Source of the DNA: Spirochaetales bacterium
GTDB taxonomy: Bacteria > Spirochaetota > Spirochaetia > JABEVK01
Assembly: GCA_037142615.1 (NCBI GenBank)
Contig: JBAXAI010000004.1
Coordinates: 96,001-160,000, forward strand
Direction of reading: 5' to 3'
DNA length: 64,000 nt
Below, in pieces: positions 1 through 64,000 of the stretch (its first letter is position 1; every line of letters starts with the position of its first letter). A program made the position numbers and the translations under genes. The notes under the pieces are model-generated. The model was given only the letters and a program-made list of their open reading frames with translations. It was not told the DNA's origin and did not search any database.

Positions 1-235
1 GGATGAGCAGCAAGAACTTGCCTTCGGTGTCGCGGCGGAAGTACTGCGCTTGCAGCACGTTATCGGGCTCGCTGGGTTTGCGAGTGGTCACCGTGATCTG
101 CGCCGAGATATCGGTCTTCTTAAAGTTGGTCTGGTCGTCGATCTTGGCTAGAATCGCGTTGAAGTCCGGGTCGGCGGCGAACACGGTGCTGGCAAGCACC
201 AGCGAGGCGGTCAGGGTCAAAAGCAGTCGTTTCAT
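1..235 (-). CDS. Outer-membrane lipoprotein-sorting (LolA-like) protein, N-terminal part; runs off the window edge
   Basis: Read manually: ATG at 235 after AAAGGA, MKRLLLTLTASLVLASTVFAADPDF... (signal peptide); directly downstream of two FtsX/LolE-type permeases. Confidence 0.6.
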   Translation of the reverse strand, partial: MKRLLLTLTASLVLASTVFAADPDFNAILAKIDDQTNFKKTDISAQITVTTRKPSEPDNVLQAQYFRRDTEGKFLLLI

Positions 236-253
236 TCAGGGTTCCTTTGTCGG

Positions 254-1552
254 TTAATTGGTGGTCCGCAGCGCTTCGGCCGGGGTGAGGTTGCCCGCGC
301 GACGCGCAGGAAAGAAGGCCGCCACGCCGGTGAGGCCGACGATCACGAGCAGGTTGAGGGCGAACGAGCCGAGGTTGACCTGCAACTGCAGGTGGTTATC
401 CTTCAGCAGAATGTTGAAGTCCTTCCAGGCCGAAAGGTCGACCCAGGACAGGCCCACCAGAATGGCGACGCCCACAAGGAAGCCGACCAGGATGCCGGCC
501 AGCCCGAGGAAGATGGCCTCGTACAGGAACAAGTTGCGCACATCGGGCCTTTGCATTCCCAGCGCACGCAGCGTGCCGATCTCGCGGGTACGCTCGTACA
601 CCACCATGCGGTAGGTGTTGGTAATCCCCACCATGATGACCACGAAAAGCACCAGCAGAATCAGGAAGGCGATCAGGTTCAGCGTCTGGAAGATGCCCTT
701 GATGAAGGCCAGGATGTCGTTAAGGGTGTACAAGCTGTACTTTACGCCTTCCCAAGTTTCGTCGCGGTACTGCTTTTGCGTGTCTTGCAGGCCCCCGCGG
801 GCAAAAAAGGCCAAGCCCTTGGCCTTGAGTTCGTCGAACAGCGCCGAACCCAGGGCATCGGCCGTCGACACGTCTTTGAGGTAGATGCCAAAGGTGGTGA
901 ACTCGCCCGGCTTCATGTCGCGCAGCGCATTCACACGGTCGAGCGGCGCGTAGGCTCCGGCCAGACTGGCCGCCACCCCCGGGTCCTTGTAGATGGCGCG
1001 GAGGTAGAAATCGACCACGTTCTGCTGGCCGGTGACCGTCTCACCCTGCACCGAAATCCGGTCGCCCAGCTGCACGTTGAGCTTCTTGGCCACGCTCTCG
1101 GAAATCACGATGTTGTCGGCGCTGTCGAAGTCGTCGAGTTGTCCTTCCACGATCGTCAGCTTGTCGTGCAGGTAACTTCCAGGGCCCAGGTTGACTCCTG
1201 AAAGCGACTGATAGTTGGTGGAAAAGTCGGACACCAGCGCCACCGACTGCACCGCCGTGGTCTTGGACACGTAGCTGTAGGGAATCTGCAGCTTGTCCAC
1301 GGCAGCCTGAAACACGTCGGCGTCCTTGAGGGTCAGGATCACCCGTCCTGTTGAGGTTTTTTCGGCGCCACGCAAGATGATGTGGCCGGGAATCAGATTG
1401 CTGATGTTGGCTTCGAGCGAGGTGATGAGGCTTGCCGACAGGCCGTTGACGACCGTGATCACCAACAGTCCAAAAGCGATGGCACCACCGAGGAGCACCG
1501 AACGGCGTTTCTGCCGCGAAAGATTTTTCAAAGCCATAGAGGCGACGGACAT
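254..1552 (-). CDS. ABC transporter permease, FtsX/LolC-E family
   Basis: Start MSVASMALKNLSRQKRRS; ERTREIGTLRALG motif; C-terminal TM helices ending FPARRAGNLTPAEALR. Confidence 0.9.
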   Translation of the reverse strand: MSVASMALKNLSRQKRRSVLLGGAIAFGLLVITVVNGLSASLITSLEANISNLIPGHIILRGAEKTSTGRVILTLKDADVFQAAVDKLQIPYSYVSKTTAVQSVALVSDFSTNYQSLSGVNLGPGSYLHDKLTIVEGQLDDFDSADNIVISESVAKKLNVQLGDRISVQGETVTGQQNVVDFYLRAIYKDPGVAASLAGAYAPLDRVNALRDMKPGEFTTFGIYLKDVSTADALGSALFDELKAKGLAFFARGGLQDTQKQYRDETWEGVKYSLYTLNDILAFIKGIFQTLNLIAFLILLVLFVVIMVGITNTYRMVVYERTREIGTLRALGMQRPDVRNLFLYEAIFLGLAGILVGFLVGVAILVGLSWVDLSAWKDFNILLKDNHLQLQVNLGSFALNLLVIVGLTGVAAFFPARRAGNLTPAEALRTTN

Positions 1553-1560
1553 GGTTTCTC

Positions 1561-3018
1561 CTATTCCGTGGCGATCGCCTTGAGCGGCGACACCTTGAGA
1601 GCGATCGAGACGGGGTAGATCCAGCTGACAACCCCGATAAAAAGGGTGAAGCCGATGGCAAGGGCCACCTGCACCAGGCTGAGTTCCGGGTGGAGATTCT
1701 TGGCTCCAAAGAGAACCTGCAGGAACTCGTTGTCGAGACTGAGCCCCAGCGCGTTGATGATCAGCACCGAGATGGAACCCAGCACAATGCCCACCAACCC
1801 GAAGAACCCAGCAAGCGTCATGGTCTCCCACACGAACAGCGCTCTCACAAAGGGCTTTTGAGCACCCAGGGCCCGCATGGTGCCGATTTCGCTGGTACGC
1901 TCCATCACCGAGATCACCAGCGTGTTGATGATGATGATGACGGCCACAATGGCGAGAATGATGATGACGATGTTGAAGATCACCTGAGCGGCATCGGTCA
2001 GGCTGGCCGAGGCGCCTGCGGCTTCCTTCCAGCCCACGGCTTTGAGCGGCCACTTTTTGTCGGCGAAAGTCTTGTTCAGATCGCTAATCATTGTGGCGGG
2101 CGATTGTCCGTCTTTGAGGCGGATCATGACGTCGTGCCAGGCACCGCTGTCGATGGTGGCCAGTTCGGCCCGCTGGGACTTGTCGCCCAGCACGTTGTTG
2201 AGGTCGACCTTGGCTTTGGGGGCGGGGGCCGCAGAAACAGCCCCCTCGCTGAAGAAGTCGTCACCCGAGTCGAGCACCTTCGCGGTATCGGCGTCGATCG
2301 CCGTCTTTGCGGCGGTTCCCACCGTCATGGCGTTGAGGGCGCGCAGTGTCTGCACGTCGATGAAGCTGACGATTTCGAGGGCCTGAGTAGGCACAATGTA
2401 CTCGTACACGCCGACCAAGGGAACCGTACGGATCTTGAGGCCCGACTTGCTGAACCCCTGGAGCGTAATCTCCTGCCCCAGCTTGAGATTAACCTTGTTC
2501 TGCTTGGCAATGTCGGCGACGCGTTTCTTGCTCATCATGATGCCGACTTGGCCTGGCTTCAGCATTTGGCCTTCGACGATCTTGATGCTGTGGAAGGTGT
2601 TGAAGTAACTCTCGGGGTCGATGCCGAACAGAAGGTTGAAGCCCATGCCGCGTTCGTCGAAATTGAGGATGCCGAAGCCGCTGACCTGCGCCGAAAACGA
2701 CGACACTGCGGGGTTGGCCTTGAGAAGGTCCAGCAGTTCCGGATAGTTCTGGATCACAGGGGTCGGTTCGCCGCCCATTCCGGAGGTAAAATCCTCGCTG
2801 CCAAACAGCGAGAACGTCTTTTCGCTTTGCCCCTGGATCATCACGTCGCCGGTGAAGTTCTCGCTGTAGCCGCGCTTGACACCCTTGGCCGCCGACTCGA
2901 ACAGGCTGTTGCCCACAAACGTGAGTGTGATGCCCAGCGTGATCAGCGCACCCACAATGAGCGTCTTGACTTTGTGCTGAACCAAATTGCGCAGCGCAAT
3001 CTTAAAAATGGTGCCCAT
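1561..3018 (-). CDS. ABC transporter permease, FtsX/LolC-E family
   Basis: IALRNL N-terminus, ERTSEIGTMRALG motif, YP..IALKVSPLKAI C-terminus. Confidence 0.9.
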   Translation of the reverse strand: MGTIFKIALRNLVQHKVKTLIVGALITLGITLTFVGNSLFESAAKGVKRGYSENFTGDVMIQGQSEKTFSLFGSEDFTSGMGGEPTPVIQNYPELLDLLKANPAVSSFSAQVSGFGILNFDERGMGFNLLFGIDPESYFNTFHSIKIVEGQMLKPGQVGIMMSKKRVADIAKQNKVNLKLGQEITLQGFSKSGLKIRTVPLVGVYEYIVPTQALEIVSFIDVQTLRALNAMTVGTAAKTAIDADTAKVLDSGDDFFSEGAVSAAPAPKAKVDLNNVLGDKSQRAELATIDSGAWHDVMIRLKDGQSPATMISDLNKTFADKKWPLKAVGWKEAAGASASLTDAAQVIFNIVIIILAIVAVIIIINTLVISVMERTSEIGTMRALGAQKPFVRALFVWETMTLAGFFGLVGIVLGSISVLIINALGLSLDNEFLQVLFGAKNLHPELSLVQVALAIGFTLFIGVVSWIYPVSIALKVSPLKAIATE

Positions 3019-3020
3019 CC

Positions 3021-3731
3021 CTAAGACCCCGAAGTCTTCGACATCGCCCGGTAGTTCTCGGTGATCAGGCCGTCCTTCAGGCGGATGATGTGGTCAGCAA
3101 GCTCGACAATTTTGGCGTCGTGGGTGCTGAAGATGAACGTCGTCTTGAGGTCTTTGTTGATCTTCTTCATCAGATTCAGGATGTCGTCGCCGGTCTGGCT
3201 GTCCAGGTTGGCCGTCGGTTCGTCGGCGAGCACGATCACCGGCTTGGTGACCAGAGCCCGGGCAATCGCCACGCGCTGCCGCTGTCCGCCAGAAAGCTCG
3301 TTGGGACGGTTGCGGATGCGGTCGGCCAGGCCCACTTCCTCGATCAGAAAATCGACGTATTCCTTGCGTTCCTTGGTCATCTTGTTGTCTTTCCCAAGCA
3401 AGAGCGGGAACTCGATGTTCTCGCGGGTCGTCAGCACCGGAATGAGGTTGAAACTCTGGAAGATGAACCCGATGGTTTCGTGGCGCAGCAACGTGATCTC
3501 GCGGTCTTTCATCGTTCCCACATCTTTTCCGTTGATGAGTACCTGCCCGTCGGTGGCGGTATCGATGAGCCCGATCAGGTTGAGGATGGTCGACTTACCG
3601 GAACCCGAGGGCCCGGCAATCGAGATAAAGTCGCCTTGTTCAATCTCGAAACTGACCCCTTTGACGGCCTCGACCGTTGTTTTTCCCAGGGCGTAGAATT
3701 TTTTGGCGTTCTTGACTTCGACAATGCTCAA
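3021..3731 (-). CDS. ABC transporter ATP-binding protein (LolD/MacB-like)
   Basis: Walker A GPSGSGKS, signature LSGGQRQR, Walker B LADEPT; TTG start after AAGGAG. Confidence 0.95.
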   Translation of the reverse strand: MSIVEVKNAKKFYALGKTTVEAVKGVSFEIEQGDFISIAGPSGSGKSTILNLIGLIDTATDGQVLINGKDVGTMKDREITLLRHETIGFIFQSFNLIPVLTTRENIEFPLLLGKDNKMTKERKEYVDFLIEEVGLADRIRNRPNELSGGQRQRVAIARALVTKPVIVLADEPTANLDSQTGDDILNLMKKINKDLKTTFIFSTHDAKIVELADHIIRLKDGLITENYRAMSKTSGS

Positions 3732-3770
3732 GAAGGACTCCTTATGAGCGGAAGCTCGGATGATAGGCTC

Positions 3771-3799
3771 AAAGTAGCGACGGATTAATTGAACGTCAA
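3771..3799 (-). promoter_or_regulatory. Sigma70-type promoter for the ABC operon
   Basis: TTGACG-17bp-TACTTT on the minus strand; the -35 overlaps the palindrome AATTGA-ACG-TCAATT (3787-3801). Confidence 0.55.
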
Positions 3800-4080
3800 T
3801 TCAGAATAGGAAGACCTGTCTGCATTTCACAATTCTTTCAGAATCCACAAACATGACAAAGAATTAATGTTGGCGTCTGTGACTCGGGTTCGCAGAGATT
3901 TGGACTCAAGTGAGTCATTTTGAAGCAGTGACAGCTTGACCCTCCGACGTGGGTGTCAAACTGCCCCAAGTCGCTCGAAGTGGCTCCCCCCAGGTCGCAA
4001 AGGTTCGCTCGAAGCAGGGTATGCCTCGCGTTCCAGCCTGGGTATATTAGGCAACGTTCCCTCGCGATGGAGGTTTTTTG

Positions 4081-4716
4081 GTGCCCGATGACGACAAAGA
4101 AGCGGCCGAGCCCGCAAATGATGCGAAAGCCACAGCAGTCGATGCGGCGCCTACCTTGGTAGCGACGGTTTTCCAAGCCGACCTGGACAGCGTGACCGCA
4201 GAACTGGAGTCTTCCCGTAAGCAAGCGTCTGACCTCGAAACCCTCGTGGCAGAGCAAAAGGCTCTGGTTGCAGATCTTCAGGATCAATTGCTTCGCAAGG
4301 CGGCCGATTTTGACAACTACCGCAAGCGCATGCTCAAGGAAAAGGAAGAGGCCCGCCTGTTCGCCAACACGGGTCTTCTGGAAGACCTCGTAGATGTGCT
4401 CGACAACTTTGAACGGGCTATTCGGTCTTCCGAAGCGGCACGCGACTACGACGGCTTCCATTCTGGCATCGTGATGATCGAAGACCAGTTCGCTTCGATG
4501 CTCGAACGCAAGTACAACCTGAAGAAAATGGATTCGGCTGGCAAACCGTTCGCCCCCGAACTGCACGAGGCCATCGCTATGGAACCGGCGGCCGAAGGGC
4601 AGGACATCGTGGTGGTTGAGGAATACCAGAAGGGCTACCAACTGCACGACCGTGTCTTGCGCACGGCAAAAGTCAAGGTCGGACCCGCTGCAAAAGAAGA
4701 GAAAAAAGGAGAATAG
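4081..4716 (+). CDS. grpE: Nucleotide exchange factor GrpE
   Basis: [39 protein letters not shown]; GGAGG SD then GTG (alternative TTG at 4078). Confidence 0.97.
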
Positions 4717-4718
4717 TC

Positions 4719-6683
<1,965 letters not shown>

Positions 6684-6707
6684 GTTCCCGATCCGAAGAG
6701 GTACCCG

Positions 6708-7820
6708 ATGGCGAAACGCGACTACTATGAAGTTCTAGGCGTCGAAAAGGGTGCCTCGGCGGACGAGATCAAGAAGGCCTATCGCAAGTTGGCCATACAG
6801 TTCCACCCCGACAAAACCGAGGGGAACAAAGCCGCGGAAGAGAAGTTCAAGGAGGCCACTGAGGCCTACGAGATCCTCTCGGACCCGCAGAAAAAGGGCC
6901 GCTACGACCAGTACGGGTTTGCCGGAGTCGATCCTTCGGCCGGTGGCGGCCAGGCGGCCTACCGGGATTTTGAAGACCTCTTCGGCGGCGGTGCGTTTGG
7001 CGACATCTTCGGCTCGTTTTTTGGAGGCGGCGGCGGTGGTCGACGCGAAAGTACGCCCCGCGGCAGTGACCTGCGCTACGACTTGGAACTGGAGTTTGCC
7101 GACGCTGCCTTTGGAAAGAAGGTTGAGCTGAGCTACACCCATAGCGTGGGCTGTTCCACCTGTAGCGGCAGTGGCGCCGAAGCGGGCTCCAAGCGCAAGG
7201 TGTGCACCACCTGCCAGGGTCAGGGTCAGGTACGCCGTTCCAGCGGTTTTTTCAGCATTGCGCAGACCTGCCCCACCTGCAATGGCGACGGGCACACCAT
7301 CGAAAAGCCTTGCAAGGCCTGCCGGGGCACCGGCACCGAGCGGAAGAAGAACCAATACGTGGTTCAGATCCCGGCCGGAATCGAAAATGGCAAACGCATC
7401 CGCATCGAAGGGCAGGGCGACGCGGGGCCGAACGGTGGCGTGGCGGGCGATTTGTACGTCTATATGCATATCAAGGACCACGAGTACTTCGAGCGCAACG
7501 GCAACGACCTGTACTGTCTGGTGCCGATCAGCTTCACGCAGGCGGCCTTGGGAAGCGAAATCAACGTCGCCACCCTCGACGGCAAAAAGATCCGGCTGAA
7601 AGTTCCCGCTGGCACCCAAACCAACAAGCTGTTCCGCATCAAAGAAGCCGGGGTGCCGTTCCTTCACACGCCGCAAAAGAAGGGTGACCTGTTCATCAAG
7701 GTCCATGTCGAGGTGCCTCAAAACGTCAACGCCAAGGCCAAGGAGTTGATGGGGCAGCTTGCTAAGCTCCTGGGTGAGGAAGACACTCCCCATCCGGTGA
7801 AGCTTTCGTCCATTGAGTAG
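6708..7820 (+). CDS. dnaJ: Chaperone DnaJ
   Basis: J domain with HPD, G/F region, four CxxCxGxG repeats. Confidence 0.99.
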
Positions 7821-7897
7821 AAGCGGAGCCTGACCTACCTCCCTTAACTCTGTTTGTGCACATTGACATGCTGGAGATTCCACCGGACACTGGAACG

Positions 7898-9025
7898 ATG
7901 GATCCCCACCAGGACCGAGATCTCCAACAGGCCTTCCTCACCCACTACGAGTTCTTGCGCGACAGTGGCATTCAGGCTCACATTGACCGCCTGACTGGCG
8001 AACTCCGCGGGCTTGAGGCCCTCGTCACCGAAGCGGCCGAAATCTTCCACATTTCCGAAATCGACAAGCTGACGCAGTACATCGCGCAGAAGTTGCTCGA
8101 CAAGTTCATTCCCTCGTGGCTGGCGTTTGTCGTGCAAAGTGAGTTTGGGTCGGACAAACCGACGGTGATCTGCTTTCAGAACATGAAGCGTACTGAGCCG
8201 CCGCTTTCGATTCCCAGCTTGGAGCCCTATCGCTACTTCTTCGGGTTGTCGCCAGTTCCGATCGATTTCAGCGTGTTCGAGTATATGGTGGGCCAGAGCG
8301 ATTTGACCGATGTCTTTTTGCCCTTGCGGCCCGAAAAGCTCATCCCCATCCTGGGCTTTGACGGAGTTCATGGGTTCATCGTGGTGGGAAAGAAGATCCT
8401 CGGCGAACCCTATACCGAACTCGAGATGCGCTACCTCGGTCGGCTCGTCAACTTCGTTTCGATCAGCTTTCAGAACAGCCTCCACTACCAGAGCGCCATC
8501 ACAGACCGCAAGACGCACCTGTACAATCACTCGTACTTCATGCGCCGCCTCGAGGAAGAGCAGGCCAGGATCCGCCGCTATCGAATGCCGCTCACCGTAG
8601 TGATCTTCGACATAGACCATTTCAAGCGCTTCAACACGGAGCATGGGCATCTGGCCGGTGACCTGGTGCTTGCGGAGGTAGCCCGTTGCATCGCCTCCTG
8701 CGTACGCACCGAAGACGTGCCGGCGCGTTTTGGCGGTGAGGAGTTTGTAGTCCTGTTGGTGCAATGTAAATCTGACTTCGGCCTGGTTACCGGTGAACGA
8801 ATCCGGCGCGCCGTCGAAAGCCTGAGGGTAACGTTTGAGGGCAAGGAACTGTCGGTTTCGATCAGTGCCGGGGTCGCCGAATGCCTTACCGTCGACGACC
8901 ACCTGGGACCGGAAGGCCTGCTCAAGCGCGCAGACAAGGCCCTCTACGCCTCGAAGAACCGGGGACGGAACCAAACCACGCTGTGGAACCCGTCCTTGGA
9001 CTCAGCCGAAACCGAAGTCGTTTGA
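7898..9025 (+). CDS. Sensor (GAF-like) diguanylate cyclase
   Basis: DIDHFKRFN..GH..GD, RxxD I-site (RTED), RFGGEEF active site; start placed 6 nt after TTGACA-17-GACACT (alternative starts 7856/7868). Confidence 0.9.
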   Translation: MDPHQDRDLQQAFLTHYEFLRDSGIQAHIDRLTGELRGLEALVTEAAEIFHISEIDKLTQYIAQKLLDKFIPSWLAFVVQSEFGSDKPTVICFQNMKRTEPPLSIPSLEPYRYFFGLSPVPIDFSVFEYMVGQSDLTDVFLPLRPEKLIPILGFDGVHGFIVVGKKILGEPYTELEMRYLGRLVNFVSISFQNSLHYQSAITDRKTHLYNHSYFMRRLEEEQARIRRYRMPLTVVIFDIDHFKRFNTEHGHLAGDLVLAEVARCIASCVRTEDVPARFGGEEFVVLLVQCKSDFGLVTGERIRRAVESLRVTFEGKELSVSISAGVAECLTVDDHLGPEGLLKRADKALYASKNRGRNQTTLWNPSLDSAETEVV

Positions 9026-9046
9026 ATACGACTCCGGTTTCGGAAC

Positions 9047-10540
9047 TCAGACCGGTGTGTTCTCTTCTTCTTCGTCATCCTCTTCGTCGTCATCGATGTC
9101 AACGGGAATCTCGTAACGCTTGATCTTGTTTTTCAAGCCTTGGCGGCTGATCATGAGGTTGCGTGACGTCTGGCTGATATTGTTGTCGTTGTGTTTGAGA
9201 GAGGCAATGATGATGTCTTTTTCAATGGCATCCACAAACTCGCGCATGTTAACCGGCTCATGGCCCACGGGAAGCTGGATCGTCTTGACGGTGGCTTCCT
9301 GACCCTGATCCTTCGCGTAAATCTGAGCGTTCTCTTTCAACAGTCGGTCGATGTCGTCAGTTGCCACGGAAGCCTTGCCGCTGGTGCGCAGGGCCAAGTT
9401 GAGTTTTTCGAGGATACCCTGCAACTCCCTGGTGTTTCCAGGGAACGAGTACTTCACCAGAAGTTCCTTCTGTTTGGCTTCGAGCACCGGTAAAGTCTGC
9501 TTGGACTTGCGGGCCAGGGCCTCGAGAAGCGCCAGAATGTCGTCACGGCGCTCACGTAGCGGCAGGGTCCTGATCTGAAGCGTTGCGATCTTGTGATACA
9601 AATCCTTGCGGAAGTACCCGTCCTCAGTCTCTTTGATCAGGTTGGTTGTGCTGCTGCACAGGACACGCACGTCGGCGGACCGTTCTTCGGTAGCTCCCAC
9701 AGGGTAGTAATTCCCGTAGGTGAGAAACTTCAGGAGCTTGGCCTGCACCGTCTTGGGGAGCAGTTGGATGTCTTCAATAAAGAGTGTTCCGCCCTCTGCC
9801 CGGGCCAAAAAGCCGTCTCGGGCAGGTTTCGACCCGGCCTTGGCAACACCGAAGAGCTCAGCTTCCAGCATTTCTTCGGGAATACTGGTCGTCGAAAGGT
9901 TCAGGTAAGGCTCGGTCTTGCGCGATGAGACTTCGTGGATAATCCGGGCCATCATCTTTTTGCCGGTACCGGCTTCGCCGGCAATGTGCACCGGGTGGTC
10001 TGAAAGCGAGAAGGACTTGATCTGCTCCTTGGCCTTGAGCACCGTGGGATGGGTTCCAACCAAGCCGCCTAACGGGCTCTCTGCATTGAAGCGCAGTACA
10101 TTGTTCTCGGCCGTAAGTTTGCGGGCGCTGTCTTCCAGTTCTTTCTCTTCGGCGCGTTTGGTCCGGGCGTACTGCAGGGTGTGCAACGCTTCACGAACCT
10201 TGGCGAGCAGGACCGGTGCTTCCACGGGCTTTAAGAAGTAGTACGAGATATTCGAAGCATTGACGGCGTCGATGAGGTAGTTGGCGTCACCGAAGGCCGA
10301 GAAGATAATGGTTGAAAAGTCAGTCGTCTTCTTCCGGATTTCCTGGATGAGCGCGATTCCTGTCATCGAAGGCATTCGCATGTCCGAGAGAACCAGGTCA
10401 AAGGGGTTTTTCTCGCAGTAGGCGAGTGCCTTCTTGGGATCCTTGAACACGAAGGTCTCGTAGTCTTGCAGGACCTTCTGACAGAAGGTCAGGGTCACTT
10501 CATCGTCATCGACGATAACAATCTTCATTAGGCTTGGCAT
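9047..10540 (-). CDS. NtrC/Fis-family response regulator (REC-AAA+-HTH) with degenerate sigma54-contact loop
   Basis: REC VDDD...SDMRMP...KP; Walker A GEAGTGKK; FRKDLYHK; FPGNTREL; C-terminal Fis HTH; start at 10540 or 10528. Confidence 0.88.
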   Translation of the reverse strand: MPSLMKIVIVDDDEVTLTFCQKVLQDYETFVFKDPKKALAYCEKNPFDLVLSDMRMPSMTGIALIQEIRKKTTDFSTIIFSAFGDANYLIDAVNASNISYYFLKPVEAPVLLAKVREALHTLQYARTKRAEEKELEDSARKLTAENNVLRFNAESPLGGLVGTHPTVLKAKEQIKSFSLSDHPVHIAGEAGTGKKMMARIIHEVSSRKTEPYLNLSTTSIPEEMLEAELFGVAKAGSKPARDGFLARAEGGTLFIEDIQLLPKTVQAKLLKFLTYGNYYPVGATEERSADVRVLCSSTTNLIKETEDGYFRKDLYHKIATLQIRTLPLRERRDDILALLEALARKSKQTLPVLEAKQKELLVKYSFPGNTRELQGILEKLNLALRTSGKASVATDDIDRLLKENAQIYAKDQGQEATVKTIQLPVGHEPVNMREFVDAIEKDIIIASLKHNDNNISQTSRNLMISRQGLKNKIKRYEIPVDIDDDEEDDEEEENTPV

Positions 10541-10598
10541 GATGAAGAATGATACCACAACGTAGTCAGTGTGGCAACACTTGCTGACTAATTCGTGG

Positions 10599-11246
10599 TC
10601 AGGGCGCCGATGGAAGCGTGATGTCGGTTCCTGCCGGTTCGCGGGCACCCTGCAAGAAGCCCTTTTGACCGGCCCGCACCAAGGCCTCCAACAGCTCCTC
10701 GGACTGAGTACCTTCCTCGGCGCTGAGAAACACCCGGAACAAAGTGCCTTCCTGACGCACACGTGGCACAAAGCCGAGGTCGCGCAGCTTGCGGGCTTGG
10801 CTAAAGGCGTTGGCCTGGGTGCGGAAGGCTCCCATCTGGAAGTACACCTGCGGCGGCGGTGGCAATTCCCCGCTTTCACCGACCTTGAGCGGATGAATAG
10901 ACACATTCGCGGTCCCTGCCAGGAGCATGTCCAGTTCGTCGGCGGCGGCCTTCGACAGGTCGATGATGCGCCCCTTCACGAAGGGCCCGCGGTCGTTGAC
11001 GGTCACGACGACCGTCCGGCCATTGTCGAGGTTTGTCACGAGAAGTCGAACTCCGAACCGCAACGAGCGATGGGCCGCCGTGAGCTGGACGGGGTCATAA
11101 AGTTCGCCAGATGCCGTCTTTCGTCCCACAAAGTCGTCGCCGTAGTAGCTCGCTTCGCCACGCTCTTCTTGCGCCATCAGGGGAGGGAGGCAGAGGAGGG
11201 TAGCTACAAGACACAAACCCGCGCGCAGGGAAGTCAATTGCATCAT
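10599..11246 (-). CDS. rlpA: Septal ring lytic transglycosylase RlpA with SPOR domain
   Basis: GEASYYG, TASGE, TAAHRSL, VNDRGPF, IIDLSKAAA; C-terminal QMGAF SPOR domain; signal peptide. Confidence 0.92.
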   Translation of the reverse strand: MMQLTSLRAGLCLVATLLCLPPLMAQEERGEASYYGDDFVGRKTASGELYDPVQLTAAHRSLRFGVRLLVTNLDNGRTVVVTVNDRGPFVKGRIIDLSKAAADELDMLLAGTANVSIHPLKVGESGELPPPPQVYFQMGAFRTQANAFSQARKLRDLGFVPRVRQEGTLFRVFLSAEEGTQSEELLEALVRAGQKGFLQGAREPAGTDITLPSAP

Positions 11247-11288
11247 GTTGCTATTGTGCGCCAGATCGACAGGCCTTGCCAGCCCTGC

Positions 11289-11317
11289 TTGCCAAAAGCA
11301 AGGGTGATCTTTATTGT
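11289..11317 (+). promoter_or_regulatory. Sigma70-type promoter for acnA
   Basis: TTGCCA-17bp-TATTGT. Confidence 0.5.
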
Positions 11318-11336
11318 GACCCGCGGGAGCACCACC

Positions 11337-13979
11337 ATGAAAAAGTCGGATTTCCTCAAGACCCTGCGCCTCGGAACGCAGGAATACAGTTTCTACGACA
11401 TCACGGTTTTGGGACGGGCCAAGGTACTCCGAATGCCTTTTTCCCTGCGCATTCTGCTCGAGAACGCCTTGCGGAAGTCGGGGTTGTCGGTTGATATGGG
11501 CCTGGTCGAGGCGCTGCTGGCCGCAGGCAGAGCGACCTCCGGTGCCGAGATACCGTTTTACCCCGCGCGGGTGCTGATGCAGGACTTCACTGGCGTTCCC
11601 GCTGTCGTCGACTTGGCCGCCATGCGCGACGCTGTCGCCGCTGCAGGCCAGGACCCGCAAAAAATCAACCCGCTGGTACCGGTTGACCTTGTGATCGACC
11701 ACTCGGTGCAGGTCGATGTTGCAGGATTGCCAACCGCGCTGGCCAAGAACGTCGAAAAAGAGTACGAGCGCAACCAGGAGCGTTACACCTTTCTCAAGTG
11801 GGCCCAGAAGGCTTTCCGTAACTTCCGTGTGGTTCCGCCCAACAGCGGCATCTGCCACCAGGTCAACCTGGAGTTCTTGGCCTCGGTGGTGACCGAAAGC
11901 CCCGACGAGGTGGGACTTTTGCACCCCGACACCGTGGTGGGCACCGACAGTCACACCACCATGATCAACGGTTTGGGAGTCTTGGGCTGGGGTGTTGGCG
12001 GCATCGAGGCCGAAGCCGTTATGCTGGGGCAACCTTACTTCATGACGATCCCCGACGTGATCGGCCTCAAGCTTCACGGTAGGCTGAACCCGGGCACCAC
12101 CGCCACCGACCTCGTCCTCACCGTCACCGAGCGCCTGCGCAAGTTCGGCGTGGTCGACAAGTTCGTCGAGTTTTTTGGCCCCGGCCTCAAGAACCTCTCG
12201 TTGCCTGACCGTGCGACCATCGCGAACATGAGCCCCGAGTACGGCGCGACCATGGGGTACTTTCCGGTCGACGAGGTGACCATCGACTTTCTTCGTTTTA
12301 CCGGCCGCGACAAAGAAGCCGACCTCGCCGAGGCCTACACTCGGGCCAATGAGCTTTTCATGACCGGTGAAGCGGTCCCGGACTACCGGGTGGTGCTCGA
12401 GATCGATCTCGACGAGATCGTTCCTTCGCTGGCCGGACCCAGCAGACCACAGGACCGTGTCAAACTGGGCGAAACGGGCCTCGCGCTCGCCAAAGTCTTG
12501 GCCCCCGAAGCCAAGGACCGGGAGCCAGTCCTGATCGAACTAGCCGGCAAGACCCTTGAATTGAAGGACGGCGCGGTGGCCATCGCGTCGATCACCAGCT
12601 GCACCAACACCGCCAACCCGGCGCTGATGCTCGGCAGTGCCCTGCTGGCACACAAAGCGGTACAATTCGGACTCACGGTGCCCGCATGGGTCAAAACCTC
12701 GCTGGCCCCCGGGTCCCGTGCCGTGCAGGACTATCTCGAGGCCTCGGGCCTGCTGACTTCGCTCGAAGCCCTTGGGTTCCACATCGCGGCCTTTGGTTGC
12801 GTCACCTGCATCGGCAATTCCGGGCCCTTGCACCCTGCCATCGAGAAGGCACAGACCGACCACAACCTCACTTTGGCTTCGGTGATCTCTGGCAACCGTA
12901 ACTTTGAGGGGCGCATCCATCCCAACGTGAAAGCCTCGTTCTTGGCCTCGCCACTGCTGGTAGTGGCCTTCGCGCTCGCCGGACGGGTCGATATCGACCT
13001 CACGACCCAGCCGATTGGCACAGCCAAGGACGGCCACGAAGTCTTCCTCAAGGACCTTTGGCCGACCGACAGTGAAGTTCAGGCGTTGGTTAGGCAGTTT
13101 GTTACCAGGGAAGCGTTTGTCCGTCGCTACAAAACCATCTTTGACGGCGATACCTCGTGGAAGAACCTCAGCGTACCCACGTCGGCTACCTATCAGTGGG
13201 ACCCCGCTTCGACCTACATTGCCTGCCCGCCGTACTTCCAGAGCTTTCAGTCCGAGGCGACCAAGCCCACCGACCTGAAGAGTGCGCGTTGTCTGCTCGT
13301 GCTGGGCGACAGCATCACCACTGACCACATTTCGCCGGCCGGGAACATCCGCGCCGGGTACCCGGCCGGCCAGTACCTTTTGGCCCACGGCGTGACGCAG
13401 CCCGACTTCAACAGCTACGGCGCGCGGCGTGGGCACCACGAGGTCATGATGCGCGGCACCTTTGCCAACATCCGGCTCAAGAACAAGCTGGTGGAGCCCA
13501 AGGAAGGATCGCTCACCCTGAAGTTTCCCGAGGAAACCGAGCAGTACGTGTACGACGCGTCAATGGCCTATCAAGCCGAGGGTCGGGCCTTGGTGGTGTT
13601 GGGAGGCAAGGAATACGGCACCGGTTCGAGCCGCGACTGGGCTGCAAAGGGTACCTCACTCTTAGGCGTCCGCGTGGTGATCGCCCAAAGCTTCGAGCGC
13701 ATCCACCGGTCGAACCTTGTCGGTATGGGCGTCTTGCCGCTGGTGTTCCTGGAGGGCCAAAACGCGCAGAATCTCGGCCTCACCGGGCGCGAGACCTTTT
13801 CGATTTCGGGCATTGGCCAACTCTCGCCTGGGAGTACCGTGACGATCGAGGCCACCGATGAAAAGGGCTTGGTGCGCAGTTTTCACACCAAATGCAGGCT
13901 CGACACCGAGATCGACGTCGAGTACTACCAGCACGCGGGGATTCTGCCCTTCGTGCTGCGCAAGATTATGGACGCTTGA
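11337..13979 (+). CDS. acnA: Aconitate hydratase AcnA
   Basis: ARVLMQDFTGVP, DHSVQVD, GTDSHT, ITSCTNT, GCVTCIGNSG, TTDHISPAG, GSSRDWAAKG. Confidence 0.97.
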   Translation: MKKSDFLKTLRLGTQEYSFYDITVLGRAKVLRMPFSLRILLENALRKSGLSVDMGLVEALLAAGRATSGAEIPFYPARVLMQDFTGVPAVVDLAAMRDAVAAAGQDPQKINPLVPVDLVIDHSVQVDVAGLPTALAKNVEKEYERNQERYTFLKWAQKAFRNFRVVPPNSGICHQVNLEFLASVVTESPDEVGLLHPDTVVGTDSHTTMINGLGVLGWGVGGIEAEAVMLGQPYFMTIPDVIGLKLHGRLNPGTTATDLVLTVTERLRKFGVVDKFVEFFGPGLKNLSLPDRATIANMSPEYGATMGYFPVDEVTIDFLRFTGRDKEADLAEAYTRANELFMTGEAVPDYRVVLEIDLDEIVPSLAGPSRPQDRVKLGETGLALAKVLAPEAKDREPVLIELAGKTLELKDGAVAIASITSCTNTANPALMLGSALLAHKAVQFGLTVPAWVKTSLAPGSRAVQDYLEASGLLTSLEALGFHIAAFGCVTCIGNSGPLHPAIEKAQTDHNLTLASVISGNRNFEGRIHPNVKASFLASPLLVVAFALAGRVDIDLTTQPIGTAKDGHEVFLKDLWPTDSEVQALVRQFVTREAFVRRYKTIFDGDTSWKNLSVPTSATYQWDPASTYIACPPYFQSFQSEATKPTDLKSARCLLVLGDSITTDHISPAGNIRAGYPAGQYLLAHGVTQPDFNSYGARRGHHEVMMRGTFANIRLKNKLVEPKEGSLTLKFPEETEQYVYDASMAYQAEGRALVVLGGKEYGTGSSRDWAAKGTSLLGVRVVIAQSFERIHRSNLVGMGVLPLVFLEGQNAQNLGLTGRETFSISGIGQLSPGSTVTIEATDEKGLVRSFHTKCRLDTEIDVEYYQHAGILPFVLRKIMDA

Positions 13980-14421
13980 GCCCGTCTTCCAGCACGCGGC
14001 AAAAGGTTTCGAGCCCCGCCTGGTCGTGCTCCGAGAAGCGGGCGAGACGGGGGCTGTCGAGGTCGAGCACGCCCCACACGACACCGCTGTCAAACAGCGG
14101 TATCACGAGTTCCGACAGGCTGGCCGAATCGCAGGCGATGTGCCCCGGGAAGGTGTGCACGTCATCGACCCGCACACTTTCGCCGCGCCGCCACGACGAA
14201 CCGCAAACCCCCTTGCCGTAGGGCAGTCGGATGCAGGCCGGCAACCCTTGGAAGGGACCGAGCACCAGCTGGTCGCCCTTCACCAGGTAGAACCCCACCC
14301 AGTTGAGCCCCTCGACCTCGGAGTTCAGCAGCGCCGCCGCGTTGGCGAGGTTGGCGATCAGGTCAGGCTCCCCCTCAATCAGCGAGGCAAGTTGGGCGGT
14401 CAGAAGCGCATAGTCGGTCAC
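13966..14421 (-). CDS. msrC: GAF-domain free methionine-(R)-sulfoxide reductase
   Basis: NWVGFY, LGPFQG.PAC.R, GVCG, GHIACD, DLDS motifs with three Cys. Confidence 0.85.
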
Positions 14422-16070
14422 TGCAGTGACTTCCTCTTGGCCTCAAGCGAACTCTGGATGGTCTCGAGATTTTCGCTGAGTGTGTTGACATGTTGCAGGT
14501 TGCTGTTGCCGATGGCCTGCAGCTGGCCGACGCTCTCGGCGATCACCGCTGCGACCTCGCGCAGGGTCTGGACGCCTTCCCTCAGGACGCCGGTGCTTTT
14601 TTCAATCTGACCCACGTTTGAGCGGTTTCCCTGCACGGCCTCATGCACACGGATGGCCGACTCGCGCACTTCCTGCGTGCCGTCGCGCATTACGACCACG
14701 GTCTGCAGGATGTGGCTGTTCCCAATGGCAAGTTCTTCCATCCCTTCCAACTGCTCACTGAGCAGAGTCTGAATGTCGCGGAAGGCCTGTACCATGCTCT
14801 GGATCAGCTGCACCGAGCTCTGCGACGCCGAGGCGGCCACCTCGACGTGCTCGCGGTTCTTGTCGAGCGTCTGGCGGATGGCCTTGCTGTTGTTCCCGGT
14901 TTCTTCGGCCAACTTCCGGATTTCAGCCGCGACCACGGCGAACCCACGACCCGAATTGCCCGCGTGGGCCGCTTCGATGGACGCGTTCATGGCCAAAAGG
15001 TTGGTCCTGCTCGCAATGTCCTCGATGACCGCCACCACCTGCAGTACGTCGCCAGCCGTCTTTTGCATGTTGCTGAAGGAACTGCTCAGCTGCTTCATGC
15101 GAAGCTCGCCCTGCTCGGCCTGAGTCCCGAGCGCCCGAAGCGACTCGGTCTTGCTCCGGGCCATGGCCGTGATGGACTGCACGTTGGCGGTGATTTGCTC
15201 GAGCGCGGCGCTGGTCAGCTGGATGGCGCTGATCTGGGCCTCCATGCGCGACTGCAACAGAATCTGGATCTGGTCGAGATCCTCCGAGGTCGCCGCCGAG
15301 GCACGGGCCTGGTCCTGCAGCGTGTCAGCCTGCCGGTTGAGTACATGCAGTTCGGTGTCGATGCTCTCGACGGTCTGCGATAGGTTCGTGGCGGCCACGT
15401 CCATCTCGTGGCTGATCTTCTTGCCGTCCTGCGTGCGCTCGAAGGCACTCGAAATCTCGCGGAAGCCTTCGTCACTGATGTCTTGCGAGCGCTTCGACGT
15501 GTCGAGCATCTTCGTCTGCTGGATGAGGTTGAGCACCGACAACATAGCCGTGAGCAGAAACAGGATAGTGATCGACACTGGGTCGCCATTCTTGTTGAGT
15601 TCGGTCAGGGTCTTGGCCAACTGCGTCGCGTCGGGAGGCATCACTTGGAGCAGCCCGATGGTCGCAATGCCGCCGAGGCCCATCACGATGGACTGCCACC
15701 GTGAGTAGCCGAAGAAGGTCGTCATCGTGAGCGTCAACGAGAACAACGCCATGGTTCGCACCACGTCGTCCTCGGCCGAGCCCGAGCGTGTGATCAGAAC
15801 TCCTGCTCCAGCCGCCAGAATGAGAACGCCCAGCGCCATGTTTGCTGCGGCTTGGTAGCGTCCAGTGCGCAAGAGCAGGAGCGCCGAGATCAGGAAGGCC
15901 GACACGACCGCCGCCATGAGAGGGACCTTCCAGGAGTTCTGCAGGAAGGTGGATACCCCCAGCGCAAGCATGCCCAGCACGAACGCGACGAGCACCCAGA
16001 AGAGGTTGGCTGCCCGCGTCCGGCGTATCAGGTCTTGCGTGAGGTAGGGCTTCAGGAACGAATTGGCCAT
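14418..16070 (-). CDS. Methyl-accepting chemotaxis protein with multi-TM N-terminus
   Basis: [36 protein letters not shown] hairpin tip; about 6 hydrophobic segments. Confidence 0.93.
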
Positions 16071-16112
16071 GTTCTGCCTCCGGAACGTCTATACTACGGC
16101 ATCCCAGCGCCC

Positions 16113-16141
16113 TTGACCACCAAGTCCGTGCGGAATATCAT
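16113..16141 (+). promoter_or_regulatory. Sigma70-type promoter for the thrS leader
   Basis: TTGACC-17bp-TATCAT immediately before the T-box. Confidence 0.7.
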
Positions 16142-16146
16142 GAACC

Positions 16147-16412
16147 ACTGCTTTGACGGAGACGAGTACGCGTCCACGGTTCCCGAGAGAGACCCCCCCC
16201 GGCTGAAAGGGGGTTGTTCACGGGGCGCCCAAAACCCCTCCCGAGCCGAACCCCCAACGGAAGCTTGCTTCCCAGTAGACGGTTCCGACAGTCCCTCGAC
16301 AGCGGACGAAGAGCGCACCCGGCGTCGCGCCGGCGTGAACCGAGGTGGTACCGCGACCTACTTTGTGGGTCGTCCTTGGAAGTTCTGGGCTGTTGCAGCC
16401 CGCCCAAGGAGG
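16147..16412 (+). ncRNA. T-box riboswitch (Thr specifier), translational type
   Basis: Stem I with AGUA, AGAGAG and GGCUGAAA motifs; specifier ACC (16234-16236); T-box AGGTGGTACCGCG (16343-16355); TCCTTGG (16373-79) can pair with CCAAGGA overlapping the SD; no U-tract. Confidence 0.9.
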
Positions 16413-16417
16413 CCGTT

Positions 16418-18190
16418 ATGGCCGTTACCTCCGTCGCCCAAGCCCGCCTGAACGAAGACGAACTGTTGTACAAAAAACGCCACTCGCTCGCCCACGTGAT
16501 GGCCGAGGCCGTGCTCGAGCTTATCCCCGAAGCCCAGATTGCCATCGGCCCCCCCGTCGACAACGGGTTCTACTACGACTTCGAACTGCCCCGCAGCCTC
16601 AAAGAGGAAGACCTCGCCGGCATCGAGGCGAAAATGCGGGAAATTCTCGCCAGCAAGGCCAGTTTTGACAAACAGATCGTGAGCAAGACGGCGGCCGGCG
16701 ACGTTTTTTCCGGCCAGAAGTACAAGCTTGCCATCCTGAACGATCTGCCCGACAACGAGGAGATCAGCCTGTATCGCAGCCACGGGTTCATCGACCTGTG
16801 TCGCGGGCCCCATGTCGATACCATGTCCCAACTCGATCCCAGCAGTTTTCAGCTTACCCGCATCGCCGGAGCCTATTGGAAGGGCGACGAGCGCAACGCC
16901 CAGTTACAGCGCGTGTACGCCTTGGCCTTCCACGATCACGCCGGCCTCGAAGCGCATTTGGCCTTCTTGGCCGAAGCCGAAAAACGCGATCACCGGCGCC
17001 TGGGCACCGAGCTCGACCTGTTCCACCTCGACTCCGAAAACCCCGGACAGATTTTTTGGCACCCCAACGGCTGGAGCATTTGGCGGGTGATCGAAGACTA
17101 CGTGCGCGGTAAGGTTCGCACCGCCGGCTACAAAGAGGTGAAGACCCCTTTCATCATGCCGCAGAGCCTCTGGGAACGCTCGGGCCATTGGGCCAAGTAC
17201 CGCGACGCGATGTTCGTCACCGAAAGTGAAAAACGACAGTTCGCGCTCAAACCCATGAACTGCCCCGGCCACGTCGAGATCTTCCGTCAAGGCCTGCGCA
17301 GCTACCGCGAATTGCCCCTTCGACTGGCCGAGTTTGGCAGTTGCACCCGTAACGAGGCTACCGGCGCGCTCCACGGCATCATGCGCATCCGCGGCTTCGT
17401 GCAGGACGACGCGCACATCTTCTGCACCGAAGACCAGATTGAAGCCGAAGTGAAAGACTTCTGCGACCTGCTCAGCGAGGTCTACAAAGACTTCGGTTTT
17501 GCCAAAGAGACCATCGAAGTCAAACTCTCGCTGCGCCCCGAGATGCGCCTGGGTGACGATGCGACCTGGGACCGCGCCGAGGCTGCCCTGGGCAACGCCT
17601 GCCGTGCCGCCGACTTTGAGTTTGTCGAAATGCCGGGGGAGGGCGCGTTCTACGGGCCGAAGCTCGAGTTCACCCTCATTGATGCGCTCGGCCGCGGTTG
17701 GCAGTGCGGCACCATTCAGCTTGACTACCAACTGCCTTCGGCTGACCGCCTCAACGCCACCTACATTGGCGAAGACGGCTCCAAGCACCACCCGGTGATG
17801 CTCCACCGCGCCATCCTTGGTTCGTTGGAGCGCTTCATCGGCATCCTCATCGAGAACTACGCCGGCGCCTTCCCCGTTTGGCTGAGCCCCGTGCAGGCCT
17901 GCGTGATCCCTGTCAGCGGCAAGTTCGCCGCGTACGCCGAAAAGGTGCGCGACACGCTGAATGCTGCCGGGTTCCGGGCCGAGGCCGACGTCAGCGACCA
18001 GAAGATGGGCGCCCGCATCCGCGATGCGCAGATGCGCAAGGTTCCGTACATGCTGGTGGTGGGGGGCAACGAAGAAACCGATGGCACCGTCAGCGTGCGC
18101 GACCGCACCGGAGTCCAGCACCCGGTGATGAAGTTGCCCGAGTTCGGCGACTGGCTGGGCGACCGCGTGACGCAGAAAGTGATGGTTTGA
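16418..18190 (+). CDS. thrS: Threonyl-tRNA synthetase (no N-terminal TGS domain)
   Basis: [51 protein letters not shown]. Confidence 0.98.
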
Positions 18191-18261
18191 CGCCAGGAAC
18201 GCTTGACCTCGCGCCCTGCCATGCACACATTCCTGCTGAACCATTCCACCAAGGAGACCTC

Positions 18262-18690
18262 ATGTCGAATCCCGTTGCGGGCCCCAAGCCCCGAAAAAAC
18301 CTTCTGCCTCTTCACGGCTTTCTCTCGATCGCCCTGCTGACCGTCCAGTTCCTTCTTGGCGTCGGCACCACGTTGTTCTTCGAGTTTCCCGAAGCCGGAA
18401 GCCGTTGGGCCGCTGCTTCGGGCGGTTGGGCCGGTGCCCACGTGATCGCCGGAACTCTGCTCCTGCTGCTCGCCATCTGGGTGGTTGTTCTGGCGTTTCG
18501 GAGCAAGGCGGGTGTGTGGAAAGTGGCTTCGATCGTCGGTCTGGTTGGTATCGTCGCCGCCTGGTTGTTTGGCTACAGCTTTGTCGAAAAAGACAACGAC
18601 GTGGTGAGCTACCTGATGACCTGCAGCATGGGCTTGGCCTACCTGGCTTACGGCTACGGCCTGTGGAAAGGCGAGAACAGTCCGAGCTAG
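18262..18690 (+). CDS. Hypothetical four-TM membrane protein
   Basis: AAGGAG SD, 142 aa, four hydrophobic segments. Confidence 0.75.
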   Translation: MSNPVAGPKPRKNLLPLHGFLSIALLTVQFLLGVGTTLFFEFPEAGSRWAAASGGWAGAHVIAGTLLLLLAIWVVVLAFRSKAGVWKVASIVGLVGIVAAWLFGYSFVEKDNDVVSYLMTCSMGLAYLAYGYGLWKGENSPS

Positions 18691-18793
18691 GTGAAGATCT
18701 CATGAACGCCCGGTATTCCTGCCCGCGTTGAACTAGACTGATCTCCTAGGAGGCCAGACGATTCCCTTTTCGCGGTTCGCTCGTAGGCAGGTC

Positions 18794-20488
18794 TTGCTGG
18801 GTGTTCTCTGTTCCGGGCTCACTCTGCTTGTTCTCGCAGCGGATGTTTTGGCCCCCCGAGAGTTGTCCTTTTCTCTCTTTTATCTGGTGCCCATTCTGCT
18901 GGCGGGCTGGTACGGCAATCTGGGGCTGGGCTTGGCGTTTGCCTTGGGCGCTGCCCTGTTACGCAGCGCCTTCGACCTCCATGCAACCATGGCGGGGTCG
19001 ACGTGGCTCCAGGCTGGCTGGAGGTTTGGGTCCCACGCGTTGCTCCAGGGCCTCTTCGCGGTTCTGGTCAGCCAACTCAAAGCTCAGGTGTTGCGGGCAC
19101 ACCAGGCCAACCGGGCCAAGTCCATGTTTCTGGCCACCATGAGTCACGAGATCCGGACGCCTCTGAACTCCGTGCTCGCGCTCAGTGAGTTGCTGGATCA
19201 GAGCCCCCTCAACCCTCAGCAGAAGTCGTGGGTCGGGTTGTTCCGCAAAGAGGGGCAACACCTGCTCGCGCTCCTGAATGACCTCCTCGACTTCAGCAAG
19301 ATCGAGGCCAAGCGCTACAACGTTCGCATCGAGGAGTTCTCGCTTTCTGCTCTTCTGGAAGAAGTTCGATCCGTCATGGGGGTTCTTGCCGCCGAAAACG
19401 GTCTGGAACTTCGGGTGACCTTGGCACCGAACTTGCCGGTCAGGGTCTCCACCGACGCCCACGCGTTGCGCCGGGTGCTCTTCAACCTGGTCGGAAACGC
19501 CATCAAGTTCACTCCGTCCGGCTACGTGGCCCTGGAAGTCGAACTTCAGGGAGATCGTTTGTGCCTTCGGGTGGTCGACACCGGCAGCGGCATCCCGCCC
19601 GATCAGCTTGATTCGATCTTTGAGCCCTTTGTCCAGGCCGAGGATACCCGGAGCGTGAACATTGGCGGTACCGGCTTGGGGTTGAGCATTGTCCGCGAGC
19701 TGCTTGTCCTCTTGGGCGGCTCCATACAGGTCAGCAGTCGCGTGGGCGAAGGCAGTGCTTTCCAGATCCTGCTGCCGCTGCAGCGACTGAGTTCGCCGGA
19801 GGTTCCGTCGCGGGAGCCACCAAAGCCCGCCTCTGCCGCACCAACCGAGACGTTGAACCTCCTGATCGCTGACGACTATCCGCTGAACCGTCTGATCCTC
19901 AGGGAGTTCCTGAAGGAACTGCCGTGCCGGGTCACCGAAGTGGAAGACGGCGAACAGGCCGTCCAGGCCGTCAAGAGCCAGACTTTCTCACTTGTGCTGC
20001 TTGACCTGAAAATGCCCGTCTTGGATGGGGCGGGTGCCGTAAGAGCGATCCGTTCCTGGGAGAAGAAGGCGGGTAAGCCCCCGGTACCCATTGTGGCCCT
20101 GACGGCCCAAAGTTTCGACGACGATGTTGAACGTTCACTCGCGGCGGGTTTTCAGGCCCACGTCGCCAAACCTATTGACCGAGCCACGCTGCTGGCCACC
20201 GTGCTCCGGTGGGCCCGGCCGGCCCGTGACCGTCTGACCGCCCGCTACCTTGCCGATGTCCGGAGTTTTCAGGCCCAAGCGGTGACCGCACTCGAAGTAG
20301 GTGACGTTGTCGCGCTCGAGAGCCTCGGCCACCGCCTCAAGGGTACAGGCGGGAGCTTCGGGTTCCCCGAACTCACCGAGATAGGCGCGGACCTTGAAAC
20401 GGCCGCCCAGGGTCCCCTCGAGCTCCTTCGGGCTGCGGTGGAAAAACTGATGTCCTTCAACGCTGGCCAGGAGGCCCCCCATGACTAG
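18794..20488 (+). CDS. Hybrid sensor histidine kinase (TM-HisKA-HATPase-REC-HPt); true start uncertain
   Basis: SHEIRTPL, NLVGNAIKFT, DTGSGI, GTGLGL, REC LDLKMP, HPt HRLKG. Confidence 0.93.
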   Translation: MLGVLCSGLTLLVLAADVLAPRELSFSLFYLVPILLAGWYGNLGLGLAFALGAALLRSAFDLHATMAGSTWLQAGWRFGSHALLQGLFAVLVSQLKAQVLRAHQANRAKSMFLATMSHEIRTPLNSVLALSELLDQSPLNPQQKSWVGLFRKEGQHLLALLNDLLDFSKIEAKRYNVRIEEFSLSALLEEVRSVMGVLAAENGLELRVTLAPNLPVRVSTDAHALRRVLFNLVGNAIKFTPSGYVALEVELQGDRLCLRVVDTGSGIPPDQLDSIFEPFVQAEDTRSVNIGGTGLGLSIVRELLVLLGGSIQVSSRVGEGSAFQILLPLQRLSSPEVPSREPPKPASAAPTETLNLLIADDYPLNRLILREFLKELPCRVTEVEDGEQAVQAVKSQTFSLVLLDLKMPVLDGAGAVRAIRSWEKKAGKPPVPIVALTAQSFDDDVERSLAAGFQAHVAKPIDRATLLATVLRWARPARDRLTARYLADVRSFQAQAVTALEVGDVVALESLGHRLKGTGGSFGFPELTEIGADLETAAQGPLELLRAAVEKLMSFNAGQEAPHD

Positions 20489-21815
20489 TACCACGCCCCC
20501 CAAGAAGATCCTCATCGCCGAAGACGTTGAGTCGCTGGCCAACCTGATGAGGTTTCTGTTGGAAGAAGAGGGGTTCACGGTCGAGACAGTCCCTGACGGG
20601 GAGGCCTGCCTGCTCGTTCTGGGCACTTTCAAGCCCGATCTGCTGCTGCTCGATATCATGATGCCCAAAGTTCACGGGCTCGAGATCATCCGTATCGTCA
20701 AGGCCTTTCATCAGACAAGGAACATCGGCGTCATCGTTTGTACCGCCAAAGACTACAAGACCGACCGTGACCGCATCGAGGCCCTTGGAGTTTCCAGCTT
20801 CATCAGCAAGCCGTTTGAGCCTCGGGCGTTCGTCGAGGTCGTCCGGAATTTCTTCTCCCCCGATCGGGTGACCGAGCCTCACGCCGAAGTTCTCCGGCAA
20901 CCCCTCAATCGGGCGACGTACCAACCCCAGATCGATCGGGTGAAGTCCCGGATCACCCTGTGGGGAACCCGCGGTTCCACGCCGGTTTCGCACCCCCGCT
21001 ACATCAAACACGGCGGCAATACCCCGTGCCTTTCGGTTCAGGCCGGCGACGCGATGATCATCCTGGACGCCGGTACTGGCATCCGCGAGCTCGGGCAATG
21101 GTTGTTGAAGTCACCGGTGCGCAAAGTGCATCTGTTCATTGGCCACACCCATTGGGACCACATTCAGGGGTTCCCGTTCTTCGCTCCGGCCTTCGATCCT
21201 GGTTTTGAACTGCACATCTACGGTGCCGCAGGGTTCGGCAAAAACCTCAAGTCGGTCTTTCAGGGACAACTGGACCAAGACTACTTCCCGGTTCAACTCG
21301 AGGACATGCGGGCGAAGATGGAGTTCCATGTCCTCAAGGATACTTCCGTCAAGATTGGTGGGCTCGAGGTTCACTGGGAGTTTGTGAACCATCCCGGCGC
21401 AGCCGTGGGCTTCAAACTGGTTTCCGGCAACCGCAGTTTGGCCTACATCACCGACAACGAGTTCCTTGAGGGCTTCACCGGCTCGCCCGTCGGCCTGACT
21501 CGCAACCACCCCTCCGTATTGCCGTATCGCCCCATCATCGACTTTGTCACCGGCGTCGATCTCCTGATTCACGAGGCGCAGTACACTCCCGCAGACTATC
21601 CCGCCAAGATCACCTGGGGCCACTCGTCGTTGTCGAATGCGGCCCTCCTGGCCCATCTGGGCGAGGTGAAGCAATGGATCATCACCCACCACGACCCTTC
21701 CTACGACGACGTCGCTCTCGACGAGAACCTCTTGCTGACCCGGCAAATTCTCGACGAGCTTGGGTCCTCGCTCCCCGTGTCCCACGCCTACGACGGCCTC
21801 GACCTGCTGTTGTAG
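20481..21815 (+). CDS. Response regulator: REC fused to an MBL-fold metallohydrolase
   Basis: REC AED...LDIMMP...KP; WGTRGS.P, GGNT.C, LDAGTG, HTHWDH, TDNE, WGHS, THHDP. Confidence 0.9.
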   Translation: MTSTTPPKKILIAEDVESLANLMRFLLEEEGFTVETVPDGEACLLVLGTFKPDLLLLDIMMPKVHGLEIIRIVKAFHQTRNIGVIVCTAKDYKTDRDRIEALGVSSFISKPFEPRAFVEVVRNFFSPDRVTEPHAEVLRQPLNRATYQPQIDRVKSRITLWGTRGSTPVSHPRYIKHGGNTPCLSVQAGDAMIILDAGTGIRELGQWLLKSPVRKVHLFIGHTHWDHIQGFPFFAPAFDPGFELHIYGAAGFGKNLKSVFQGQLDQDYFPVQLEDMRAKMEFHVLKDTSVKIGGLEVHWEFVNHPGAAVGFKLVSGNRSLAYITDNEFLEGFTGSPVGLTRNHPSVLPYRPIIDFVTGVDLLIHEAQYTPADYPAKITWGHSSLSNAALLAHLGEVKQWIITHHDPSYDDVALDENLLLTRQILDELGSSLPVSHAYDGLDLLL

Positions 21816-21849
21816 TGCCCAACGTGCGCATTTTTGCTATACCTCTGGC

Positions 21850-23103
21850 ATGGTAGGAATCGACTTCGGCACATCCAACACCGTGGTCACAGCGCGATCG
21901 TCTGCCGGAGTTGAAATCCTGCCGCTCGGCGCCGGGGAACGCTCGCTCCCAACCCTGCTCTTCGTCAACCAGGGCCATCAGGTTTCTATCGGTCACGAGG
22001 CGCGGCGGGCCCACGCCGAGGCGGCCCTGCACTCCGGTGGTGGCGCGGCGCCGTTCCGGCTGTTTCAGGCCCTCAAGCTGGCCCTCAAGGACCCCGACCT
22101 CGAATCCACCAACGTTTTTGGCCGTCAGGTCCGGCTGGAAACCATTGTTTCTTGGTATTTGGCGGAGCTGCGTCGGCGCATCCTGTTGGTCTTGCCGGGG
22201 TGGGACGGACACGCGGTGGTCGGTCGACCCGTCGAACTGTCGCCGGACCCCCGCGTGGACCTTCAACTTCAGCGGCGTTTCGAGGCCGCGTTCCTCGCGG
22301 CCGGATTTTCCTCTGTGAAGTTTGTGTACGAGCCGGTCGCCGCAGCGGTCGATCTTGTGGGCTCGCACGAAGGTCGGGTTCTGGTCTTCGACTTCGGCGG
22401 GGGCACGCTCGATGTTTCGGTGGCGACACTGGCGGGCAACACCATTGCTGTACCGGTCAGCGTGGGGCGTGACCTGGGCGGCTACCTGCTCGACGAGGAC
22501 CTTGCCCGGGGCCGGGTGAGACAGTACTTCGGCTACGGCGGCAAACTGCGCACGCTCACCGGTCAGTGGCTCGAAGTTCCCCACGACGTCACGGGGCAAG
22601 TCGTCCGGTTCAAGGTGCTCCCTTTCGACGAGATCCGCCGGATCAAGCGACTGATCCCCGAGCTCCTTCAAGAGGCCATCGACAAGCCGGCTCTTCGCGG
22701 TCTTCTTGCTTTCTTGGAACGAAACCTGACGTACGACCTGTATCAGGCTCTCGACCAGACCAAGATTGCCCTCAGCGACGCGCTTTCTTCCACGCTCAAC
22801 TTTCAGGTGCCGCCGCACGTGGCCCTTCACGAGGTTGTCACCCGCGCCGAATTGGAGGACCTGCTGGCTCCCCGAGTCGCCGAGGCCGAGCACCTCGTCC
22901 TCCTGGCCTTGTCCCTTGCCGGGCTGGCTCCCGGGGCGATCGACCAGGTGGTAAGGGTCGGCGGCTCGTCACAGATCCCCATTTTCCACCGCATGCTCGA
23001 ACAGTTGTTCCCCGGTCGGCTGACCGCAGGCCGGCTCTTCGAGGGAATCGCCCTGGGGCTGCTTCCCGCGTTCGAGCGAGGCCTGACGGTCCGTCCTAGC
23101 TGA
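21850..23103 (+). CDS. Hsp70-family ATPase-only protein (YegD-like)
   Basis: GIDFGTSN, YEPVAAA, DFGGGTLD, VGGSSQIP; 417 aa with no substrate-binding domain. Confidence 0.85.
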   Translation: MVGIDFGTSNTVVTARSSAGVEILPLGAGERSLPTLLFVNQGHQVSIGHEARRAHAEAALHSGGGAAPFRLFQALKLALKDPDLESTNVFGRQVRLETIVSWYLAELRRRILLVLPGWDGHAVVGRPVELSPDPRVDLQLQRRFEAAFLAAGFSSVKFVYEPVAAAVDLVGSHEGRVLVFDFGGGTLDVSVATLAGNTIAVPVSVGRDLGGYLLDEDLARGRVRQYFGYGGKLRTLTGQWLEVPHDVTGQVVRFKVLPFDEIRRIKRLIPELLQEAIDKPALRGLLAFLERNLTYDLYQALDQTKIALSDALSSTLNFQVPPHVALHEVVTRAELEDLLAPRVAEAEHLVLLALSLAGLAPGAIDQVVRVGGSSQIPIFHRMLEQLFPGRLTAGRLFEGIALGLLPAFERGLTVRPS

Positions 23104-23596
23104 TCGCCTTCCAAACAGCGTCGTAGTCCGGTTCCTTGCTGGTCTCGGGCACTTGCTCGGTGTACAACACAACGTCGTCTTTCCCTACAACGACCACGGC
23201 ACGCGAAAGGATGCCGGCCAGCGGCCCAGACTTCAGAAGCACCCCGTAGTCGGTGCCAAACTTCTGGTTGCGCATCTGGCTGAGTGTGATGACATTTCCG
23301 ATGTTGTTGGCCTCGCAGAACCGTCTTGCCGCGAAAGGCAAGTCAGCGCTCACGTTGAGGACCACAACATCAGCCTTGCCCGCCACCTGGTCGTTGAACT
23401 TGCGGGCTGACATCGCGCAGGTGCCTGTGTCGAGGCTGGGGTTGATGCTCAGCACCTTGATCTTGCCTCCAAAATCGCGCAGGCTGACGTCGGTCAGGTC
23501 GGTCTTGGTGAGTAGGAAATCAGGGGCTTTGCTCCCGATTTGAGGCAGGGTACCGACGGTTTCGACGGGTGCGCCTTTGTGAAGAATATGGGCCAT
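23096..23596 (-). CDS. tpx: Thiol peroxidase Tpx
   Basis: PSLDTGTC, SADLPFAARRFC, EPDYDA. Confidence 0.95.
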   Translation of the reverse strand: MAHILHKGAPVETVGTLPQIGSKAPDFLLTKTDLTDVSLRDFGGKIKVLSINPSLDTGTCAMSARKFNDQVAGKADVVVLNVSADLPFAARRFCEANNIGNVITLSQMRNQKFGTDYGVLLKSGPLAGILSRAVVVVGKDDVVLYTEQVPETSKEPDYDAVWKAIS

Positions 23597-23637
23597 GAAG
23601 GGTCTCCTTGGGCCCTAAAATACTACCAGTTTCCCCG

Positions 23638-23666
23638 TTGACAAAGGAAATCCCTTTCCGTATAGT
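23638..23666 (+). promoter_or_regulatory. Strong sigma70 promoter heading the tRNA/ribosomal cluster
   Basis: TTGACA-17bp-TATAGT. Confidence 0.85.
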
Positions 23667-23686
23667 CTACCTCACGCTTTACAAGC

Positions 23687-23758
23687 GCCTTCTTAGCTCA
23701 GGGGTAGAGCATTTCCATGGTAAGGAAAAGGTCCGCGGTTCAAATCCGCGAGAAGGCT
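23687..23758 (+). tRNA. tRNA-Thr(GGT)
   Basis: Acceptor stem GCCTTCT/AGAAGGC, anticodon arm TTTCC-ATGGTAA-GGAAA, T loop TTCAAAT; discriminator T; CCA not encoded. Confidence 0.97.
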
Positions 23759-23784
23759 GTCTTTAGGGACGATGGAGGTTCAAA

Positions 23785-23961
23785 ATGGCAAAAAAGAGCA
23801 AGGGTGGCGTGGAACTAATCGCTCTGGTCTGCACTGAGACCGGGTTGCGAAATTACACGACCAAGAAGAACCGCCGCAATAATCCCGAGAAGCTGGAGTT
23901 GATGAAGTACTGCCCCAAGCTTCGCAAGCATACCCTTCATCGCGAAGGGAAGATCAAATAA
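23785..23961 (+). CDS. rpmG: 50S ribosomal protein L33 (not in the ORF track)
   Basis: [58 protein letters not shown]; GGAGG SD. Confidence 0.97.
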
Positions 23962-23975
23962 TTCGTTTTTAATAC

Positions 23976-24048
23976 AGGTCAGTAGCTCCAATGGTAGAGC
24001 GGCGGTCTCCAAAACCGTTTGTTGGGGGTTCGAGTCCCTCCTGACCTG
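23976..24048 (+). tRNA. tRNA-Trp(CCA)
   Basis: Acceptor stem AGGTCAG/CTGACCT, anticodon loop CTCCAAA, GGTTCGAGTCC; canonical position before secE. Confidence 0.97.
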
Positions 24049-24069
24049 CGACTCTTAGAGGTGTCCTTC

Positions 24070-24249
24070 ATGAAGAAGATTCAGGCGTTTTTCAATGAGA
24101 TGATGGCAGAGCTCCGCAAGGTCATCTGGCCGAGCCCCGAGAAGGTTGTCGAAAACACCCGTATTGTTGTCTTGTCTACCGTGGCCCTGGCTCTCTTTTT
24201 TGGTACTGTCGACTTTCTCCTGATCGTCGGCACGAACTTCGTGTTCTAA
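24070..24249 (+). CDS. secE: Preprotein translocase SecE
   Basis: ELRKVIWPS plus one TM segment; synteny. Confidence 0.95.
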   Translation: MKKIQAFFNEMMAELRKVIWPSPEKVVENTRIVVLSTVALALFFGTVDFLLIVGTNFVF

Positions 24250-24260
24250 GGAGGGTATGA

Positions 24261-24818
24261 ATGGCCCGAGCCTGGTATATCCTCCAGACCTACTCCCAGT
24301 TCGAAAACCGTGTTGAGCGAAATATCCGCTTCCTGATGGAACAGCCTGGTCCGCTTGCCGACGGGGTGTTCGATATCAAGTGCCCTACCGAACGTGTGGT
24401 CGAAACCAAGAATGGCAAGAAGGTCGAAAAAGAGGTCAAGATCTGGCCTGGTTATATCCTCCTCGAAATGGACCTTCCGAATCTGGGTTGGAAAGACGTC
24501 GTGTCGCCCATCAAGCGCATTCAAGGCGTGAGCGGTTTCGTCGGCGCCGTCGGCAACGCCAAGCCTATGCCGATCTCGAATGACGAGGTCAAGCAGATCC
24601 TGATGCGCTCCGGCGACATCAAGAGTGACAAGTCGGTTCTGGTTCAGCATAACTTCCGCGAAGGACTGGAAGTTCGCATCAACGAGGGTCCGTTCGAATC
24701 GTTCAACGGCACGATCGACGATGTGAACCTCGACAAGCAGAAGTTGAAGGTTATGGTCAATATCTTCGGTCGGGCCACGGCGGTCGAAGTCGATTTCCAT
24801 CAGGTCGAAAAGATCTGA
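24261..24818 (+). CDS. nusG: Transcription factor NusG
   Basis: WY, PGYILLEM, KOW GPFESFNG, IFGR. Confidence 0.97.
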   Translation: MARAWYILQTYSQFENRVERNIRFLMEQPGPLADGVFDIKCPTERVVETKNGKKVEKEVKIWPGYILLEMDLPNLGWKDVVSPIKRIQGVSGFVGAVGNAKPMPISNDEVKQILMRSGDIKSDKSVLVQHNFREGLEVRINEGPFESFNGTIDDVNLDKQKLKVMVNIFGRATAVEVDFHQVEKI

Positions 24819-24873
24819 TTCGTTCTTTGGTAACAAGGGCGTAATAGCCTGGAGGGCCTCAAAACCCTCAATT

Positions 24874-24908
24874 GTTGGGAGATTCGCCTAGCGAATCGAT
24901 ATCACCAC
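24874..24908 (+). promoter_or_regulatory. Candidate L1-binding rplK leader
   Basis: TGGGAG...ACCAC flanking the hairpin GATTCGC-CTA-GCGAATC just before the rplK SD; resembles known L1 operators. Confidence 0.45.
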
Positions 24909-24921
24909 AAGGAGAGCTTCA

Positions 24922-25353
24922 ATGGCAAAGAAAAAGATCACCGCCATGGTCAAGCTTCAGTGTCCCGCCGGTAAGGCGACACCTGCTCCCCCCGTCGGTC
25001 CGGCGCTCGGTCCGCACGGCGTGAGCGCCCCTCAGTTCGTCACGCAGTTCAACGACCGCACGAAGAACATGGAGCCAGGCCTCATCATTCCGGCGATCAT
25101 CACGATCTACTCGGACAAGACCTTCACGTTTATTCTCAAGACACCCCCGGCTTCGGTCCTCATAAAAAAGGCAACCGGTGTCACCAAGGGTTCGCCTGAG
25201 TCGCACAAGACCAAAGTCGGCACCATCTCCAAGGCTAAGCTTCGCGAAATCGCCACCCTCAAGATGCCCGACCTGAATGCGAACGACATTGACGCCGCGA
25301 TGTCGATCATTGCCGGCACCGCCCGCTCCATGGGCATCGAGGCTGAAAAATGA
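24922..25353 (+). CDS. rplK: 50S ribosomal protein L11
   Basis: [19 protein letters not shown]. Confidence 0.99.
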
Positions 25354-26033
25354 AGCATGGCAAAAAGTACCGCGCCGCTTTTGAGAAGATCGAACAGGGC
25401 AAGCTCTACGACTACGACGAAGCTTTGGGCCTCGTGAAGTCGGTTGCGTTCGCCAAGTTCGACGAAACCGTCGAGATTTCGGTGAAGTTGCACCTCAAGA
25501 AAAGCCATACCGTCCGTGACACGGTCGTTCTTCCCAACACCTTCATGGGTGAAAAGAAGATCCTCGTGTTCGCCAAGGGTGACAAAGCCGACGAAGCCCG
25601 CGCACTCGGTGCCGCCTTCGTAGGTGAAGCCGACCTGATTGAGAAAATCAAGGGCGGCTGGATGGACTTCGACATCTGCGTTGCCACACCCGACATGATG
25701 AAAGACGTCGGTAAGCTGGGCCCCATCCTCGGTCGCCGAGGCCTGATGCCCAACCCGAAGACGGGCACCGTGACCAACGACCTTGCCGCCGCCATCAAGG
25801 AATTGAAGGCCGGGCGTATCGAGTTCCGCGCCGACAAAACCGGTGTCGTTCACTTGCCCGTGGGCAAGGTTTCGATGGAAGTCGCCAAGGTCAACGAAAA
25901 CGTTCAGACCTTCCTCGGAGAGTTGGAACGCCGCCGCCCTTCGGACCTCAAGGGTGACTACATCAAGTCGGTGGCCGTCAGTTCGACCATGGGCCCCGGG
26001 GTTATGATCCAGTTCAAGGTTGCCAAGGAGTAA
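25350..26033 (+). CDS. rplA: 50S ribosomal protein L1
   Basis: [24 protein letters not shown]. Confidence 0.99.
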
Positions 26034-26036
26034 GCC

Positions 26037-26573
26037 ATGTCGGAAAAGAGAATCCAGCCCGCAAAAATCCAGGCCGTCGCCGATCTCGACAAGCATTTCG
26101 AGGGCGTCCAAGACTACATTTTCGCCAGCTACCGCGGCATGACCGTGGAGCAGCTCTTCACGCTGCGCCGCCAACTCCGCAAGGAAGGGGCCGACTTCAA
26201 GGTTGTGAAGAACAACTTCGCCAAGATCGTGTTTCGCAACCACAAGGCCGATGGCGTCGAAGGTTACCTCGTAGGACCGACCGCCGTGGCTCTTGCCCGC
26301 AAGGACTCCGGTCCCGTGGCCAAGATTCTGGTGGACTACGCCAAGGAAGTTCCGACCCTGGAAGTGAAGGGGGGGTACATCGGCGGCTCGGCGTTCAACG
26401 CCAAGCAGGTCGAGTCCTTCTCGAAGTTGCCCAGCAAGAACGAACTGCTGTCGATGCTGATGAGCACCATGCAGGCGCCCACGCAGAATCTGGTGTTCGT
26501 TCTCAACGGGGTTACCACCAAGCTGGTGCGCACCCTGCAAGCCGTCGCTGACAAGAAAGCCTCGGGCGAATAG
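26037..26573 (+). CDS. rplJ: 50S ribosomal protein L10
   Basis: YRGMTV, KVVKN, GPTA, KLPSK. Confidence 0.98.
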   Translation: MSEKRIQPAKIQAVADLDKHFEGVQDYIFASYRGMTVEQLFTLRRQLRKEGADFKVVKNNFAKIVFRNHKADGVEGYLVGPTAVALARKDSGPVAKILVDYAKEVPTLEVKGGYIGGSAFNAKQVESFSKLPSKNELLSMLMSTMQAPTQNLVFVLNGVTTKLVRTLQAVADKKASGE

Positions 26574-26699
26574 GCCCACGGCGAGTTGTTTCAAAGGGCT
26601 GGTTCGCCAGTTCAACGTTTTATTTTTGTGTATCAACGGACCGGTTAGTCTTCGTTTCTAGCCTGCTATCCGGCCGTTACCATATAAGGAGAAGATAAT

Positions 26700-27083
26700 A
26701 TGGCTAAGCTCTCTGCCCAGGAAGTCCTGGACGCTATCGCCGGCATGACCGTTCTGGAAGTTTCCGAACTGGTCAAGGCCATGGAAACCAAGTTTGGTGT
26801 CACCGCTGCCGCTCCCGTGGCTGTGGCTGCTGCCGGCCCCGCTGCCGCTGCCGCCCCTGCTGCCGAGGAACAGACTGAGTTCGACGTCATCCTCAAGGCC
26901 CATGGTGAGAAGAAGATCGACGTCATCAAGGTCGTTCGCGAAATCACCGCTCTCGGTCTCAAGGAAGCCAAGGATCTCGTCGAAGCTGGCGGCAAGGCCG
27001 TCAAGGAAGGCGTCACCAAGGCCGAAGCCGAGGAAATCAAGAAGAAGCTCACTGCTGTGGGCGCTGAAGTTGAGATCAAGTAA
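26700..27083 (+). CDS. rplL: 50S ribosomal protein L7/L12
   Basis: Ala-rich hinge, [15 protein letters not shown]. Confidence 0.99.
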
Positions 27084-27134
27084 GGAATTGGCCCTGGCAT
27101 GCCGGGGTTTCTAGTTTCTAGTTTTCTCTTTTAA

Positions 27135-27187
27135 CCTCCGGAACTCCAAAGGTCGAAAAACCTATGGAGTTCTGGCGGCTTTTTTTG
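27135..27187 (+). terminator. Intrinsic terminator/attenuator between rplL and rpoB
   Basis: CCGGAACTCCA...TGGAGTTCTGG stem followed shortly by a T-run. Confidence 0.6.
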
Positions 27188-27238
27188 TCAGGGGGGCCTC
27201 AGGCCCCGGGGACCTACTGGGTCCTGCAGGAGGGTTGC

Positions 27239-30200
27239 ATGAATTTGACACGACCGAAGAAGATTGAACGCGTGTACATCGGTAAAGAAGTCCAGGAGGT
27301 CATGGAACTCCCCGACCTCATCGACATCCAGCTCTCCTCGTACGAGCGCTTCCTGCAGCGCGAAAAACTCAAGAACAAAATCGCTATCACGCGAACCGGG
27401 CTGGAAGAAGTCTTTCAGGAGACGTTTCCCATTGTCAGCCAAAACGAAGAACTGACCCTCGAATACTCTCATTATACGCTGGACGAGAACGGCGTCAAAT
27501 TTTCTGAAAACGAATGCAAGAAAAAGGGCCTCACCTACGCCATTCCCCTGAAGGCCCGCATCAATTTGTACTTTAACAGCACTGGCGAAATCCGTCAGAA
27601 AGACATCTACATGGGCGACATTCCCATCATGACCGACCGGGGCACCTTCATCGTCAACGGGGCCGAGCGCGTTGTGGTTTCCCAGATTCACCGGTCACCC
27701 GGCGTTGTGTTCAGCCACGAAAAGGGCATTTTCTCGAGCCGCATTATTCCCAACAAAGGCAGTTGGCTCGAGTTTGAAATCGACCAGAAGAAAGAATTGG
27801 TTTACGCCAAGATCGACCGCAAGAAGCGCATCCTGGCGACCTTGCTCCTGCGTTCCCTGGGTCTACACACCCGTGACGAGATTCTTTCGTACTTCTACGA
27901 AACCAAGGTCGTCACCCTCGAGGCCTCCGAAGCCGCCAAAGAAAAGCTTTCGGGTACCATCCTCGCCAAGAGTGTTTGGGTGGAAGAAAACGGCACCAAG
28001 AAGAAGCTCTTTCGCGCCGGTGAGCGCCTGCACGCCCACGAGTTCGACGAACTCATCCACCAGGGTGTCAAGGAAATCACGCTCGTCGACGATTCCCGCG
28101 CCAAGGGCAAGGAAGAAGGGGCCAGCTACCTTTCGAGCCGCATCATCCTGAACTGCTTTGAGCGCGAAGATGCCAAGTACGTGCGCGACCCCAGCGTCAG
28201 CGACGAACCTACCCGCGAAGATGCTCTGGCCGCCGTTTACTCCGTTCTGCTTCCCGGCGAGCCGGTGTCGGTCGAGAGCGCCGAAAAAGACCTTGCCATG
28301 ATGTTTTTCAACCCTCGCCGCTACGACCTGGGCAAGGTGGGGCGCTACAAGCTGAACAAGAAGTTCGGCTACGAAGTGCCCATCGAAGAAACGGTTCTGA
28401 CGCGTGACGACATCATCAACACCATGTTGCACCTGATCAAGGTGTATCATGAAGACGCCAACATCGACGACATCGACCATTTGGGCAACCGCCGCGTGCG
28501 TTCCGTCGGCGAGCTGCTGGGCAACGTCATGAAGACGGCCTTTAGCCGAATGGAGCGGATCGCCAAGGAACGCATGACGCTGAAAGAAATCGAGACCCTG
28601 AAACCCCAGGATCTCGTTTCGATCAAGCCCGTTGTCGCAGCGATCAAAGAGTTCTTCGGCTCCAGCCAATTGTCGCAGTTCATGGACCAGGTTAATCCGC
28701 TTGCCGAGTTGACCCATAAGCGCCGCCTCAACGCCCTCGGGCCGGGTGGCCTTTCCCGCGACCGCGCCGGCTTCGAAGTCCGCGACGTTCACTACACCCA
28801 TTACGGCCGCATGTGCCCCATCGAAACTCCTGAAGGACCGAACATCGGCCTCATCGTTTCGCTCGCGAGTTACACGCGGGTCAACGACTATGGGTTCCTT
28901 GAAACCCCCTACCGCAAGGTTGTGGGCGGCAAAGCGACCAACAAGGTCGAGTACCTGTCGGCCATCGACGAAGAGAAGTTCTACATCGCTCAGGCCTCGG
29001 CCAAGCTGACCAAAGACGGCTCTTTCCTCGAAGACCAGGTTCCCTCCCGCAAGGCTGGTGACTACACCACCAAAGAAGCCGCTTCGTTGCAGTACATGGA
29101 TGTGTCGCCCAAGCAGATCATCTCGGTCAGCTCGGCTCTCATCCCCTTCCTCGAGCACGATGACGCCAACCGCGCCCTGATGGGTTCGAACATGCAGCGC
29201 CAGGCCGTTCCCTTGCTCTTCCCGGATCCGCCGATTGTTGGCACCGGCATGGAAAAGAAGGCCGCCTACGATTCGGGTGTCTTGGTAAAGGCAAAACGTG
29301 GTGGAGAAGTCACTTACGTGTCGTCGACCCACATCTACATCAAACCGACCGATGCCGCCGTGGCCGAAGAGCGCGACGAGTACGAACTGATCAAGTTTGC
29401 CCGTACCAACCAGGACACGTGTTTCAACCACCGTCCTGTTGTTCGCGTTGGCGACAAGATCGAGAAGGGTGCGGTGCTGGCCGACGGTCCGGCCACCCTG
29501 CACGGAGAGCTGGCTCTGGGCCGCAACCTGCTTCTGGGCTTCGTGCCCTGGAACGGCTACAACTATGAGGATGCCATCCTCATCAGTGAGCGCGTTGTCA
29601 AAGAAGACCTGTTCACTTCGATCCACATCAAGGAGTTCAGCACCGAGATCCGTGAAACGAAGCTCGGGCCGGAGCGCATCACCCGCGACGTCCCCAACTG
29701 CAGCGAAAAGGCCCTTGAGGACCTCGACGACGAAGGCATCGCCTGTGTTGGTTCCAAGGTGAAGGCTGGCTCGATCCTCGTTGGCAAGGTGACCCCGAAG
29801 TCGGAGACCGAAACCACGCCCGAGTTCAAGCTGCTCAACAGTATTTTCGGCGAGAAGGCCAAGGACGTCAAAGACAGTTCGCTGCGCCTTCCCCACGGTA
29901 TCGAAGGCACCATTATCGACATTCAGCGCCTCAAGCGCTCCGAAGGTGACGATTTGCCCCCCGGTGTCGACGAAGTGATCAAGGTTCTGGTCGCCAAGAA
30001 GCGCAAGCTCAAGGAAGGCGACAAAATGGCTGGCCGCCACGGCAACAAGGGCGTTGTCGCACGCATTCTCCCGGTCGAAGACATGCCCTACATGGAAGAC
30101 GGTACGTCTCTCGACATCTGCCTCAACCCCTTGGGTGTTCCGTCCCGCATGAACCTCGGCCAGATCCTCGAATCGGAGCTCGGCATCGCCGGCTACCTGC

Positions 30201-30763
30201 TGGGCGAGCACTATTCGACACCGGTGTTTCAATCCGCCAGCGCGGAAATGATCGAGGACAAGCTCGAAAGTGCTGGCTTCAGCCGAACCAGCAAGACCAC
30301 TCTGATCGACGGCCGCACCGGAGTTGCCTTCGTGAACCCGGTCATGGTCGGCGTCATGTACGTGCTCAAGCTTCACCACTTGGTCGATGACAAGATGCAC
30401 GCACGCTCCACGGGGCCTTACTCGCTGGTCACCCAGCAGCCCTTGGGCGGAAAGGCCCAGTTCGGCGGACAGCGCCTCGGGGAAATGGAAGTCTGGGCTC
30501 TCGAAGCCTACGGCGCCGCCAATACTCTTCAGGAACTGCTGACCATCAAGTCCGACGACATGACCGGGCGTGCCAAGATTTACGAAGCCATCGTGAAGGG
30601 TGAAGCCACCAGTACCGCCGGTATCCCCGAGTCGTTCAACGTGCTCGTTCAGGAACTACGCGGTTTGGGCCTCGACCTGACCATCTACGACAGCAAGGAT
30701 CGCCAGATTCCCCTCACCGAGCGGGACGAAGAGCTGATCGCCAAGAACGGAAGCCATTTCTAA
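27239..30763 (+). CDS. rpoB: RNA polymerase beta subunit
   Basis: [30 protein letters not shown]; ATG after GGAGG. Confidence 0.99.
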
Positions 30764-30784
30764 GGCATACGGGAGCACAAACGA

Positions 30785-35059
<4,275 letters not shown>

Positions 35060-35065
35060 GTTTGA

Positions 35066-35110
35066 ACGGGGTAGGGGGCTTGTTAGTGTTCCCTGCCCTG
35101 TGCTATTTTA
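35066..35110 (+). terminator. Probable terminator hairpin after rpoC
   Basis: ACGGGGTAGGGG...TTCCCTGCCCTGT followed by GCTATTTT. Confidence 0.5.
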
Positions 35111-35199
35111 TTCTGCATTCTGAGTGGAATCCTGTCATGCTGACCTTCTGTTAGAAGGGACGGGAATCCGCTGGAACTGAACAGGGAGAGTTTTCTTTC

Positions 35200-35574
35200 A
35201 TGCCCACCATTAACCAGCTGGTCCGAAGTGGCCGCCAACAGGTCGTTTTCAAGACGAAGTCGCCTGCGCTCCAGGCCAGTCCTCAGAAGCGCGGAGTTTG
35301 TACCCGCGTCATGACCATGACCCCCAAGAAGCCCAACTCGGCCCTCCGTAAGGTAGCCCGTGTTCGCCTGTCCAACGGCATCGAAGTCACGGCCTATATT
35401 CCCGGTATTGGTCATAACCTCCAGGAACACTCGGTGGTCATTATCCGTGGTGGTCGTGTGAAGGACCTTCCGGGTGTGCGCTACCACATTGTTCGTGGAG
35501 CCAAGGATGCTCTGGGCGTTGCCAAGAGAATGCAATCCCGTTCCAAGTACGGCGCCAAGCGCCCGAAGACCTGA
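35200..35574 (+). CDS. rpsL: 30S ribosomal protein S12
   Basis: [19 protein letters not shown]. Confidence 0.99.
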
Positions 35575-35585
35575 GGAGTTGATCG

Positions 35586-36056
35586 ATGCCCCGCAAGAGT
35601 TATGACGCCAACCGGCCTTTGCAGCCGGATCCGATCCACCACTCCGTGGTCGTTGCCAAGTTTATCCGCCGCATGATGTACGATGGTCAGTTGATGACCT
35701 CCTCGAATATCGTGATGCGCGCCTTCGCTCTTCTGGCCGAGAAGTCGGGCAAAGAACCGCTCGAAGTGTTTCTCAAGGCCCTCGACAACGTGAAACCCGT
35801 TGTCGAAGTCAAGTCGCGGCGCGTAGGCGGATCGACCTACCAGGTGCCTATCGAAATTCGAGAGTCCAGGCGCGAAGCTCTGGCTCACCGCTGGATCATC
35901 AATGCCTCACGCACCCGCAGTGGCAAGTCCATGAGCGAGAAGTTGGCTGCCGAGCTGTTTGATGCTTTCAGCAACACGGGGTCAGCCTTCAAGAAGAAGG
36001 AAGATACCCACCGCATGGCCGAGGCCAACAAGGCGTTCAGCCACTACAAGTGGTAG
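35586..36056 (+). CDS. rpsG: 30S ribosomal protein S7
   Basis: SRRVGGSTYQVP, MAEANKAF. Confidence 0.99.
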   Translation: MPRKSYDANRPLQPDPIHHSVVVAKFIRRMMYDGQLMTSSNIVMRAFALLAEKSGKEPLEVFLKALDNVKPVVEVKSRRVGGSTYQVPIEIRESRREALAHRWIINASRTRSGKSMSEKLAAELFDAFSNTGSAFKKKEDTHRMAEANKAFSHYKW

Positions 36057-36087
36057 TTGGATTTTGTCGAAATGAACGGTCGGCTTG

Positions 36088-36116
36088 TTGACAGGACCTT
36101 GGGGTTCTGCTAAGGT
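36088..36116 (+). promoter_or_regulatory. Sigma70 promoter for tuf/S10
   Basis: TTGACA-17bp-TAAGGT with extended -10 TG. Confidence 0.75.
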
Positions 36117-36122
36117 AGCCGA

Positions 36123-36430
36123 CAGTTCAATACCCCTTCGGGGCAAGTAATGCGGATTCGTCCGCGTTACCTCTGCCGGAAGGTAGCGTTCTTTTGGTAA
36201 GTTGCAGGAATCTTCGGGTTCCGTCGTCGCGGAAGCGGCGGTAGCAGTTCCAGTCAAACTACCAGGATCTCCTGGCAAGTGATGGTGTTGTGAACAACGG
36301 TTTTTTGACGGCCCGCCTGTCCGAAGCCACGCCTCTTGATGCTCTTTCCGGTGGAAAACTGCACTTCTGTACGAAGTGTTTCAAGTTGTAAACCATAAGG
36401 GTTACGTTGCTTATCCCCCGAGATAAGCCA
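36123..36430 (+). ncRNA. Putative structured leader/ncRNA upstream of tuf (unassigned family)
   Basis: About ten hairpins, three with UUCG loops and two with GGAA loops, many G-U pairs on the + strand. Confidence 0.6.
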
Positions 36431-36441
36431 AGGAGGAATTG

Positions 36442-37629
36442 ATGGCTAAGGAAAACTTCGTTCGATCGAAGCCCCACATCAATGTTGGAACCATCGGTCA
36501 CGTCGACCATGGCAAAACCACCCTGACCGCTGCTTTGACCATGTACGGTGCGAAGAAGCATGGCGGCAAGGTAATGAAGTATGAGGATATCGACAACGCT
36601 CCCGAAGAAAAAGAGCGCGGTATCACGATCAACACCCGGCACGTTGAGTACGAATCTTCGGCTCGGCACTATGCTCACGTTGACTGCCCCGGCCACGCCG
36701 ACTACGTCAAAAACATGATCACCGGCGCGGCTCAGATGGATGGTGCTATTCTGTTGGTGGCTGCTGACTCCGGACCTGAGCCCCAAACTCGCGAGCACAT
36801 CCTTCTGGCCAAGCAGGTCGGCGTCGCCAGCCTCGTGGTCTTCATGAACAAGATGGACTTGGCTGACCCGGAACTCGTTGAGCTCGTCGAAATGGAAGTC
36901 CGCGATCTGTTGAACCTTTATGGTTATGATGGAGAGAAGACTCCTTTTGTTAAGGGTTCGGCGTTCGCTGCCATGAGCAAGCCCGAAGATCCGGAGTCTG
37001 TGAAGTGCCTTGATGAACTTCTCGACACGATGGACAAGTACTTCCCGATTCCTGAGCGTGCTCTCGACAAGCCTTTCTTGATGCCCATTGAAGACGTGTT
37101 CTCGATCTCTGGTCGCGGTACCGTCGTGACCGGGGCCATTTCGCAGGGCAAGGTCAAGGTCGGCGACACGATTGAAATTGTTGGCCTGAAGCCCACGCAG
37201 ACCACGGTCTGTACTGGCGTCGAAATGTTCAATAAGAACTTGGACAATGGTCAGGCGGGCGACAACATTGGCGCACTGCTCCGAGGAATTGAAAAGAACC
37301 AGGTTGAACGTGGCCAGGTTCTCGCTGCTCCCAAGACCATTACTCCCCATACGAACTTCAAGGCGACGATCTACTGTCTGTCGAAAGAAGAAGGCGGACG
37401 TCACAATCCGTTCTTTACTGGCTATCGCCCTCAGTTCTACTTCCGGACGACGGACGTCACTGGCACTGTAACCCTGCCCGCCGGCAAGGAAATGGTCATG
37501 CCTGGCGACAACACCGAACTTTCGGTGGAACTGATTCACCCCATTGCCATGGACAAGGGCTTGCGCTTCGCTATCCGCGAAGGTGGCCGCACTGTCGCTT
37601 CTGGTCAGGTCATCGAAGTTATCAAGTAA
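36442..37629 (+). CDS. tuf: Elongation factor Tu
   Basis: [17 protein letters not shown]; AGGAGG SD. Confidence 0.99.
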
Positions 37630-37638
37630 GATTTTTAC

Positions 37639-37680
37639 GGCTTGGGGGCGTCTTTTCGGACGCCCTCTGTGCCCTTTTTG
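37639..37680 (+). terminator. Terminator/attenuator-like hairpin between tuf and rpsJ
   Basis: GGGGGCGTCT-TTTC-GGACGCCCTC stem with a T-run shortly after. Confidence 0.5.
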
Positions 37681-37689
37681 GAGTTAGGG

Positions 37690-37998
37690 ATGGCAAGTGA
37701 ACGAATTCGAGTGAGATTGCGGGGCTTTGATGTGGAACTGGTGGATCAGAGCGCCAAGGCGATTGTGCAGACCGTGCACAAGGTTGGCACTAAGGTGTCC
37801 GGCCCAATTCCCTTGCCCACCAAGATCAATAAATTTACCGTTTTGAGATCGCCTCACGTCAACAAAAAGTCTCGGGAACAGTTTGAAATGAGAACCCACA
37901 AGCGGTTGATTGACATTCTCGAGCCTACTCCCGCTGTCATGGATGCTCTGATGAAATTGGAGCTTCCTGCCGGTGTGGATGTCGATATCAAGCAGTAA
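37690..37998 (+). CDS. rpsJ: 30S ribosomal protein S10
   Basis: [21 protein letters not shown]. Confidence 0.99.
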
Positions 37999-38012
37999 TT
38001 CGAGGTTAGAAC

Positions 38013-38633
38013 ATGATCGGGCTTATCGGCAAAAAGGTGGGGATGACTCAGGTTTTCGACGAGACAGGAAAACTGACACCCGTTACCGTGATTAAAGTAG
38101 AACCCAACGTTGTCATTGCTGAGCGAAACGAAGACAAGAACGGCTATAAGGCCGTTGTAGTAGGGTCGATCGTCGGAAAAGAAAAGGTGTTCAGCAAACC
38201 TGTCCGTGGTCAATTCCCCGAAGGTGTGGCTCCGCAGCGTGTTGTTGTGGAGTTCCGGGATTTTGAAAAAGAATGTAAAGTTGGCGATACGTTGGGTCTG
38301 GAGCTTCTTCAAGAGGCCAAGTATCTCGACGTAAGCGGCACGTCGAAGGGCAAAGGGTTCCAGGGCGTCATCAAGCGTTGGCATTTTGCTGGTGGCGAGG
38401 AAACTCACGGTTCCAAGTTCCATCGCGAACCTGGTTCAACCGGACAGTCTACGACGCCTCGCAAGTCCTTTAAGGGAATCAAGATGCCAGGTCACATGGG
38501 TGCCGAGAAGGTGACCATCTTGAACCTGCGGATCGTCAAGGTTGACGCAGAGAATCAGGTCGTTCTGGTTCATGGCGCCGTCCCTGGAGCACGCAATGGT
38601 TACGTGATTGTGCGTAAAGCGGTTAAGAGGTAA
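38013..38633 (+). CDS. rplC: 50S ribosomal protein L3
   Basis: [17 protein letters not shown]. Confidence 0.99.
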
Positions 38634-39278
38634 ATGGATATGGACAAGAAGGTATATTCCGTTACCGGAAAAGAACTGCGGACCGTCAAACTGAACGATG
38701 AAGTCTTCGCGCACGAAATTAGCGAAGGTTCTATCTACAACGCGATTAAGAATGAGTTGGCCAACCTCCGAGTGGGAACGGCATCGACGAAAACTCGTTC
38801 CGAAGTCAACGGAGCCAAGACTAAACCTTGGGCACAGAAAGGGACCGGGCGTGCTCGATCCGGCCGTCGTCAGAGTCCTGTTTGGGTTGGCGGCGGTATA
38901 GCGTTTGGACCGAGACCGCGTGACTACAGCTACGTGTTGCCCCGCAAGGTGAAGCAGTTGGCTCTCAAGTCGATTCTGAGCCTTAAGGCCGCCACCGAGG
39001 GTTTCAAGGTCATCGAGAACTTCACCGTGGCCACAGGAAAGACGAAAGATCTGTTGAAGATCCTTGTTGCGGTCTCTGCCAAAGCCGAGAAGACTGTTCT
39101 CATCCTCAAAGATGACGATGCCGACCTCAAGCGTGCGGCACGCAATATTCCTTGGTTGAGCTTCCTGACTTACAACCGTCTTCGGGCCCATGATTTGTTC
39201 TACACGAAGAACCTGATCATCATGGAAGAAGCAGTCAAGAATCTTGGTGAGTTCTATACGGCAAAGGATGAGGCCTGA
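38634..39278 (+). CDS. rplD: 50S ribosomal protein L4
   Basis: KPWAQKGTGRAR, GGG..FGP. Confidence 0.98.
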   Translation: MDMDKKVYSVTGKELRTVKLNDEVFAHEISEGSIYNAIKNELANLRVGTASTKTRSEVNGAKTKPWAQKGTGRARSGRRQSPVWVGGGIAFGPRPRDYSYVLPRKVKQLALKSILSLKAATEGFKVIENFTVATGKTKDLLKILVAVSAKAEKTVLILKDDDADLKRAARNIPWLSFLTYNRLRAHDLFYTKNLIIMEEAVKNLGEFYTAKDEA

Positions 39279-39279
39279 G

Positions 39280-39585
39280 ATGGAAAACGAAGCGATTATC
39301 ATCAAGCCGTTGTTGACGGAAAAAGCCAACGCAATGCGTGACGGAAAGAAACACCGCTACGCTTTTCAGGTGGATCCGCGTGCAAACAAGCTGCAGATCC
39401 GGAACGCCGTCGAAAAGCTTTTCAAGGTTAAGACTACGGCCTGTTCCATTGTAAATGTTTCCGGCAAACAGAAGACCATGGGTCTTGCGGGCGGAAAGCG
39501 GGCCACCGGCTTTACTTCCAGTTGGAAGAAAGCTTATGTGACCCTGGTTGAAAACCAGAAGATTGATCAGTTCGAAGGCGTTTGA
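39280..39585 (+). CDS. rplW: 50S ribosomal protein L23
   Basis: [20 protein letters not shown]. Confidence 0.97.
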
Positions 39586-39599
39586 CAGGGAGTTCAGTC

Positions 39600-40421
39600 A
39601 TGGGTATTAAAACTTTCAAACCTGTAACAGAGACCCTCCGGGGAACCGCACTTCTCACTTACGACCACATCACGACGTCGACGCCGGAAAAGTCGCTGAC
39701 TACCGGTCGCACTAAGAATGCCGGTCGTTCACATGGCCGTATCAGCGTGCGTCGCATTGGTGGCGGTCACAAGCAGTTGCTGCGTCTTGTTGACTTCAAG
39801 CGGGCGAAGTACGGGGTGCCGGCTGTTGTCAAAGAGATTGAGTACGATCCGAACCGAAGTGCCAACCTGGCCCTGCTGTTCTACAAAGACGGAGCCAAGG
39901 CCTACATCATTGCCCCGAAGGGTGTCAAAGTGGGCGACGTCTTGATGAGCGGGCCCACGGCTCCCATCAAGGACGGCAACGCGCTCCCGTTGGAAAATAT
40001 TCCTGTTGGCCGCAGTGTTCATAACATTGAATTACAACTCGGTAAGGGCGCTCAGTTGGCCCGGTCGGCTGGAGTTTCTGCCCAGTTGGCTGGATTTGAC
40101 AAGGACTACGCGATTGTGCGACTGCCGTCCGGTGAGACCAGAATGGTGTTCAAGAAGTGCATCGCTACCCTCGGTGAAGTGGGCAATGAAGACAAAATGA
40201 ACGTAAAGCTTGGCAAGGCGGGACGTAACCGCTGGTTGGGCAAGCGTCCTTCGGTCCGCGGCGTAGCCATGAACCCTGTTGATCACCCCCTTGGTGGTGG
40301 TCAGGGCAAAACCTCCGGTGGTCGTCATCCAGTGACGCCTTGGGGACAGCCGACCAAGGGTTACAAAACTCGCAAGAAGAATAAATTGTCGGACCGCTTT
40401 ATCATCAAGCGGCGGAAGTAG
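39600..40421 (+). CDS. rplB: 50S ribosomal protein L2
   Basis: [20 protein letters not shown]. Confidence 0.99.
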
Positions 40422-40430
40422 GAGTACATC

Positions 40431-40712
40431 GTGTCCCGATCTGTTAAGAAAGGCCCTTTTATTGCCAAGCATCTCTACAAGAAAGTCGTGGATATGGTAA
40501 AGGCCAATGATCGCAAGATGATCAAGACCTACTCCCGCACTTCGACTATTATTCCGGAAATGGTAGGCATCACGGTTTCTGTCTATAACGGCAAGACCTG
40601 GATTCCCGTTTACATTTCGGAAGACTTGGTTGGTCACAAACTTGGTGAATTTTCGCCGACCCGTACGTTCCGCGGTCACGCGGGTTCCGACAAGAAGGCA
40701 GGGAAGAAATAA
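40431..40712 (+). CDS. rpsS: 30S ribosomal protein S19
   Basis: [15 protein letters not shown]; GTG start. Confidence 0.99.
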
Positions 40713-41069
40713 ATGGAAGCCAAGAAAGGTTTTACAGCTTTCGCCCGGGGTCTACCCATGTCGGCGAAGAAGGTTCGGCCTATCGCCGATCACCTTCGTC
40801 GCAAGAAGGTTTCTGACGTGGTCGCTCTGCTTGAGGCGCTCCCCAATAAAGGCGCGTACTTTCTGAAGAAAGTGATTCAGTCTGCGGCGGCAAATGCCCA
40901 GTTCCAGAACAATCAGCTGGATCAGGACAACCTTATCGTGAGCAAACTGATGATTGACGAAGGAATTAGCCGAACGACTGTTTGGGCCCGTGCTCGCGGT
41001 CGTGCTGACCGTCTGAAGAAGCGGAGTTGCCATATTACCGTTGAACTCGAAGAAAAGGGAGCGAAGTAA
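40713..41069 (+). CDS. rplV: 50S ribosomal protein L22
   Basis: SAAANA, RARGRA, CHITV. Confidence 0.98.
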   Translation: MEAKKGFTAFARGLPMSAKKVRPIADHLRRKKVSDVVALLEALPNKGAYFLKKVIQSAAANAQFQNNQLDQDNLIVSKLMIDEGISRTTVWARARGRADRLKKRSCHITVELEEKGAK

Positions 41070-41072
41070 GCC

Positions 41073-41771
41073 ATGGGTCAGAAAGTACACCCCTACGGGT
41101 TGCGGTTGGGAATCAACAAGACCTGGAAATCCCGCTGGTACGTGGATCCTCGTGACTACGCCAAGACTCTTCACGAGGATTTGAAGCTCCGTAAGGCGCT
41201 GTTTGATCTTCCGGAGACAAAAGGTGCGGACATTGCTGACCTGGAAATCATTCGCCAGCCCCAACGCGTGACGGTGATCATCAATACGGCGCGTCCCGGC
41301 GTCATTATTGGCGCCAAGGGTGCCACGATTGAAAAGATTGGCGAGCAGTTGCAGAAGCTGATCGACAAGAAAGTCGCGATCAAGATCAAGGAAATCAAGA
41401 AACCTGATACCGATGCTCAAATTGTCGCCCTGAATGTGGCTCGTCAGCTGAAGAACCGAGGTTCGTTCCGCAAGGCTCTCAAGCAGTCGATCACCAACGC
41501 GATGAAGAACGGTGCCCAGGGCATCAAGATCAAGATTTCCGGCCGCCTTGGCGGCGCGGAGATGGCCCGTACAATGGAGATGAAGGAAGGTCGCGTGCCA
41601 CTTCAGACCTTGCGGGCCGATCTTGACTACGGATTTGCCGAAGCTTTTACCACCTATGGCGCTATTGGTGTCAAGGTTTGGGTGTTCAATGGTGAGAAGT
41701 TCGAACGGAACACCAAGGAAGACGCCGGCGTCCTTGTCAAGAAGAGCATGGAAAAGAAGGAAGGGAACTAG
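41073..41771 (+). CDS. rpsC: 30S ribosomal protein S3
   Basis: [17 protein letters not shown]. Confidence 0.99.
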
Positions 41772-41773
41772 TC

Positions 41774-42196
41774 ATGCTGGCACCCAAACGTCTGAAGTTT
41801 AGAAAGAAGCAGCGCGGACACTTTCGCGGCGTTGCCACTACCTGCAACACGATTGCCTTCGGCGAGTTCGGCCTCGCGTCGTCCGATACACTATGGATTA
41901 CCAACCGGCAGATTGAAGCCGCCCGTATCGCGATGACTCGCCACATCAAGCGCGGCGGCAAGGTCTGGATCCGGATCTTCCCCGACATGCCATATACGAA
42001 GAAGCCCGCTGAAGTGCGCATGGGTAAGGGTAAGGGCAACGTGGAAGGTTGGGTCGCTTTGGTTAAGCCAGGCACCATCATGTTCGAAATGGCGGGTGTG
42101 ACTCCCGAGTTGGCCTCTGAGGCCATGGCCTTGGCCGCTGCCAAGTTGCCGATTCATACGAAGTTCGTTGCTCGCCGCGAGTTGGGGGGATCATGA
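41774..42196 (+). CDS. rplP: 50S ribosomal protein L16
   Basis: [15 protein letters not shown]. Confidence 0.99.
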
Positions 42197-42393
42197 AGAA
42201 CCGTTTCAAAGAGATTTCCCGTGGGGAAGCCGTCGCAAAGGTGACTGAACTCAAGAAGTCATTCATGGAACTTCGCTTCAAGCTTGTCTTGGGGCATGTG
42301 GAAAACCCTCTCGAAAAGCGAAACATCCGGCGCCAGATTGCCCGGTTGAATACGATCATTGCGGAATATGATCAGGGAATCAGGAAGGCTTGA
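42193..42393 (+). CDS. rpmC: 50S ribosomal protein L29
   Basis: [16 protein letters not shown]. Confidence 0.96.
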
Positions 42394-42395
42394 TT

Positions 42396-42662
42396 ATGGC
42401 GGAAGATACAAACAAGAGTGGAAAGAAAGTTTTTCAGGGACGGGTAGTCAGCGATAAGATGGAAAAAACCATCACTGTCCTGATCGAGCGTCGTCAATTG
42501 CATCCGATCTATCAGAAGTATGTGACTTTGAGCAAGAAGTTTAAGGCACATGACGAGAAGAACGAGGCCAAGACCGGCGACATGGTGAAGATCATTGAGT
42601 GCCGCCCTGTGAGCAAAGACAAAACCTGGAACCTGCTCGAAATCGTCGAGCGGGCCAAGTAA
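42396..42662 (+). CDS. rpsQ: 30S ribosomal protein S17
   Basis: [22 protein letters not shown]. Confidence 0.98.
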
Positions 42663-42673
42663 GGCGGAACGAA

Positions 42674-43042
42674 ATGGTACAGCAAGAATCGTTTTTGAAC
42701 GTCGCCGACAATACCGGGGCAAAACTGGTGCAGTGCATTCGCGTCTTGGGCGGGACAAGTCGGAAGTACGCTTCTGTCGGTGACCTGATTATTGTCGCCG
42801 TCAAGGAGTCCATTCCGACCGCCATTGTCAAGAAGGGTGAAGTTCAGACTGCCGTCGTGGTACGAGTTCACAAAGAATACCGCCGACCCGACGGAACCTA
42901 TATTCGGTTTGACGACAATGCCTGCGTGATTATCGATGAGACCCATAACCCCAAGGGGAAGCGTATTTTCGGTCCTGTTGCTCGCGAACTTCGCGACAAG
43001 GACTTTATGAAGATCATTTCCTTGGCTCCGGAAGTGGTGTAA
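42674..43042 (+). CDS. rplN: 50S ribosomal protein L14
   Basis: [23 protein letters not shown]. Confidence 0.99.
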
Positions 43043-43051
43043 GAGGCAACT

Positions 43052-43360
43052 ATGAACACGAAACTGAAAAAGAATGATCTGGTGAAGATCCTCACCGGTA
43101 AGGATAAAGACAAGACGGGCCGTATTCTGGAACTTGACACTGTGAAGGGTCGGGTCCTGGTGGAAGGCTGCAACATGAAAAAGAAGACTGTGCGCCCCCG
43201 GAACCAACAAGAGAAGGGTGGCATCATCGAAGTTGAGGGTTTCCTTGCGATTTCGAACGTCATGGTCGTCGGCAAGAACGGCGAGGGTACTCGGCTTGGC
43301 TACAAGCTAGAGGGTGGCAAGAAAGTCCGGATTGCCAAATCGAACGGAGAGGCAATCTGA
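43052..43360 (+). CDS. rplX: 50S ribosomal protein L24
   Basis: GKDK.KTG, ISNVM. Confidence 0.97.
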
Positions 43361-43944
43361 TGGCCAAAGAAGCTGTGAAGAAGGAAGAAGCGGGTGAAAA
43401 GTACGTTCCCCGATTGAAGAAGTTGTTCAACGAGAAGATCTCCAAGGAACTCATGGTCGAGTTCGGCTATAGCTCGGTGATGCAGATTCCACGTGTCGAC
43501 AAAGTCGTTGTCTCAATGGGCATGGGCGAAGCCTTGGTGAACAAGAAGCTTCTCGACGCGGCCATCAAGGAACTTGGTCAGATTACCGGTCAAAAAACGG
43601 TGAAGACCAAGGCCCGGCTTTCCGTGGCCAACTTCAAGGTTCGCGAAGGCCAGGAGATCGGTGCCAAGGTCACGTTGCGCGGTGTTCGGATGTATGAGTT
43701 TCTCGATAGATTGATGAACATCGCGCTTCCCCGTGTTAAGGACTTCCGTGGCGTGAACCCAAATGCCTTTGACGGTCATGGAAACTATTCGCTTGGTATC
43801 ACCGAGCAGATCATTTTCCCCGAGATCGACTACGACAAAATCGAAAAGATCAGCGGGATGAACGTGGCCATCGTGACGACGGCTCCCAACGACCAGGAAG
43901 CACGCAGTCTGCTCAAGCGGATTGGTATGCCCTTCAAGAGGTAA
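43360..43944 (+). CDS. rplE: 50S ribosomal protein L5
   Basis: [22 protein letters not shown]. Confidence 0.99.
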
Positions 43945-43946
43945 TT

Positions 43947-44132
43947 ATGGCAAAGAAATCTTTGATCATTAAGGCGAACAAGACCCCGAAGTTCTCGAGC
44001 AGAGGCTATAACCGCTGCAAGGTCTGCGGCCGCCCGCGCGGGTATATTCGTAAGTTTCAATTGTGCCGTCTCTGTTTCCGGAAATATGCCTCCGAAGGGC
44101 TCATTCCCGGTGTAACGAAGTCGAGCTGGTAG
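43947..44132 (+). CDS. rpsN: 30S ribosomal protein S14 (Zn-binding type Z)
   Basis: [17 protein letters not shown]. Confidence 0.98.
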
Positions 44133-44146
44133 CGGAGGGGTGTGAA

Positions 44147-44545
44147 GTGTCTGTTTCCGATCCTATTGCCGATATGCTGACGAAAATTCGAAACGCTAGC
44201 GAAGCGAAGTTCGAGAAGGTTGATATAACGACTTCCAAGCTCAAGCTGGAGATCGTGAAGATCCTTAAGAATGAGGGCTTCATCAAAAACTTCAAGAAGC
44301 TGAACCAGGAAGGGACCAATACCCTCCGGATCTTCCTGAAGTATGATGATAAGAATGACTCTGTGGTTCACGGCTTGAAGTCGCTTTCGACCCCTGGTCG
44401 CCGGGTCTATTCTGGCTACAAGGAAATGCCGCGTATTTTGAACGGTTATGGTACGCTGATCGTATCCACCTCGATGGGTGTGACGACAGGTAGAAAGGCT
44501 GCAGAGAAAAAGGTTGGCGGTGAGCTGATCTGTTCTGTGTGGTAA
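44147..44545 (+). CDS. rpsH: 30S ribosomal protein S8
   Basis: [23 protein letters not shown]; GTG start. Confidence 0.98.
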
Positions 44546-44559
44546 TTGAGGAGAATGGA

Positions 44560-45102
44560 ATGTCCCGCATCGGCAACAAGCCCATCGAAGTGCCAAAAGG
44601 CGTAAAGGTCAGTTTTGCGAACTCTCTCCTGACCGTGGAAGGTCCCAAGGGGAAACTGCTGCAATCCTACGATCCGAAGATCTCGTTTGAGTCCAAGGAC
44701 CAGTGGATAACCGTGAAACGCTCTGACGAAGAGAAGCCTACCAAGGCCAAGCACGGACTGTATCGCAACCTGCTGAACAACATGTGCATCGGAGTTCAGG
44801 ATGGCTTCAAGAAGACTCTGATCATCAACGGCGTCGGTTTTCGTGCTGAAGTGAAGGGGAATCTCTTGGTCCTCAATTTGGGCTACTCCAACCAAATTGA
44901 ATATGTGATTCCTAAGGAAGTGCAGATTTCGGTGGAAACCAATACCAAGGTGACTGTCGCCGGGATTAGCAAGGAGAAGGTTGGACTCGTCGCTAGTGAA
45001 ATCCGTAGCCTCCGGGGACCAGAGCCCTACAAGGGCAAGGGGATTCGGTATGACGACGAAGTCATCCGCAGAAAGGTCGGCAAGTCCGGCGTGAAGAAGT
45101 AG
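44560..45102 (+). CDS. rplF: 50S ribosomal protein L6
   Basis: MSRIG, PEPYKGKGIRY. Confidence 0.99.
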   Translation: MSRIGNKPIEVPKGVKVSFANSLLTVEGPKGKLLQSYDPKISFESKDQWITVKRSDEEKPTKAKHGLYRNLLNNMCIGVQDGFKKTLIINGVGFRAEVKGNLLVLNLGYSNQIEYVIPKEVQISVETNTKVTVAGISKEKVGLVASEIRSLRGPEPYKGKGIRYDDEVIRRKVGKSGVKK

Positions 45103-45115
45103 GCAGGAGTTTTCG

Positions 45116-45475
45116 ATGAAAAAATTGATTGAAAAAGCCCAGCGGAGGGCCAAGAGAAAACTTCGGATTCGCAGCGTCGTGTCGGGAAGTGCCATTCGTC
45201 CGCGTCTGAGCGTGTTCCGTTCTAACAAGCATTTTTACTGTCAGGCTATCGATGATCTGACGGGTAACACGCTCGCTTCGATTTCTGACATGGAGAAAGT
45301 GCTCGTAGGTACCAAGTTGACTGAAGAGGGCGTGAAGAAACTGGGCGCGGAGTTCGGCAAGCGTCTGAAAGCCAAGAACATCGCAACCGCTGTATTTGAC
45401 CGCAACGGTTTCCGCTACCATGGGGTCATCAAGAGTTTTGCCGACGCAATCCGCGAAGCGGGTATTCAGTTCTGA
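45116..45475 (+). CDS. rplR: 50S ribosomal protein L18
   Basis: RPRLSVFRSNKH, FDRNGFRYHG. Confidence 0.98.
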   Translation: MKKLIEKAQRRAKRKLRIRSVVSGSAIRPRLSVFRSNKHFYCQAIDDLTGNTLASISDMEKVLVGTKLTEEGVKKLGAEFGKRLKAKNIATAVFDRNGFRYHGVIKSFADAIREAGIQF

Positions 45476-45503
45476 ATACGGCATTCAGTTCTAAGGGGTA
45501 AGT

Positions 45504-46013
45504 ATGGACCAGGGTAGAGACAGAGATAACAAAGATAAAGACTACGTAGAGAAGCTGATCCGACTGAACCGTGTCGCCAAGGTTGTAAAAGGCGGCCGTC
45601 GGTTCTCCTTTTCGGCCATGGTCGTTATTGGCGACCGGAATGGAAAGGTTGGCTACGGTTTCGGCAAGGCAAACGACGTTTCGGAAGCGATTCGCAAGAG
45701 CGTCGACAAGGCCAAGCGAAACATGATTCAGGTTCCGATCAAGAACGGCACGCTTCCGCACGACATCAATACGACTTACAAGGCCTCCCGCGTGCTTCTG
45801 AAGCCCGCTGCACCCGGTACCGGTATTATCGCTGGTGGGCATGTGCGCGCGGTGATGGAAGCAGTTGGAATCCGTGACGTGCTGAGCAAGTCGCTGGGTT
45901 CGGGCAACTCGGTCAACGTCGTCAAGACGGTATTTCGCGGCCTCGTGGAAATGCTGGACGCCAAGAAGATGTCCGTGAACCGCGGCAAATCGTTGAAGGA
46001 TCTTTGGGGTTAA
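45504..46013 (+). CDS. rpsE: 30S ribosomal protein S5
   Basis: [20 protein letters not shown]. Confidence 0.99.
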
Positions 46014-46015
46014 TC

Positions 46016-46213
46016 ATGGCCAAGACCAAAACCAAGAAAATTAGGATTACCCTCGTGCGAAGCACGATCGGTACCAAACCGAATCACCGTGCCACTGTGA
46101 AGGCTCTGGGTCTGGGGAAGATCAACTCTTCCGTCGAAACCGAAGTCAACGAAGCAATTCTTGGCATGGTGACGTCAGTGGCCCACCTCGTGATTTGGGA
46201 GGAAATCAAATAA
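46016..46213 (+). CDS. rpmD: 50S ribosomal protein L30
   Basis: [22 protein letters not shown]. Confidence 0.96.
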
Positions 46214-46677
46214 TGGAAAACCCGTATATCCTCCGCGCCCCTGTAGGGGCCAACAAGAAGAAGCACATCATTGGCCGGGGGCGCTCAACCGGAACCGGTG
46301 GGACCTCGACCCGAGGCAACAAAGGACAAAAGTCCCGGTCTGGTGGTGGCGTCCGTTTGGGTTTTGAAGGCGGTCAAACTCCTCTGTTCCGTCGTCTACC
46401 TGCCCGTGGGTTCAATAACGCCGTGTTCCGCGTGGAATATACCTGCGTGAACCTCCTGTTGCTCGAGAAGTATTTCGCGAGCGGCGAAACGGTCAGTTAC
46501 GAGACCTTGGTGGCAAAGGGCATAGTCAAGAACAAAGAGACGCTGGTGAAAATCCTCGGCAAGGGAACTCTGACTAAGAAATTGACCATCCAGGTGGACA
46601 AGATCTCGGCTGGAGCTAAAGCTGCCGTGGAAAAAGCCGGTGGAACGGTGGCGGTTGCTGCCGCTGAAAACACCTGA
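46213..46677 (+). CDS. rplO: 50S ribosomal protein L15
   Basis: [16 protein letters not shown]. Confidence 0.98.
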
Positions 46678-46691
46678 CGGGAATGTGAACG

Positions 46692-48017
46692 ATGGCTACC
46701 CCTCTTTTTGATATTTTCAGAATCAAGGACCTCCGCGACCGAATCTTCTTTACGTTGAGTATTCTGCTGGTGTTCCGTTTGGGCGCCATCCTTCCTATCC
46801 CAGGAATCAACGGTACTGCGCTAAAACTGTATTTCACCCAGCAGCAGTCAAATGGCATCTCGCTGACTGACTACTTTGACTTCTTTTCGGGCGGCGCTTT
46901 CCACAACTTCTCGATCTTCATGATGGGGATCATGCCCTACATTTCGATGTCGATCATCATGCAGTTGATGGTGGTTGTCTTTCCGTCGTTTCGCAAGATT
47001 CAACAGGAAGACGGAGGCAAGAAGAAGATTCACCGCTGGACTCGTATCGGCACAGTGATCGTCTGTATCATCCAGTCCGTCGCCGTAAGCAGCCTGGCGG
47101 CTAGTATTCCAGACGCCATCTACCCGGCACTCAAGGGCCTGCCCTTCATCCTGATGTCGATGTTGGCCGTTACAACGGGGACGATGTTCCTGATGTGGAT
47201 GGGTGAACAGATCAACCAGCGAGGTATTGGGAACGGCATCTCGCTGTTGATCTTCACTGGCATTGTGGCGAGGATTCCCGACGCCATCTACCAGTTGTTT
47301 CAGGCTATCCAGCGTGGCGATTTGAACCCTGTGTTCGTGATCATCGTGTTGTTGCTTTTCGTCGGGGTCATTGCTCTGGTTATTTTTGAGCAGCAGGGAA
47401 TGCGCAAGATTCCTGTTCACTATGCCAAGCGAGTCGTCGGACGCAAAATGTTCGGTGCTCAGAACACCTACATTCCGTTCAAGATGAACCCGTCGGGCGT
47501 CATCCCGATTATCTTCGCATCGAGCCTTCTGATGTTCCCGCTTCAGATTGCAGGGAACTTCGGCTCGTCTGTGCCCTTCTTGGGCGCCGTTGCCAGCTTC
47601 CTTAAGCCCCACGACTGGCCGTATTTGACGCTATACACTGTACTGATCATCTTCTTCGCGTACTTTTACACTCAGGTGTCGCTCAACCCGATCGAGATCT
47701 CGAAACAGATCCGCGAGCACGGTGGTTCGATCCCCGGAATTCGTTCCGAGAAAATGGAAGAGCATTTGACAAGAATCCTCAATCGGATTATTCTTCCGGG
47801 GTCTTTATTCTTGGCCCTGATCGCTGTCATACCGCAATTGATTATCATGTGGATTCCTGGTTTTCCGTCGGCTTTGGCTTATGTGATGGGCGGGACCTCC
47901 CTCCTTATTCTGGTAGGTGTCGATCTGGACACCATGTCCCAGATCGAAGGTCATCTGCGCATGCACCACCATGAAGGCTTTGGCAAGAAAGGCAAGATAA
48001 GGTCCAGGAATCTTTAG
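46692..48017 (+). CDS. secY: Preprotein translocase SecY
   Basis: GIMPYI, GIGNGISL, GVIPIIFA, GGTSLLI; about 10 TM segments. Confidence 0.99.
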   Translation: MATPLFDIFRIKDLRDRIFFTLSILLVFRLGAILPIPGINGTALKLYFTQQQSNGISLTDYFDFFSGGAFHNFSIFMMGIMPYISMSIIMQLMVVVFPSFRKIQQEDGGKKKIHRWTRIGTVIVCIIQSVAVSSLAASIPDAIYPALKGLPFILMSMLAVTTGTMFLMWMGEQINQRGIGNGISLLIFTGIVARIPDAIYQLFQAIQRGDLNPVFVIIVLLLFVGVIALVIFEQQGMRKIPVHYAKRVVGRKMFGAQNTYIPFKMNPSGVIPIIFASSLLMFPLQIAGNFGSSVPFLGAVASFLKPHDWPYLTLYTVLIIFFAYFYTQVSLNPIEISKQIREHGGSIPGIRSEKMEEHLTRILNRIILPGSLFLALIAVIPQLIIMWIPGFPSALAYVMGGTSLLILVGVDLDTMSQIEGHLRMHHHEGFGKKGKIRSRNL

Positions 48018-48026
48018 GAGAGACCC

Positions 48027-48143
48027 ATGAAAGTACGTGTCAGCGTGAAACCAATTTGTGACAACTGCAAGGTCATCCGCCGTCGTGGCGTGCTGAGAAT
48101 CATCTGCAGCACCAACCCCAAGCACAAACAGAGACAAGGATAA
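48027..48143 (+). CDS. rpmJ: 50S ribosomal protein L36 (not in the ORF track)
   Basis: [38 protein letters not shown]. Confidence 0.98.
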
Positions 48144-48155
48144 GGGACTAGAACC

Positions 48156-48521
48156 ATGGCAAGAATTGCAGGTATTGACCTACCTAACAAGCACGTCGAG
48201 ATCGCTCTGACGTACATTTATGGCATCGGACGTTCCCGGGCCTTGGAGATCTGCGGTAAGACAAAGATCAATCCATCGAAGAAGACGAACGACCTGAATC
48301 AGGAAGAAGTGAATGAACTCCGGAAGGTCATCGAAAATGACTACACGGTTGAAGGCCGCCTCCGATCTGAAGTATCGCTGAACATCAAACGTTTGATGGA
48401 CATCGGTTGCTACCGGGGACTGCGTCACCGCAAGGGCCTACCCGTGCGAGGACAGCGGACCAAGACCAATGCCCGTACTCGCAAGGGTAAGCGCAAGACC
48501 GTCGCGAACAAGAAGAAGTAA
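48156..48521 (+). CDS. rpsM: 30S ribosomal protein S13
   Basis: [23 protein letters not shown]. Confidence 0.99.
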
Positions 48522-48535
48522 TCGGGGGAACTATT

Positions 48536-48916
48536 TTGGCTAAGGCTAAGAAGAAGAAAGAAAAGAAGGTCGTTTTTGAAGGCAATGTCTTCATTCAGGC
48601 GACGTTCAACAATACCATCGTGACTGTGACCGACCTCCGAGGAAACGCCTTGTCGTGGTCCTCGGCTGGTGGTCTCGGTTTCCGCGGTGCGAAGAAGTCC
48701 ACCCCGTTTGCTGCACAGACAACAGCGGAAAATGCCGCCAACAAAGCCAAAGAATATGGTTTGCGCGAGGTCCACGTGTTCGTAAAGGGGCCAGGAGTTG
48801 GTCGTGAGTCGGCGATCCGCTCTCTGGGCGCTCTGGGATTGCGGGTGAAGAGTATTCACGACGTAACACCTATTCCCCACAACGGTTGTCGCCCCCGCAA
48901 AAGCCGCCGCGTCTGA
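48536..48916 (+). CDS. rpsK: 30S ribosomal protein S11
   Basis: [25 protein letters not shown]; TTG start. Confidence 0.99.
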
Positions 48917-49049
48917 CTGAAACCCTTCGGGGCTACAGCACGCATCGGTCGTAACGCCGGAGTCGATTTCGGTGCCCGCCGTCTGGTCCCCTTGACCGGC
49001 GTCGAGCATGGTATGAGACGACCCTGGGCGTACGTTTCAAGGAGAACAC

Positions 49050-50096
49050 ATGGCGAGAAAGAACCTTTTGAAAGGCTTCAAGCGGCCTAAGGGCCTGCAC
49101 TTTGAGCAGAGTGATCTGCAACCGAACTACGGCAAGTTTATCGCATACCCTTTCGAAAGGGGTTATGGACACACCATTGGAAACACCCTTCGCCGCATCC
49201 TGCTGTCGTCGATCCAGGGCTATGCCGTGTCTGGAATCCGGATTACCTCTTACCGTGAGGATGGTACGCCACACCTGATTTCCAACGAGTTCGAATCGAT
49301 CCCGGAAGTGGTTGAAGACACTCCTGTCATCCTTGCCAACCTCAAGAATCTTCAGATTCATGTCGCCGACGAGCTTGAGTCTACCGTAATTCTCGTCGAG
49401 GTTAAGGGGAAGGATCAGGGCTTCATTTCAGGCTCTGACTTGTGCGTCAGCGGTGTGGAAGTGGTCAATAAAGACCTCCATATTGCCACCTTGACAGGCA
49501 AAGCGCACATTGAGTTGGAACTTCAGATTGATCTTGGCAGGGGCTACGTTCCGGCGGAGGTCCACGAGAAGAATATTGAGATTGCGAATACCATTGCGCT
49601 TGATTCCATTTACTCGCCTATCAAGAAAGTGAAGTATTCGGTCGAGGACACCCGCGTGGGGCAGCGTGCCGATTACGACAAATTGAATCTAGAAATCTGG
49701 ACCGATGGAACCATCAGTCCAGAAAATGCGCTGGCCGAAGCCGCCAAGATCGCCAAGGATCATTTCAGCATCTTCATCAACTTCAATGAGGACGATGTAT
49801 CTGGCGACGAAGAGATCAGCGAAGACGAGGTTTCGGTGAAGGCCTTGGTCAACACTCCTGTCGAGGATCTCGAGTTGTCGGTTCGCTCAAGCAATTGTCT
49901 GAAGAACGCCAACATCAAGACGATCGGTGAACTCATTCGAAAGTCCGAAGAAGACATTGCGAAGACGAGGAACTTTGGGAAGAAGAGCTTGGAAGAGATC
50001 AAACTGAAACTCAAGGAACGGAACTTGACGTTCGGCATGACAGATACGAGCCAGATCATCCAGGCTTTGAAATTGACCAAGCAGGATAAGGAATAA
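49050..50096 (+). CDS. rpoA: RNA polymerase alpha subunit
   Basis: [29 protein letters not shown]. Confidence 0.99.
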
Positions 50097-50099
50097 GCT

Positions 50100-50639
50100 A
50101 TGAACAACAAGACGGGTTTCAACCGTTTGAACCGCCGGGCCGGACACCGCAGAGCCCTGGTCAAGAACATGGTCACCTCGCTGTTCGTCCATGAACGCAT
50201 CACGACTACGAAGTCGAAAGCGTTGGAAGTACGACGTCACGCCGAGAAGATGGTGACCCGAGCAAAAGTGGACTCTGTGCATAATCGCCGAGAGATTGCC
50301 AAGACGATTACCCAAGACGATGTGCTGGTGAAACTATTCACCGTGCTCGGCCCGCGGTTCAAGACCCGCGCCGGTGGTTACACCCGTATCCTAAAGCTTG
50401 GTCAGCGGTTCGGCGATGCAGCCGAAATGGTCATCCTTGAGTTTGTGGAAAGGACCGAGAAACTGGAAGCCGCCCCCGTCGAGGATGGCAAGTCCAAGAA
50501 GGCTGCGACCAAGCCTGTCGCCGAAAAGGCTTCAAAGGCCAAGGCCGCTTCTGGCGAAGCGAAGAAGGCCGCACCGGCAAAGAAGGCCGCGCCAGCAAAG
50601 AAGGCCGCACCCAAGAAAGCGTCGGCAACCGCCGAATAA
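50100..50639 (+). CDS. rplQ: 50S ribosomal protein L17 with Lys/Ala-rich C-terminal tail
   Basis: [22 protein letters not shown]. Confidence 0.98.
50559..50612 (+). repeat. 18-bp coding tandem repeat x3 (AKKAAP)
   Basis: GCRAAGAAGGCCGCRCCN three times within the rplQ tail. Confidence 0.85.
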
Positions 50640-50672
50640 GTTCAATCCTTCGGTTTTTTGCGCCGAACATAG

Positions 50673-50706
50673 AGGAGGTACACCTGTGGGTGGGCCTCCT
50701 TTTTTT
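50673..50706 (+). terminator. Intrinsic terminator at the end of the alpha operon
   Basis: AGGAGGTACAC...GTGGGCCTCCT followed by a T-run. Confidence 0.8.
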
Positions 50707-53223
50707 ATGTCAACCGGAAAACGCTTCTCTATCAGCCTACTAATCTCAATCGTCCTGTTCACGGGCTTTTCATTTGTGGCGTTCTCCGGCCTCTTCCCCT
50801 GGCTCGAAGTCCAGTTCTACAGTCCGAAGATCGTCGGCGATCTGCAGGCTCAGCTCAGTGTCGCCGAAGCGCAGATCAAGGACTGGGAGGCGCTGCAGGT
50901 CAGCAAGTTCCGTTTGCTCCTGGCGGACCCGTCGTTTGCCGGCGTCTATTCCCCGACCTTTGACCGAAAACGCTACGACACGGCCAAGTTGTACCTTCAG
51001 GGGCAAAAGCTGGGTGGTGCGGTACGTATTTTGGACGCCACCAAGGAGAAGCTTCACTTCTCGACGGTGGACCGGGACTTTGCCAGCAAAAGCGACCAGA
51101 AAGCCATTTACCGAAACTACATTGAACTGCTCGCCGACCCGGCAAACACCGAAGACCTTCCGGTCCTGGCGACCCAAGACCTGAGCGGAATTGTCTCGCG
51201 CGTATTTGTAGGCCCTCAGGGGCGCATGTTACAGTTCCTCGTTCCGTTCACCGATGCGAAAAGCAACCAGACGGGTTGGGCCCTTCTGGACCTGCCCGTC
51301 GAGGATCTACGACTGAGTCTTCTCGAGAAAGCAAGCCCGCTTGCCTCGCAAACCTTGCTGATGCCTACAGCCGAGGTGGCCTTGTTCTGGATGACCAACC
51401 ACCCAGAGTCCGCAGTCTTGGAGCGGGTCAAGGCACAAGTCAAAGCGGGAATCCTTCCGCCGGTGCAGCGTCTGGCGCAGGCTGCTGGCTACCAGGGTGC
51501 CAGCTCCGGCCGCGAGACCCTCACACTCGTGGCCAAGAACTCCGCAACGATTCTCGTTCCAGATTCCTTGTTGACTTTAGACTCGAGTTTGAAGGCCATC
51601 GTCCTGATTGCCTTCTTCACTGTTGTTTTTCTGGTCAGCTTTCTGCTTTTCAACCTCAGGGGCGACCCGGTCTCCGTTGTCGCGGCGCAGATCCGGCGCC
51701 TTCAGATTCAGGTTCTTCAGAACTACCTCGATGACAAGAACCAGGAGAAAATTCAGAGCCTCCGTGAAGAGTTGGTGACGCACTCCGCTGAAATCAAACG
51801 TGACATCCGAAGGAACCTCGGTCGCGTTCGAAAACGCGACGCAAGTGCCATTGACGGGTTCATCGAGAAGAACTGGCAGGAGATCCTTGACCTACTCGAC
51901 AAGCGGGCGCCCGAAGCACCACCCGGCTCACCGCCGGTACAGGAACCAAGCATTACCTTGGGCGAGTTCAGGCAACTGCTGCAGGAAGTCCTGCGTAGTT
52001 TGCCTGTCGGTGTTTCAAGGGCGAGTGCTGTTTCCCCGGTCCACAAACCTACTGCCGCTGAACCCGAGGAGCTGGACGAAGTCGAAGAGCTGGACGAGGT
52101 CGAAGAGCTGGACGAAGTCGAGGAGCTGGACGAAGTCGAGGAGCTGGACGAGGTCGAGGAGCTGGACGAGGTCGAAGAACAGACCGAGGTTGAGGACGCC
52201 GAAGCGGTGGAGGACCTGGAAGACGCTGAGGCTGTCGAAGAACTCATCGACGAAGTCGAGCCGGTGGAAGTAGCCGGAACTCCACCTGCCGAAGACGCCG
52301 CGGAAGTCCTTTCCGAGGAAGCCGAGGAGCTAGAAGAACTTGAGGAGGCCGACATGGAAGCGGAAGACGCGGAACTCCTGGAAGATCTTCCCACCCATAA
52401 TGCCTCAGGGGACCACTTCTTGGGTTACAATACACAACAACAGGATGGGCCACTGGCAATGCTGGAAGTTCAGGATGATGCGGACGATGCTGGACTAGAA
52501 GAGCTCGAAGAACTCGACGACCTCGAAGAACTGGCCGAAGACGAAACCGGGCCAACTTACATGAACTCCAGCCTGTCAATGGACACACTAGATCAGGCTT
52601 GGGCTCTACGAGCCGAGGCTGTCTTCCAAAACGATGGGGATGTCGTCTCGTTGCGTGACGAGCTCTTCGCCGAAGCTGAAACTCCCGACGACGAGCTAAG
52701 TCATCTTCTTGGCGGGGTGATCGGCGATGAGCCGCAGGCCTTCATGATGTCTGAGGACCAGGACGTCCCCGTCACGGTTAGTCGCGCCTGGCGTTGGTCC
52801 GGGGCCGGCTTCGAATGGGAACGCTTCGCTGGGGGGGAATCGGAAGTTGAGCTTTTCCGTGCGCTTTCCGATGCCGTCACCGCGTTTGACGCGTTCACTG
52901 CGGCCATCCTGGCCCGTGAGGGTGATGTCTGGAAAGCCAGCAGCAGCGTTGGCTTCAGCGACTCGGGCAAGCTTGGTCTTGTCTTTGCCTCCGATAAAGC
53001 ACTTGGGCGAGACTACCTTTCGCGCCGGGAACTGCATGTTCTGGGAGGTGGAGGCGCCAACCCGATTCTGCGAGAGGCCTTCCACATCAAGGACCTCAAG
53101 TTCCTCAAGACTATCCTTTGCGTTCCATTGCTGTTCCGCCGGGAGCCTGCCTGGCTTCTTCTCGGCTTGAGGCGCGATCCGGGCGACCTGCTTAAGATCC
53201 TCGAACCCCGTACGATTTCGTGA
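50707..53223 (+). CDS. Hypothetical two-TM membrane protein with long acidic repeat linker and GAF-like C-terminus
   Basis: N-terminal TM, extracytoplasmic region, second TM (AIVLIAFFTVVFLVSFLLF), coiled region, D/E-rich tract; start ATG 50707 or GTG 50686. Confidence 0.8.
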   Translation: MSTGKRFSISLLISIVLFTGFSFVAFSGLFPWLEVQFYSPKIVGDLQAQLSVAEAQIKDWEALQVSKFRLLLADPSFAGVYSPTFDRKRYDTAKLYLQGQKLGGAVRILDATKEKLHFSTVDRDFASKSDQKAIYRNYIELLADPANTEDLPVLATQDLSGIVSRVFVGPQGRMLQFLVPFTDAKSNQTGWALLDLPVEDLRLSLLEKASPLASQTLLMPTAEVALFWMTNHPESAVLERVKAQVKAGILPPVQRLAQAAGYQGASSGRETLTLVAKNSATILVPDSLLTLDSSLKAIVLIAFFTVVFLVSFLLFNLRGDPVSVVAAQIRRLQIQVLQNYLDDKNQEKIQSLREELVTHSAEIKRDIRRNLGRVRKRDASAIDGFIEKNWQEILDLLDKRAPEAPPGSPPVQEPSITLGEFRQLLQEVLRSLPVGVSRASAVSPVHKPTAAEPEELDEVEELDEVEELDEVEELDEVEELDEVEELDEVEEQTEVEDAEAVEDLEDAEAVEELIDEVEPVEVAGTPPAEDAAEVLSEEAEELEELEEADMEAEDAELLEDLPTHNASGDHFLGYNTQQQDGPLAMLEVQDDADDAGLEELEELDDLEELAEDETGPTYMNSSLSMDTLDQAWALRAEAVFQNDGDVVSLRDELFAEAETPDDELSHLLGGVIGDEPQAFMMSEDQDVPVTVSRAWRWSGAGFEWERFAGGESEVELFRALSDAVTAFDAFTAAILAREGDVWKASSSVGFSDSGKLGLVFASDKALGRDYLSRRELHVLGGGGANPILREAFHIKDLKFLKTILCVPLLFRREPAWLLLGLRRDPGDLLKILEPRTIS
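52066..52173 (+). repeat. 18-bp coding tandem repeat x6 (EELDEV)
   Basis: GARGAGCTGGACGARGTC six times, differing only at synonymous positions. Confidence 0.95.
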
Positions 53224-53246
53224 TCGCAGACGGCAAGGTCTAGCCA

Positions 53247-53275
53247 TTGCCCAGATGAATGAGATGTAATATACT
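53247..53275 (+). promoter_or_regulatory. Sigma70 promoter for rny
   Basis: TTGCCC-17bp-TATACT. Confidence 0.7.
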
Positions 53276-53306
53276 ATCACAAAGAAAAATCAACAGAGGA
53301 GAGTCT

Positions 53307-54839
53307 ATGGAAACCATCATTACGGGTATCCTGGCACTCTCTGCGGGTCTTTTGTTAGGTTGGACGATACGCTGGCTGTACGCCAAATACCAACTTTCTT
53401 CTTCGGAGCAGAAAGCTGAACGAGTAAAGCAGGAAGCTATCAAAGATGCTGAGAACAAGCGCAAGGAAATGTTGCTGGAGACCAAAGACCAGCTACTGCG
53501 CGATCGCAACACTCAAGAACGGGACCTCCGGGACCGCCGAGCAGAGTTGCAGAAGTTCGAAAAGCGTCTTCAGCAGAAAGAAGATAACCTAGAAAAGAAA
53601 CTGCAGGGTGTGGAAGATCAGATTACGTCGTTTACTCAGAAAGAGCAGCTGCTTGTAGATCGTAACGGCGAGCTTGACAACCGAGAAGTGTTCATCAAGA
53701 CGGAAATTGAACGAATCTCGGGACTTACTGCGGAAGAAGCCAAGCGCATGATTGTCCAGAAGATGGAGAATGACGCCAAACACGACGCCCAGTTCATCAT
53801 CAACAAGATCGAACAGGAAGCCGTGACCTCGGCCGAAAAACGTGCGCGCGACATTTTGGTGACGACATTGCAGCGGGTGGCCACCGAGGTGACTTCCGAA
53901 GTGACCGTGACCTCGGTCAGCCTGCCCAACGAGGAAATGAAGGGCCGCATCATTGGGCGCGAAGGGCGCAACATTCGTACTCTTGAAACCCTTACCGGCG
54001 TGGACGTCATCATCGACGATACACCAGAAGCCGTGGTGATCAGTTGCTTCGACCCCATCCGCAAGGTGATTGCCAAGACTTCGCTGGAGCGCCTGATTCA
54101 GGATGGACGCATTCACCCGGCACGCATCGAGGAAGTCGTCAATAAGGTCGCCAAAGAGATCAACCAGATGATCTTCGAAGAAGGCGAGCGGGTTTGCTTT
54201 GATCTGGGAATTCACAACCTGACACCAGAACTGGTGAAAGCCTTGGGTCGGTTGCACTTCCGGACCAGCTACGGTCAGAACGTGTTGGCACATTCCAAGG
54301 AAGTGGCCATCCTCGCCGGCATGCTGGCCGCCGAAATCGGCCTCGACCGCGACCTGGCCCGCCGCTCGGCGCTACTGCACGACATTGGCAAGGGCATGGA
54401 ATCGGAAGGCGACGAGAACCACGCTGAACTCGGCGCGGAACTGGCCAAGAAGATGGGCGAAGACCCGCGTGTCGTGAACGGCATTGCTGCCCACCACAAC
54501 GACTTGGAGCCGAGTTGCCCCGAGTCGGTGCTGGTGCAGATCGCTGACGCGATTTCGGCCAGTCGTCCCGGTGCCCGCCGTGAAACCCTCGACAATTACA
54601 TCAAGCGCTTGGAAGGACTGGAGCAGATCGCCAACAGCTTCCCGGGCGTCGATAAGACCTACGCCATCCAGGCGGGACGTGAAGTGCGGATTATCGTCAA
54701 CAACGAAACCGTCAACGACGCCCAAGCCCGCGAGCTGGCCAAGGATATCGCCAAGAAGATCGAGAACGACCTGCATTACCCGGGGCGAATCAAGGTCACC
54801 ATCATCCGTGAAACCCGCGTGGTCGAGTATGCCCGTTGA
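53307..54839 (+). CDS. rny: Ribonuclease Y
   Basis: N-terminal TM, coiled coil, KH domain (KGRIIGREGRNIR), HD domain (LLHDIGK), ADAISASRPGAR. Confidence 0.98.
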   Translation: METIITGILALSAGLLLGWTIRWLYAKYQLSSSEQKAERVKQEAIKDAENKRKEMLLETKDQLLRDRNTQERDLRDRRAELQKFEKRLQQKEDNLEKKLQGVEDQITSFTQKEQLLVDRNGELDNREVFIKTEIERISGLTAEEAKRMIVQKMENDAKHDAQFIINKIEQEAVTSAEKRARDILVTTLQRVATEVTSEVTVTSVSLPNEEMKGRIIGREGRNIRTLETLTGVDVIIDDTPEAVVISCFDPIRKVIAKTSLERLIQDGRIHPARIEEVVNKVAKEINQMIFEEGERVCFDLGIHNLTPELVKALGRLHFRTSYGQNVLAHSKEVAILAGMLAAEIGLDRDLARRSALLHDIGKGMESEGDENHAELGAELAKKMGEDPRVVNGIAAHHNDLEPSCPESVLVQIADAISASRPGARRETLDNYIKRLEGLEQIANSFPGVDKTYAIQAGREVRIIVNNETVNDAQARELAKDIAKKIENDLHYPGRIKVTIIRETRVVEYAR

Positions 54840-54844
54840 CGCCT

Positions 54845-55654
54845 ATGCCCGTTAGTTCGGGAACGGACGACCGACCTTTTGTGGCCCTGATGTTTGGAGA
54901 CCTGGTTGGGTCTCCGGGCTTCGGGGCCTTTTTGTCGGCATTGCCCGCGTTGGTGGCAGAACACGGAGCCGATTTCGTGGTCGTCAACGCCGAGAATGCT
55001 GCTTCCGACGGTCTGGGTCTGTTGCCCGGGCAGGTCAGTGACCTGCTGGGTGCCGGGGTGGATGTGATCACGACTGGGAACCACATCTGGGAGAAGAAAG
55101 AGATCTTGCCTCTCTTGGCAAGCGAGGCGCGCCTGCTTCGGCCGGACAACTACCCATCAGGTTTGCCCGGCACGGGTCTGGCCGTCGTAACAGCACGCTC
55201 GGGCGACCGGGTCGCGGTAGTTAATCTGCAAGGCCGGACGCGACTGGCGATCATCGATGATCCTTTTCCTCGTGCCAAAGAACTCGTGGCGCGTGCCAAG
55301 GCCGAAGCCGCGCTGATCTTTGTCGACTTCCACGCCGAGGCGCCCGACGAAAAGGAGGCCTTCGGCTTCTGGCTCGACGGACTGGTCACCGCCGTGGTTG
55401 GCACCCATACGCACGTGGCGACGGCCGACGAAAGACTGTTACCTGCAGGAACTGCCTACCTTTCCGACCTCGGGATGTGTGGCCCCGAGGGCTCTGTCAT
55501 CGGTGGCGACCCTCAGATCAGCCTGGAGCGGTCGCTGACCCTTGTGCCGCTGCGCTCCGAGATTCTCGAGGCGCCGGGGCGGGTGCGTGGCGTGGTGATC
55601 CGGGCAGACCGGAACACTGGCTTGGCGCGGAGCATTGTCCGCTTGGAACGATGA
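54845..55654 (+). CDS. ymdB: TIGR00282/YmdB-family metallophosphoesterase
   Basis: GDLVG, NAENAA, TTGNH.W, DFHAEA, GTHTHV, DLGM.G; follows rny (alternative start TTG 54836). Confidence 0.9.
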   Translation: MPVSSGTDDRPFVALMFGDLVGSPGFGAFLSALPALVAEHGADFVVVNAENAASDGLGLLPGQVSDLLGAGVDVITTGNHIWEKKEILPLLASEARLLRPDNYPSGLPGTGLAVVTARSGDRVAVVNLQGRTRLAIIDDPFPRAKELVARAKAEAALIFVDFHAEAPDEKEAFGFWLDGLVTAVVGTHTHVATADERLLPAGTAYLSDLGMCGPEGSVIGGDPQISLERSLTLVPLRSEILEAPGRVRGVVIRADRNTGLARSIVRLER

Positions 55655-56373
55655 AGCCTAGGGGCCAAGCCCTGCTCGACCTGCTGGTGCGCTTGTACCC
55701 TGAGCAGGAACGGGAGCGGCTTTTTTCGCGAATCCTCTGCGGTGAAGTGCAGGTGGACGGCAGCACGCTGAAAGATCCAAAAGTCCCGGTTCCCTCCGAC
55801 GCCGAAGTGGTTCTTTCAGCGCGGAAGTTCGTGAGCCGGGGAGGCTTCAAACTCGATCCGGTGCTTGAAGCTTGGAACTTGCCGGTTAAGGGGCAGGTGT
55901 TTCTCGATGCCGGCTCCTCGACCGGTGGCTTCACCGATGCGCTGTTGCAACGAGGCGCTTTGCTGGTGCACGCGGTCGACGTTGGAACCGCGCAGTTGGA
56001 CTGGAAACTCCGCAGTGACGCGCGGGTGCGGGTGCACGAAGGCACCAACGTGATGTCCTTGAGTTCGCTCGATCCCCCTCCGGATGCCGCCGTAGCCGAT
56101 CTTTCGTTCCGTTCACTTCGTGGCGCGGCCCGGAAGATCCTCGAATTGACGACCGGTGGCTGGCTCGTCGCTCTGGTGAAGCCGCAATTCGAATGGGTTG
56201 GAGCCCCTGCTGACTTTACCGGTATTGTGCCAGAAGAGCAGGTAGCCGCCATCTTGGCCTCGCTGCAAACAGACCTGGTTGGTGAAGGGGTCTGGGTTCA
56301 GGCTTGGCAAGCCTCTTCGCTGCGCGGGCGTAAGGGAAACCAAGAGTACCTCGCCTGGCTGACGCTGAGTTAG
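55651..56373 (+). CDS. tlyA: TlyA-family rRNA methyltransferase
   Basis: S4 domain, FVSRGGFKL, LDAGSSTGGFTD, DLSF.SL, LVKPQFE, GNQEY. Confidence 0.93.
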   Translation: MKPRGQALLDLLVRLYPEQERERLFSRILCGEVQVDGSTLKDPKVPVPSDAEVVLSARKFVSRGGFKLDPVLEAWNLPVKGQVFLDAGSSTGGFTDALLQRGALLVHAVDVGTAQLDWKLRSDARVRVHEGTNVMSLSSLDPPPDAAVADLSFRSLRGAARKILELTTGGWLVALVKPQFEWVGAPADFTGIVPEEQVAAILASLQTDLVGEGVWVQAWQASSLRGRKGNQEYLAWLTLS

Positions 56374-57125
56374 GGGAGATTGGCCCGGTTCAGAGGCCGC
56401 GCGATCGAAAGGCCTTCTTCGCCCAGGGTATCGCGGTACTGACCCGTGATCAGAATCTGCACGGAGTCAACGGTGGCAAACTGCGTGGCCGTCCAAACGA
56501 CCTGCTTCAACTGACCGACCAAGCCCTCATTTCCCAGCGTATTGTGCGCGAAGTCCTCACTAAAGCTCAGAAGCGCAATCTTGTCGTTGAGGCGTACCGA
56601 AAGCAATTTCGTCGTCGAGGGGAGCATAGTCAGCGCGCCCTGTTCCTTTTCCTGCAGCGTAGGCCCCAGCAGCAGGGCCTTGAGTGTCGCTGTAAGCGGG
56701 GTGCTGCCAGCCGGCAGTTCGCGAGCAAACGGCGCTGTTTCCATTCGGCCATCGGGACCCAAACGCGAGAAATAGAGGTGGTAGGTGTTGGGACCTAGCG
56801 TGGTGCCCGGTGGCACCTCCGTCGCACCGGGCGCGATATTCGTCGGTGCGCTATTGCCTGCAACCGGGCTGGCCTCGGAACTTTCGGCAGTATTTTCAAG
56901 GGCGACCGGCTCGGTGTCGGGAATCACGACAGCTTGAGAATCCACTGGTGCTGGGTGGACAACCTGGGGAACCAAGGCGCGCCCCTGCGGATACAGCAGA
57001 GTGGTCAGGCCCGTAGAGTCCATCAGCCTCTCAACCGCCTGGGTATTGGCAAAAAAGACGACCCCGGCCAAAAGAACCAGCGCCAACCAGATTTGGGCCC
57101 ACAAAGGGAGCCGGAACTTGGGCAT
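56370..57125 (-). CDS. GerMN-domain membrane-anchored protein
   Basis: N-terminal TM, Pro/Ala linker, LYF, ALLLGPT..E, QVVWTATQF.TVDSVQILI.G. Confidence 0.82.
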   Translation of the reverse strand: MPKFRLPLWAQIWLALVLLAGVVFFANTQAVERLMDSTGLTTLLYPQGRALVPQVVHPAPVDSQAVVIPDTEPVALENTAESSEASPVAGNSAPTNIAPGATEVPPGTTLGPNTYHLYFSRLGPDGRMETAPFARELPAGSTPLTATLKALLLGPTLQEKEQGALTMLPSTTKLLSVRLNDKIALLSFSEDFAHNTLGNEGLVGQLKQVVWTATQFATVDSVQILITGQYRDTLGEEGLSIARPLNRANLP

Positions 57126-57132
57126 GGTAAGC

Positions 57133-57198
57133 AGTGTATGCGTCCTCCGGGCGCGCTGACAATCCCCCTTTGACCCCGGACGCTGACACCGGTATACT
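57133..57198. promoter_or_regulatory. Back-to-back divergent sigma70 promoters (GerMN gene and ptsI)
   Basis: Minus strand TTGTCA-18-TACACT (57162-57133); plus strand TTGACC-17-TATACT (57170-57198). Confidence 0.75.
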
Positions 57199-57204
57199 GC
57201 TCCC

Positions 57205-58938
57205 ATGAAAGAGTTTCGGGGGATTGCCGCCTCGCCGGGCATCGCCATCGGTCCCGTGCACCTGCACAACGACGACGACCTCACGATTCCCGAAGTGCTG
57301 GTGGCGCAAGAAAATCTCACCGCCGAAATGCAACGCTACCGCGAGGCTGTCCAAAGGGCCGTTGCTGAGTTGGAACGCCTTCGTTCCCGCAATGGTGGCG
57401 GCGTCGATCCCGCTCTGCTCGATTCCCACGTTCTGATGTTGCAGGACCCCGACATGGAGTCCCGAATCGAGAACAAAGTCCTCCAAACCCGCAAAAATGT
57501 CGAATGGGCCCTTCAGGAAGTTGCCGAAGAGCTCATGGCGAAGCTCTCGATGCTGACCGATGCCTACTTCAAAGACCGTGTGCTTGATATCCGCGACATC
57601 TCGCGTCGTATTTTGGGCCAATTGCTCGACAAGGGCGCTCGGGCGACGCTCGAAAACCTCAACACCGCCGTCAACATCGTAACGCCCTCGCTCTTGCCTT
57701 CCGACGCGATTGCGATGCGTCGCCAGTACGTGCTCGGTCTTGCCATGGACCAGGGCGGAAGCACCAACCACACCGCCATCTTGGCCCGCTCTTTTGGCAT
57801 CCCTGCCGTGCTCGGCCTGGGGAAGGTGAGCCGCGAGGTCCACAGCGGCGAACTCATGATCGTCGATGGGAGCGAAGGCGTCGTTATTCTCGATCCAAGT
57901 CCCGAGGTGCTGGCTCACTACGAGCAGCGCAAGGTTGAGTTTGACGAGGCGGCCCGGGTTCTTTCGCAGACTTCGACCGACGAACCTGCCGAAACGACCG
58001 ATGGTCAGCGCCATGGATTGTTGGCCAACATCGAAATCCCCGAGGAAGTCGAGATCGTTTTGGCAAACGGTGCCGATGGCGTGGGCCTGTACCGTTCTGA
58101 GTTCCTGTTCATCCAGCACGGGGTCGAAGTCAGCGAGGACATCCAGACCGAAGCCTACAGTCGAGTACTCATAGGCATGGGCGACCGACCAGTCACCATC
58201 CGCACCATCGACTTGGGCGGCGACAAACTGGTGCCTGGCTTCTTTTCGGTTCAGGAAGAAAACCCGCTGCTCGGTTGGCGTGCCATCCGCTTCAGCTTGA
58301 GCCTGCGCAACGTCTTCTTGACGCAGTTGAGGGCTTTGTTGCGGGCCTCGGTCCATGGTGACCTTCGCATCATGTTCCCCATGATTTCGGGCGTGGAAGA
58401 GCTGGAAGAGGCCCTTTCGTGCTTGGAACAGGCCAAGGGCCAACTGCGCGACGCCGGGGTCGCTTTTTCCGAGGACATTCCCGTCGGGACGATGATCGAA
58501 GTGCCTTCGGCGGCCATGATCAGCGACCATCTGGCCAAGATGGTTGACTTCTTTTCGCTGGGTACCAACGACCTGATCCAGTACAGCTTGGCGGTGGACC
58601 GGGGCAACGAACGCATCAACCACCTGTACCAGCCCTTCCATCCCGGTGTGCTTCGCCTGATCCGTTTGGTGATCCAGAATGCCCACGCTGCCGGAATTCC
58701 GGTGGCCATGTGCGGTGAAATGGCCGGTGATCCCCGGATGGCCCTGTTGCTGGTGGGCTTGGGGCTCGACGAGTTCAGCATGAACGCTCTGGGTTTGCCC
58801 GCAGTCAAGCAGGTGATCCGGTCGGTGTCGGCCAACGAAGCCAGGCACCTGGTCGACCAGATTTTGCCGATGTCCCGCAGTTCTGAAATTGAAGAAATGA
58901 TCTCAGCTTACGCCAAGGGAAGGTTTTCCACCAATTGA
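57205..58938 (+). CDS. ptsI: PTS enzyme I (PEP-protein phosphotransferase)
   Basis: GIAASPGIAIG, GGSTNHTAILAR (phospho-His), GLYRSEF, EENPLLGWRAIR, GTNDLIQY, MCGEMAG. Confidence 0.97.
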   Translation: MKEFRGIAASPGIAIGPVHLHNDDDLTIPEVLVAQENLTAEMQRYREAVQRAVAELERLRSRNGGGVDPALLDSHVLMLQDPDMESRIENKVLQTRKNVEWALQEVAEELMAKLSMLTDAYFKDRVLDIRDISRRILGQLLDKGARATLENLNTAVNIVTPSLLPSDAIAMRRQYVLGLAMDQGGSTNHTAILARSFGIPAVLGLGKVSREVHSGELMIVDGSEGVVILDPSPEVLAHYEQRKVEFDEAARVLSQTSTDEPAETTDGQRHGLLANIEIPEEVEIVLANGADGVGLYRSEFLFIQHGVEVSEDIQTEAYSRVLIGMGDRPVTIRTIDLGGDKLVPGFFSVQEENPLLGWRAIRFSLSLRNVFLTQLRALLRASVHGDLRIMFPMISGVEELEEALSCLEQAKGQLRDAGVAFSEDIPVGTMIEVPSAAMISDHLAKMVDFFSLGTNDLIQYSLAVDRGNERINHLYQPFHPGVLRLIRLVIQNAHAAGIPVAMCGEMAGDPRMALLLVGLGLDEFSMNALGLPAVKQVIRSVSANEARHLVDQILPMSRSSEIEEMISAYAKGRFSTN

Positions 58939-60260
58939 CCAATACCGAGAAAATGCCAAAGGTCGCCCTTGTCGGGCGCCCCAATGTCGGGAAATCCACC
59001 CTGTTCAACCGGCTGCTGCGCAGTCACAAGGCCATCACCGATCCCACGCCCGGCGTGACGCGAGACCCCATCGAAACCGAATGGGAACTGAACGGCAAGC
59101 CCTGCCTCCTGGTCGACACCGGCGGCTACAAGACCGAGGGCAACGAACTGGACCATCAGGTGACAGCCCGCAGCGTCGCCAAGGCGACCGAGGCCGATCT
59201 GATCTTGCTGGTGCTCGACATCACCGACCTGACGCCCGAAGACGAGGAGTTCATTCGCCTGCTCAGGCCGATGGCTGACCGGCTGATTGTCGTGCTCAAC
59301 AAGGCCGACACCATCGAAAAGGAAGTTCTGGCCGGCGAGTTCTTTTCGCTGGGGTTTCGCGACTACCAGTGCGTCAGCGCTGCGCACAACCGCAAGGTCG
59401 ACGACCTGGAAGAACTCATCGAGAGCCGGCTGACGTTTCACGACGGGGTTGTTCACCCGCCGGTTCCCGACATCCGCCTGGCCATTCTGGGCAAGCCCAA
59501 CGCCGGCAAGTCGACGCTGGTGAACCGGCTGACCGGGCAGGACCTATCGCTCGTGTCGCCCGTCGCCGGCACCACACGCGACCCTGTGGAAGGCCGCTTC
59601 GAGTACAAAGGCAGCATGTTCCGCGTGCTCGACACCGCTGGAATCCGCCGCAAGGGCAAGGTGAGCGAGAACGTCGAGTATTACTCGGTGAACCGGGCCT
59701 TCAAGACCATCGAAGACAGCGATGTCGTCATCCTTGTGCTCGACGCCGTGGAGGGCCTGACCGACCAGGAAAAGAAGATCGCCTACCAGATCGTCAAGGA
59801 AGGCCGCGGGGTTATCCTGGCGCTCAACAAATGGGACCTGTTGCCCAAGGTCAAGAACCAGTTGGAGGCCTACACCGACCGGGTGCGGTTCCTGTTCCCT
59901 GTGCTCGACTTTGCGCCCGTGGTGCCGATTTCGGCTCAGGAGGGCACCAACATCCCCGAGTTGCTTTCGACGGCTCTCAAAGTGAACCGCCAGCTGCACC
60001 AGCGCATCGACACCCACAAGCTCAACGAGATGCTCAAAATCTGGATGGACGACATGCCGACCAACCAAATCAAGGGCGTGGTGTATAAAATCCGGTATCT
60101 GACGCAGGTGAGCACGTTGCCGCTCAAGTTTGTGGCGTTTGGCAACCACGGCAAAGACACCCCGAGCTCGCTCACCGAGTACCTGGTCAACCGCATCCGC
60201 AAAGACCTGGGCTTTCCCGACGTGCCCATCGAACTCGAGGTCAAGGGCGGCAAAGAATGA
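58935..60260 (+). CDS. der: Ribosome biogenesis GTPase Der (EngA)
   Basis: Two G domains (GRPNVGKS and GKPNAGKS; DTGG and DTAG; NKAD and NKWD) plus KH-like C-terminus; start TTG 58935 or ATG 58953. Confidence 0.97.
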   Translation: MTNTEKMPKVALVGRPNVGKSTLFNRLLRSHKAITDPTPGVTRDPIETEWELNGKPCLLVDTGGYKTEGNELDHQVTARSVAKATEADLILLVLDITDLTPEDEEFIRLLRPMADRLIVVLNKADTIEKEVLAGEFFSLGFRDYQCVSAAHNRKVDDLEELIESRLTFHDGVVHPPVPDIRLAILGKPNAGKSTLVNRLTGQDLSLVSPVAGTTRDPVEGRFEYKGSMFRVLDTAGIRRKGKVSENVEYYSVNRAFKTIEDSDVVILVLDAVEGLTDQEKKIAYQIVKEGRGVILALNKWDLLPKVKNQLEAYTDRVRFLFPVLDFAPVVPISAQEGTNIPELLSTALKVNRQLHQRIDTHKLNEMLKIWMDDMPTNQIKGVVYKIRYLTQVSTLPLKFVAFGNHGKDTPSSLTEYLVNRIRKDLGFPDVPIELEVKGGKE

Positions 60261-61654
60261 AGAGGGCGGGCGCTCGGGCCTTCGCGCTGGCCGTTGCGCT
60301 GCTGGCGGTGTTTCCGCTGGGAGCTTCCGGCTGGGCTGGTGGCCAGGACGAGCAGGCCGTGCCACCGAGCGCGCAGGCCCGCCAGTCCGAGGCCTCGCTC
60401 AGACTCCTGATCAAGACCCCAGTCGAGAAACTCAAGGCCCAGGAACTCACCCTCGAGCAGGACGGGACACCCGTCAAGCTGAGTCTACGTCTGGCGGTCA
60501 AAGGCACCCTCGACGCCCAGCTGTGGGAATACCGCTACGAGCCTGGTCAACCTTGGGGACCTGGCACCTGGGTGGTGTTTCGCGACGGGCTGGGCCGACT
60601 CCGGGAAGTCCGCATCGTGGTGCTGGGCCAAACGGCGGCGACGGACCACCGGGTAGACAGTACCGGCACCTGGGTCCGTTTGAGCCCGGTCAAGGACGGC
60701 CGACGCACGCGCTTGGACCTTTTTTTAGCGGGGCGGTTGGTGACAGGCGGCTGGGAAGTCACCGGCCAGCTGCAAGACCTTGTTCAGTCCGACGATGACT
60801 GGGTTTTTCAGCAGACGGCAAACCAGATTGACTGGGGAGCCCTGTTGCCATTGGCGCGTACGGAAGACGCCCGCGTCGAAAGCCTTCAGAAGACCCTTCA
60901 CAAGACGCTGTCGACGATTCCGGTTGTCAAAGCTGGGCTTTGGCTCGAGGCCCCGCAGAGCCGTGTCGATGGGACCGACGACACCGGCGCTCCCCTTGGC
61001 CACTGGGGCTTGGTCCCCGGTCAGGAAGGCGAAGCTCAACGCGGTCTGGGCTCCTGGGGCGTGGTGCACTGGTTGACGACGGCCGTGCTGCGGGGTTGGA
61101 AGGCTCCGGTGCCCGACCTCAAGAGCCTGCTTGTCGGCCGCAGCAACCTTCCCGGGTACTCGCAGGCGCTGGTTCCGGGCGACCTGACCACCGACCCCGC
61201 TTTCAGCCTCGACTGGATCCGCAACTTGGGCCTGGCCGTGTTTCAGGCGCGCTACCCCTCGAGGCCCGTATCGGATACCGGTGCCGACTTAACAGAGGTG
61301 CCTTATCTGGATAGCCAAGACAAAACCGGCTTTGCCGTTGACGATTTTGCACCGTTGATGCACCTGCTGGCCACCACCAAACCCGGCAAGGCCTACCTGG
61401 CAACCCTCAGTTCGCAGAGTGCCGTGGGCGGTGCGGCCTCCGCGGTCCACTTCCGGGAACCTTCGGTGGTGCTTCCTTGGGTAGGCAACGACGGCGATGT
61501 GAGGGTTTCGATCTATCAGGGCCCACGCGAGCTTACCCGCGAGCAGTGGCTCGCTACGGCCAAAGCCGAGGCCGGAGCACGGCCCGACCACGTGATTCTA
61601 GTCGAGTTGCCCCTGCCGGCGAGTGTTCCGTTGCCGGTGTTGCCACTCCGGTAG
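60257..61654 (+). CDS. Hypothetical secreted/periplasmic protein
   Basis: 465-aa ORF with signal peptide (MKRAGARAFALAVALLAVFPLGA); ATGA overlap with der. Confidence 0.75.
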   Translation: MKRAGARAFALAVALLAVFPLGASGWAGGQDEQAVPPSAQARQSEASLRLLIKTPVEKLKAQELTLEQDGTPVKLSLRLAVKGTLDAQLWEYRYEPGQPWGPGTWVVFRDGLGRLREVRIVVLGQTAATDHRVDSTGTWVRLSPVKDGRRTRLDLFLAGRLVTGGWEVTGQLQDLVQSDDDWVFQQTANQIDWGALLPLARTEDARVESLQKTLHKTLSTIPVVKAGLWLEAPQSRVDGTDDTGAPLGHWGLVPGQEGEAQRGLGSWGVVHWLTTAVLRGWKAPVPDLKSLLVGRSNLPGYSQALVPGDLTTDPAFSLDWIRNLGLAVFQARYPSRPVSDTGADLTEVPYLDSQDKTGFAVDDFAPLMHLLATTKPGKAYLATLSSQSAVGGAASAVHFREPSVVLPWVGNDGDVRVSIYQGPRELTREQWLATAKAEAGARPDHVILVELPLPASVPLPVLPLR

Positions 61655-61660
61655 TCTCGG

Positions 61661-62860
61661 CTAGCTGCCTTGCTGGGCACGAAGTGCGGCGTCCAGACGT
61701 CGTAGTCCTTCGCCCAGGATCGTCGTTGGGGTCGCCAGGTTGAACCGCAGATGGTGGCTTCCTCCCGTTCCGAAAATGCTTCCCGCCGACAGTTTGACCC
61801 GGCCCGTGTCTTCCAGGAACTTGGCCAAGTCGCGATCGTCGCCGAACCCCAAAGCCGCGATCACGGGTGAAAAGTCCACCCATGCCAGATAGGTCGCCTC
61901 GAGCGGAACGGCTTTCAGGTTCCAAGTGGCAAGAAACTCCTGCAAGAGTCTGAAATTGTTCTGGATGACGGTTTTGAGCTCGTCGAGCCACGGTCCGGCT
62001 TCCTGATACGCGGCGAGCGCAGCCGTCAGGGAAAGTACGTTGGGCTGCTCGAAGAAATCCGTCTCGAAGGCGCGTTTCATGCGGGACCGCAGCGCGGGAT
62101 CGCGGGCGATCACGTGGCTCAGGGGGAGTCCCGCGAGGCTGAAGGTCTTGTTGGGTCCGGCAAACACAAGCGACCGGCCCGCGAGCTCGGGCAGGTCGGC
62201 CACGCTCACCTGCGGTTGGCCGGGGGCAACCAGATCGGCGTGGATCTCATCGCTCAGAATGAAAAAGTCATACCGGGTGGCCAACGTTGCCAACCGCTCG
62301 AGTTCGCTCCGCGTCCACGCACGACCGGTCGGGTTGTGGGGGTTGCTCAACAGGAGTGCTTTGACGGGCTTCGAATCTTTGGCCGCTTGTGCAAGTGCGC
62401 CCTCAAGACCTGCGAAGTCGAATCCCCAACGCAGACCTTCGTGCGCGAGAGGCACTTCCAGCCCGACCCGGCCGTTCAAAGCCACCATCTTGAAAAAGGG
62501 GTAGTAGACCGGTGGCAGATTCAGGACAACGTCGCCAGGTGCCGTGAAGAGCCTCATCGCGGTGCTCATGGCCTGCAACACCGAAGGGGCGAGCAGCCAC
62601 TCGCTCTCGCTGATCGAGCGCTGGTACCGACCGGCGTGCCAGGCCTGTACCGCGGCAAAGTAGGCCGCAGGCAAGTTGGTATAGCCAAACACCGGATGGG
62701 CCACCCGCTCGCTCAGTGCCTTGGCGATCGGCGGTGCAACCGGAAAGTCCATGTCGGCGACCCAGAGTGGAACCACTTGGGGGATTCCAGGTGAGGTGTT
62801 GTCCCACTTCAGCGAGTTCGTTCCGCTGCGGTCCAAAACTGTGTCGAAGTCATGAGGCAT
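61661..62860 (-). CDS. patB: MalY/PatB-family PLP-dependent C-S lyase (cystathionine beta-lyase-like)
   Basis: SLKWD, LWVADMDF, SNPHNPTGR, SDEIHADL, NKTF.LAG, ATYLAW.D. Confidence 0.9.
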   Translation of the reverse strand: MPHDFDTVLDRSGTNSLKWDNTSPGIPQVVPLWVADMDFPVAPPIAKALSERVAHPVFGYTNLPAAYFAAVQAWHAGRYQRSISESEWLLAPSVLQAMSTAMRLFTAPGDVVLNLPPVYYPFFKMVALNGRVGLEVPLAHEGLRWGFDFAGLEGALAQAAKDSKPVKALLLSNPHNPTGRAWTRSELERLATLATRYDFFILSDEIHADLVAPGQPQVSVADLPELAGRSLVFAGPNKTFSLAGLPLSHVIARDPALRSRMKRAFETDFFEQPNVLSLTAALAAYQEAGPWLDELKTVIQNNFRLLQEFLATWNLKAVPLEATYLAWVDFSPVIAALGFGDDRDLAKFLEDTGRVKLSAGSIFGTGGSHHLRFNLATPTTILGEGLRRLDAALRAQQGS

Positions 62861-62875
62861 GAAGGGCTCCTTGGT

Positions 62876-63352
62876 TCAAAGTCGGGGAGGGAAGGCGAGC
62901 AAAAGAAGGCCTCGCTTGGCGTCGTAACGGGGATCGCGGGAACCCCACGCGAAGGCCGGCGCGCTGCGCACCAACTGCCACGAGTCGCTGGCAGCCCAAA
63001 GTTCCTGCAGTACGGCCATTGCCCGGCGTGACTCGCTTCCCACCAGGGGCAAGGGGACAACGTACAAACGGTGCAACACTCTGGGTTCGTCGGTGGGGGG
63101 CAAACGGAACTCGGCTACCCACAGGCCACCAGGAGTCGCCACCGGTTGTACCCGTTGACCAGATTCGGAGTCGACCAGTTCGAACAGAGGTGTCAGCTGA
63201 AACGCCGGGCCGTTGAGCACGGCGCGAGGGTCTTTGTCGAGCTTTCGCTGCGAGGCGACGGGGTCGAGTTCTACCCTGACGGTCAGGCTGTCGGCGACTT
63301 CGGCAGCCAAAGGGAGTACCAAAAAAACACCGAGGAGGGCCAGCCAGCGCAT
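62876..63352 (-). CDS. Hypothetical secreted protein
   Basis: 158-aa ORF with signal peptide MRWLALLGVFLVLPLAA; promoter TTGACC-18-TACTCT 6 nt upstream of the ATG. Confidence 0.65.
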   Translation of the reverse strand: MRWLALLGVFLVLPLAAEVADSLTVRVELDPVASQRKLDKDPRAVLNGPAFQLTPLFELVDSESGQRVQPVATPGGLWVAEFRLPPTDEPRVLHRLYVVPLPLVGSESRRAMAVLQELWAASDSWQLVRSAPAFAWGSRDPRYDAKRGLLLLAFPPRL

Positions 63353-63452
63353 GGGTCCAGAGTAGTCTTCTCTCCCTCAGGGGGTCAATGCTCCTTTTCT
63401 GGCCTTTCGTGAGCAACAAAGTGTCCTATAATAAGGGCGAGGAGATTCTTCC

Positions 63453-64000
63453 ATGCAAAAAGTTCTGATCGCGACCTTGGTGTTGCTGACCACCCTTGGC
63501 CTCTGCCTTCCGGTGGCGGCCCAAGTGAAAGACCTTCCCTGGAAAATGGCCGTTGTGCAGACCGACGGCGGCAAACAGGTTTCGTTGCCTTTCAGCCGTC
63601 CGTTGACTTTCAAAGATGGCAATCACTTCTTTCTGGTCATCATTCCCGGAGCCGCCGGATTTTTGGACGTGTTGTACGAAGACGTGAACGGTCAGGTGGC
63701 TGTGCTCTATCAGGCAGCAGCCAAAGACGGAGCGCCGGTGATCCTCCCTAGCGAAACCGAAGCCTTTGAAGTGACCCCGCCCGATGGCACCGAAAAGCTG
63801 CACGTGATCTTCAGCGGCAAGGCGGTCAGCAGCCTGCAGTCCCTCTACAAGAATCTGCCCAACACTTCGGGCAAATTGCTCGATGCCTTGGCCGCGTACA
63901 AAACGTCGCTTTCGAGCCTCGCTGAAGCGCCCGAAAAGCCTGCGCCGATGGGGGGCACCCACCGGGGTCTGCTCGACGCCACCATGACTGAGTTCCGAGG
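63453..64000 (+). CDS. Hypothetical secreted protein, possibly DUF4384-like; runs off the window edge
   Basis: Read manually: TATAAT (63427-32), GAGGAG SD, MQKVLIATLVLLTTLGLCLPVAA..., LPS...F.VTPPDGTEKLHVIFS; open to the window end. Confidence 0.65.
   Translation, partial: MQKVLIATLVLLTTLGLCLPVAAQVKDLPWKMAVVQTDGGKQVSLPFSRPLTFKDGNHFFLVIIPGAAGFLDVLYEDVNGQVAVLYQAAAKDGAPVILPSETEAFEVTPPDGTEKLHVIFSGKAVSSLQSLYKNLPNTSGKLLDALAAYKTSLSSLAEAPEKPAPMGGTHRGLLDATMTEFR

What the first reader, a model, noticed from the sequence alone, without database searches (positions are those of the whole stretch)
36073..36430. Large tetraloop-rich structured RNA between rpsG and tuf, where fusA usually lies
Seen: a 385-bp non-coding gap in an otherwise tightly packed operon, almost wholly foldable on the + strand. 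Hairpins: CCC-UUCG-GGG (36134-43); 10-bp GUAAUGCGGA-UUCG-UCCGCGUUAC (36147-70); CUGCC-GGAA-GGUAG (36173-86); GGAAUC-UUCG-GGUUCC (36207-22) abutting GUCGUCGC-GGAA-GCGGCGGU (36223-42), the pair closed by GUUGC/GCAGU and UUUUGGUA/UACCAGGA; more at 36345-57, 36361-79, 36388-405 and 36409-28 just before the SD. Mutually exclusive pairings exist: CCAGG (36262-66) pairs upstream or with CCUGG (36271-75), and GUCAAA (36253-58) can pair with the U-run/UUUGAC (36304-09) that follows a small hairpin. Knowledge: UUCG and GNRA loops with G-U pairs mark selected RNA structure. Inference: an undescribed cis-regulatory leader (r-protein-, EF-Tu- or ligand-responsive attenuator) or a stand-alone ncRNA controlling tuf-S10-spc-alpha. 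By eye it matches no family I know.
Basis: partly seen in the sequence, partly recalled or inferred. Interest (0 to 1): 0.78.

Follow-up and report, generated by a model that had tools for sequence, protein, structure and literature searches.

The report
Structured tuf-operon leader RNA in spirochaetes
The gap between the S7 and EF-Tu genes holds a promoter and a roughly 320-base folded leader RNA, conserved in an uncultured spirochaete lineage, that matches no described RNA family and appears to be built partly from the remains of the lost EF-G gene.

Summary
Window 36057-36441 is a 385-nt non-coding gap between rpsG and tuf. It contains a sigma-70-type promoter (36088-36116), found in 12 of 12 genomes of the family, and a leader of about 320 nt.

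The 5' domain shows strong covariation: 19 sequences, 96.3% of cells paired, 16 of 28 pairs with compensatory changes, 0 of 500 shuffles as good. Several 3' hairpins covary as well. Rfam 15 has no match, and five literature searches found no description.

The full leader was found only in this family, which is also the whole order as held (12 species genomes), plus 13 metagenome contigs. One hairpin (36253-36283) is homologous to a hairpin upstream of tuf in many other Spirochaetia families. Both of its strands match codons of the EF-G gene that still precedes tuf in a minority of Spirochaetia. The leader therefore looks like a reused remnant of the fusA 3' end.

The function was not shown. 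My best reading is a protein-binding translational operator that hides the tuf Shine-Dalgarno sequence with CU-rich segments. An invariant GUUCUUU resembles the lineage's rrn BoxA, so S10-NusB is one candidate ligand. A conserved terminator (attenuator), rRNA mimicry by sequence and a stand-alone sRNA are not supported.

The parts
35586..36056 (+). rpsG (ribosomal protein S7), the upstream gene
   Evidence: Pfam Ribosomal_S7, E = 2.9e-59.
36040..36054 (+). Small terminator-like hairpin at the end of rpsG
   Evidence: Consensus scan only. Relatives carry stronger hairpin plus U-run elements at this place, by eye.
36088..36116 (+). Promoter: TTGACA, 17-nt spacer, TAAGGT. The inferred start is near 36122-36124.
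   Evidence: TTGACA-N17-TAnnnT is present in 12 of 12 family gaps and in 20 of the 21 pattern-scan loci (the last is cut at its contig end). RNA contigs from two studies begin at 36141 and 36144, which is a weak hint. The start site itself is inferred.
36134..36143 (+). P1, a 5'-terminal CCC-UUCG-GGG hairpin (genera 1 and 2 only). Its G-run overlaps the lower stem of helix A.
   Evidence: helix 1.
36143..36176 (+). Helix A. The lower stem pairs GCA (36143-45) with UGC (36174-76). An invariant asymmetric loop has one nucleotide on the 5' side and CUC (36171-73) on the 3' side. The upper stem-loop spans 36147-36170.
   Evidence: Covariation on A4: lower stem 2 of 3 pairs and upper stem 5 of 7 pairs with double changes.
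36178..36197 (+). GGAAGGUAGCG followed by the invariant GUUCUUU(U)GG (36188-36197). This is BoxA-like and is also complementary to CCAAGGAG at the Shine-Dalgarno sequence.
   Evidence: Invariant in the alignments. It equals the first 8 nt of the sequence 38 nt upstream of the 23S rRNA in family member G006. The pairing with the Shine-Dalgarno region is inferred.
36201..36248 (+). Insertion specific to genus 1: two tetraloop hairpins (36207-22 and 36223-42) closed by GUUGC/GCAGU
   Evidence: Both hairpins form in 9 of 9 genus-1 sequences folded. The insertion is absent from genera 2-4.
36253..36283 (+). P4 hairpin (GUC-AA-ACU-A-CCAGG / CCUGG-C-A-AGU-GAU). It is homologous to a hairpin upstream of tuf across the class and to two fusA codon blocks.
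   Evidence: (helices 5 and 6).
36284..36326 (+). Variable linker with lineage-specific hairpins. The U-run at 36301-36306 is not conserved.
36327..36359 (+). Conserved block CCAC-GCCUCU-...-GCUCUUUCC-GGUGG-AAAAC. It contains the anti-Shine-Dalgarno-like CCUCU (36332-36336).
   Evidence: RNAalifold pairs CCUCY with GGAGG in 15 of 15 sequences, but with no double changes. Partition-function folds also use it in several homologues.
36361..36379 (+). P7 hairpin
   Evidence: 3 of its 7 pairs have double changes.
36391..36403 (+). P8 hairpin, AACC-AUAAG-GGUU
   Evidence: Kept in 14 of 15 sequences and invariant there. By eye, genus 4 has GGCC/GGCC at this place.
36409..36428 (+). P9 hairpin, immediately 5' of the Shine-Dalgarno sequence
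   Evidence: 15 of 15 sequences keep it, with one covarying pair.
36429..36444 (+). CCAAGGAGGA Shine-Dalgarno region (GGAGG at 36432-36436) and the tuf ATG (36442)
   Evidence: Invariant in 17 of 18 full-length leaders; L043 reads CUAAGGAGGA.
36442..37629 (+). tuf (EF-Tu), followed by rpsJ, rplC, rplD and rplB
   Evidence: Pfam.

Best explanation
The gap holds the promoter and a 5' untranslated leader of about 320 nt for the tuf-S10(-spc) operon. The leader is a selected, multi-helix RNA that acts in cis.

The most likely mechanism is a translational operator bound by a protein of the translation apparatus. Candidates are S10 with NusB, L4, another operon-encoded ribosomal protein, or EF-Tu. 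The conserved internal loops, namely the CUC loop of helix A and the bulged A residues of P4, would be the recognition sites. One of several invariant CU-rich segments (GUUCUUUGG, CCUCY, ACCUCU) would pair with the invariant CCAAGGAGG Shine-Dalgarno region to lower tuf translation when the ligand is in excess.

In evolutionary terms, at least the P4 hairpin descends from the 3' coding part of the str-operon fusA gene, which Spirochaetia have mostly lost.

Shown here: the promoter motif, conservation, covariation, co-transcription with tuf at the level of assembled RNA contigs, and homology of P4 to the class-wide element and to fusA codons.

Inferred: the transcription start, sequestration of the Shine-Dalgarno sequence, the existence of a ligand and its identity.
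For: - A promoter is present in 12 of 12 family gaps.
- A covariance model of the 5' domain matches all 19 leaders given to it, at 25.5-116.8 bits.
- Covariation on those 19: 96.3% of cells paired against 81.5% in shuffles and 44-50% when partners are slid; 16 of 28 pairs have double changes; 0 of 500 shuffles are as good.
- In the 3' domain, P7 covaries and P8 and P9 are kept. CCUCY pairs with GGAGG in 15 of 15 sequences.
- The Shine-Dalgarno sequence is predicted to be mostly paired (mean unpaired probability 0.20 or less) in 9 of 18 homologues, always to CU-rich leader segments.
- There is one copy per genome, always at this locus.
- RNA contigs from 4 metatranscriptome runs, covering 2 studies, lie on the leader at 95-100% identity and bridge into tuf.
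- There is no ORF in the gap.
- There is no Rfam match.
- A model of P4 trained without this family finds P4 at the exact coordinates in 4 family members. It also finds 17 of 28 class tuf loci.
- Class-wide covariation of P4: 95% of cells paired and 9 of 14 pairs with double changes.
- Both P4 strands match fusA codon blocks. One other family (L081) keeps an EF-G relic at 27.7 bits, against a maximum of 23.9 in 40 shuffles.
Against: - No ligand was tested, and none can be tested with these tools.
- The proposed anti-Shine-Dalgarno pairings involve invariant bases, so covariation cannot confirm them. The predicted partner also differs between homologues.
- Both alignments used for the pair counts were fitted to the models, which biases the counts toward the structure.
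- The sequences are related to each other: about 5 lineages within the family.
- At the protein level, similarity of this family's own leaders to EF-G is not above shuffled controls (19.2 bits or less, against 23.9). Descent from fusA therefore rests on the chain genus 1 - genera 2 to 4 - class element - fusA.
- Sequence similarity to 23S rRNA is at chance level.
- RNA contigs cannot prove a single transcript or a start site, and DNA carry-over was not excluded.
Confidence: 0.5

Rival explanations
1. The leader is specifically a Nus-factor element. GUUCUUU(G)G would be a BoxA bound by NusB-S10. It would either make RNA polymerase resistant to Rho across the long untranslated leader and the long operon, or feed back on S10 (NusE) synthesis as described for suhB in E. 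coli.
For: - GUUCUUU is invariant in all 19 leaders, across four genera.
- In family member G006, the 38 nt upstream of the 23S rRNA begin with GUUCUUUGACAGC. A G009 contig has GUUCUUUGAAAGC about 150 nt upstream of a 16S gene.
- rpsJ (S10 = NusE) is the second gene of the operon.
- The element follows a hairpin about 65 nt after the inferred start. From memory, this resembles the boxB-boxA order of rrn leaders.
- Putative boxA sequences upstream of rpsJ, or of operons that contain it, were reported for some gamma-proteobacteria (PMC5725501, sections 13 and 15 read).
- G[UC]UCUUU occurs in 6 of 29 class loci (the sequence upstream of tuf, up to 600 nt), against 2.3 expected from mononucleotide shuffles.
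Against: - Positions 9-11 do not match either the lineage's rrn BoxA (GA[AC]A) or the published consensus GYTCTTTAANA; the leaders read GG[CU]G, UGGU, GGAU and so on.
- The 8-mer GTTCTTTG occurs 232 times in the 4.27-Mb genome, so its presence alone means little.
- The element lies about 245 nt from the start codon, not within the 50 nt used in PMC5725501.
- It is predicted to be partly paired.
- The resemblance was noticed after the fact.
- The supplementary data of PMC5725501 were not available to me.
Confidence: 0.2
2. The leader has no sensor function. It would be a fusA remnant kept as a stable, highly structured 5' UTR that protects the abundant tuf mRNA from 5'-end-dependent decay and from Rho, or that provides a processing site. 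The helices are under selection, but no ligand exists.
For: - There is a 5'-terminal UUCG hairpin.
- Peripheral hairpins vary freely and often end in stable tetraloops.
- P4 matches fusA codons.
- In E. coli, tufA has extra promoters inside fus (review PMC10931766, passages read), so cis elements for tuf inside fusA have a precedent.
- No conserved terminator switch was found.
Against: Unpaired positions are invariant over four genera: the CUC loop, the AA bulge and A bulge of P4, GUUCUUU, GAAAAC, and CCAA before the Shine-Dalgarno sequence. Stability alone does not require this. P4 is kept in sequence and shape across many families of a class.
Confidence: 0.2
3. The leader is a riboswitch for a small molecule linked to translation, such as a guanine nucleotide or an alarmone.
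For: It is large, has several helices, and has conserved junction and loop nucleotides. It lies upstream of a GTPase gene.
Against: It matches none of the 4227 Rfam 15 models, even at E up to 10. No conserved expression platform with a terminator was found. The core is narrowly distributed, in one family only, whereas riboswitch classes are usually broad. There is no gene-context variety: the leader always precedes tuf.
Confidence: 0.07
4. The region is a stand-alone small RNA gene lying between rpsG and tuf.
For: It has its own promoter. In G000 and one relative there is a U-run at 36301-36306 after a weak hairpin.
Against: The U-run is not conserved. RNA contigs bridge from the leader into tuf (X2 36319-37108, X3 36031-36488 and 36459-37451, X7 36141-36635). 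The conserved structure runs right up to the Shine-Dalgarno sequence.
Confidence: 0.03

Closest known systems
E. coli S10-operon leader (L4-responsive attenuator and translational operator)
   Same: Both are structured 5' leaders at the head of the operon that carries rpsJ-rplC-rplD. Both are presumed to give protein feedback on a large ribosomal-protein operon.
   Different: There is no sequence or model match, since no Rfam 15 family hits. Here tuf is the first gene. No conserved intrinsic terminator hairpin was found. The leader is about twice as long. According to PMC3616713 (title and abstract read), such E. coli leaders are mostly confined to Gammaproteobacteria. Binding of L4 was not tested.
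BoxA / Nus-factor autoregulation of suhB, and putatively of rpsJ (Baniulyte et al. 2017, PMC5725501)
   Same: There is a GYUCUUU core in a 5' UTR of an operon that encodes a Nus factor (S10 = NusE). The core is identical to the start of the lineage's rrn BoxA.
   Different: The 3' half of the motif does not match. The element lies about 245 nt from the start codon, not within 50 nt. It is embedded in a large structure. That paper surveyed gamma-proteobacteria only.
Secondary tufA promoters inside E. coli fus (as summarised in review PMC10931766)
   Same: In both cases, cis elements for tuf expression reside in the 3' part of fusA. Here the promoter and leader occupy the place of fusA, and P4 matches fusA codons.
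   Different: In E. coli, fusA is intact and no structured element has been described there (this last point is from memory). Here the gene is gone and an RNA structure is conserved.
Loss of the str-operon EF-G (EFG I) in Spirochaetes and its replacement by spdEFG1/2 (Margus et al. 2011, PMC3150367, passages read)
   Same: This explains why fusA is missing between rpsG and tuf. The window's genome has three EF-G paralogues elsewhere.
   Different: In the passages I read, that paper does not describe what remains in the gap. Here the gap is shown to be a conserved RNA. At least four of the sampled Spirochaetia still have an EF-G gene next to tuf.
Candidate ribosomal leaders of Eckert and Weinberg 2020 (PMC7247131), including the Firmicutes S10 leader they cite
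   Same: They belong to the same general class: candidate protein-binding leaders found by comparative analysis upstream of ribosomal-protein operons.
   Different: A term search of that paper found no mention of tuf, rpsJ or spirochaetes. Its supplementary files were not viewed.

Membership tests
Any Rfam 15 family (riboswitches, ribosomal-protein leaders, sRNAs) | A covariance-model match at or near the gathering score | tested here: not met
   The whole window at gathering threshold gives only two tRNAs, located elsewhere. At E up to 10, region 35950-36550 gives only SNORD65 at 12.5 bits, E = 7.2, which is noise. Twenty other Spirochaetia tuf loci give no hit.
Intrinsic-terminator attenuator (as in the E. 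coli S10 leader) | A conserved GC-rich hairpin followed by a U-run inside the leader, with an alternative anti-terminator pairing | tested here: not met
   The scan lists 36164-36189 and 36173-36186 as terminator-like. The extended stem is specific to G000. The U-run at 36301-36306 is present only in G000 and G002. No hairpin plus U-run is shared by the four genera.
BoxA (NusB-S10 binding site) | Core GYUCUUU | tested here: met
   GUUCUUU is invariant in the aligned leaders.
BoxA (NusB-S10 binding site) | 3' half of the motif: AANA in the published consensus GYTCTTTAANA, or GA[AC]A in the rrn BoxA of this family | tested here: not met
   The leaders read GG[CU]G, UGGU, GGAU, UGUU or AGAG at these positions. 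The consensus comes from PMC5725501, section 13.
BoxA (NusB-S10 binding site) | Binding of NusB-S10 and an effect on Rho termination or translation | not testable with these tools
   This needs a binding assay or genetics.
rRNA-mimic ribosomal-protein leader | Resemblance of the conserved leader core to the protein's rRNA site | tested here: inconclusive
   An 11-mer and several 7-9-mers are shared with 23S domain IV. However, colinear chains of this kind are reached by 175 of 300 and 177 of 300 dinucleotide shuffles. Structural mimicry was not tested. The window's own genome has no assembled rRNA.
Spirochaetia tuf-leader hairpin (the family defined here by model R3) | CCAAAC[CU]-stem-[UA]A[AG]GUG[GA] with an AA bulge and a 3' A bulge, lying upstream of tuf | tested here: met
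   R3 was built from 12 non-family sequences. It finds L021, L022, L020 and L017 at the P4 coordinates, at 26.3, 23.8, 17.9 and 15.0 bits. The window's own copy (CAAACU...AAGUGA) is too diverged for R3 with default filters. It is linked through models R1 and R2.

The most novel reading that the evidence does not exclude
An RNA control element for EF-Tu synthesis first existed inside the coding sequence of fusA, as a long-range helix between the AKP(I/T)(I/V) and G(G/S)KVV codons. These codons still pair, with compensatory changes, in Spirochaetia that keep fusA next to tuf. The element survived the loss of that gene as a compact hairpin. In this family it was then built up into a 320-nt sensor that couples EF-Tu and S10-operon output to a translation-apparatus protein, S10-NusB or EF-Tu itself. 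This would be a documented case of a coding remnant reused as a regulatory RNA and conserved across a bacterial class.
Probability: 0.25. Interest if true: 0.8.

Novelty: new member of a known kind. Interest (0 to 1): 0.6.

Why it matters
EF-Tu is among the most abundant bacterial proteins. In this lineage its gene heads the main ribosomal-protein gene cluster, so this leader sits at a control point for a large share of the cell's protein-synthesis budget. How ribosomal-protein operons are regulated outside Gammaproteobacteria and Firmicutes is mostly unknown.

This work gives a well-supported new RNA family: two covariance models with strong covariation. It also gives a smaller hairpin conserved upstream of tuf in many Spirochaetia families, some of them represented by single-contig genomes, where it might be tested if the organisms are in culture. 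If the link to fusA codons holds, it shows how a regulatory RNA can arise from, or outlive, a lost gene.

Tried and rejected
- **Rfam.** Searches at gathering and E-value thresholds found nothing relevant.
- **Attenuator model.** The terminator-like sites and the U-run at 36301-36306 are not conserved.
- **My own first idea**, that UUUG pairs with CAAA to close the insertion. I dropped it because four leaders read CAUAC with no compensating change, while the extended P4 pairing covaries.
- **rRNA mimicry by sequence.** Short shared words with 23S rRNA are at chance level. The window's genome has no assembled rRNA, so rRNA from G006 and G009 was used.
- **Weak R2 hits outside the family** (8 places in 7 genomes, 16.5-21.5 bits). 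None lies near tuf or rpsG, so I treat them as chance. With filters off on 28 class tuf loci, R2 gave only hits of 10.9 bits or less.
- **R3 hits in other classes of the phylum** (4 genomes). None is near tuf, so I treat them as chance.
- **EF-G relic at the protein level.**
  - An HMM built from six EF-G C-termini gave only E of 2 or more on translated gaps.
  - tblastn on the last 330 nt of each gap did not exceed shuffles.
  - On full gaps, only L081 exceeded them. The relic claim for this family is therefore indirect.
- **Genome-wide count of the BoxA-like 8-mer.** 232 copies, so its presence is uninformative.
- **RNA contigs.** Parts of the stretch without cover in runs X7 and X17 are not evidence of absence. 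No DNA run was laid beside them, so DNA carry-over and the meaning of contig ends at 36141 and 36144 stay open.
- **Structure prediction, complex prediction and the protein atlas** were not used, because the object is an RNA.
- **Supplementary files** of PMC5725501 and PMC7247131 were not seen and may list further BoxA sites or leader candidates.
Full report
**What is at the site.** Window 36057-36441 lies between rpsG (35586-36056, Pfam Ribosomal_S7) and tuf (ATG at 36442, GTP_EFTU). Downstream come rpsJ, rplC, rplD and rplB, with rpsL upstream. The 385-nt gap has no credible ORF. The + strand folds better than shuffled copies (-149 kcal/mol, z = -3.83, 0 of 100 shuffles). So does the - strand (z = -4.11), so folding energy does not tell the strands apart. 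Comparative evidence does.

**Organism and relatives.** The window is contig C4 of a 4.27-Mb, 76-contig genome. Records that carry the same core motif are titled as uncultured Spirochaetales, Spirochaetaceae or Spirochaetes metagenome-assembled genomes (8 loci). Its family holds 12 species genomes in 4 genera, and the order as held consists of the same 12.
- All 12 have rpsG on the same strand as the gap. Eleven show tuf after 271-862 nt. The twelfth contig ends inside the gap.
- All 12 gaps contain TTGACA-N17-TAnnnT. In the window this is 36088-36093 and 36111-36116.
- Several relatives have a hairpin plus U-run between rpsG and this promoter, by eye.
- The RNA is therefore a leader of about 320 nt transcribed from its own promoter. 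The start near 36122-36124 is inferred.

**Structure and covariation of the 5' domain.** I built model R1 from six seed sequences with a hand-written structure. It matched all 19 leaders given to it at 25.5-116.8 bits: 12 from the family genomes and 7 distinct metagenome contigs. On the resulting alignment:
- 96.3% of cells form standard pairs, against 81.5% in column shuffles and 44-50% when partners are slid by 1-3 columns.
- 16 of 28 pairs have changes on both sides.
- 0 of 500 shuffles reach any of the five measures.

Two caveats apply. The alignment was fitted to the model, and the sequences are related.

The supported elements are:
- P1 (36134-36143; genera 1 and 2 only).
- Helix A. Its lower stem pairs 36143-45 with 36174-76. 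It has an invariant asymmetric loop with CUC at 36171-73. Its upper stem-loop spans 36147-70 and varies in length and sequence.
- P4 (36253-36283), with a two-nucleotide 5' bulge and a one-nucleotide 3' bulge.

The stretch between helix A and P4, GGAAGGUAGCG-GUUCUUU(U)GG, is almost invariant, so covariation says nothing about it. Genus 1 has an insertion of two hairpins (36207-22 and 36223-42). Both form in 9 of 9 sequences folded, with different sequences; a tenth sequence was lost to a script error.

**The 3' domain.** RNAalifold on 15 sequences from genera 1 and 2 gives:
- P7 (36361-79), where 3 of 7 pairs have double changes.
- P8 (36391-403) and P9 (36409-28), which are kept but hardly vary.
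- A long-range pairing of CCUCY (36332-36) with the Shine-Dalgarno GGAGG (36432-36), kept in 15 of 15 sequences but only through C/U changes opposite G.

Partition-function folds of 18 leaders predict the Shine-Dalgarno sequence to be mostly paired (mean unpaired probability 0.20 or less) in 9 of them. The partner is always a CU-rich leader segment, but not the same one in each. By inspection, GUUCUUUGG is also complementary to the invariant CCAAGGAG. These pairings are plausible and unproven.

**Distribution.**
- Model R2, built from the 19 sequences, was run over 151 genomes sampled from the class. It found the leader in G000 and all 6 other family genomes in the sample (7 of 7), at 52.6-126.9 bits. 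Elsewhere it gave 8 hits of 16.5-21.5 bits in 7 genomes, none near tuf or rpsG.
- There is one copy per genome.
- An exact-pattern scan found 13 metagenome contigs, which added 7 distinct sequences.
- The complete leader is therefore confined to this family as far as I searched.

**A class-wide piece, and where it came from.**
- I fetched 29 tuf loci from families across the class. One (L069) belongs to the window's own family. Of the other 28, 22 have rpsG within 1.5 kb upstream, with gaps of 74-1091 nt.
- Most of these gaps carry a motif of the form GCCAAACC-stem-loop-[UA]AGGUGGU. This has the same architecture as P4.
- Model R3 was built from 12 such sequences, none from the window's family. 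It found P4 at the exact coordinates in four family members, at 26.3, 23.8, 17.9 and 15.0 bits. With filters off it found 17 of the 28 class loci.
- In a 151-genome sample of the phylum, R3 gave 5 hits in the same class, all immediately upstream of tuf. Its 4 hits in other classes were not.
- Over 24 distinct sequences, 95.0% of cells pair, against 82.1% in shuffles. 9 of 14 pairs have double changes, and 0 of 500 shuffles are as good.
- In 3 of the 28 loci the gene upstream of tuf is an EF-G gene. A further search found about ten such genes among 201 genomes. I confirmed that they lie next to tuf for four of them.
- The two strands of the hairpin match two blocks of these genes about 120 nt apart: the codons for AKP(I/T)(I/V) and for G(G/S)KVV. 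blastn gives repeated colinear hits to 10 different gaps, each at E = 0.006-0.84.
- In the 6 EF-G genes examined, the two blocks can pair with each other. Four pair at 6 of 6 positions and two at 5 of 6. There are C-G to U-A changes that coincide with Ile-to-Thr and Gly-to-Ser replacements.
- One family (L081) keeps a longer EF-G relic in the gap: 27.7 bits, against at most 23.9 in 40 shuffled sets.
- For the window's own family, protein-level similarity to EF-G is not above background. Its descent from fusA is therefore inferred through the chain of RNA homology.
- Published work states that Spirochaetes lack the str-operon EF-G and use two other paralogues (PMC3150367, passages read). The window's genome has three EF-G paralogues on other contigs.
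- A review notes that E. coli tufA has additional promoters inside fus (PMC10931766, passages read).

**Expression.** Of the 24 public runs listed, 20 hold the stretch or part of it, and seven of those are recorded as RNA. I laid four metatranscriptome runs, from two studies.
- Their assembled contigs lie on the leader at 95-100% identity and bridge into tuf: X3 36031-36488 and 36459-37451, X2 36176-36348 and 36319-37108, X7 36141-36635.
- X2 also bridges from rpsG into the leader (35785-36205).
- Contigs from two different studies begin at 36141 (X7) and 36144 (X17) with no loose end on that side. By the tool's own standard this is only a weak hint of a 5' end. No DNA run was laid for comparison.
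- Contigs cannot show strand, ends or level of an RNA.

**Mechanism.** No conserved hairpin plus U-run exists inside the leader, so a classical attenuator is unlikely. The pattern is that of protein-binding leaders of ribosomal-protein operons: invariant unpaired nucleotides held in covarying helices, and several CU-rich blocks complementary to an invariant, extended Shine-Dalgarno region. I take such a leader as the best explanation (confidence about 0.5).

One specific candidate is S10-NusB. GUUCUUU is invariant and equals the start of the sequence found 38 nt upstream of the 23S rRNA in family member G006 (GUUCUUUGACAGC). S10 is encoded second in the operon, and boxA-type autoregulation of Nus-factor genes is documented or proposed in gamma-proteobacteria (PMC5725501, abstract and sections 13 and 15 read). 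Against this candidate:
- The 3' half of the motif does not match.
- The site is about 245 nt from the start codon.
- The 8-mer occurs 232 times in the genome.

I put this reading at 0.2. A purely structural role, stabilising or processing the mRNA, also gets 0.2. A riboswitch gets 0.07 and a separate sRNA 0.03.

**Comparison with what is known, and novelty.** Rfam 15 holds nothing like it. Five full-text searches and term look-ups in five papers found no description of a structured RNA upstream of tuf in spirochaetes. The closest known systems are the E. coli L4-S10 leader, BoxA-mediated Nus autoregulation and the fus-internal tufA promoters. The leader resembles each in role or position but meets the defining features of none. 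I file it as a new member of a known kind: a cis-acting leader of a translation-apparatus operon. It has an unusual likely origin in a lost coding sequence.

**Limits.**
- All structural statistics come from about five lineages and from model-fitted alignments.
- The transcription start, the ligand and the regulatory outcome are inferred.
- The fusA-origin claim for this family is indirect.
- The pairing inside intact fusA genes rests on six sequences, and protein-level coevolution could explain it.

Noticed in passing
L079, L082, L086; L108-L117: A minority of Spirochaetia, about 10 of 201 sampled, have an EF-G gene of a distinct type (46-55% identical to each other over the C-terminus). I confirmed that four of them lie next to tuf. 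Published work says the phylum lacks the str-operon EF-G. In 6 genes examined, their AKP(I/T)(I/V) and G(G/S)KVV codon blocks are complementary to each other.
   Followed up: partly
G000 contigs C1, C18, C25: The window's genome carries three EF-G paralogues away from the str region, and none between rpsG and tuf.
   Followed up: partly
G009 contigs: This family member has some 30 fragmentary 23S matches and 9 fragmentary 16S matches on many small contigs. One 16S leader carries an E. coli-type boxA (GCUCUUUAACAA). This suggests mixed strains or contamination in that bin.
   Followed up: no
L070-L097, up to 600 nt upstream of tuf: Long rpsG-tuf spacers are the rule across the class (74-1091 nt; most are 230-600 nt). 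Many have a TTGAC[AT]-N16-18-TAnnnT site 200-370 nt before tuf. A second conserved block, GACCUCUGGAUCCUUCC, recurs in several families and resembles the GCCUCU...CUCUUCC block at window 36331-36349.
   Followed up: partly
L016 (G003) gap: This relative's rpsG-tuf gap is 862 nt and contains a run of about 100 N. The run is either a scaffold gap or withheld bases. The extra sequence upstream of the promoter is GC-rich and repetitive (GAAGCGAAG motifs).
   Followed up: no
window 36439-36444: The ORF list starts tuf at TTG 36439. The ATG at 36442 aligns with the ATGGC start in all relatives and sits 5 nt after the GGAGG, so it is the likely start.
   Followed up: yes
window 32384-34951 (-) and 36259-37539 (-): Long open frames lie antisense to rpoC and tuf (855 and 426 aa). 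I take them to be by-products of the coding strand's composition, not genes.
   Followed up: no
window 23687-23758 and 23976-24048: Two tRNA genes on the + strand. These are the only Rfam matches in the window.
   Followed up: no
one search run table: Apart from the possible source sample, 11 runs from six studies hold half or more of the sampled words of this stretch. All are labelled freshwater or lake-water metagenomes. Only four RNA runs were laid.
   Followed up: partly
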